From positions 490,127 to 528,031 of the forward strand of contig NW_005434617.1 in NCBI RefSeq assembly GCF_000315625.1: DNA of 37,905 bases, written 5' to 3'. A program made the translations under genes and the position numbers. Positions 1-37,905 of this stretch are shown here, piece after piece; the stretch's first letter is position 1, and each line of letters begins with the position of its first letter. The notes under the pieces were generated by a model. That model saw only the letters and a list, made by a program, of their open reading frames with translations. It did not search any database and was not told where the DNA came from. The DNA comes from Guillardia theta CCMP2712. Lineage: Eukaryota; Protista; Cryptophyta.

Positions 1-84
1 ACAGAATCGGGGGCTAGGAGGAGAGCGGTTTTCTCAAGTGTCATATGGCTCAGTCGCGGTTTTGCAGCAAACGCGAAGTGGATC

Positions 85-795
85 ATGGACCTCTTGCCGA
101 AGATCAACACAGTCGATATCCGCCGACTCTGTGGGGTGAGACGAGGAGAGAGGAAGACGAGGAGAGAGGGAGACGAGGAGAGAGGAAGACGAGGAGAGAG
201 GGAGACGAGGAGAGAGGAAGATGAGGAGAGAGGGAGACGAGGAGAGAGGGAGACGAGGAGAGAGGAAGATGAGGAGAGAGGGAGACGAGGAGAGAGGAAG
301 ACGAGGAGAGAGGGAGACGAGGAGAGAGGAAGACGAGGAGAGAGGGAGACGAGGAGAGAGGAAGACGGAGGAGAGAGGGAGACGAGGAGAGGAGAGGTGG
401 TAGGAAGACGAGCGGTGGAGATGCTGGAGGGCGAGGGCGAGGGCGAGGGTGAGGGTGAGGGTGAGGGCGAGGGCGGGGAGGAGGAGAGGAAAAGGTTGGG
501 GGATGAGGAAAAAATTGATACTCGTGCACAGGATCAGATCAAGATCAAGAAGAAAGGTGCGGACGTGGGCAGCGCAGACCAGAGGGCGGAGGAAGCAGGT
601 TCCTCTCGAGCTCTGTGAAATTGCCAGCTGACGACGAGCTGCAGCTCAGAAGGAGATCAAGAAAGGAGACAAGGTGAGCTGAGAGGCCTCGTACTCGCCC
701 AGCTGACGGTCCAGCTGTAGGACGTTTCGGACGCCAAGTCAAGGTTCCTGGAGAGGAAGCGAATGCGCGAGGAGAAGTTGGCGCAGATGAAGTAG
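85..795 (+). CDS. Probable small spliced gene or 3' part of a gene; basic/charged C-terminus (…KEIKKGDK|DVSDAKSRFLERKRMREEKLAQMK*), function unknown
   Basis: GT..AG-bounded short exons between ~530 and 795 with TAG at 793-795. The C-terminal 'VSDAKSRFLERKR' loosely resembles the tail of NSRP1/CCDC55-type nuclear proteins (weak recall only). The 85..618 ORF mostly translates a tandem repeat that is probably intronic. Confidence 0.3.
140..385. repeat. 16-bp purine-rich minisatellite GA(C/T)GAGGAGAGAGG(A/G)A, about 15 copies
   Basis: Directly visible tandem array; the A/G variant mostly alternates, giving a 32-bp higher-order period. Confidence 0.95.
427..474. repeat. (GAGGGY)n hexamer microsatellite
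   Basis: gagggc/gagggt tandem copies. Confidence 0.9.
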
Positions 796-861
796 CAGAG
801 AGGTTGACATGCTGCCTTGTCTCTGCGAAGCAACAAAAGATAAAACAGATCGACACGGAGA

Positions 862-914
862 GAGGAGGAGGAGGAGGAGGAGGAGGAGGAGGAGGAGGAG
901 GAGGAGGAGGAGGA
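862..914. repeat. (GAG)n microsatellite
   Basis: Perfect trinucleotide run between two convergent genes. Confidence 0.95.
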
Positions 915-1112
915 AGAGGGGGAGGGAGTGAAAGTTGAAAACGTTGAATTTATAAGTGGCAAATTACTCCTTTAGAGGAGGAAAAAGAAGAAAGAGAAGC
1001 AGAGAAGCTGAGACAAGAAAGGGAAAAGGAAGAGGAGGGGGAGAGTGTGTGATAGGAATGAGTTGAGGACTCGAAAGAAGAGGAGGACAGGGAAGGAAAT
1101 GGAGTGATAGAG

Positions 1113-1402
1113 TTACAAGGAGGGAAAGGTGTCGCAGAGCTCGTGGTGGTCAATCGCATGCTCAGGTCCCCAGGCGCCTCGTCGGAGGGTGAGAGTGAAG
1201 GAGCGCCGATCTGACGCGCGGAGGAAGGAAAGTTTGACTCGAGAGCCGCGGCTGCCGACGAGCAGCTGAAAGCGACAGTGAGGAGAAGGAGGATGGAGAA
1301 AAAAACGTGAGGGGAGATGAAAAAGAATGGAACACAAGGAGAATGAGGATAGTGGAGAAGTGCGGGAGCGTGGCGAGAAGGATCAAGCGCAGGCGCCAAA
1401 GT

Positions 1403-1445
<43 letters not shown>

Positions 1446-1928
1446 TAAACCTTCTGCAAGTCCAAAAGGCTCAGGTCTCTCGTCGGCTTCTCGTCGATCT
1501 CCACTAGTTCGTCTCCTCTCGCAATCGACTCGCATCGCTCGGCCGACATGCCCGGCACAAGGTCGCTCACGATGGGGCGCTGAGGAGAAGTGAGGAGGAG
1601 GAGGAGGGGGGGGTGGGGGGGGAAGAAGAAGAAGAAAGGAAATGAGAACGGGAAGATAGAGAGAGGGAGAAGGTGCGAATGAGAGGAAGGAAGAAGGAAA
1701 GGGGCAGAAAAGAGAAAGAGGGGAGGAGAGGGAGAGGGGGAGAGGGAGAGAACATGGAGGAGGATAGAGGAGGTTAACGAATAGAGTACCTTTAGCTTCA
1801 TCTCGAAACGAAGGCCAACCCCGCAAGGGTTGGGAAGTGCAAGAAACTTTTCCATCTGCCCTTTGAAGAAATCGCGTTCCTTTCTCAGCGCGGCGAGCTC
1901 TCGCTCATTGTGATTCTTGTTGTTGTGG

Positions 1929-1960
<32 letters not shown>

Positions 1961-4243
1961 GGAGGAGGAGGAGGAGGAGGAGGAGGAGGAGGAGGAGGAG
2001 GAGGAGGAGGAGGAGGAGGAGGAGGAGGGAGTTTTCTGCCCCTCCCTCGATTTCTCTTCCTCATTGTTCTTCACCCTCGTCCTGCTCAACTCAGCGTCAC
2101 CTCAGCATCAACTCAAATCTTTCGAACGACCTCTTTCCCTCCTCCTCCTCCCGCTGCATTTTCCCCCTGATCCACTCGACGCAGGAGGAAACAGCGGCCA
2201 GCTCCTTTCTCAGCTCCTCTCCTGCAAGCTTCTCGTCAGTTACGAACAAATGCGCAACAAGTCACCTTGGCTCCTCTCCTTCTCCAGCTTCCTGCAGATT
2301 TCCTCCAAGTTCTCGTGCTGGGTGGGAGGAGGAGGCGAAGGGAAACCTTTCTTGTCCTCGTCTTGAAGCGCAAGAGCCCCTGACAGTTTCTTCTTCTCCT
2401 CCTCGAGCTCCGATAACCGTCCGACCAGCCTCCTCGTCTCCTCCTCAAGCTGCACCTTCTCCTTCCTGTGACTCTCCAACGCCGATGAGAGCTTCTCCCT
2501 CTCACCCTGCCAGAGTCGCTTCCACTCCTCCTCCTTCGTCTGCAGCTCCTCCTTCAGCTGGTTCTCTACCTTCAGCCGGCTCTCCCTCTCCTTCTCCCCC
2601 GCTTTCTTCCATTCGCTCCCTTCGCCTTGCGCCTTTCTCAGCTCGCTCTCGACTGACTTCTTCTCGAGCTGCAGCTCGTCCAGCTCCCTTCTCAGCTGCG
2701 TGACCGTCGCCTGGAGCTTCTTCTTCTCCTCCTCACTCGCGTGTCGCTCACAGTTGAGACGAGACTCGTACTGGCCGACCTGCGCCATGAGCTTCTCGCT
2801 GTTCTCGTACTGCAGGTCTGCGAGTTGAGACTGGAAGTCAACCGTGAGGTCGTTCATCTTGTTGTTCGCTTCCTCCAGCTTCTCCTCGTACTCCTCAGCC
2901 TTCGCCCTGCTCGTCTTATCGAACTCCATCAGCCGTTTTGCCAGCTCTTTTTCCAGCTCGAGGTTCCTCTCGACGAAGGTCTGCTCGACTTCTCTCAGCT
3001 TGTTCTGGTAGCTGGACGTCACCTTCATCAGACTCTCTGCATGCTCCTGCGCCTTCTCCATCATCGCGTAGTCAAACTCCGATGACTTAGCCAGCAGCCG
3101 CTGCTCGTATTCCTTACGGTTCGCTGCGTCTCTTCGCTCCAGCTCCCGCATCTTCGTCCTGTGTGTCAACTTTTCTTCCTGAAGCCTGGCCTCCGCGTTC
3201 CTTCGCACGCTCTCCAGCTCGTCGTGATGAACATCCTGAATCTGCGAGAGCTGATTTGAAAGCTCTTCGATCTTGGCCCTCTCCTCGTTCAGCTGCTGCT
3301 CCAGCTCCCTTCTGACCAACAGACTTCGTTCCTCCCATGCCTTCACTTGCTCCTCCAACTCGCGATTCGCTGCCAGGAGAAGGAGGTTCTTCTCAGTCAG
3401 GCTTGAGTTCTTCTCGTGCCAGTACCAGAACATGGCGTTTCCTCTCATCAACCTCACGCTCAATCGCTGGTCTCCTTCACGGACTATGTCCAGCAACACG
3501 CTGCTTCCCTGCTCCCCCATCAACGCCGCCTGAGTCTGCGCAGCCGTCCAAGTTGCGATGTCTTTGCCGTCGATCTTCTCGATCGCGTCGCCGGCGAGGA
3601 TCGTTCCTTGCCGCGCCGCAGAGCCTCTTTGCGCCAACTCAGTCACAACAGCCATGGACATGTCCTTTCGCTTTTCGAAGTAGAGGCCCACACCACACTT
3701 GCCGAAGCCTTCCATGCTCGAGCTGTCTGACATTCTTTCGTCTTCCTTCCACCCCGTGACGTTCACCTCCTCCTCCGCTCCTCTCACTTGGCCCTCCTTC
3801 GACATGTCCGGCAATGAGCTCGAAGAAGTCAGGGCGCCAGCTCGCTTGTGCACGGCTGAAACAGAGGCAGAGAGAGGCCGGTCGTGCTCCCTGCTGTAAG
3901 CTCCGTCCTCATCATCTCTCGACTCGGACGAAGCCAAGCGACTATCGGCCATCACGCTCAAGCTCTTGTATTTGCCATGCCTCCTCTGCTGCCCCGGCAG
4001 GGATCTCCCTGCGAAGCTACCTTGTGCTGCCATGCCGATGCCACCCTCATCCTTCAAGTCGTGTCTGCCTCTCGCAACCTGCGACGAGCTCGACGTCTTA
4101 GCCGCCGCCTCTTCACTCGCAGCGCTGCTTCTTCTGTGCAAGACTCTCTCCTCCCGATGGCAAAACTTCACCTCCGAGCTGAGGTCCACCACCACCGCTT
4201 CCTCTCCTGACAAGCTCTCATCGTCTTCTGCCTCCTCCCACAT
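1113..4243 (-). CDS. Multi-exon PDZ - long coiled coil - PDZ scaffold protein (5' exons probably extend upstream of 4243)
   Basis: 667-aa ORF 2240..4243 contains a PDZ domain (CGVGLYF…VVTELAQRGSAARQGTILAGDAIEKIDG…LMGEQGSSVLLDIVR) followed by heptad-rich coiled coil. A second PDZ is split over three exons (CGVGLRFEMKLK | RPIVSDLVPGMSAERCESIARGDELVEID…LQK | LLVGSRGSRVKLSFLR…LTLRRG) and ends at the stop at 1113. Confidence 0.75.
1403..1445. repeat. (AGCAGG)n hexamer microsatellite, intronic
   Basis: About 7 tandem copies inside the PDZ2 intron. Confidence 0.9.
1917..2029. repeat. Compound microsatellite (TTG)n(GGA)n
   Basis: Directly visible; reads poly-Ser/poly-Asn on the minus strand if exonic. 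Confidence 0.95.
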
Positions 4244-4900
4244 CTATCTTGGATCTTGAAGTTTCACCACAAGAATTGTCGCTGCTGCATTCTTCTCAGT
4301 TATGCCTTGCGATCCCAACAAATGCTTCTGTTGAAAGAATTACTCCTTCTAGATAATTTCATGCCCACCTTTCCCTTACACATTCTCTTCTCCTCATCCT
4401 TCATCATCATCCGTTCCTCTTGGGTGCTAAAGCATTTCGATACATGCAATTTCTCCCCCTTCGTCCTTATTTCATGAATCCTCCACCCATCACTTCTCCT
4501 CCCCTCCTCTTCCCCTGCACCCATCTCTACCCTTACCCTTAATCGATAGCATTCTAATCTACTTCATAAGTCTTTCAGCTCGTGCATGCCCTTTGAATGC
4601 TCTCTTCTCATCTCATTGCTCCTCTCCACTAGCTCCTCCATCGCGTACTCACTCTCTCTCTCTTCCTCCTCCCTCCTCATCGTCCTCGCCCCTGTAGCCC
4701 TGCTCCTGCTTTCCCCCTCCCCCTCCCTCCTCGCACATGCAGCATGTGACCAATCTGGCACCAGTCATGTGCGCCAGTTGGATACGGAATGGTCATATGG
4801 GGGAAGGGGGCTTGGGTTGAGCGGGGATGAGGTGATTGAGGGACGAGAAGACGGAATGCAGCCGGTGCACTGCAGGAGGAGGGAGAGGAAGCCATGTCGT

Positions 4901-4969
4901 GGCAGCCATAACAGCCATAACAGCCATAACAGCCATGGCAGCCATAGCAGGCAGCCATGGCAGCCATGG
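4901..4969. repeat. 9-bp tandem repeat (RCAGCCATR)n
   Basis: gcagccata/acagccata/gcagccatg units. Confidence 0.85.
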
Positions 4970-5537
4970 CGTACATGCGCACAGGCATGTAATGGAAGGG
5001 AGGAAGAGTGAACAAAAGGAGAGAGGGAAGGGGGTCAGAACCTGTTAGTTCCTCTGGTCTTGTTCCTCTGCCTTGCACCCATGACTTCTTCTTGTCCCAG
5101 TCCCTTTCTGCTCATTAATGCGAGGAGCCTAGAAATATTTTTACTTTGAGCTTTTCTGCTCCCGTTTCTCCTTTCGCCCCTTGTTGTCTTAGCCTTTGTC
5201 GCTGCAAATTTGATGACAAAAAATTCTCCATGCGTTATGGCATTCGTTAGAGTTTGTCGGGAGATAACGAGGTTGTGTGGAACATGTGTTGCCTCTTTCT
5301 GCAAGATGTTTAGTTATCTTGAATTTCCCGAGAAAAATAAGATGCAAAGAAATCCTCAAAGATCCTATGATCTTCCTCCTGTGACACATTTGAGAAAGGT
5401 TGCTTTGGAGGAATCTGTTGTTTCAAGAAATTGACCTTGGAGCTTGAGGCTGATTGGTTTGACTTCTTTGCGTCCTCGATCTGTTCCAGGGGCTTCCATG
5501 AAGCACTGACTGTATGGCGAGCGCTTCTAGTGTTGCG

Positions 5538-6620
5538 ATGTGGCCGCTGGGCCTGACAGTCATTTGGCTGTATCTCTTGAGTCTGAAAGGAGAGTGCTGC
5601 TGGAGAACACACCAAAGAACGATGTCAGTCTGGGGCGATGAAGTGATACGTTCCAGCTACGTCCCGACGTTGCCCCATGCTCTTCGGCTGAGGGGAGGAA
5701 TACGCGGTCTGCTGGAGCCAGAGAGCTTTAGCTCATTCGTCTCGGAAGGAGAATTTGTGGAGGATATAAGCTCGGATCACGTGGAAGATCCGATAGACTT
5801 GGAAGAAGACGTATGCTCGTTGTGAGAAATCTTTGCTTGAAACTCATGTTGCCTTAGAATGCTTGGAAGAAAAGAGAGTGGGCAACGAAGGTGATTAGAA
5901 GGAATGTGCTGCTGTAACCTTATAGATGCAATACAGCTGTTGCCGGCAACACAATCGAAGTCGAAGTTCGATGGGTTGAATCCGAATATGACGATAGGGG
6001 AGTTTCTGTATGAAGAGGTTCAAGTAATCTTGTGAAATGTTTGTTGTCTTATCTTTTTGTTGCCATGCCAGAAAATCAAAAAGAAAATGGCAGAATATGA
6101 GGTTCGAAGTATGACATGAATCAAGGCTCATTTGTCTAATTCAAGAGCAGAAGTTGAAGCGCGAGCAAGAAAAAGATAATTTCCTGGAGATGTTCTCACT
6201 AGATTCAACATCCGATCAGTTCTGCGAGTGTCTAAAAGGAAGGAACGAAGAAAAGAAAGAGTCTTCAGGTTTCTATGACTCCTGTGAATTGAGGTTGTTA
6301 TCAATGCTGCTCCACATGAGACTGAAGGAGTCTGACAGAGACGAGAAATTCACCATTCCAACCTCTTGGGAAATGACTGACAGCGATCAACAATTCAGGT
6401 ACTTGAACTTCCATGTCAGTGCTTCTGCTTCTCATTCATCGACTTGCTACACAGCGATGGATACAGGATGTTTTACAATCTGACTCAGATGGTCAAGTGA
6501 GGCTCTCTTGCGAACCTCGTCTACCTCTCTGACTGGTTGGATTGCAGGCAGTACAAGAATGACACAGACGAGGAAGATGCTATGCTCTCGATGCAGAAGA
6601 CGATTCTTAAGCACTTATGA
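5538..6620 (+). CDS. Uncharacterised multi-exon protein with N-terminal signal peptide and LRLRGG motif
   Basis: MWPLGLTVIWLYLLSLKGEC… hydrophobic leader; LRLRGG at 5682-5699; acidic stretch; further GT-AG exons (e.g. 6154..~6294). 3' end approximate. Confidence 0.55.
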
Positions 6621-6769
6621 AACGATGATTTATTTGCTTGTACCTCACTGGTCAACATCGCTACTTACATCGACAGCTAAAAAAAAGTAGAATACACCTC
6701 TACAAAGCTAATTGGAGCGAATGATACACTACAGGTAAAGTACATTAAGTGCTCTCAGAAGAGCATACC

Positions 6770-8204
6770 TTAGTTGCAAACCGGAATTCTCGTCCGAACC
6801 GTTCCGACCTGATCTGTGTTTCGACCCTTGCAGTTTTCTTTTGTGGCATCTACAATCGTTTGATTGTTGCAAGCCTGCTCTTTCAACTTCAACTTCTCTT
6901 GTCGGTTTTTTTCACGGACAGGCTTGAGTTCGTCCTGCACACCATCAGTCAGCTACTAGTCAGGGCTCGCCGATGCCTCACCATAGTCCTGTAACACCAC
7001 TCGATCGTGCTGTCCTCACACAGCTTGGCCACTATGAATGAATCTTCCTTGCCGAACATGGTGACACTGCCAGCAGAAGCCTTGCTGATGTGCTTCCAGT
7101 TATTGGCTCCACTAGCGCTTGCTCGGAACTTCATGGCTTCCTCCCATAGTTCAATCCAATCATCGTACTGGTCCTGCTTTCAAGTTGAGACGCGCGGACA
7201 ATCAGAAAACAGCTCACATAGATGTGATCTAGATGATCGAAGTTGTCGGGATCTTGCAGATCCACATGCCCCACATTCCATGGCTTCTCCGTGACATAAT
7301 GCAGGATGTGCACCTCGTCTTTGTGGTAAGGGCTATTTTTGTGATACTTCCCGAACCACTTGATGCTGCAAAATTGTCATCATTTTAAACTCATCACGAA
7401 GAACCTCTCACCAGTTGTATGTATAAGGCAGCACGTGGCCCTCCCATTTCCCCTGTTTGATTGAGTCAGCAAAGAACACGAATTGACATCAGGATGAGGG
7501 ACCTTGAAGTATTCGTTCATGAAGTCTTGCTCAGCGAAGGTAAGCTGCGTAACATCCATCGAGCGAGACTTCTGCTTCATGTCATTGGCAGTTTCGTGCG
7601 AGGGGGTGAAGACGAAGAATCCAGCATTGAAGTATGGCTTGATCTTGGAGGGGCACGAGCTTGAATAGAAACATTTCTCAGGGTCGTGGTAGTGTCCCCT
7701 CGCTTTATCTTCGGGGTCCCCTCCGTTGTAACAATCTTGAGCTGCCAGGAATTCTTGGGGATGCTCGAACAAGTGATCGATGTTTCTTCTGACCACCATA
7801 TCTGCGTCTAGATAAACCATCTTGCGGTACTCGGTAAGCTCCCAAAGATGCAGTTTCATCCAACAGTCTATCCACAGCGGATTGGCGTAGCTGTTTGAAG
7901 TCCCTTCAGGAAACGGCAGGAATTTGTCAAACTCTCGCACGATTCCTCCGAACATCTCGATCTCTGCTCTGGCCTCCTTGCTTACGTCTGCTCCCACAAC
8001 ACAGAGAACCGGGTACTTGGCTTTGGTCTTCTTCAAGGAGTGAAGTAAAGCCACCACTCCAGGAAGGTAGGGGTCTCTGGTGAGAAGAGTCACATACGCG
8101 TAGCTCTTGTTGGCTACGTTGACCGGCACCGACACATCCACCGAGGTATCAAATGCATTTGGAGAAGCAATCACTTCAGGAGAGCAGGTAGCGTGTGGTG
8201 GCAT
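6770..8204 (-). CDS. Glycosyltransferase family 8 (galactinol synthase / glycogenin-like), multi-exon
   Basis: AYVTLL…YLPGVVALLHSL, KLHLWELTEYRKMVYLDADM (DxD motif), YFNAGFFVFTPS, FAEQDFMNEYF, and in a later exon HILHYVTEKPW, all hallmark GT8 motifs. Likely ATG at 8204 (MPPHATCS); last exon ends …RIPVCN* at 6770. Confidence 0.9.
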
Positions 8205-8459
8205 TGGAATGAAGCACAGAGCTTGATGCAGTACAAGACGAGTGTCAGGTCTGATGGAAAGCGAAGCTTTGCAGGGGGGAGAGCGTTGGAGGAAACACAA
8301 GGGTTGTGGAGGGCGGGGAGGAGGGATAAATAAGCGTGTGAGGGGGGGGGGAGAAGGCAAAAGAATTTCTGTCGCTTCTTCGAGCAGCTGAGAGGGGTGG
8401 GGTGGCATCACGAACAGGGTACACCGACAGAGGGGGTAGGGGTACTATCACACCAACTT

Positions 8460-8488
8460 GTCCTAGGGGGCCTCATGCCCCCTAGGAC
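8460..8488. other. Perfect 12-bp stem / 5-nt loop hairpin GTCCTAGGGGGC-CTCAT-GCCCCCTAGGAC
   Basis: Arms 8460-8471 and 8477-8488 are exact reverse complements. Confidence 0.9.
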
Positions 8489-8776
8489 CATCTCCTATCA
8501 GACTGAGGACCCCCCCCCTACCTCATCAATCTAGAGGCTTTAGAGAACATTCTTCTGGGGACTGCCGGGGCCATCAAGTTGACATGGCGGCGTCACTTCA
8601 GCGAGGTAAGTTAAGTCACTGTTTTAATGGGACTCGGGAGGAGCCTCGGAGCGTCCGTCCGAGCCAGGCTCGGAGAGCCGACGGTGACTGCCCGGGACTC
8701 CCGTCGACTGAGTCGGAACTCCCGGCCAGCTGATCGGATCGGACTCGACGGTCCGATCGGGACCGTCTACCGGCCA

Positions 8777-8781
8777 GGGAG
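8777..8781 (+). repeat. Left target-site duplication GGGAG
   Basis: Identical 5-mer at 17338-17342 directly after the other LTR; 5 bp is the usual copia TSD length. Confidence 0.8.
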
Positions 8782-9208
8782 TAATCGAATCAACCTCCAC
8801 CTCACTGGCCAGAATCTATTTAACCCAAGATCCACCAAAGACTAACTCTCAGTACACCTGAGATCCTTACACCAACCTTATTCACCTCAACGATACACAG
8901 CTGTGCAGTCTCCAACACCTTCACTGATGATGATAGAACTCTCAGAAGAACCACACAACACCACCAACACTTCCTTTATTCACAGCAGTCACCTTCCCTT
9001 CAGTCCCTTGCAACCAAGTACAATGCACAGCGCGCCGTCGACACGTGTCCTCCTAACCCCCTCTTCTCCGCCTGACCCTCAGGCTCGTCGATTCCTTAAT
9101 TCCAGACCTATGTCGAAACCCACTTCCATCTCGCTGAGCTTCGTCCATCGATGAGACGCAATACCCTGAACTTCTCGCCGTCTCCAAGAACTTATCCGAG
9201 TTCTTACA
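8782..9208 (-). repeat. 3' LTR (427 bp; TGTAAG…CGATTA on element strand)
   Basis: Base-for-base identical on visual comparison to 16911-17337 (constant offset 8129). AATAAA on the element strand at 8975-8980. Confidence 0.95.
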
Positions 9209-9216
9209 CCCTCCCT
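9209..9216 (-). promoter_or_regulatory. Short polypurine tract (AGGGAGGG) abutting the 3' LTR
   Basis: Plus strand ccctccct immediately inside the LTR end, the canonical PPT position. Confidence 0.75.
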
Positions 9217-10531
9217 GACGAAGTTAAGCGAGATTCTCAGCTTCCTTTTCCACTTCATCCTTCATCCTCTGGGAACCCCCTTTTTAAACATCTCCCTGCT
9301 CCTCCTCCAAGCTGCACCACCGCGCTCTCCTCCTCCAAGCTGCCTGCTCTTTCCTGGATCCCAATCTCTGCTGATCAAGCTTCCTTCTCCTCCATCAAGC
9401 TTCCTTCTCCTCCGTCCGAGCTGCTCCCTGCGTGTTCTTGAATCGCAATCTCCTCTTCCATGCTCCAAGCTCCTCCCTGCACCCAGATCCTCCTGCATCC
9501 AGATCCTCCTCCATGCTCCAAGCTGCTTCTTGCTCAGGCTCCTAGATCCTTCTCCATCCATCTTTTACCTACACACTCTCTTTCATAGAAACCTCGTCAG
9601 TACCTTCAACACTCCTCCACCACCTGAACTCGACTGTGCCGCACTGCACTTGTTCGTCAGGCTTCCCCTCTGATCAGTCAGGCTCCCCAGACACCTTTCT
9701 GATCATCTAGTCATCCATCCCATCATTGTGCTTCAAATCCCATCGATTTCAATTGTCACCCATCTGACTTTCTCAATCCAAATTTTCCACCCAATGATGT
9801 CCACCATTCATGACCAATGTGTTTGTCCTAACTATCCTGCTCTACGGGCCCTTCTAACAAATCGCTATCTAACCGCGGTATGAATGATTTGGCGCCATGT
9901 CACCTGAGAGCTCTTGAGATTTCATTTGCATGCATTTTCATTTCAATTCTCATATTGACCATATGATCTTCTTTCATTTGCCTTTCCCATCAATCATCTC
10001 TTCATTTTGAATTTTTTCAATTTCTCAACGGCCGATTTTTCATCAATTTCAATTCTCATTTCAATTCTTGCGATCATAGGTCTTGTATCTTGCGATCATG
10101 ATGGAAGGCTTCACATCCTAACCTGCTTGACTTGACCTAGAGTTCCTTGAACAGTCTTCGGGAGAAGAAGCTTGATACCACGCCACGCCAATCATCTGAT
10201 TCTACTTCTCAATATCAAACCTTCCTGCCAAGGTTCTCCCTCCCTGAATCAGAGATTGGTGTAGGCGATTGCTCGTTGATACCAGCTGTACGATGAACCC
10301 CATTGTATTCAAGCTGGGATGAATCCCACTGAAGTTCAAAGTTGCTCCCAAAGCGCTGTCTCCAGGCAGTCTCTACAACTACAGTCAGCACACAGTTGCG
10401 ACAGAAATCATACTGCTTTGATTCTGTAGAAAATCTTTCCCCCCATGTCCTGCAACTGCGCCTCCCATGGCTGACTTCACTCCACTCAACCAGCATGAAC
10501 TCCACCCTTCGCGTACTACATGTCAAGATGC

Positions 10532-13500
10532 TCACAGAATGCCATCGTTCTCATTAGGATGAAAGTCATCACTGCAGCATACCCCTTGAGCGTTGAAATC
10601 TTCTCCAAATAGAAACGAACCAATTGCTTTCCACCTCGTAAACGGCAGAATTTTCGTGAACAGGTCCGCAGGCTGAAACTTAGTAGGAACTTTCACAGGA
10701 AGTAATTCTCCCTCATCCACCATGAGAACAGCAAACTTAGCACGTAAGTCGATGTGCTTCAGTCTAGAATATGCTCGTTTCTCGGTCAACAAACGAATAC
10801 ACGGCTCATTATCCAGCAGGAGCATCGTCGGACGTTGCTGGCAAAACCCTAACTGTTGAAGTAAGCTTCGATACATCTTGATATGCTTGGCGACTACCGA
10901 TGTCGCATAGATTTCTGCCTCTGACGATGAAAGTGATATGACTTTCTGCGTTTTCGAACCATATGAAATAACTCCTCCGTTCATTACGATAGCCCATCCG
11001 GACTGACTTCGTCGCGTCAAGACATCCGTCCCCCAGTCACTATCACTCGCAGCTACGAGTTCATTGTGAAACACCTCCTGATTAACAGATACACCTCTCT
11101 GATGGTAAACAATACAAATATCTCTCGTCGTGTACAGATACCTCGCCAAGTGAACCAATGCATCCCAGTCACGCACTCTGGGTGCCCGTGCAAATCTGCT
11201 TAAGAGACTGACCGCGAATGAAATATCAGCTCTTGTCCCATTAGCAACGTACAAGATTGTTCCAAGAAGAGCCTGATATTGTCTCACCGAGAACTTATCC
11301 AACAATTCTCCCTCTAGATGATAACTCCGCATGTACACTCCAGGCAAGATAGTAAACACTGAACGAAGAGCTATTCCAAATTTCTCAACCAGCTGTTCAA
11401 TAAAATGCTTCTGACTCAAGGTAATAGTTCCTTTCGTCAAATCTTGGTGAACACGAATACCCAGGAATGTACCTGTAGCTTCACTTCCAGAAAAGTCGAA
11501 TACCTTGCTCAAGCAGTCCAAAAAATAATTACAGACTTCTTGATTCTCACATACCAGAAGAAGATCATCCACCCACGTCGTGATGAGAATTCTTGAGCCG
11601 TTGTGTTCATATCTGTAAATGATTTCATCATGTCCCACAGGTTCCGCGCCCAGACGCAGGAATTCTCGAGACAGCTTTTCCCACCATCGTCGCGGAGCCG
11701 TTCGCGTCCCATATATCGCTTTGGTTACTTTGAGCAAAACATTCGGAGGCAAAGCCATGATGTCAGGCGGTATCATGAACATCGGTTCGTTCAATTCACT
11801 GTATAGGAACGCGGCCGCGATATCTCGGAAGGCGATAATCCATCCATTTCCTGCCGCTATGCTGAGTAACAACCGAATGTTATCCATCGACGTCGTCGGC
11901 GCAAACAACTCCTCGGACGTGGGTAAAAGATTGCCCATCACAACCAACCTTGCTTTTCTCTTCAGAATGTTGCCATGTAAATCTCTCTTTGAGGAATAAA
12001 CCCACATCGCCCTCGCAAGAATTTTACCTCGAGTTTCATCAGACCTCGGGACCACTTCCCAAACTCGCCTTTCTTCCATCTTTTGAATCTCAGCTCGTTC
12101 AGCTGCCTCCCACAATTCTCTATCCTTGTGCAACAACATCTCCCTTCGATTGCGAGGATCTGCCGTCGAACTCGAGTCTTGTACTGATGGCGGAGCTCGC
12201 GACAGAAATGCTGCAGAGAGTTTGACAGCTTCCCATACAGGAACAACTAGCGCCATGTTGGTGACAAGCATACGAGAGTCTGGAAAACATTGTGTCAAGT
12301 CACTTGTACCAAGATCAATACAGTCTGGATCACGAGCAACATCAATGTCATCCCCTGGCTCCATGAGTGGGACCACATCATTCCACCGTTCCCGTCTCAA
12401 AGGTATCCATCGTGCAGAGTGCTGAGAAGTAGTCGAACGATTACCCTCGTCCAATACGAACAGTACCTCTTTTCCATCGCCGTTGAGCACCTTTCCAGGT
12501 ACCAGCTGAGATGACAGAGGAGACTTCCTGTGCATAAGAAAGACATCGGGATTTCCTCGAACTGTCTTTTCCACCAGCTGCGAAAGGATGTTATCCCCCT
12601 TTTGAGGAAACGCTCGAAAGTAATAATCGTTACACCCTGTCAACTCGAAGACATTCTTCGGCAAAACTCCTGATTGTAGCTCATCCCCAGGCAACAACTC
12701 AGATGTCTCTGCCTCCGACATAGCAATCATGGTAACTTCCTTCCCCATAGACAAAATCCGTACGTTCTCACTGTCCGGATGGATTAATATCCAGTACTTG
12801 TCGTCAAACGTAACACGCACCAAGAATGTATCGTCTTTGAAGACAACTTGAGTAATCGTCCCCGTTCGAACCTTCCCATCATCCATTACAACTTCAGCCC
12901 GCCTGTTGATGAAGCGGTTTTCGGCATCCCGTCTCTGCTTACGAAAGTCTCGTCTGGTACGACATGTTTTGGTCGACGACGCTGCCTCTGTATCCGTATG
13001 ATCCGCATCCTCTCGGCCACCGTCAACCATCACTGTAGGCACATAATCTTCATCGCTGTCCTGGCACACCATCTCAGCAGCCCTTACCCCCTCATCATCC
13101 GACTCCAGTGAATGATCCTCCAACCGTGTTCTCTTTCGACGACCACTAGTCCCAGCATTCACTGCCTCTGACCGTTCATCTTCAACACCCTTGACAGGCG
13201 AATCATCCTCCATGTCAATATCGTGCTTTACCACCACTTCAGGATCCTCTTGCCAATTCATCCGTCCCGCACGTCGAAATGGAAAGAAGAATTCATCACA
13301 GGTCAGATTATTCGTGTGATAGATTTTGTTGTCGTCAACACACCATACCAAGTAGCCAATGGTATGCCCAGGAAAAGCGTTTGCATTTCCGAGCATAATG
13401 CCCTGTTTAGCTGGATCTTCAATCTTCGAACTGCGTACATTATTCTTGAAGAATGTCATACACCCAAAGGTCTTGAGAGATTTGAAGTCGAAAACATCTC

Positions 13501-16500
13501 CATTATAGATTGTATACGGAGAAAGATTGCCGAAATTCCTGAAACTCGGGAGAGCATTGTACAAGTACGTAGCCTGCATAACAGAAAATTCCCATTTTTC
13601 GATAGGCAAAGCACTCTGTTTGAGCAAAGTTCTGTGGATAGTACTGACTGCTCGAATTCCTCTCTCAGCCAGCGAATTGTAAACTTGACTGTAATCAGGA
13701 ATCCGATCCCACTTCAAACCCGTCTCACGAACGAATGCCTCCAACTCTGAAGAAGAAAACTCACTGCCGTTATCAGATATGATGCGTTGAACTCCGTTTC
13801 TCTTGACACTTTTCTCCTCCTGTCGAAGTAACTCCATCAGAATATCACTCGTTTGACTCTTGGACTTCATGGGACGCACAATCAGGTATCCTGAAAAAGC
13901 GTCGACAACTATAAGAAAGTAACGATAGCCCGATGGTTCAGAGACTGCCACCATATCTTTCAAGTCTACGTACCACAGAGCATTTACATCTCCAACACGT
14001 TCCTGTCGAAATGAGGTTTGTTTGTGAACAGGGCGTGACACAAATTTCGAAATCCTACACACGTGACACGGAGAATGAATCAACCGCCTATTGAACGTGA
14101 TGTATTTGACCGTATCCGCGAGCAACTTCTGTACTCGACAATCAGGGTGCCCCGTTTTCATGTGCCACAGAACCGCATCAGATAGACTCTGTGTTGACTT
14201 CCCATCGAAAGAAGGTCCAGGAGTGACATGTGCTTTAGTCAAACAAACTGTTCCAGCCTCCGCTGAAACACAAAAGATTGGCACATCACCTGCCACAGAA
14301 TCATGCCTCGGACCTCTGGTTGTCAACAAATACAACTTGTCCCGCTGAATCAGAGGAATCCTGATCTTGCCATCCTCCGAAGCCACATAGGATTTGACCG
14401 TGTTCTTCGACCCCCGTCCAACAATGTAATACTTGGATCCCAGAAAATCATCCAGACTCACAAGTGGTACAGGAAGGACAGGACAAACTCGAACATTCTC
14501 CAATACTATATTGTCCGACTCACCATCTGCACCGACAATTTGCAAATTTAGCTTGCCATACTTGGTACAATTAATCTTTCCTCCTGCCGTCATGACAAAG
14601 AAATCGTCTCCCGATTGTACGTCTGAGAGGAGGGATTCGTCCCCAACCATGGTAACATTTGCACCCGAATCAAGCAAAAAATTGACAACCCTTCCGTCAC
14701 CGTCTCCCACCATACTCTGCATTGCCATTCCTTGAATATCAGTCATCGACATCGTTGAATCAATGCCAAACTGAAACGCAAAGAAGGATCGCCATTCCGC
14801 CTGACGGCGACCTGCCTGAGCATTGCTTTCTGAAACATTTTGCTGTACCGTCCTCTCAAAAGGATTGTCCGACACCGGACTACGGCCACGTCCCCGATGG
14901 TTAGGCTCAAACGTCTCCTGCCATGGTCCAACCGGCTGCTCACCGTCTGCACCTGACCTCCTTCCCCCCTGGATTTCCCTGGCCAAGCGCAGTACCGCCT
15001 CGCCGAGAGCCTGAGGAGAAAATTCATGCACATTGTTTCGCCGCTCATGATATCCTCCCGAACGATCACCTCTTGAGAAACCATCAGACTCGCCTCTGCG
15101 TGGATTGTAGTTATGCGTCGTCCAATGCTCCCCTCTACCTCGTCCGCGCATCCCTCTACCAGCCGGACGATCATACGGCTTCCCCCGCTGCTGATGATGA
15201 CCTCGAAATCCTGAGCCTCTTCCCCGAAAATTATTCCCTTGAAAACCACCGGCTCTTCCTTGGTGATTTCGAAAATCATTCGATCCAGCACCAGCGGAGC
15301 CTCCACGACCGTAGCCGCCACGAGACCCATCAACATGGTAGGCGCCCCTGCGCCGCATTCCCTGACCCGGAGGCTCACCTCGGCCTCGCGTACTCTCCCT
15401 CGCGTCCAACGTGCTTCCATCCTCCTGACTGCCAGATGCATTATCCACAGGCGACGACTCATTGCTGCCTCTCGAGTCTCCCTTTTCCTTACCACCCTGT
15501 CCTCCACTTTCAGACGCCTTGTCTGCATTCGGTTGACTGACCGTAGCTTGCACCTCCGAGGCTGCCACATTAACTGACGCAGTGCCCGACTGTGTTTTCT
15601 CACCCCCAGCAGTAAAAAATACCTGTTCATCATGCAAATTCACAGCCCAAGAGTACACCTCCTCCCAAGTCAATTCGGTTGACAACTTGGACCGCTTATT
15701 CAAGCGCGCGACATCTCGAATATCAATACAATCTGAAACATAACATTGCTTGATCAGCTCCTCCACCAAAATCATTTCCAAGGCTTTCACTGATTCCTCT
15801 CCCGCTACATCTTCCAACTTGTTAAGCAGGATCTTCATCTGGACCATAACGCTGTGGAAGGTAGATATGTCAGGCAATTTCGACTTTGCCAGCGTCAGAA
15901 GCTCCATCCGCGTTTTATCCGGAGTGGCATTGAGATTCCCACTGCGCTTTCTGACTTCCCATATCATATACGCCAGAGCTTTGATCGGAGCCAACTTGGA
16001 CTTGAATCCTCCTGACATAGCCCATGGAACAGGAAATAATGGCTTCAGATAGGATCGAAAGTATTGGCCAAGCTCCAGGAGAAAATATTCAACGTCTTCA
16101 TATAACGCGTTAATCATCGCGGCATCCATCTCCTTGCCATCAGAATCCCTTCGGCTTACCCCCTTCTTTTTCTTCTTGCCACTCTGAGAAGCACTCACTG
16201 GGTTGCCGGAATCACCGTCATCAACAGGACTACCATACTGATCCGACACCGTCTTGGACAAATTTTGCAACTGCTCCACATAATCTCGAATCTGCCCGCT
16301 CTTCCTCCAACAAAATTTGGCATTCAGGAAAAGCAAAACGACCTGCCTTTTCCATTCCTCCGTCAACTCGCCATCCACATTCACACTCTTGTTCTTTTCC
16401 CATACAGTATGAAACTCACCACCAAAATTACCGAGTTGATCGAGTGGAAACTCTCGTATCAGCGGGAAAAGACACAAGCCCAATCCTGTCCGATAACGAT

Positions 16501-16639
16501 TCATTGCATTCTGAATCGGAAGCAAAAGTTCATCCAATTCCTCCTGTGACGTCACCGATCCTTTGAGGAATGTGTCCATCTGTAACTCAGGATGAGTCTT
16601 GATCAATTCTTCACTGAGGTCCAATTTTCCTCCTCCCAT
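10532..16639 (-). CDS. Copia Gag-Pol polyprotein, 2035 aa (Gag, RGG-rich NC, aspartic protease, GAG-pre-integrase, integrase, RT, RNase H)
   Basis: PR FLLDSGAN (~14670); HHCC LWHMKTGH…CHVC (~14060-14170); IN core WYVDL…ISDNGSEF…AERGIR (~13660-13975); RT KRKARLVVMG, DIAAAFL, KAIYG, WVDD (~11560-12000); RNase H SDSDWG…SSSEAE…DN…KHIDLR…ADLFTK (~10650-11050). Confidence 0.97.
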   Translation of the reverse strand: MGGGKLDLSEELIKTHPELQMDTFLKGSVTSQEELDELLLPIQNAMNRYRTGLGLCLFPLIREFPLDQLGNFGGEFHTVWEKNKSVNVDGELTEEWKRQVVLLFLNAKFCWRKSGQIRDYVEQLQNLSKTVSDQYGSPVDDGDSGNPVSASQSGKKKKKGVSRRDSDGKEMDAAMINALYEDVEYFLLELGQYFRSYLKPLFPVPWAMSGGFKSKLAPIKALAYMIWEVRKRSGNLNATPDKTRMELLTLAKSKLPDISTFHSVMVQMKILLNKLEDVAGEESVKALEMILVEELIKQCYVSDCIDIRDVARLNKRSKLSTELTWEEVYSWAVNLHDEQVFFTAGGEKTQSGTASVNVAASEVQATVSQPNADKASESGGQGGKEKGDSRGSNESSPVDNASGSQEDGSTLDARESTRGRGEPPGQGMRRRGAYHVDGSRGGYGRGGSAGAGSNDFRNHQGRAGGFQGNNFRGRGSGFRGHHQQRGKPYDRPAGRGMRGRGRGEHWTTHNYNPRRGESDGFSRGDRSGGYHERRNNVHEFSPQALGEAVLRLAREIQGGRRSGADGEQPVGPWQETFEPNHRGRGRSPVSDNPFERTVQQNVSESNAQAGRRQAEWRSFFAFQFGIDSTMSMTDIQGMAMQSMVGDGDGRVVNFLLDSGANVTMVGDESLLSDVQSGDDFFVMTAGGKINCTKYGKLNLQIVGADGESDNIVLENVRVCPVLPVPLVSLDDFLGSKYYIVGRGSKNTVKSYVASEDGKIRIPLIQRDKLYLLTTRGPRHDSVAGDVPIFCVSAEAGTVCLTKAHVTPGPSFDGKSTQSLSDAVLWHMKTGHPDCRVQKLLADTVKYITFNRRLIHSPCHVCRISKFVSRPVHKQTSFRQERVGDVNALWYVDLKDMVAVSEPSGYRYFLIVVDAFSGYLIVRPMKSKSQTSDILMELLRQEEKSVKRNGVQRIISDNGSEFSSSELEAFVRETGLKWDRIPDYSQVYNSLAERGIRAVSTIHRTLLKQSALPIEKWEFSVMQATYLYNALPSFRNFGNLSPYTIYNGDVFDFKSLKTFGCMTFFKNNVRSSKIEDPAKQGIMLGNANAFPGHTIGYLVWCVDDNKIYHTNNLTCDEFFFPFRRAGRMNWQEDPEVVVKHDIDMEDDSPVKGVEDERSEAVNAGTSGRRKRTRLEDHSLESDDEGVRAAEMVCQDSDEDYVPTVMVDGGREDADHTDTEAASSTKTCRTRRDFRKQRRDAENRFINRRAEVVMDDGKVRTGTITQVVFKDDTFLVRVTFDDKYWILIHPDSENVRILSMGKEVTMIAMSEAETSELLPGDELQSGVLPKNVFELTGCNDYYFRAFPQKGDNILSQLVEKTVRGNPDVFLMHRKSPLSSQLVPGKVLNGDGKEVLFVLDEGNRSTTSQHSARWIPLRRERWNDVVPLMEPGDDIDVARDPDCIDLGTSDLTQCFPDSRMLVTNMALVVPVWEAVKLSAAFLSRAPPSVQDSSSTADPRNRREMLLHKDRELWEAAERAEIQKMEERRVWEVVPRSDETRGKILARAMWVYSSKRDLHGNILKRKARLVVMGNLLPTSEELFAPTTSMDNIRLLLSIAAGNGWIIAFRDIAAAFLYSELNEPMFMIPPDIMALPPNVLLKVTKAIYGTRTAPRRWWEKLSREFLRLGAEPVGHDEIIYRYEHNGSRILITTWVDDLLLVCENQEVCNYFLDCLSKVFDFSGSEATGTFLGIRVHQDLTKGTITLSQKHFIEQLVEKFGIALRSVFTILPGVYMRSYHLEGELLDKFSVRQYQALLGTILYVANGTRADISFAVSLLSRFARAPRVRDWDALVHLARYLYTTRDICIVYHQRGVSVNQEVFHNELVAASDSDWGTDVLTRRSQSGWAIVMNGGVISYGSKTQKVISLSSSEAEIYATSVVAKHIKMYRSLLQQLGFCQQRPTMLLLDNEPCIRLLTEKRAYSRLKHIDLRAKFAVLMVDEGELLPVKVPTKFQPADLFTKILPFTRWKAIGSFLFGEDFNAQGVCCSDDFHPNENDGIL

Positions 16640-16887
16640 GGTAAAAGCAATGTCGAAAAATCAGTAGCAACGTTCCACACAAGAATCGACTCCGACCTTC
16701 CAAACTGAGCTTCCAAGCACAAGCGTAAAAAATGCAAAAAATCGAGTCCAACTTCCAAACAACGATTCCAAACAATCGAATCACCGACTCAAATAGCAAC
16801 AATGAACCGAACTTACTCTTTGTTCCAGTTCAGACCGTACGGTAAATCACAGTTGCGCAACAACAGTAAAAAAAATGAGAACTGAGA

Positions 16888-16911
16888 ACAAAGAGAAAAT
16901 TTTCTCTTTGT
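16888..16911. other. Perfect 24-bp palindrome ACAAAGAGAAAATTTTCTCTTTGT at the primer-binding-site position
   Basis: The sequence equals its own reverse complement and overlaps the last 3 nt of the 5' LTR; no TGG-initiated tRNA complement follows the LTR. Confidence 0.9.
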
Positions 16912-17337
16912 AATCGAATCAACCTCCACCTCACTGGCCAGAATCTATTTAACCCAAGATCCACCAAAGACTAACTCTCAGTACACCTGAGATCCTTACA
17001 CCAACCTTATTCACCTCAACGATACACAGCTGTGCAGTCTCCAACACCTTCACTGATGATGATAGAACTCTCAGAAGAACCACACAACACCACCAACACT
17101 TCCTTTATTCACAGCAGTCACCTTCCCTTCAGTCCCTTGCAACCAAGTACAATGCACAGCGCGCCGTCGACACGTGTCCTCCTAACCCCCTCTTCTCCGC
17201 CTGACCCTCAGGCTCGTCGATTCCTTAATTCCAGACCTATGTCGAAACCCACTTCCATCTCGCTGAGCTTCGTCCATCGATGAGACGCAATACCCTGAAC
17301 TTCTCGCCGTCTCCAAGAACTTATCCGAGTTCTTACA
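16909..17337 (-). repeat. 5' LTR (TGTAA…TTACA, 429 bp if the inner CA is counted)
   Basis: Identical to the left LTR over 16911-17337; has 5-bp terminal inverted repeats TGTAA/TTACA. Confidence 0.95.
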
Positions 17338-17342
17338 GGGAG
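17338..17342 (+). repeat. Right target-site duplication GGGAG
   Basis: Matches 8777-8781. Confidence 0.8.
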
Positions 17343-17975
17343 GGCACGCCACTCAGCGGCACCACAGCGGCCAGGCTCAGCAGCACTAGGCGGCGGACCG
17401 TCTCCGTGTGCACCGTGGCGCGTCGCCGCTGGACTGTCTCACTGTCACGGTCTGTCTGCACCGGCGCAGCCGGCCGCCGCCCCGTGTCGGAGGCTCGGAG
17501 TCCCGGACGCCGCCGGGCGGCGCCGCCGGGGCCCCGGGGGCCCCGGCCGGGGGGGGCGGCCGCACACCCTCCGAGGCTCGCGCGGTGGCATTCAGGGCCG
17601 CCGGCCCCGGGCCCGGCAGGGCCCGGGCTGACAGTCGGATCGGACTCGCGGCGGGGCGGGGGCCGCTCACGCGGCCTAGGCATGTCGGATTGCACAGGCC
17701 GGGCTGCGGCCCTGCGGCGGCACTGCAGCGCCCAGAACGTCACAGTGACCGTTGAACTTCGCCGGAAGTTTCGGGCCGCACAGTGACCGGCCCGGGGGGG
17801 GTGAGTGACCGTAAAGCGGCTGGCCGCGGTCCCGGTACCGTACACTACCGTATCGGATCATCGGATCTGACGCCCCCGGTACTACGGCTAGTGAGGGTAC
17901 GGACTCCGGGAGCCGCTACCCGGCCGGGCGGGCCCGGTGTGGACCGGCCGCACGACCTGCCGAGGACAGCAGGCG
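17343..17975. other. Very GC/CpG-rich non-coding island (continues 8630-8781 on the other side of the insertion)
   Basis: Dense CCGG/GGCC runs and short palindromes; shares CGGATCGGACTCG (8735 / 17636) and AGGCTCGGAG (8666 / 17491) with the left flank. Confidence 0.75.
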
Positions 17976-18072
17976 GTAGTAGCTTGAATTAATAGTTTCC
18001 TGTTGCCTCCTGCGAGGGCAGAAGGCAAATCCCGACGGTTTGATGGTGATGGCGTGAGGCGTGGGAGAGAGG

Positions 18073-19774
18073 ATGCAAGCAAGAGCCGTGCTGCTGTTCG
18101 TCTCCCTGCTAGCATGCAGCCTGCAGGAGAACGTCGCTCGCCATTTCGCTGATTGCCTCACAGAATGCGTGAAGGTAAGGGGAGGGGGACAGACTGACGT
18201 GGTGAGAGTTGTGACTGCATGAAAGTCCTTGGGCGACGACGAGCTCGATCATACACGGCTATTTGCATGCTCGTCGAGCTGTAAAGAAGAGAAGAATGAA
18301 GGTGGAGCGTTGAATCGTACTGCATGCCATGTCTTTTCATGCTGATTGATTGTTCAGATGTGGTTTCAGATCCGTTTTCTATCAACTTGCCGAACCCTGA
18401 AAGGTTTGTGCGTTCTGCAAGAAGGTTTCTCAGTGTCTGACTTGGATGTGACACCAGGAGCTCAAAGAAACAATCAGAGAAGAAACAGAGCAAGAAGAGG
18501 TCAAAAGCAGATGCAAACCAGAGATCATCAAAGGAGAAATCAAAGAACGTGAAGGTCGAGAAAACCTCGAAGAATGTCGAAAGGGCCAAAATAAAACGAG
18601 AAGGTGATTATCGCTGCCATTGGTATAAGCATTGTTCTCAAAGATTTTCGCAGAAGGTGACAATACGGAGTCTTCCTACAAGGGTGCAAGTACAGCGCAC
18701 GATCAGCATCTTGAGGAGGCAGGAGGAGTCCGCCTTTTCCTCTCTCCGGGCTCTGGTGATTCTCCCCCGCATGCAGTGAGCCGCTCACGGAGACGCGAAG
18801 GTGCAGGCGAAGCGACGGAGAGCAACACATGGGAATGGACCTCCGTCCCTGCCGAGGTTGGGAAGGAGTGATTGTCTCTTTCTCTTGATTCCCTTGGCTT
18901 TCTCCAGAAGTGGGCAGCAGGCAACAGTACAATGTCGTTTGCTCCTTCCAGCGTCTCCGCAATTTACGCCAGCCAAGTGCTGCAGGTAGGAGGAAGGAAC
19001 AGATGGATGGCTTAGAGCTCAGTTATCCCTTTGCAGACATTTCATTATACATTAGATGACGAGGTGCAACGAATCTTGAAATCATGGTGAGGCATTTTGT
19101 TGTGCATTCTCGGTCGATACTTCACCAGGATTTCAACTTGAATTGAAATCTGAAATGATATGTTCAGGTACAACCTTCTGGAACCAGGAGGCAAGCTGTA
19201 TCTTTCAGGTTATAAAGAGTTTTTCGTCGCTGTAACACATGAGAATCGTAATCTTCAAATAGTTCCGGACTTCCCTACTCTTTGTTGGTTGTATCTGGCT
19301 CCGTCAATAAGGTGCTCCTTCAGATACTTGATCTAGAGACAATCTCACTGATTTTGAACAGCATGAACGGCCGTTTCCGAATTTTACAAGTGCGGCAAGA
19401 GATTTAGTGACTGTTTTCGAAAAATGAGAAGTCTTGGCACGCAGATGATGATGGGGAATCAAGAAAATCGTTTCAAAGTGTCGAGAAGTGGATTTGACAT
19501 CCAATTCCTGGGATATCACCTCAACGAGGTTTGCCTGTCGAAGAATTTCAAAATCGCCTTACGTTCTCATCTGTTCCAGGCTGGTTTTTCAGAGTTCGAA
19601 CGCGTTCCTGAGTTCAATCTTTTCAATGACGAGTCTTCAAGGAAGGCAAGTGCCAGCGATGTTGCTCACATCGCTATCCCTGATGCCGGCCATGTTATAA
19701 GTCATCTCCTCATGGTTTGAAACTCATGGCAAATCTTTGCATGTGTTGCTCTTCAAGTTGCTGCACAACATTGA
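18073..19774 (+). CDS. Signal-peptide protein with C-terminal class I SAM-dependent methyltransferase-like domain, multi-exon
   Basis: MQARAVLLFVSLLACSLQ leader; spliced C-terminal part SFAPSSVSAIYASQVLQ|TFHY…EVQRILKSW|YNLLEPGGKLYLS|VPDFPTLCWLYL…MMMGNQENRFKVSRSGFDIQFLGYHLNE|AGFSEFERVPEFNLFNDESS matches the Methyltransf_11-type pattern 'IYASHVLEH…W.R.LKPGG.L.ISVPD'. Last exon uncertain. Confidence 0.7.
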
Positions 19775-20480
19775 CTCATTGATTTTTTCGGCCAATGGTC
19801 TCACTCTGGTTGACAGATGGGCTCCACATATGTAAATTTGAATGTAATTGCCTACAAGCCCAGCGGTGAAAGTTTCGATCCAACAATCCACTAACGGGCT
19901 CGGAGAACTGCCAGTGTAAATGGAAAAGCTCTACAAGCGAGTAAACTTGGAACTTCCCAACTGAGAACGTGAATTTTCCACCCAAATGTCGCGATGAAAC
20001 CTCTTCCCGATCTCAGTACCACCTTGGCCAGTGGGCCGCCGCATGAGTTCGGACTCCCGTGGCTAGTGGCTGCCCCGGTGAGCAGCAGAACTTCGGAACT
20101 TCAAGTAGCAGCTGTAGTAGCCTGGCAGCAGAATCCGAGTTGCAGCAGATCTCAGTGAAGAATCTGAATCAGGGAGGCGGACGGTCACTGACTCAGATTC
20201 CGAGCGGCGGCAGGCTGAACAGATTGAAGAGTCTGAATAGCACGGTGTGGTCAGAGCGGGGATGAGGTACGAAAGGCGGGAAGGAGCGCGGGTTCAGTCT
20301 CTAGGAAGAGGGGCGAGTGAGCGAGAGGCAGGGAGGACGTGAAGGCAAGAAGGAGGAGGACGTGAAGGCAAGAAGGAGGAGGATGATGACGTAGCAGCAG
20401 ATGATCTCCATCAGATGAGACGATCTTTCCACAGAATCCGCTCCTCTTCTTCCTTTCGTACGTTTCACTCCGAAAATCCC

Positions 20481-22758
20481 ATGGCGAGGACCGGCGGCAG
20501 CAAGGCAAGAAAGCCAGAAGAAAGGGATCAAAAAGTTTCATTCAGCCATCAGTTTTGGGTGCTCGTTGGTATCAATGTGGTGCTGTCATACTGTCGCGAG
20601 ACCTCGGGCATGGAGCCCTGTAGACTCTTTCCCTCTGGACTGAGAGGGACTGGTGTCCTGACTGCAATCCCCTCGTCGTGCCATGGCATCGCCCCCCTAC
20701 GTCTAAAGGTGAAGGAGCGTGCGGCAGTTTCTCCACTCATCGACTTGTTGCGTAGAGAAGTTCCTTGCGTCTGAGAGGTGGGGAAGGGAATTCGACAGAG
20801 CAGATCAGCCTGGATGTTTCAAACGAGACCTCGCTCGAGCACGCCTTCAACTCCGCGAAAGATTGTGACGCCCTCGAGGAGATGTCAGGAGATTTCTTCA
20901 GGATATCATCAGCACTTACACCTGTATCAGGTACAAACAGGTGTTGGAAAGAAATGCCTCACACATTGCAACTTTGCACAATTATGGGAATTTGTTGATG
21001 CGGATCAGACATGATTACCAAGGAGCGAGGTGATACATCTGTGCTTGAGAGAGTTTGGACCTGAAGCTAATGAAGGAAAAAATATGAGAAAGTCATTTCT
21101 TTGTGTCCTACTCATGTTTCCGCACTTTGCAATTACGGGAATATGTTACACACGCATCTTGGAGAGTACGACCAGGAAAGTCAAGATGTAAAGGAATTCG
21201 CCTGTAATCTTTGTGCAGGCCGAGGAGATGTACATGAAAGCTCTTGCTTTGGAGCCTAATCATAGTACAACTCTGTGCAACTACGGATTGTTTCTGCAAG
21301 TAAGACGAAGTGTTGTAGTGTCGAAGAGTGAGATGTTTTCAGAATGTTCGAAAAAACATAACGGCGGCAGAGACACATTATAAGAAAGTGAGCGAATCTT
21401 TTAAGTTGTGATGAAGATGTCTTATTGGCATGCAGGCATTGGGAGCAGACAGAAATCACTCAACAACGCTTTACAATTATGCAAGATTGCTGCAAGTAAG
21501 TGGATGGAAGTATATGCTCAGGGTTGTCTTGTTAATGGTGAAATTAGGAGTGCAAGCGAGACCCTGCGGCGGCGGAAGAACTATACCGGCGAGCGATCCA
21601 GAGTGATCCAGAGCACAGGTGGATTCGTTATGTTGCATCATGTCTGTCTTGGCGTGGTGTCTTGCCTGTATTCCCGTTTTACTGAAATCTTTAATTGCAG
21701 TCACGTGCTCTGCAGCTACGGTCTCCTACGACTCGTAGTACATCGTGACGTCGACGGAGCGGAAGAACTGTACAAGTAAGAAGAGTTTCTTCCACCCTCT
21801 CATTATTCATCGATTTTCCTATCAAGGAGAGCGCTGAAGAGCGATCCCAACCACGTGGCGACTTTGTACAACTATGGAAGTCTTGTAAGAAAGAGATTTT
21901 CTCCTGAGGTCACTCTAAACCTTCACAGCTCGAAGGTGTCCGTCAAAACTTTTCTGGTGCAGAAGAGATGTACAAGGTAACCAGCCTCTCTCTTCTTGCC
22001 ATCTGAGCTCTTGCCAGCGCGTGCTATCGGTTGATCCGAATCACTCGACCACCTTGTCCAACTATGGAGGACTCTTGCACACTGTTATTCGAGATTATGA
22101 TGCTGCTGAGAGGCTGTACAAGGTGAGATCAATCTCGAATCCTTATCATCGTCATCACACTTATTATTGCAGCGGGCTCTTGAACACGATGCGAACAGCA
22201 CAGCAACGTTATGCAACTACGGCCTTCTCCAGCAGGTTGTCCGCCTTTGACCTTGTCAAACGATTTTGAAAGGAGAGAGCAGACAGTGCGCGCCAACTTC
22301 GCCATCGCGCAGTCTCTCTACCTCCGCTCGCTAGCGGTGCCGTGCCAACTCTTTCTGTATCTTCTCCTCACATCCTGCAGGTGGATCCCGGCCATGTGCC
22401 CACCCTATGCAACTATGCCTACTTGTCTGCCACATCGCAGAACTACACCAAGGTTTGACGTGTCGTCGAGCCCCCTTCCGTTGACCGCGAGTAGGCGGAG
22501 GAGCTTCTGGTCCGAGCGCTTGACACTGAGCCTACGCACGAATTTGCTCAGGTGATTAAGATACAGACTTGCTCTGTCTGATCCTTCCGCAGCATTTTCT
22601 TGCTTGGGTGCGAAATAAAACGTCGACCGGTGCGCAGCCACCGAGAGGTGAATCTCTTGGTGGGCAGAAGTCAACCTGACCGATCACAGCTGCTCCCGTT
22701 CAATCGGAGCCCGGCGGCAATGTCAGCAGAGCTGAGAGTGAGAAGCTTGTGTATGTGA
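20481..22758 (+). CDS. TPR-repeat protein (about 9-10 repeats) with hydrophobic leader and LRLRGG motif, many short exons
   Basis: Repeats of the form AEELYKRAL.xDPNHxxTLxNYGxLL across exons 20930-22550. A phase-0 intron 20709-20755 joins …PLRLK to RSSLRLRGG (20765-20782). Confidence 0.85.
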
Positions 22759-22959
22759 CAGGCAGATACACTGACGCAAGCCTGCAATCAGATGCGACCT
22801 CAAACGTTGAAAACCAACCAATGTGAGAGGATGATTACTCATAATGCTATTCTACAACAGGTCTGACACCATAAAGTGAAAGAATAAATTCAGCGGCTCT
22901 AACGATGTCATGAGCTCAGCTTGAAACGAGAACCATAGGCCGCTGTCATCGTCTTGCTA

Positions 22960-24200
22960 TATTCTTGGTGCCATGTCAGCCCGTCTACCTGTTGTAGGAG
23001 GATGAGCCGCGTGACGGACAGCAACAACTTGCCTTGCGGATCATGTCGGAGGAGCGGCTCTTGTCTTTGCCGAACCGAACCCTTGAGGGTCTGAAGGTGC
23101 TCATGACGCCTGCCAAGGGGATGAGGGCAGGGGAGAAAAGGAGGAGAGGAAGGAAGGAGAGGGAGGGAGGGAGGGAGGAGGGGATGGAAGGGGCTGGTTC
23201 ACCGGTCGGCACTCTCTTGGGATCTGGTTCGCCATAGAGCTGAAGCCATGAGCGAACATCCTTGACCTGCGAGGGCGTCTCGAGCACCATGCAGTGCTTC
23301 TTATGGATCCTGACAAATGAGAGTGAGGAGATGGCATGTCAGTCTCTTCCGACCCGTCCAGATTTTCGTTGGTCATATTTGGCCAAAAGAACTTCTTGTT
23401 CACCTGTCAATAACACAAGCGCAGGTCAAACCCTTGCAGACCTTGAGTTCTTCACTTCACCGTGCAAGGATTGGATAGGAAGGAAACGCCTTCCTTGCTT
23501 CGATTCACTGTCGCTTCCTTTAGCAAAGTGCTTCAGTATGTCACCAGGTCGCAGCAGCAAGCACCATTCTGTATCGCGGCTTCGCAACTTGGCGGCCCCA
23601 AGCTGTCTCGAAGCGGAAGATAGGCTCGACCTACTCGAGCATGGCAACGTCATGCGAGGACGCAAGGCGAAGACTCAAACCTCGGGAGAAACAGCGTTGG
23701 CTTTGTCCACTATGCCGATCTCCTGCTGGAGCAGCCTTATGCCTCTCTCTCCTATGCACTTCACCAAGTCCTTCCGCGCCTCTTCACTGAGCTTGATGGG
23801 CTTCTCCCCTGGCAACAGCCATGCTCTCTGCGGAAGCTCGTCTGAACATCATCATGAGACAAAGAGGGGGAGAAGCAAGGCTTTGAACCTGAGCTCTGCT
23901 TTAGCGTGAAGGCTCCTTGCAGAGGAGGAAACGACCTCTTCGGGTCAGATACTGGCATGATGCCTCGTTTCGGATCCCGCTGAGAGTCTGAGGATTCCCA
24001 GAATGTGAATCCTAATGTTAAAGTGTAAATAATCATCATTGATGAGCTCCGGTAACTCAACGATGCTTCAACTTTTGCTATTGCTTGCATTCTTCTTCCA
24101 TCGATGCATCTCTCTATCTTCTCTAATACTCTACCAGCCTTCCTCTGACCCCATACGTTTCAACCTACTCACCACTTTCTTCTTCCTCTGCCTTGACCCG
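22960..24200 (-). CDS. Uncharacterised multi-exon protein
   Basis: Chain of GT-AG-bounded open exons on minus (e.g. …ELPQRAWLLPGEKPIKLSEEARKDLVKCIGERG…, …VKDVRSWLQLYGEPDPKRVPT…); no family recognised; ends approximate. Confidence 0.4.
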
Positions 24201-24700
24201 TGTCTGCCCACTAGTTCTCAAAAGGCTCTGCCCATGGCTCTACCCACGACTCTGCCCATGGCTCTCTGCCCATGGCTCTCGCCATGTTCGCTTGTCTGCT
24301 CTAACTGTCGCTCAGTGCATGTTCGTCGCGTCTCCGCTTCTCATCGCTGCATCAACGGATCGCACACCACACAGAACTTTTCAAGTTCTTTTTACGGGTA
24401 TGAACTTTTCATACCCCTGACAAAAAGTCCTAAAAGTCATGGTGGAGGGAAGGGAGTTGGTGGCAAGGAGGGGAGGCGAGGGAAGCAGAGGGCTGGGGCA
24501 GGAGAATGAGGAGCGAATGTCTGAACTAACCAAGGAGGGGAGACGGGGAAGGAGGAGGAGCGGGATTGAAGCATTAGCAGGGGAGGTGGGTTGAAAAGGA
24601 TCAAGTGAAGCAGAGGATGGAAGAGCAGTGAAAAGCACAAGGAGGGTAGAGGTGTCGTTAGAGAGATGGCACGCAAGTAACGAGGACTGCAGGTGTTATC

Positions 24701-25030
24701 ATGGACAGCAAATGCGAGAGAGTCATCAAGGACTATCAGAAATGCCTGGAGCTTGCGCCAAAGCGCGGATGTATGGAGAAGCAGGCGAAAGTTCTTGAAT
24801 GCCGCGGGATGATCCATTGCCCGAAGGTAGCTCGTGCGCATTTTTTGTGCATGACAGGAACTGCTGAATCTCCTTGTGTGGTGCAGGAAGCGAAGTGTTG
24901 GCTTCAGTGTCATCGTGCCTTCATGAGCGTTGGAAGAGGAGACAAAGGACAACTCAATTGCGATTTAGAGCGAGATACTCTCATCGCGTGTCTGCCGGAA
25001 TTGAGCTTATCAAATGCAACTGTATCGTAA
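24701..25030 (+). CDS. Small protein with four CX9C motifs (CHCH-type mitochondrial intermembrane-space / Mia40 substrate); one 60-nt intron 24827-24886
   Basis: After splicing: CERVIKDYQKC, CMEKQAKVLEC, CPK|EAKCWLQC, CDLERDTLIAC, each C-X9-C. Confidence 0.75.
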   Translation: MDSKCERVIKDYQKCLELAPKRGCMEKQAKVLECRGMIHCPKVARAHFLCMTGTAESPCVVQEAKCWLQCHRAFMSVGRGDKGQLNCDLERDTLIACLPELSLSNATVS

Positions 25031-25211
25031 TCATGAGAGTGCAATTCATTTCACCTGGAAGATGCTCGAATTCAAGTGACGATGAAACATATGGGCTGCT
25101 CCTGGGTTGAGTTCTTGATATTGCAAACCAGCTGACGATGGGAGAGTCTTCCCGGAACAGAAATATCCTTCTCTTCAACTTTATCATTCCACCAATACAG
25201 CGATCTTTCTT

Positions 25212-26274
25212 TTACGTGAGAAACCAATCCTCCACGAGAGCATCGTTCCATGTGGGGCTCTTGTACAGTCGGATAGATACAGCTGCGTCGCACAGGTCAG
25301 TGAAGGAACTCTTGCTCAGCTAGTTCAACACCTGTATCCCATCTAGGACGTGAAGGAAGTCCACGATAGGCTGTAGGTTTCTCGGCGAAGAAGGATCGGA
25401 CGAATTCTGCTTGTCCCCAGGTGTTCACAGCGTTGGCGATGGTGTCGAGCTTCGAGAGATACTCAGCTTCCGAGTAGGGAAAGCGAGGATTAATCTGCCC
25501 GTAGTACGCGTAGTAAATATTGACTGATACCAACTTCCTGTCTGTCACGAGCTGCAGCTTGTCGCACTTGAGAGCCATGTCATGGTATAAACCGTACTTC
25601 TTGTTACATAGCAGCGCCAACTCAGCACCAGTGAGAAGAGAGTCTGAGCTCACGTCCGCCTGTTGCACCCGTTGCATCTGTTGCAGTCTTTCCGTCAAAG
25701 ATTTTCCAAGATCATCGTCTGCCATAGAATAACTGTCCGGGAGCTCTTGCGAGAACAAATCTCCTTCGTATTCTCCGTCCGCCCCCAGCTGTTTCAAAGA
25801 TATGACAGAAGTTTCTGATTCAAGGATCTGCTCCTGTATCATCGACTCAAGCTCGTCTCCCTTCCGCCAGCGCTTCGAGTCAGCCTCTCCAGGAACAACC
25901 TGTAGTCGCCAAGCCTTCGCACCTACACGATAAGAATAAGCAAACGTTTGATTTTGATTGAAATCAACATCACCAGACACTGATGAAGTATCGAAGAACC
26001 AGTCAATTGACTGCCCGAACTTTGAACCTACAGGACCAAGAAATCCAAGCATTTTCTCAACCGAGCCGTCTTTGGGGCCCTTGTCTGTATCAGGTTCAGG
26101 GTTACCCATGGCCATTGTTCTCAAGCCACATGTTCTACGCAACTTCAAGTCGTTTGGATGACTTGAAGGTCTCGTCACAAAGTTGGAAGCCAAGAATGCA
26201 GAGGCGACATTTGACATGATCAAGCCCGTCACGCACAGGCGTGCTAGCTGGGTCGCGAGTCGGCTTGGGAACAT
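25212..26274 (-). CDS. Plastid-targeted DUF3067-family protein; one intron near the 3' end
   Basis: Bipartite leader MFPSRLATQLARLCVTGLIMSNVASA|F (ASAF motif). C-terminal LTGAELALL…KYG…FPYSEAEYLSKLDTIANAVNTWG…VRSF…RPRWDT|AVSIRL…EDWF matches the cyanobacterial/plastid DUF3067 pattern. Confidence 0.8.
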
Positions 26275-26321
26275 GCTGAGGAGGCAAGCAAATATATATA
26301 GAGATAGGCTGCGTCTCGCTC

Positions 26322-26433
26322 AGGATCTCTTCAGTGCGAGTATGAGGATGTCTTCAGTGCGAGTATGAGGATGTCTTCAGTGCGAGTATGAGGATCTCTT
26401 CAGAGCGAGTGTCAGGATCTCTTCAGAGCGAGT
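26322..26433. repeat. 23-bp tandem repeat AGGAT(C/G)TCTTCAG(T/A)GCGAGT(ATG/GTC), 5 copies
   Basis: Units start at 26322, 26345, 26368, 26391 and 26414. Confidence 0.95.
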
Positions 26434-26855
26434 CCAGTTCTCAGCTCGTCCAAGCTTCTTCGCTGCTCTACTTCCTCTCGGCTAACCTTCTGCTTCACTT
26501 TCTTACTTCACAGTTGCAGCATGTCCTTTAGGAGGTTGCTGGAGCAACTACCACCCCCGTTTGTCCACCATGATGTACCCCTACCTCCCTTTGCATATTC
26601 TCTTTCAGGCCGGAGATACATGCTGGTCACTACCCCCACCCCCTCTTACAGTTGCACCTAAACCCTACCTTGAAAACTCTTTTTCGAGCTCTGAGGCGAG
26701 CTGGTTGTTGGCCGAGCGATGGCGAGCCATGGGCAGAGCATGAATGGAGTGACAAGAATGAAGGCATGCTGTAGTTGACGCGTTGAAATGAGTCTGTCAT
26801 AGACGATTCCAGCACAAGTTCTCCTACCCTCATGTTGTGAACACTTGTCGGTCAT

Positions 26856-29093
26856 ATGCCTCCTCGATCCTTTCAGTTTCCTTCTCAATGGCGACGGGGC
26901 GCATCTGTTTTGCTATGGATACTACATTTTTCGTGCGTTATGCTTGCAGCCTGGGACGATCAAGGTCACGTAGCAAGCTCCATGCACCTCAGGCCGCTCC
27001 AACTCAAGGCGGCGCTGGTCGGGCACAGCTCAGCATCGAGAGGCTGCCTGAGCCTCAGAGGAGGTTTGCTCGACACCTCGAGGCCAAGTGATGTCGTTAT
27101 GTCGGAGACAACCGTCGCCACGGAGGGCTCAACCTTTGTAGACGTGTGCAATGACGTGTCCCTTTGTCGCGATGCCCTTCCCCTGGTGAAGGCAAGCGAG
27201 CATCTCTCTTCGGAGCCTGGTAACCAAACTGTCCCCCCAAACAGTGAAGTGCGTATCAGGATGGAGCCGACAACGTATAATCTTACTTGCGAAGGAGACT
27301 TGCCGATCATTCGGCGGATGCTTCTGTATGGCACCAAGAAGCCAGAGAAGAATGCATCAACACTGATAGGCTCTGCACAAATAGACGAGCAACACATCAG
27401 TGGTGGGGGACGATTTAAATTTCTGAATGGGAGCGCTGGCTCAATCCTTCAGGGGGTTTCGTTGCAGTACTCATTGCTTCATTGCGTCATCATCTCAAAA
27501 TCAGGTTTCTATTATTGTTGACAAGACGTCTTCATCCCCGAACTGAGATCTTAATCAGTTGTATTGTTTCAATCTTGCGAAATACGAACATTCCAACAAA
27601 AGGCAGGCGACACACCAGTGAGCTGCTTGTGGCTGCAAGAAGGTAACAGTACACGACATGCTTTATTTCTTGCCATCTACTTTTTTTAATTTCATCTTGT
27701 TGTATTTTTTGCTTTTTCATGAACTCATCTTCACTAGGTCAAGGCATGCTATCAAGTTGTACGATTGGAGGATATGATGAGGAAAGACAAAGTGGGACAG
27801 GAATCGTAAGAAATTTTGTAATGTTTCAAAGGGGTGACAATTCGTTCAAGACGTTGTTTGGAAGCCAAAGTGAATGCATAGTAGAAGATTGCACTATAGA
27901 GTTCTGCTTTGGTTCATGTAAGGTCATTTTTCTCTGTTCTACATCTAGTCACTGTCAAGAAGGCATCGCTGTAATTCTCAATGGCACTGCAAAGATAAAG
28001 GTTCGTTGATTGGTTGAATTTCATCTCAGGAATTTACCATGTGCGATGATTTCAGAATAGTGCTATGCTGAATTCCTTTGCCGCATTCACAGCATCGGAC
28101 TGCATCTTTCATGACTGTAAGCACATACTTCAAGCAGCACGTCTACCAAAGTAACTTTTGCTCTATTTCTCAGCCGACGACATTCGATTGATTCCTGCTA
28201 CAATACATGCAGAAAATTGTCTGATTCAATGTTTGAACGGTGAATCGATAGACAACCTCGTTTTGCTCTGGATGACCTATGCATGCTTCTGGTTCCACTG
28301 AAAGTAAGTTTTGTCAGGAACATGGCAAGACAACGAAATTCCTTCAAATTATCAAGAAGTAAAATTTGCTCATATTGGGCATTTGTTCTGAGATCTCAAT
28401 GCAGGTCAACGTTACGTTGAAAGATCCTGATATACTTCCCCCACCGTTGATTATGTCGCAATGGTGAGAAACTGCGAATAGAATCGATGCTCTGACTTGC
28501 TTTCCTTGCAGGCTGGCAACAAAACCAAGATACAAGTGGGACAAGGAACGAGGAACGTGGCTGTACAAAGGTTGAAATCGTTTGCTTTATCTGCTTTCCC
28601 TCAACTTCTTGACAGGAAGGAGCAAGGAGGGCATCCAAGCACGGAAGGCTTTCTTCGACTCGGTCCGACGGTGAGATGCATTGGCAGACCAGGATGACTT
28701 CGTGATGTTTGCGGCAGGCCGGAAGAAGTCGACTTGCATCAAGTCAACAAAGAGATCAGGAAGGTGGGTTGATGCTCGAGGTGTTGACAGCAAGTCTCCT
28801 GATGTCATTGGTTTCACCTTGCCGTCATCTTCCCTTCCTCTGCAGAAGTTGCCATGGGAAAGCAGCGACAGTGCTTCTGTACAGGAGGAGGAAGAAGAGT
28901 CCTCTTCCGAACAGGCGAGTTTAGTGAAGAAAGTGCAACGAAATGCTCACATAAATTCATGCAGATGAAGCTCGATTATCGTGGGTTTGATCAGCGATCG
29001 AGGCAAACAGGCAAGTGGAAGAGATTTGTGCGAGCATGTAATGGCAGGCAAGAAACAGTGAGATGGTGTAGGCAAGATGCAACACTCAAGTAG
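26856..29093 (+). CDS. Signal-peptide + LSLRGG protein with probable right-handed beta-helix (pectin-lyase-like) repeats, multi-exon
   Basis: Hydrophobic leader ASVLLWILHFSCVMLAA; LSLRGG at 27048-27065; exons such as GMLSSCTIGG…GTGI, SECIVEDCTIEFC, IAVILNGTAKI are typical parallel beta-helix coils. The 3' end could extend to ~29210. Confidence 0.55.
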
Positions 29094-29387
29094 AGCAAGA
29101 GAGTGTTGATATGAGGAAGAAAAAAAGTTCACTCGAGTAAGAGAGTGAGATGAGGGAAATCAAGGAAGAAAACAACCAGAGGAAGACGAAACTGCTGCAA
29201 ATTGCATGAATGAGTGATCAAGGCAGGAAATCAGGTCTATAGGTTGGAAAGGGTGTAGAGAGGGAGGAATGACGCGATTTCGTGACTTGAGCGTCTTGTG
29301 ATATAATTTTCAAGGCATGGAGACGAAAGACATTACCTATCGCTACAGAGCTGCTCTGGGTCATCCTGGGAATCCTCCGGTTCCAAG

Positions 29388-29991
29388 GAACAGGTTTCTC
29401 ACCACAAGCAACTGATGATCTGGCCTGACGTGATGCTGTCAGGCACTTCAAGGGAATCCGCAAAAACCCTGTGCTGAAGCGGAAGGGGAGGAGCATCCAT
29501 TTGAAGTGAAGCGGGGCTCGAGTTTCACTTCCATGTCGTAGGATCAGGATTGAAAAGAATCGTTGGGTTTGCAGGGCTGTTGACCAGCATCTCCTTGAAC
29601 CCTTCGATTCCGGGTACCTCGCTGAATTCAATCAAGAGTGAGGGAAGAATATCATACATTAAGCAAGGGATGATAATCATATCTTAACAAGTAGATGAAG
29701 ATAATCACATCTTGACAAGTAGATAATCATGTCTTAACAAGTATCATACACGCCCCACTCACTAACTTCCACCAACTCCTCCCCTGCCTTCACCAGTCAT
29801 TTTCTCCTTCCGGTAGTCGTCTCCTCCCCTCATCCTCGAGTTAACAATCTCTTTCTACTTTCCACACCCTCCCGCTTCTTCCTTCTTCTCCTAACTTCTT
29901 CTCCTATCATTCACCTTATCGCATAGCCGCCGACCACTCCGGCTTCACCCAGCAGCACGACATTGCTTGCAACAATCGCTTCTGCAATCAT
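29388..29991 (-). CDS. Possible small spliced gene (MIAEAIVASNVVLLGEAGVVGGYAI|SEVPGIEGFKEMLVNSPANPTILFNPDPTTW|…)
   Basis: ATG at 29991 with phase-compatible GT-AG junctions; no homology recognised. Confidence 0.3.
29672..29743. repeat. 22-bp repeat GATAATCAYRTCTTRACAAGTA, 3 copies
   Basis: Copies at 29672, 29700 and 29722. Confidence 0.9.
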
Positions 29992-30462
29992 TTCGCCTCT
30001 TCGTCCGTTCCAACATGCAGCAACTTCCTAATGCGATCTTTGCTGTCTAAATCACAACTCTCTGAGGCGGACCCATTTCCGCATCAATGATCGGATCATC
30101 ATCGCCGCCGGTGATCACCGACCAAGATGAGAGTCGAGTGGCACTCAGCCGACGGTACTACAGTGACACGTGCTTGTGGCTTCACTAGTATGAATTCCAA
30201 CTTGCGATCAAACAGAGTATCTAAACTGAACAGTGAAAGTCATGTACTGTAGCTTGCTACTAGGCTGTCCGATCATAGCGGACTTTTATTTCCCACGGAT
30301 TCCCACAGTCACGGTCCGTCACGGTCCGATCGGTCAAGCTGCCCGGCTCTGTTCAACCATTTTATTTTGAGGGCCTGCCAGCCGTTCGTATTTGTAGGCA
30401 CCGCTGAAGGTGTCAGCTAAACTCGGTGCTGGCCCGTCGCGGCTGCCCTTGCCGGCCGCTCT

Positions 30463-33400
30463 TTATCGTCCTTGATAGAAATGGCTCCACTCTCGAGGAG
30501 CGCCTGATGGAGGCTGAGCTTGAGCAGGAAAACCTCCTTCCCTCATCGCCTGCTGCGCCATGGCATGCTGTGCGCGAGCCTGTTTGCGATCGGACTTCAG
30601 GGCGGTCGGTTCATCATGCGTCATTGATCATCGTCACCTGCTGAAGCAAAGCCTCTGCAGAGCTGGTAGGTCCGCCCTGAGGAGAAGGGCCGGGACGGTG
30701 GCTTCCAGGATCCTGCACGAAAGTCAGATCGTTGGACAAGTCAAGCAAGAGAAAACCAAGGAAGCACGGCTCAGCATCTCGGTGGCTGGGTCAAGACCAG
30801 GAGGAGCTCCTGCACCTCGTCTTCGCAAAGACCCAAGAGGCCCTGTTGAGTGAAGCATCTGCTGGAAGTCAGGAACCCCACAGCTACTTCATATCAGCAC
30901 ACGTCGTAGTAAGAGCTTGCTCCTCCGTACATTGCCTCCCACCCTCTGCAATACTGTCAGGCCAATCGCTCCGTGTGCCAGCTGCCATCACCCTGCTCTG
31001 CTCGTCATTCCTGCCCAGAGATCTCCCTCAACTGCTCCCGCAAGGCGCTCTACAGGTCCCTTTGCAACAAGTCGTCAGATGTCTTCGGTCTCGTCCTCTC
31101 TGGGTTTGCGCCCTACCTGGGCACCAGCTGGACGCATCTGCCCAGTCACATCGTCTCGTACCATCCCAGCTGAGTCTGACGCAGCATCGATCCTTGACTG
31201 AGCAGCGGCAGCAAGTATCTCTAGAAAGCACATCAGATTTTCTCCTGAATCCACGCCTCCACCACTGCCCCATCCCCCCTCCTTGCCCTCTTCGTCCAAT
31301 CCTATGGTCAACCTGGTCGAGATTGATTGATCCACGGAGGAAATGCCGGCCTTCCACCCGGCGTGTTTGTCAATGCAGCAGCAGCAGCAGCAGCAGCAGG
31401 GTTCGAAAATCCCACCCCTAGATGCATGGAGAGTGAGGAGGTCTTCTTGGTTGCAGCACACAGCACCTGGCTGGCTCCTGCCCGGGCGAGGACCGAATCC
31501 AGGGATTCCCAGGCCCTCGAACTCATCATCGGATCCCCATCCTGGAGGTGAGAAATCTGGCTCTCCTGCTTTCCCGATCAGTGGTAGGACAAATCAAGTT
31601 TTTCCTACCAGGCATGGCAGCCGCTGAACACTGCTGATCTCCTGCCTCCCTCCTGGTTTCCTATGTTCATGTCAGAGGCAAGTTCACCGCACGAATGCTT
31701 CACCTGGGCTCCTGTCACGATGTCTGTTTTGCAGACGGGACAATGTCTGTCGCGCTTCAGCCAATCGTCGACACAATCCTTTAGCGGAAATTCAGATACA
31801 GTGACAAGCTGACAAACGCCAGACCTTGTGGAACATGTGCAGACAAGGAAGTCTCCTGCAGGCGTCGCCTTGCTCAAGCTCACAAAGACACACTGGGCAG
31901 CGAGCCTAATAGTGAGGAAATCAAGATCCACCCTCCTCATCACCGTGTGCTTACGAGAGTGGGGTCCCTCTGCAAATTTGCTCCTGCCTCGGATGTTGGG
32001 CTTGGAGGGTGGTACTCAAAAGTGAAGGAATTCTTTGACAAGCATGAGAGGAATACAACAACACATAAAGAAAACCTGCTCAATTGTGGTCACGGGGACT
32101 CCTCTGCTTACATTTCCAATTCTCTCCTGCAAAGCTAACAGGAAAAGTAAGAGATTCATGGAGCATTCTCAGGGAATTACCTGACAATTCTTCATAAGAA
32201 GGTTCCTCCGATCCTATTGCTGCTCCAAGCATGCCCTTCGCTACCTTTAGATTTATGTAGCGAACCTGTGGAAAAGCACCTGAACATGCGGCGGCATTCG
32301 CCCCAGTCCTGCTCCTCCGTATTCGAGAGATTGTTCTCGCAACGCCTGGCGTCATACTCAGTATACACGAAATTCAAGACAAAAGTTGTCAACCTCTTCA
32401 CGGAGTGTCATTGGCATATCTGATCGCATATCGAAAGGCTGAAAGCCAGGGCCTGGCAATCGAAAAGAGCATGAGGAATTTCAAGATGTCAAATGTCAAA
32501 ACATTACACCACCTGATGAGAAATCATCCATGAGCCTCTGGAAATGTCTTGTCAATACGAGAACAGATCGACTGGTAGTACATCACCTGAACGGGCCCCT
32601 GAGCATGGGACGGTCGCATCTGCCCGGTGATCTCATCTTGCACCATCGACGATCCAGATGTTGTCTCTTGAGTCTGCCGCGTCTCCGGAGATCCCTGGGT
32701 CGCTTCACCTTGTCCGGAGGAGGGTTGGCCTTGCTGGTTCTGACGTCTCCTCAATTCTTCCACCTTTTCCAATTTTCAAATTCGCTTTGTAAATCATGTC
32801 TCACTCACCTGTTGTCTATGAATTCTCTCTTCATCATCCGATCTGATTCAAATCAGAAAAAATTCACTTTTGGTCAATCCCAACCTCCTAGCATTCCGAG
32901 GATCCCAGTTGCTCGGCATTCCATCGCCATCATCGTCTACATTTCCAAAGGGATTCCGATTTCTCGGCGGACCTGTGCAAGTGAGAATTTGAACATTTAC
33001 TTTTCAAAATGAAACCTTGTCCTGCTCCCATAAAGGCAGGTGGAAAGTCACCAGCCTGGAATACTGTCAAAACGATACAAAGATAATTCAAGTTCTTCAC
33101 CATGTTGCCTCCAATGGCAGGAAATCCTGCTGAGGATGGAACTGCAACAAGGCATCAGAGCCAGCAACTTGTTTCTAACAAGATCACTTGGATCAAAGGA
33201 GGATGGGCCTGGAAATCCATGGAATCCTCCATGTTGTTCTCCCATTGCCTCGTACAACAGTTCCAGCTAATTTGCAGCATGTAAGGAAATCGTGTTAATG
33301 AGGACGAGGAGACCTCACCTGGGAAGGTGTGAGAGCCTGGCGAACGGCATCCGGAACCATCGGTCTGTTCATGCCTGATGGAAGAGTAGAAGTGTGATAA

Positions 33401-34050
33401 AACGGAAGCGTTCAAGAGCATATTCAACCAGCTGGCCTGGCTGAAGATGATTGACGTTGACCATCCGATGTCGTATTGGTGCGTGGTGCGCTTCTTTGGC
33501 TGTCATTGGTTGGAGCACTTGTTGGAGGTACAGTGGACTGAAGCAGCGGTTGAGCTAAACGTGAGTGAAAAAACCACAGACCGTATCAACGTTGCTCAAG
33601 TCTGCAGGAGCTTGTGGGGATAGACCTTCGGGGTGTCTGATGACCGTCTGCGTTCAAACACGTCAGCCTCGAATTACGATGGAGGAACATGATTCCTCTG
33701 CCGTCGAGCTGGCGTCTACCTCACTTTCAGCAGGTGCAGCAGGTGCTGATTCAATGCGTAAACGTCTACAGAATTCCAAGGGAAAGCTCTGGTTTGGCGT
33801 ACCTGGTTCACGGCGATTGCCTTGCTGCTGATATCGTTCTCGCATCATCGCCTGATATTCTTTGAACTGCAATTCCTGGGATAACAACCACTTGCTCAAC
33901 ACCGGATGAGCAAACTCAACTCAAGCCAACGTACCTGGTCGCTTGCAGCCCCGCTCGGAGCCGCATCGGGCGTGATCTCACTTGTGTCCGTTGGTGGATC
34001 GGAGGTTTGTGAAACAGCTTGAGCTGAAAAATGTTCAATGAATAGGCATG
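30463..34050 (-). CDS. RING-H2 E3 ubiquitin ligase with long low-complexity flanks, multi-exon
   Basis: …EEPSYE|.LLALQERIGNVSRGV… followed by CPVCLCELEQGDACRRLPCLHMFHK|DCVDDWLKRDRHCPVCK (C3H2C3, ~31730-31900). Open exons continue downstream to …WSHFYQGR* (30463). Start approximate. Confidence 0.8.
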
Positions 34051-34611
34051 TGTAAAATGGAACGCTAACCTGCCCATCTTTTACGTGCTTCTTCTCTTAA
34101 CTTTTCGTCCATTGCTTGAAACTGAAGTTGCTCGATGCAATAGTTTGGATCCGAATGAAGTAGTTTGTTGGTTGCAAGTTCTGCACGAGAATTGTTTGAT
34201 CAATCAAAATATCTTCAAATGATGACACTAGCTAAATTCCTATCGTTCTCTAGCATTTATCGCATTAGAAATCTTTTCAATTTGTTTTAGCTCATCGTTC
34301 AGTGCCTATGTGAAAATTGCATTTGGAACCAAGTTTGACTCTCCTTGGTTGCATGTTTTGCAGGTGTGTGTATCCTATTCGAAATTTTGGGGACTTGTAG
34401 AGAGGTGGGTTGCGAGTTATGGTTGGTCTTAGCAGATCTTTTGGATGTGAGGGAGATGAGATGCGCATGCATTCGTCTGTGTTCACTTGGCTCAGTCTGG
34501 TCTCTTCTTGTTGCTTTGCAGACCTCTGCTTTCTCAAGGATCTGTCAATTCCGGTACTATTATTCTTGGGCGTCGTCCCATGTGGCCAAATTGCTGACCA
34601 TACCTAATAAA

Positions 34612-35627
34612 ATGACCTGGTAAAATTGAAATTTACTCAAAAATATTATTTCAAAATTCAGAAACGCTCTCATTTTGTTATCCCTGCCGGAAAGTTTAAT
34701 TGCGAACAGCCTGTCTCAAGACTAGCTTTCTGGCTGGGTGTCGTCGTTATTTCTTTTTGCTCTTTCAAACCTGCCTCAGAGTGTCACGGCATTGCGACTA
34801 GAGGGAAAGAACATCACAATGATGCCAGTGGGGACATGGTGGCACAGGGCGGGATTTTTCGCAGTTTTATGCAGGTAAGATATTTTCAGTGCCATGCATG
34901 TGAAAATAGATACATGATAGTGATGTTTGTCAGAAACGACCCTGTTCTTGGCATTAATGTTTGGGACAATTGGGATCGTGAATATTTTGGTGCTGTTTTA
35001 AGTGACATCTTCTATGACAGCTTTAGCCTATGCGAAGACCTGCTTATTCCAGAGCGGCCATTGGATCGTCAAGAAATTCGTTTGGGAGAGAAGAAGATTT
35101 ACAGATTGGAGCAATTGAGAAGCTTGTCATCATACGAAGTTAAAATTTCGTATCCAGCTACGGTGAGCCATAGCTTCTTGTTTGGATTTTGTGTTTACTT
35201 GATCGATCTTAAAAGTGATTTTCAATCCTGACTTTTCTCCTTCAAGTTTCCGGTGTCGTTCTACATTGAGCTGGTGGACGACGAACGATCACAAGTTCGC
35301 ACGGGGAGGAGGTTGCTAAACACAGAAAAGCTTGAGTTTTCAACACCAGAAAATGTCGAAGAATTTTCTCAGCATTCAAGGATTGCAATTGAGGTTGACT
35401 GGCACGGGATCACGTGGAAGCAGAATGTAACGCTAGGCCAAATCGTTTACAATATCCATCTTGGAAGAGTTTTCAATGGGGTCCCAATTGAGAGCTTTCC
35501 TCACATTGCAGCTGTTCTTGCATTGGTTTGTTTCTTTGTGTTGGCTACCCTTCGTAATGAGCTAACATGGCCGTTTTCTTTCTTGATATCGAATGCCCGA
35601 GATGAAAATTTCAAAAGGCAAGATTGA
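34612..35627 (+). CDS. Single-pass membrane protein with signal peptide, Pga1-like (GPI mannosyltransferase II co-activator-like) family
   Basis: YRLEQLRSLSSYEVKISYPAT|FPVSFYIEL…RRLLNTEKLEF…IVYNI…GVP plus a C-terminal TM helix, matching a conserved plant-type uncharacterised family from memory. The Pga1 link and the start codon are inferred. Confidence 0.55.
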
Positions 35628-35698
35628 TGGCAGTCCCGAGAGTTTCGCAAACTTGAATTATCAGTTCATTGTTCGTTTGCCCCTCTGTTGATCCTCTC

Positions 35699-37487
35699 TT
35701 ATCTTGGAACCAAGTTTTCAATATCCACTATTTCTTCCGAGCTTTCTTCATGAATTTTGCAGTTGAGTTTTGAAGGGCATTTTTCTACAAGAATGTCAGA
35801 TTCCGCTAAATCAGCAATTGAAAAAGATGCAACTTACGGCAATCGCCCTGAGCCGGACAATTTGCTTCAATGTAGTCTACTACAGCAATAGGAGTTGCTG
35901 CTTCCTTCAACAAATTACAAGGAAGAGGAAAATTCCCGAGTAACTGAAAGAGTATCATTTTTTGGTCATAACTTCTGATAAACAGGATATTCAGGACCTG
36001 CGAAATCTCTTTGATGAAAGAGCTAACAATGCTTTCGGACGGGATATCCCGGCGTGTTTCAAAGTATCTGTGGAGATCTTCATCCCTCGATGGAGGATGC
36101 GAGATTGCACAGACCTAAGCAAATTGAGGTATCAGCTGACATTCTCACGGCAGATTGAATCACTTTTTGAGACACATGCAAGACCATGCGTAGAAGCCTC
36201 TCCTTGTGTTTTGAGTTGCATGTTTCAGATGTTTCGCAATGGTCAATGGCGGCAAATAGTTGCTGCAATTCAAATAGAAATCAAACAAGCAAGATCGTCA
36301 TTGATAATGAATGGACCGGACCTTCTTCGCTTCTTCGCTTATGGTCTCAGGCAAAGCAGACGTTATTACTTCCTTTAGCCTCCCCTTCCTTGAGAGTTCC
36401 ACCACGTCCTCGCGTCCTCCCAGCAACTTTCCTGCCACGAAAAGCATTGGTAGAGATGGACAATCAAATTCCTGAGACCAGAAAAGGTTCGTAAACAAGG
36501 TGGAAAAAACTTGGAGACAAAAGAAAATAAACGAACAAAACAACACCTTCTTGAATGCATTGATTAAGCTGATTAAAGCATGTCAATCATGAAAATGAAT
36601 AACATGAACACACCTTTCGTTGTTCCTTACATTCAGAAATTCGCACGCAATGCTCAGAGACTACGAATTCAACAATTCAAATTGATTGATCGAAGAGAGT
36701 TCCATTCACCTTGAGGGCCTTCATGATTTCAGTGCTAAAAGCATTGTCCGAGGTCTCTTTTTGGTCGTTCAAAACCAATACAATCAGCTCCTTCTCAACA
36801 AAGCTCCGTGCAAAAGTCCTCTGAATGTGATCATCGTCCCTCGATTCCCTGAAGATTCTTCATCCAAAACAGTCTGGTTTTAAGTTTTCTTACAGTGATA
36901 GCTGCTGAATACTGTTGGACCTTATTCCTAACAAATCAACGTCATTGATGCTCACAAGTAGATTACCATTCTGACCAGACTGTGCTTTAGATTGAGCCTC
37001 AGAGATTAATCCATCTACAAATTGCGCTTGAGCTACATACCCGCAGCTAGTTGCTATATTCTTGCTCTACATCATATTTCAGCTTCATCAGCACGTTGTT
37101 TGAATCAAATGTCACAGAGTGAAATATGGAGATCGCGTCGTCAAATCTTTGCAGGGACATAAGAGCAAATCCTTTGCCCAGTAGTATCTCTCCTTCCCTC
37201 TGGCTGTTAGTATACCAGAGGTCATATTTCAACCTTTTCTTGACAAAGCTCACATGTCACGCTGTTCCCTGGTGATTTGCAAAGCCTTGTTGTAACAGTC
37301 AATTGCAAAGTTCGTTTCTCCATTCTGCCAACTAATGATAATCAGTTGTCAAATTAATCTTAGGAAATGCAAATACGCGGTCTCTGCTTGGTTCAGTATG
37401 GACTGAAGATCTTCTGGATGACTTTATAGAACAGAGTAAGCTTCTTTAATATGAACATTCTCATCTTTCTTACCTATCATCTGACAT
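35699..37487 (-). CDS. TPR - glutaredoxin-like - Cys-rich tail protein, multi-exon
   Basis: ATG 37487 (MSDD|…); TPR helices FAIDCYNKALQITRE, EGEILLGKGFALMSLQRFDDAISIF; Grx fold IVLVLNDQKETSDNAFSTEIMKALK … SLPMLFVAGKLLGGREDVVELSRKGRLKE; tail CPAQGDC|QKCPSKLNC…VDIENLVPR*. Confidence 0.7.
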
Positions 37488-37568
37488 TCTCGTCAAAAAT
37501 CCTTCAGACCTTACGTTATGGCCAAAACATTTCCGCCCCCTTCACTGGATTTTATGGCCGCCTATAAA

Positions 37569-37625
37569 CCTCTAAACCCTAAACCTTCGGACGCATACCC
37601 AAGTTTAGGGTTTAGGGTTTAGAGG
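37569..37625. repeat. 17-bp perfect inverted repeat made of telomeric units (CCTCTAAACCCTAAACC … GGTTTAGGGTTTAGAGG)
   Basis: Arms 37569-37585 and 37609-37625, with a 23-nt spacer. Confidence 0.9.
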
Positions 37626-37767
37626 AAGGTGAAATGAGATGGACAAGGGCCAAGCAAGAAGGAAAGATCGCAGCGGCCGGCCGGGCTCTCGGGCCCCAAT
37701 CCGGACCGAGGTCCGGACTCCGGAAGGAGTCGAGAGGAACGCGAGTCCCAGGGGGCTTCGGCCTGGT

Positions 37768-37902
37768 GTTTAGTGTTTAGGGTTTAGGGTTTAGTAATGA
37801 GGGTTTATGGTTTAAGGTTTGTGGTTTAGAGCTAAGGGTTTAGGGTTTAGGGTTTAGGGTTTAGGGTTTAGGGTTTAGGGTTTAGGGTTAGGGTTAGGTT
37901 AG
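37768..37902 (+). repeat. Telomeric repeat array (TTTAGGG)n, degenerate proximally
   Basis: Variant units 37768-37838, 7 perfect TTTAGGG 37839-37887, then TTAGGG/TTAGG; G-rich strand points toward the window end. Confidence 0.9.
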
Positions 37903-37905
37903 ATC

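What the first reader, a model, noticed from the sequence alone, without database searches (positions are those of the whole stretch)
16888..16911. Copia element with a perfect hairpin instead of a tRNA primer-binding site: candidate fold-back self-priming
Seen: immediately inside the 5' LTR there is no TGG-initiated tRNA complement and no recognisable half-tRNA-iMet site. Instead the element strand reads …GATT-ACAAAGAGAAAATTTTCTCTTTGT, a perfect 24-nt palindrome covering the LTR's terminal CA. Known: Ty1/copia elements prime with a tRNA 3' end or a tRNA fragment (copia, Ty5), while self-priming is described for the gypsy-type Tf1 group via pairing of the RNA 5' end with the PBS. I find no long complement of this site within the LTR, so Tf1-type pairing does not explain it. 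Inference: the RNA hairpin, if cut just 3' of …CUUUG, would offer a 3'-OH paired next to U5 and prime minus-strand DNA starting at …GATTA, which is exactly where the integrated 3' LTR ends. The element has identical LTRs and an intact ORF, so whatever primes it worked recently.
Basis: partly seen in the sequence, partly recalled or inferred. Interest (0 to 1): 0.85.

Follow-up and report, generated by a model that had tools for sequence, protein, structure and literature searches.

The report
Palindrome replaces copia primer-binding site
A young, transcribed copia retrotransposon of the alga Guillardia theta has a perfect palindrome where a tRNA primer should bind, so it probably starts reverse transcription from its own RNA, much as already noted, but never explained, for fungal GalEa copia elements.

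Summary
The window is from Guillardia theta. It holds an intact Ty1/copia element on the minus strand (8782-17337), with identical 427-nt LTRs, a 5-bp target duplication and a 2035-aa ORF.

Twelve independent 3'/solo LTR ends and three target duplications fix the LTR end at ...GATTA (TG...TA, not TG...CA). The next base opens a perfect 22-nt core palindrome, which reaches 24 nt with one flanking pair. It is the only palindrome with arms of 8 nt or more in the window.

There is no tRNA 3'-end site, no half-tRNA-iMet site, and no Tf1-type complement in the LTR.

A second family (RT about 60% identical) has the same core at the same place. It differs by one G-C to A-U double change, and its palindrome extends to 30 nt. 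All 25 genomic sites are perfectly complementary. Both families also carry a downstream copy of the 5' arm that can capture the 3' arm.

Priming across an RNA dimer fits equally well.

This is not a first. Fungal GalEa copia elements have a 'conserved hairpin site' with the same layout (PMC5445492), and this scan has reported the same feature on other copies in this genome. I class it as a new variant of a known, mechanistically unsolved kind.

The parts
16911..17337 (-). 5' LTR, 427 nt, TGTAAG...GATTCGATTA (TG...TA)
   Evidence: Identical to the 3' LTR. Boundaries fixed by the target duplication and by 12 other LTR ends.
17338..17342 (-). Target-site duplication CTCCC, upstream copy
16889..16910 (-). 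22-nt core palindrome CAAAGAGAAAA|TTTTCTCTTTG, starting at the first base after the LTR. 5' arm (S1) 16900-16910 is the PBS position; 3' arm (S2) 16889-16899 is the proposed primer.
16888..16911 (-). Extended 24-nt perfect palindrome, which adds the LTR's last A paired to the T after the core. The predicted cut lies between 16889 and 16888 on the element strand (inference).
   Evidence: The cut site is inferred from the LTR end.
16879..16895 (-). S2-extended segment CTCTTTGTTC-T-CAGTTC, which can pair with the downstream S3 segment instead of S1
   Evidence: Minimum-free-energy folds.
16816..16831 (-). S3: GAACTG-GAACAAAGAG, a downstream partial copy of the 5' arm. It forms a 10+6 bp alternative helix with S2-extended.
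   Evidence: Family B has the equivalent GAATACAAAAAGA, a 13-bp stem.
16801..16942 (-). Conserved island: last 31 nt of U5, the palindrome, and the leader through S3
   Evidence: 141/142 and 140/142 identical between subfamilies that are only 59-93% identical on either side.
10535..16639 (-). Gag-Pol ORF, 2035 aa, in the order protease, integrase, RT, RNase H
   Evidence: A 99% identical protein from Guillardia theta is held in UniRef and MMETSP.
9209..9216 (-). Polypurine tract AGGGAGGG, abutting the 3' LTR
   Evidence: The same TCAGGGAGGG precedes five other 3' LTRs.
8782..9208 (-). 3' LTR, 427 nt
8777..8781 (-). Target-site duplication CTCCC, downstream copy

Best explanation
The palindrome is the element's primer site, and it does not use a tRNA.

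Proposed mechanism:
- In the genomic RNA, the 3' arm (UUUUCUCUUUG) pairs with the 5' arm (CAAAGAGAAAA), which starts at the first base after U5. The 3' arm may be on the same RNA folded back, or on the co-packaged partner RNA in a 22-24 bp duplex.
- A cut just 3' of the closing G leaves a 3'-OH opposite C(+1).
- RT extends this 3'-OH, so the first base made is the complement of the LTR's last A.
- When plus-strand strong-stop DNA copies the RNA primer, the 5' arm is rewritten from the 3' arm. That would keep the palindrome perfect and turn any change in one arm into a 'compensatory' pair.
- The downstream copy of the 5' arm (S3) competes for the 3' arm. It is likely a switch between a translated or closed state and a priming or dimer state.

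Shown here: the anatomy, the exact boundary, conservation with one double change, absence of tRNA-type and Tf1-type sites, and transcription.

Inferred: that the 3' arm is the primer, the cut site, the cis or trans choice, the copy-back step and the switch.
For: - The LTR end is fixed at ...TTA by 12 ends and 3 target duplications, and the core C...G starts at the next base in both families.
- All 13 family-A sites and 12 family-B sites in the genome are perfectly Watson-Crick, with no G-U pair, no mixed form, and a control count of 0.
- A and B differ by one G-C to A-U double change and by no one-sided change in the 11 core pairs. S3 carries the same change.
- The palindrome sits in a 142-nt island that is 99% conserved between subfamilies about 60% identical outside it.
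- The LTR has no complement of 7 nt or more to the 5' arm.
- Two outgroup copia elements carry the half-tRNA-iMet site GTTATGAGCCC at this position, and this element does not.
- No tRNA link was found in partial tests, and there is no Rfam match.
- Predicted energies are -10.9 kcal/mol for the hairpin and -32.6 for the homodimer.
- The family is abundant in probable RNA assemblies in which the flanking DNA has zero depth, and it is present in MMETSP.
- Fungal GalEa elements show the same layout (PMC5445492).
Against: - No molecule was observed. Only assembled contigs were available, so no RNA 3' end, no RNA-DNA junction and no strand-change joint at the palindrome could be seen.
- Covariation is a single event between two lineages, and shuffles reach the score in 82 of 500 trials.
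- The conserved island could owe something to recombination between co-packaged RNAs rather than to selection alone.
- A cut 3' of the hairpin severs the template from its coding part, so the model needs a second RNA or an intermolecular first jump.
- No nuclease is identified for a cut in an RNA-RNA duplex.
- The host tRNA set was only partly screened: the 63 best nuclear genes and the first 100 of 538 pattern hits. Organellar and nucleomorph tRNAs and other small RNAs were not screened at all.
Confidence: 0.5

Rival explanations
1. The palindrome is mainly a dimer-linkage or packaging signal, as with palindromes in or beside retroviral PBS regions. The true primer would be an unidentified host RNA that anneals to the 5' arm.
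For: A perfect palindrome favours an intermolecular duplex: -32.6 kcal/mol against 2 x -10.9 for two hairpins. It lies in a conserved leader block typical of packaging regions. A host primer ending ...UUUUCUUUUUG could serve family B perfectly and family A with one G-U pair. The tRNA and small-RNA screen was incomplete.
Against: A dimer signal need not begin exactly at U5+1 in two families. A host primer would rewrite the site towards one sequence, yet A keeps G-C and B keeps A-U in all copies, with both arms and S3 changing together. No tRNA link was found. No other candidate PBS lies next to U5.
Confidence: 0.25
2. Initiation without a nucleic-acid primer. RT would start de novo or from a protein hydroxyl at the hairpin, as in the Mauriceville plasmid RT or hepadnavirus epsilon.
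For: A conserved hairpin sits at the start site and no primer has been identified.
Against: The polyprotein shows only standard copia domains. The perfect Watson-Crick arms with no G-U pair, and the exact abutment to U5, point to base-paired priming and copying rather than a mere recognition structure. No precedent exists in LTR elements (established knowledge).
Confidence: 0.06
3. Tf1/TAR-type self-priming. The first bases of the transcript would fold back onto the 5' arm and be cut off as primer.
For: This is the only self-priming mechanism so far demonstrated. It is predicted for the plant TAR copia lineage (PMC6317226).
Against: The 427-nt LTR holds no complement of 7 nt or more, even allowing G-U, to the 5' arm. 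Only the pyrimidine-rich 3' arm finds G-U-rich partners. GalEa authors report the same absence.
Confidence: 0.03
4. Chance palindrome, a one-off template-switch scar, or an assembly artefact.
For: None beyond the prior; AT-rich palindromes do occur in metagenomes.
Against: 0 of 200 simulated windows reached arm 12. The palindrome is present in 25 genomic sites in two families, in an independent ENA contig, and in contigs of four public runs.
Confidence: 0.01

Closest known systems
[quoted passage not shown] 2017, PMC5445492)
   Same: Copia element with no tRNA PBS. A palindrome lies directly after the 5' LTR and includes the LTR's final A. A second segment downstream is complementary to it (CHSeq2, matching S3 here). 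No complement lies in U5, so the Tf1 model fails. TGT at the LTR start, 5-bp target duplication, single large ORF. The mechanism is unknown there too.
   Different: The GalEa palindrome is 10 nt (A+CTGATCAGT or CTAATTAGT) with a conserved A/A mismatch to CHSeq2. Here the core is 22 nt (24-30 nt in all), AT-rich and perfect. GalEa LTRs end in CA, these end in TA. The host is a cryptophyte, not a fungus. Clade membership was not tested. The outgroups retrieved here use half-tRNA-iMet.
Tf1/sushi-type self-priming (Lin and Levin 1997), also predicted for the plant TAR copia lineage (PMC6317226)
   Same: Priming is tRNA-independent and uses the element's own RNA. The primer is made by a cut in an RNA-RNA duplex at the PBS.
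   Different: In Tf1 the primer is the first 11 nt of the transcript, upstream of the PBS, and the PBS is not palindromic. Here no upstream complement exists, and the only partner lies immediately downstream or on the partner RNA.
Half-tRNA-iMet priming of copia, Ty5 and Osser-type elements (hemivirus type)
   Same: Same superfamily and the same position of the site. Two outgroup relatives found here (L072, L078) have GTTATGAGCCC right after the LTR.
   Different: The motif is absent here, and the site is self-complementary and unrelated to tRNA-iMet.
Palindromic dimer-initiation sites in or near retroviral PBS regions (for example MMTV, PMC8096270)
   Same: A self-complementary sequence in the 5' leader that can pair two genomic RNAs.
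   Different: In retroviruses the palindrome accompanies a normal tRNA PBS and usually sits in a loop. Here it occupies the PBS position itself and no other PBS is present.

Membership tests
Ty1/copia (Pseudoviridae) LTR retrotransposon | Pol domain order protease, integrase, RT, RNase H, with an RVT_2-type RT | tested here: met
   Pfam hits: Pol_BBD 654-731, rve 886-983, SH3_retrovirus 1050-1120, RVT_2 1526-1757. Motifs: DSGA, HHCC, WVDD, ADLFTK.
Ty1/copia (Pseudoviridae) LTR retrotransposon | LTRs with a 5-bp target-site duplication | tested here: met
   CTCCC, AAGAT and CTCGG at three insertions.
Ty1/copia (Pseudoviridae) LTR retrotransposon | Canonical LTR termini 5'-TG...CA-3' | tested here: not met
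   Termini are TG...TA in family A (12 ends) and in family B (...CCAATA). The CA lies two bases beyond the integrated end.
tRNA 3'-end primed LTR elements | PBS starting TGG within 0-3 nt of the LTR and complementary to a tRNA 3' end | tested here: not met
   The sequence after the LTR is CAAAGAGAAAATT..., and the first TGG lies about 83 nt downstream.
Half-tRNA primed copia elements (copia, Ty5, Osser) | PBS complementary to the anticodon arm of tRNA-iMet (TTATGAGCCC type) or of another tRNA | tested here: not met
   The motif is present in outgroups L072 and L078 and absent here. The 8-mer plus T-loop pattern was not above control. The 10-mer sites listed do not overlap the 63 best tRNA genes. 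The screen is incomplete.
Tf1/sushi or TAR-type self-priming | The start of the transcript (inside the LTR) is complementary to the PBS | tested here: not met
   No complement of 7 nt or more to the 5' arm anywhere in the LTR, G-U pairs allowed.
GalEa-type Conserved Hairpin Site | No tRNA PBS, and a palindrome directly after the 5' LTR that includes the LTR's final A | tested here: met
   compared with the description in PMC5445492.
GalEa-type Conserved Hairpin Site | A second inverse-complementary segment (CHSeq2) 12-41 bp downstream | tested here: inconclusive
   In family B, S3 lies 10 nt after the 3' arm. In family A it lies about 54-65 nt after it. Both can pair with the 3' arm.
GalEa-type Conserved Hairpin Site | CHSeq1 consensus CTGATCAGT or CTAATTAGT with a conserved A/A mismatch to CHSeq2, and an LTR ending in CA | tested here: not met
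   The core is CAAAGAGAAAATTTTCTCTTTG, the pairing is perfect and the LTR ends in TA.
GalEa clade of copia elements | RT/RNase H groups phylogenetically with named GalEa elements | not tested
   No labelled GalEa sequence was available. The one fungal relative retrieved (L078) proved to be a half-tRNA-iMet element.

The most novel reading that the evidence does not exclude
These elements use a priming mode not demonstrated for any retroelement. The primer would be the RNA segment immediately downstream of the primer site, on the same RNA or on the dimer partner, released by a cut inside an RNA-RNA duplex. Each replication cycle would copy the primer back into the site, which would explain why the palindromes stay perfect. 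The same solution would then have arisen, or been kept, in fungal GalEa and cryptophyte copia elements.
Probability: 0.4. Interest if true: 0.8.

Novelty: new variant of a known kind. Interest (0 to 1): 0.6.

Why it matters
How reverse transcription starts is a defining step of every retroelement. Only tRNA, half-tRNA and Tf1-type priming have been worked out. The hairpin-site copia elements described in fungi in 2017 remain unexplained.

Guillardia theta offers a cleaner case:
- The palindrome is much longer and perfect.
- The U5 boundary is fixed to the base.
- Two families differ by a paired change.
- The copies are young, intact and transcribed, in an alga that can be cultured.

That makes the question testable by mapping the RNA attached to strong-stop cDNA. 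There is also a practical point: annotation pipelines that require a tRNA PBS will miss or misclassify such elements.

Tried and rejected
- **Sister copies without the palindrome.** L023-L027 have an 83-88% similar LTR followed by GCCGGGGGTGTTCGGCC. They share homologous sequence on both sides of the LTR and 137-bp tandem units downstream. They are an old solo LTR inside a larger repeat, not a sister retrotransposon.
- **Third copia lineage of G. theta.** It is 45-47% identical in RT and its gag lies at C251:60156-61262, C4:1229220-1230278 and C146:84788-85891. I did not try to read it by other means.
- **Relatives outside the genome.** P0045 (45% identical) lies on a 4.4-kb contig without an LTR. 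P0046 and P0051 are not on record. L073-L076 gave no usable LTR junction.
- **Reads.** Only Logan contigs were available. They show presence and probable transcription, but no RNA ends and no fold-back joints.
- **Rfam.** Nothing near threshold in 16500-17400.
- **Whole-leader folds.** They are no more stable than shuffles, z = -1.2 and -0.2. The case rests on the local helices and their conservation, not on global folding energy.

Full report
**1. What is there**

The window is G000:C57:490127-528031 of an 87.1-Mb, 669-contig genome. A protein 99% identical to the element's RT region is recorded from Guillardia theta in UniRef and MMETSP, so the host is this cryptophyte alga.

The element lies on the minus strand.
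- The repeat finder reports only 300 nt of LTR. Direct extension shows 428 identical bases.
- The last matching base is a chance match, because it is also the first base of the target duplication. The LTRs are therefore 427 nt: 17337..16911 and 9208..8782.
- They read TGTAAG...GATTCGATTA and are flanked by CTCCC on both sides.
- A polypurine tract AGGGAGGG abuts the 3' LTR.
- The 2035-aa ORF (16639..10535) has no stop and shows the copia domain order Pol_BBD, rve, SH3, RVT_2.
- It carries DSGA, HHCC, WVDD and ADLFTK motifs.

**2. The boundary**

Twelve other 3' or solo LTRs of the family in the genome all end ...GATTCGATTA. The next base varies: C, G, C, T, A, A, A, A, G, T, G, C. Three insertions have clean 5-bp duplications, CTCCC, AAGAT and CTCGG.

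So the integrated LTR ends in TA, not CA. The first internal base is the C that opens CAAAGAGAAAA|TTTTCTCTTTG (16910..16889).

It is the only palindrome with arms of 8 nt or more in the window. None of 200 Markov-1 simulated windows reached arm 12.

**3. What it is not**

- No TGG follows the LTR.
- The half-tRNA-iMet site GTTATGAGCCC sits right after the LTR in two outgroup copia elements that I retrieved: L072 from a metagenome and L078 from Gaeumannomyces. It is absent here.
- The LTR contains no complement of 7 nt or more to the 5' arm, even with G-U pairs. Only the pyrimidine-rich 3' arm finds G-U-rich partners. Tf1-type pairing is excluded.
- Rfam gives nothing.
- The 10-mer that a primer would need occurs 538 times in the genome. 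None of the 100 sites listed overlaps the 63 best-scoring tRNA genes.
- The 8-mers TCTCTTTG and TCTTTTTG within 30 nt upstream of a T-loop motif occur no more often than the reversed control, and none lies at a listed tRNA gene.
- This tRNA test is partial. Organellar tRNAs, nucleomorph tRNAs and other small RNAs were not screened.

**4. Copies and relatives**

All family-A 5' LTR copies (L001-L010, L020, L029) carry the identical palindrome.

A second family, B, has these features.
- Its RT is 58-63% identical to A and its Gag 34%.
- Its LTR is 490 nt. It starts with the same TGTAAGAAC and ends ...GATTCCAATA.
- Right after that LTR it has CAAAAAGAAAA|TTTTCTTTTTG.
- The palindrome runs four bases into the LTR (AATA...TATT), giving 30 perfect bases.
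- 3' and solo LTR matches of B stop at L061 position 240-244, which places the LTR end before the C.

A and B differ in the core by one G-C to A-U double change and by no one-sided change.

Genome-wide, the pattern CAAANNGAAAATTTTCNNTTTG has 25 sites: 13 of type A and 12 of type B. None is mixed, and the reversed control gives 0. One further B copy has two mismatches.

The covariation is a single event between two lineages, and I do not overstate it. Shuffles reach the covariation score in 82 of 500 trials.

**5. A larger conserved unit and a competing helix**

Among A subfamilies, the last 31 nt of U5, the palindrome and the next 88 nt (window 16942..16801) are 141/142 and 140/142 identical. 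The sequence on either side is 59-93% identical. This points to selection. Recombination between co-packaged RNAs could also contribute.

Inside the block lies a partial second copy of the 5' arm, S3.
- In family A, GAACTG-GAACAAAGAG (16831..16816) can pair with the 3' arm and its extension CTCTTTGTTC-T-CAGTTC (16895..16879). This gives 10+6 bp, and it is the predicted minimum-energy state of the leader.
- In family B, GAATACAAAAAGA lies 10 nt after the 3' arm and forms a 13-bp stem with it. S3 carries B's A where A has G.
- So the 3' arm has two mutually exclusive partners.

Predicted energies are -10.9 kcal/mol for the palindrome hairpin and -32.6 kcal/mol for the intermolecular duplex of two palindromes.

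**6. Expression**

Logan contigs of three probable RNA runs cover the element and LTR at depths of hundreds to thousands, but show zero depth on the flanking DNA. A DNA run covers the flank at about 64.

With the MMETSP protein, this supports transcription. Contigs cannot show RNA ends, and no strand-change joint at the palindrome was present in them.

**7. How it most likely works**

The one constant in both families is that U5 ends exactly one base before the C-G closing pair of the 22-nt core. A primer whose 3'-terminal G pairs with that C would make the complement of the LTR's last A the first base synthesised. After primer removal, it would produce exactly the observed integrated end, with no integrase trimming needed.

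The only sequence known to end in that way is the element's own 3' arm.

The trans form avoids severing the template and is favoured energetically, but the sequence cannot decide between them.

Copying the RNA primer during plus-strand strong-stop synthesis would rewrite the 5' arm from the 3' arm. That would explain the total absence of G-U pairs and mismatches in 25 sites.

All of this paragraph is inference. I put it at about 0.5.

The main rival (0.25) is a dimer or packaging palindrome combined with an unidentified host RNA primer.

**8. Comparison with what is known**

Donnart et al. 2017 (PMC5445492) described fungal GalEa copia elements with the following features.
- They have no PBS.
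- A 9-bp sequence becomes palindromic when the LTR's final A is included.
- A second complementary sequence lies 12-41 bp downstream.
- No U5 complement exists.

They named this the Conserved Hairpin Site and could not fit it to any model. The layout here is the same in kind.

The differences are these.
- The palindrome is 22-30 nt against 10 nt.
- The pairing is perfect, with no conserved A/A mismatch.
- The LTR ends in TA, not CA.
- The host is different.

Membership of the GalEa clade was not tested. Neumann et al. 2019 (PMC6317226) predict Tf1-like self-priming for the plant TAR copia lineage.

Earlier notes of this scan describe the same feature on other copies in this genome: s1-439573, s1-434747 and s1-434714. 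My tests agree with them.

**9. Verdict**

The feature is real, conserved and functionally placed. The priming mechanism is unproven. I class it as a new variant of a known but unexplained kind, with interest 0.6.

Noticed in passing
window 37768-37895: About 18 copies of GTTTAGG, a permutation of the plant-type telomere repeat TTTAGGG, at the very end of the window. This may be a chromosome end or an interstitial telomeric array.
   Followed up: no
window 138-391: A 16-bp tandem repeat GAGACGAGGAGAGAGG, 15.8 copies, 91% matches.
   Followed up: no
L023-L027 (G000 C46, C51, C31, C96): An old A-like solo LTR (83-88% identical) is embedded in a larger dispersed repeat. That repeat has homologous sequence upstream and arrays of about 137-bp tandem units downstream.
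   Followed up: partly
L026 (G000:C31:507818-511296): The A-like LTR end ...GATTA is followed by GC and then directly by the start of a family-B LTR (TGTAAGAACTCAGG...). This is either a nested insertion or an LTR-LTR junction.
   Followed up: no
window 9217-10534: About 1.3 kb of non-coding sequence lies between the polyprotein stop and the polypurine tract, which is unusually long for a copia element.
   Followed up: no
window 10535-16639 (protein): The RT active site reads WVDD instead of YVDD. No CCHC zinc knuckle was found in Gag. At 2035 aa the polyprotein is about 500 aa longer than typical copia polyproteins. Another note of the scan (s1-450771) proposes Tudor-like domains after the integrase.
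   Followed up: no
L001 / L012 (G000:C105:118768-127272): A copy 100% identical in the 5' LTR and leader has non-matching flanks (ATCGT upstream, GGCAT downstream). This suggests recombination between two insertions rather than a simple insertion.
   Followed up: no
window 16911 (LTR end), run X2: In a probable RNA assembly the LTR contig stops exactly at the LTR's last base. There a minor branch (depth 23, against 780 for the path into the palindrome) continues with a different letter. This may be read-through from 3' or solo LTRs, or another junction form.
   Followed up: no
L061 (ENA ERZ930071 contig, 7909 nt): A family-B variant from a metagenome assembly is 93% identical in the LTR and about 80% in the leader. 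It carries the identical 30-nt palindrome but two downstream copies of the S3 segment instead of one.
   Followed up: partly
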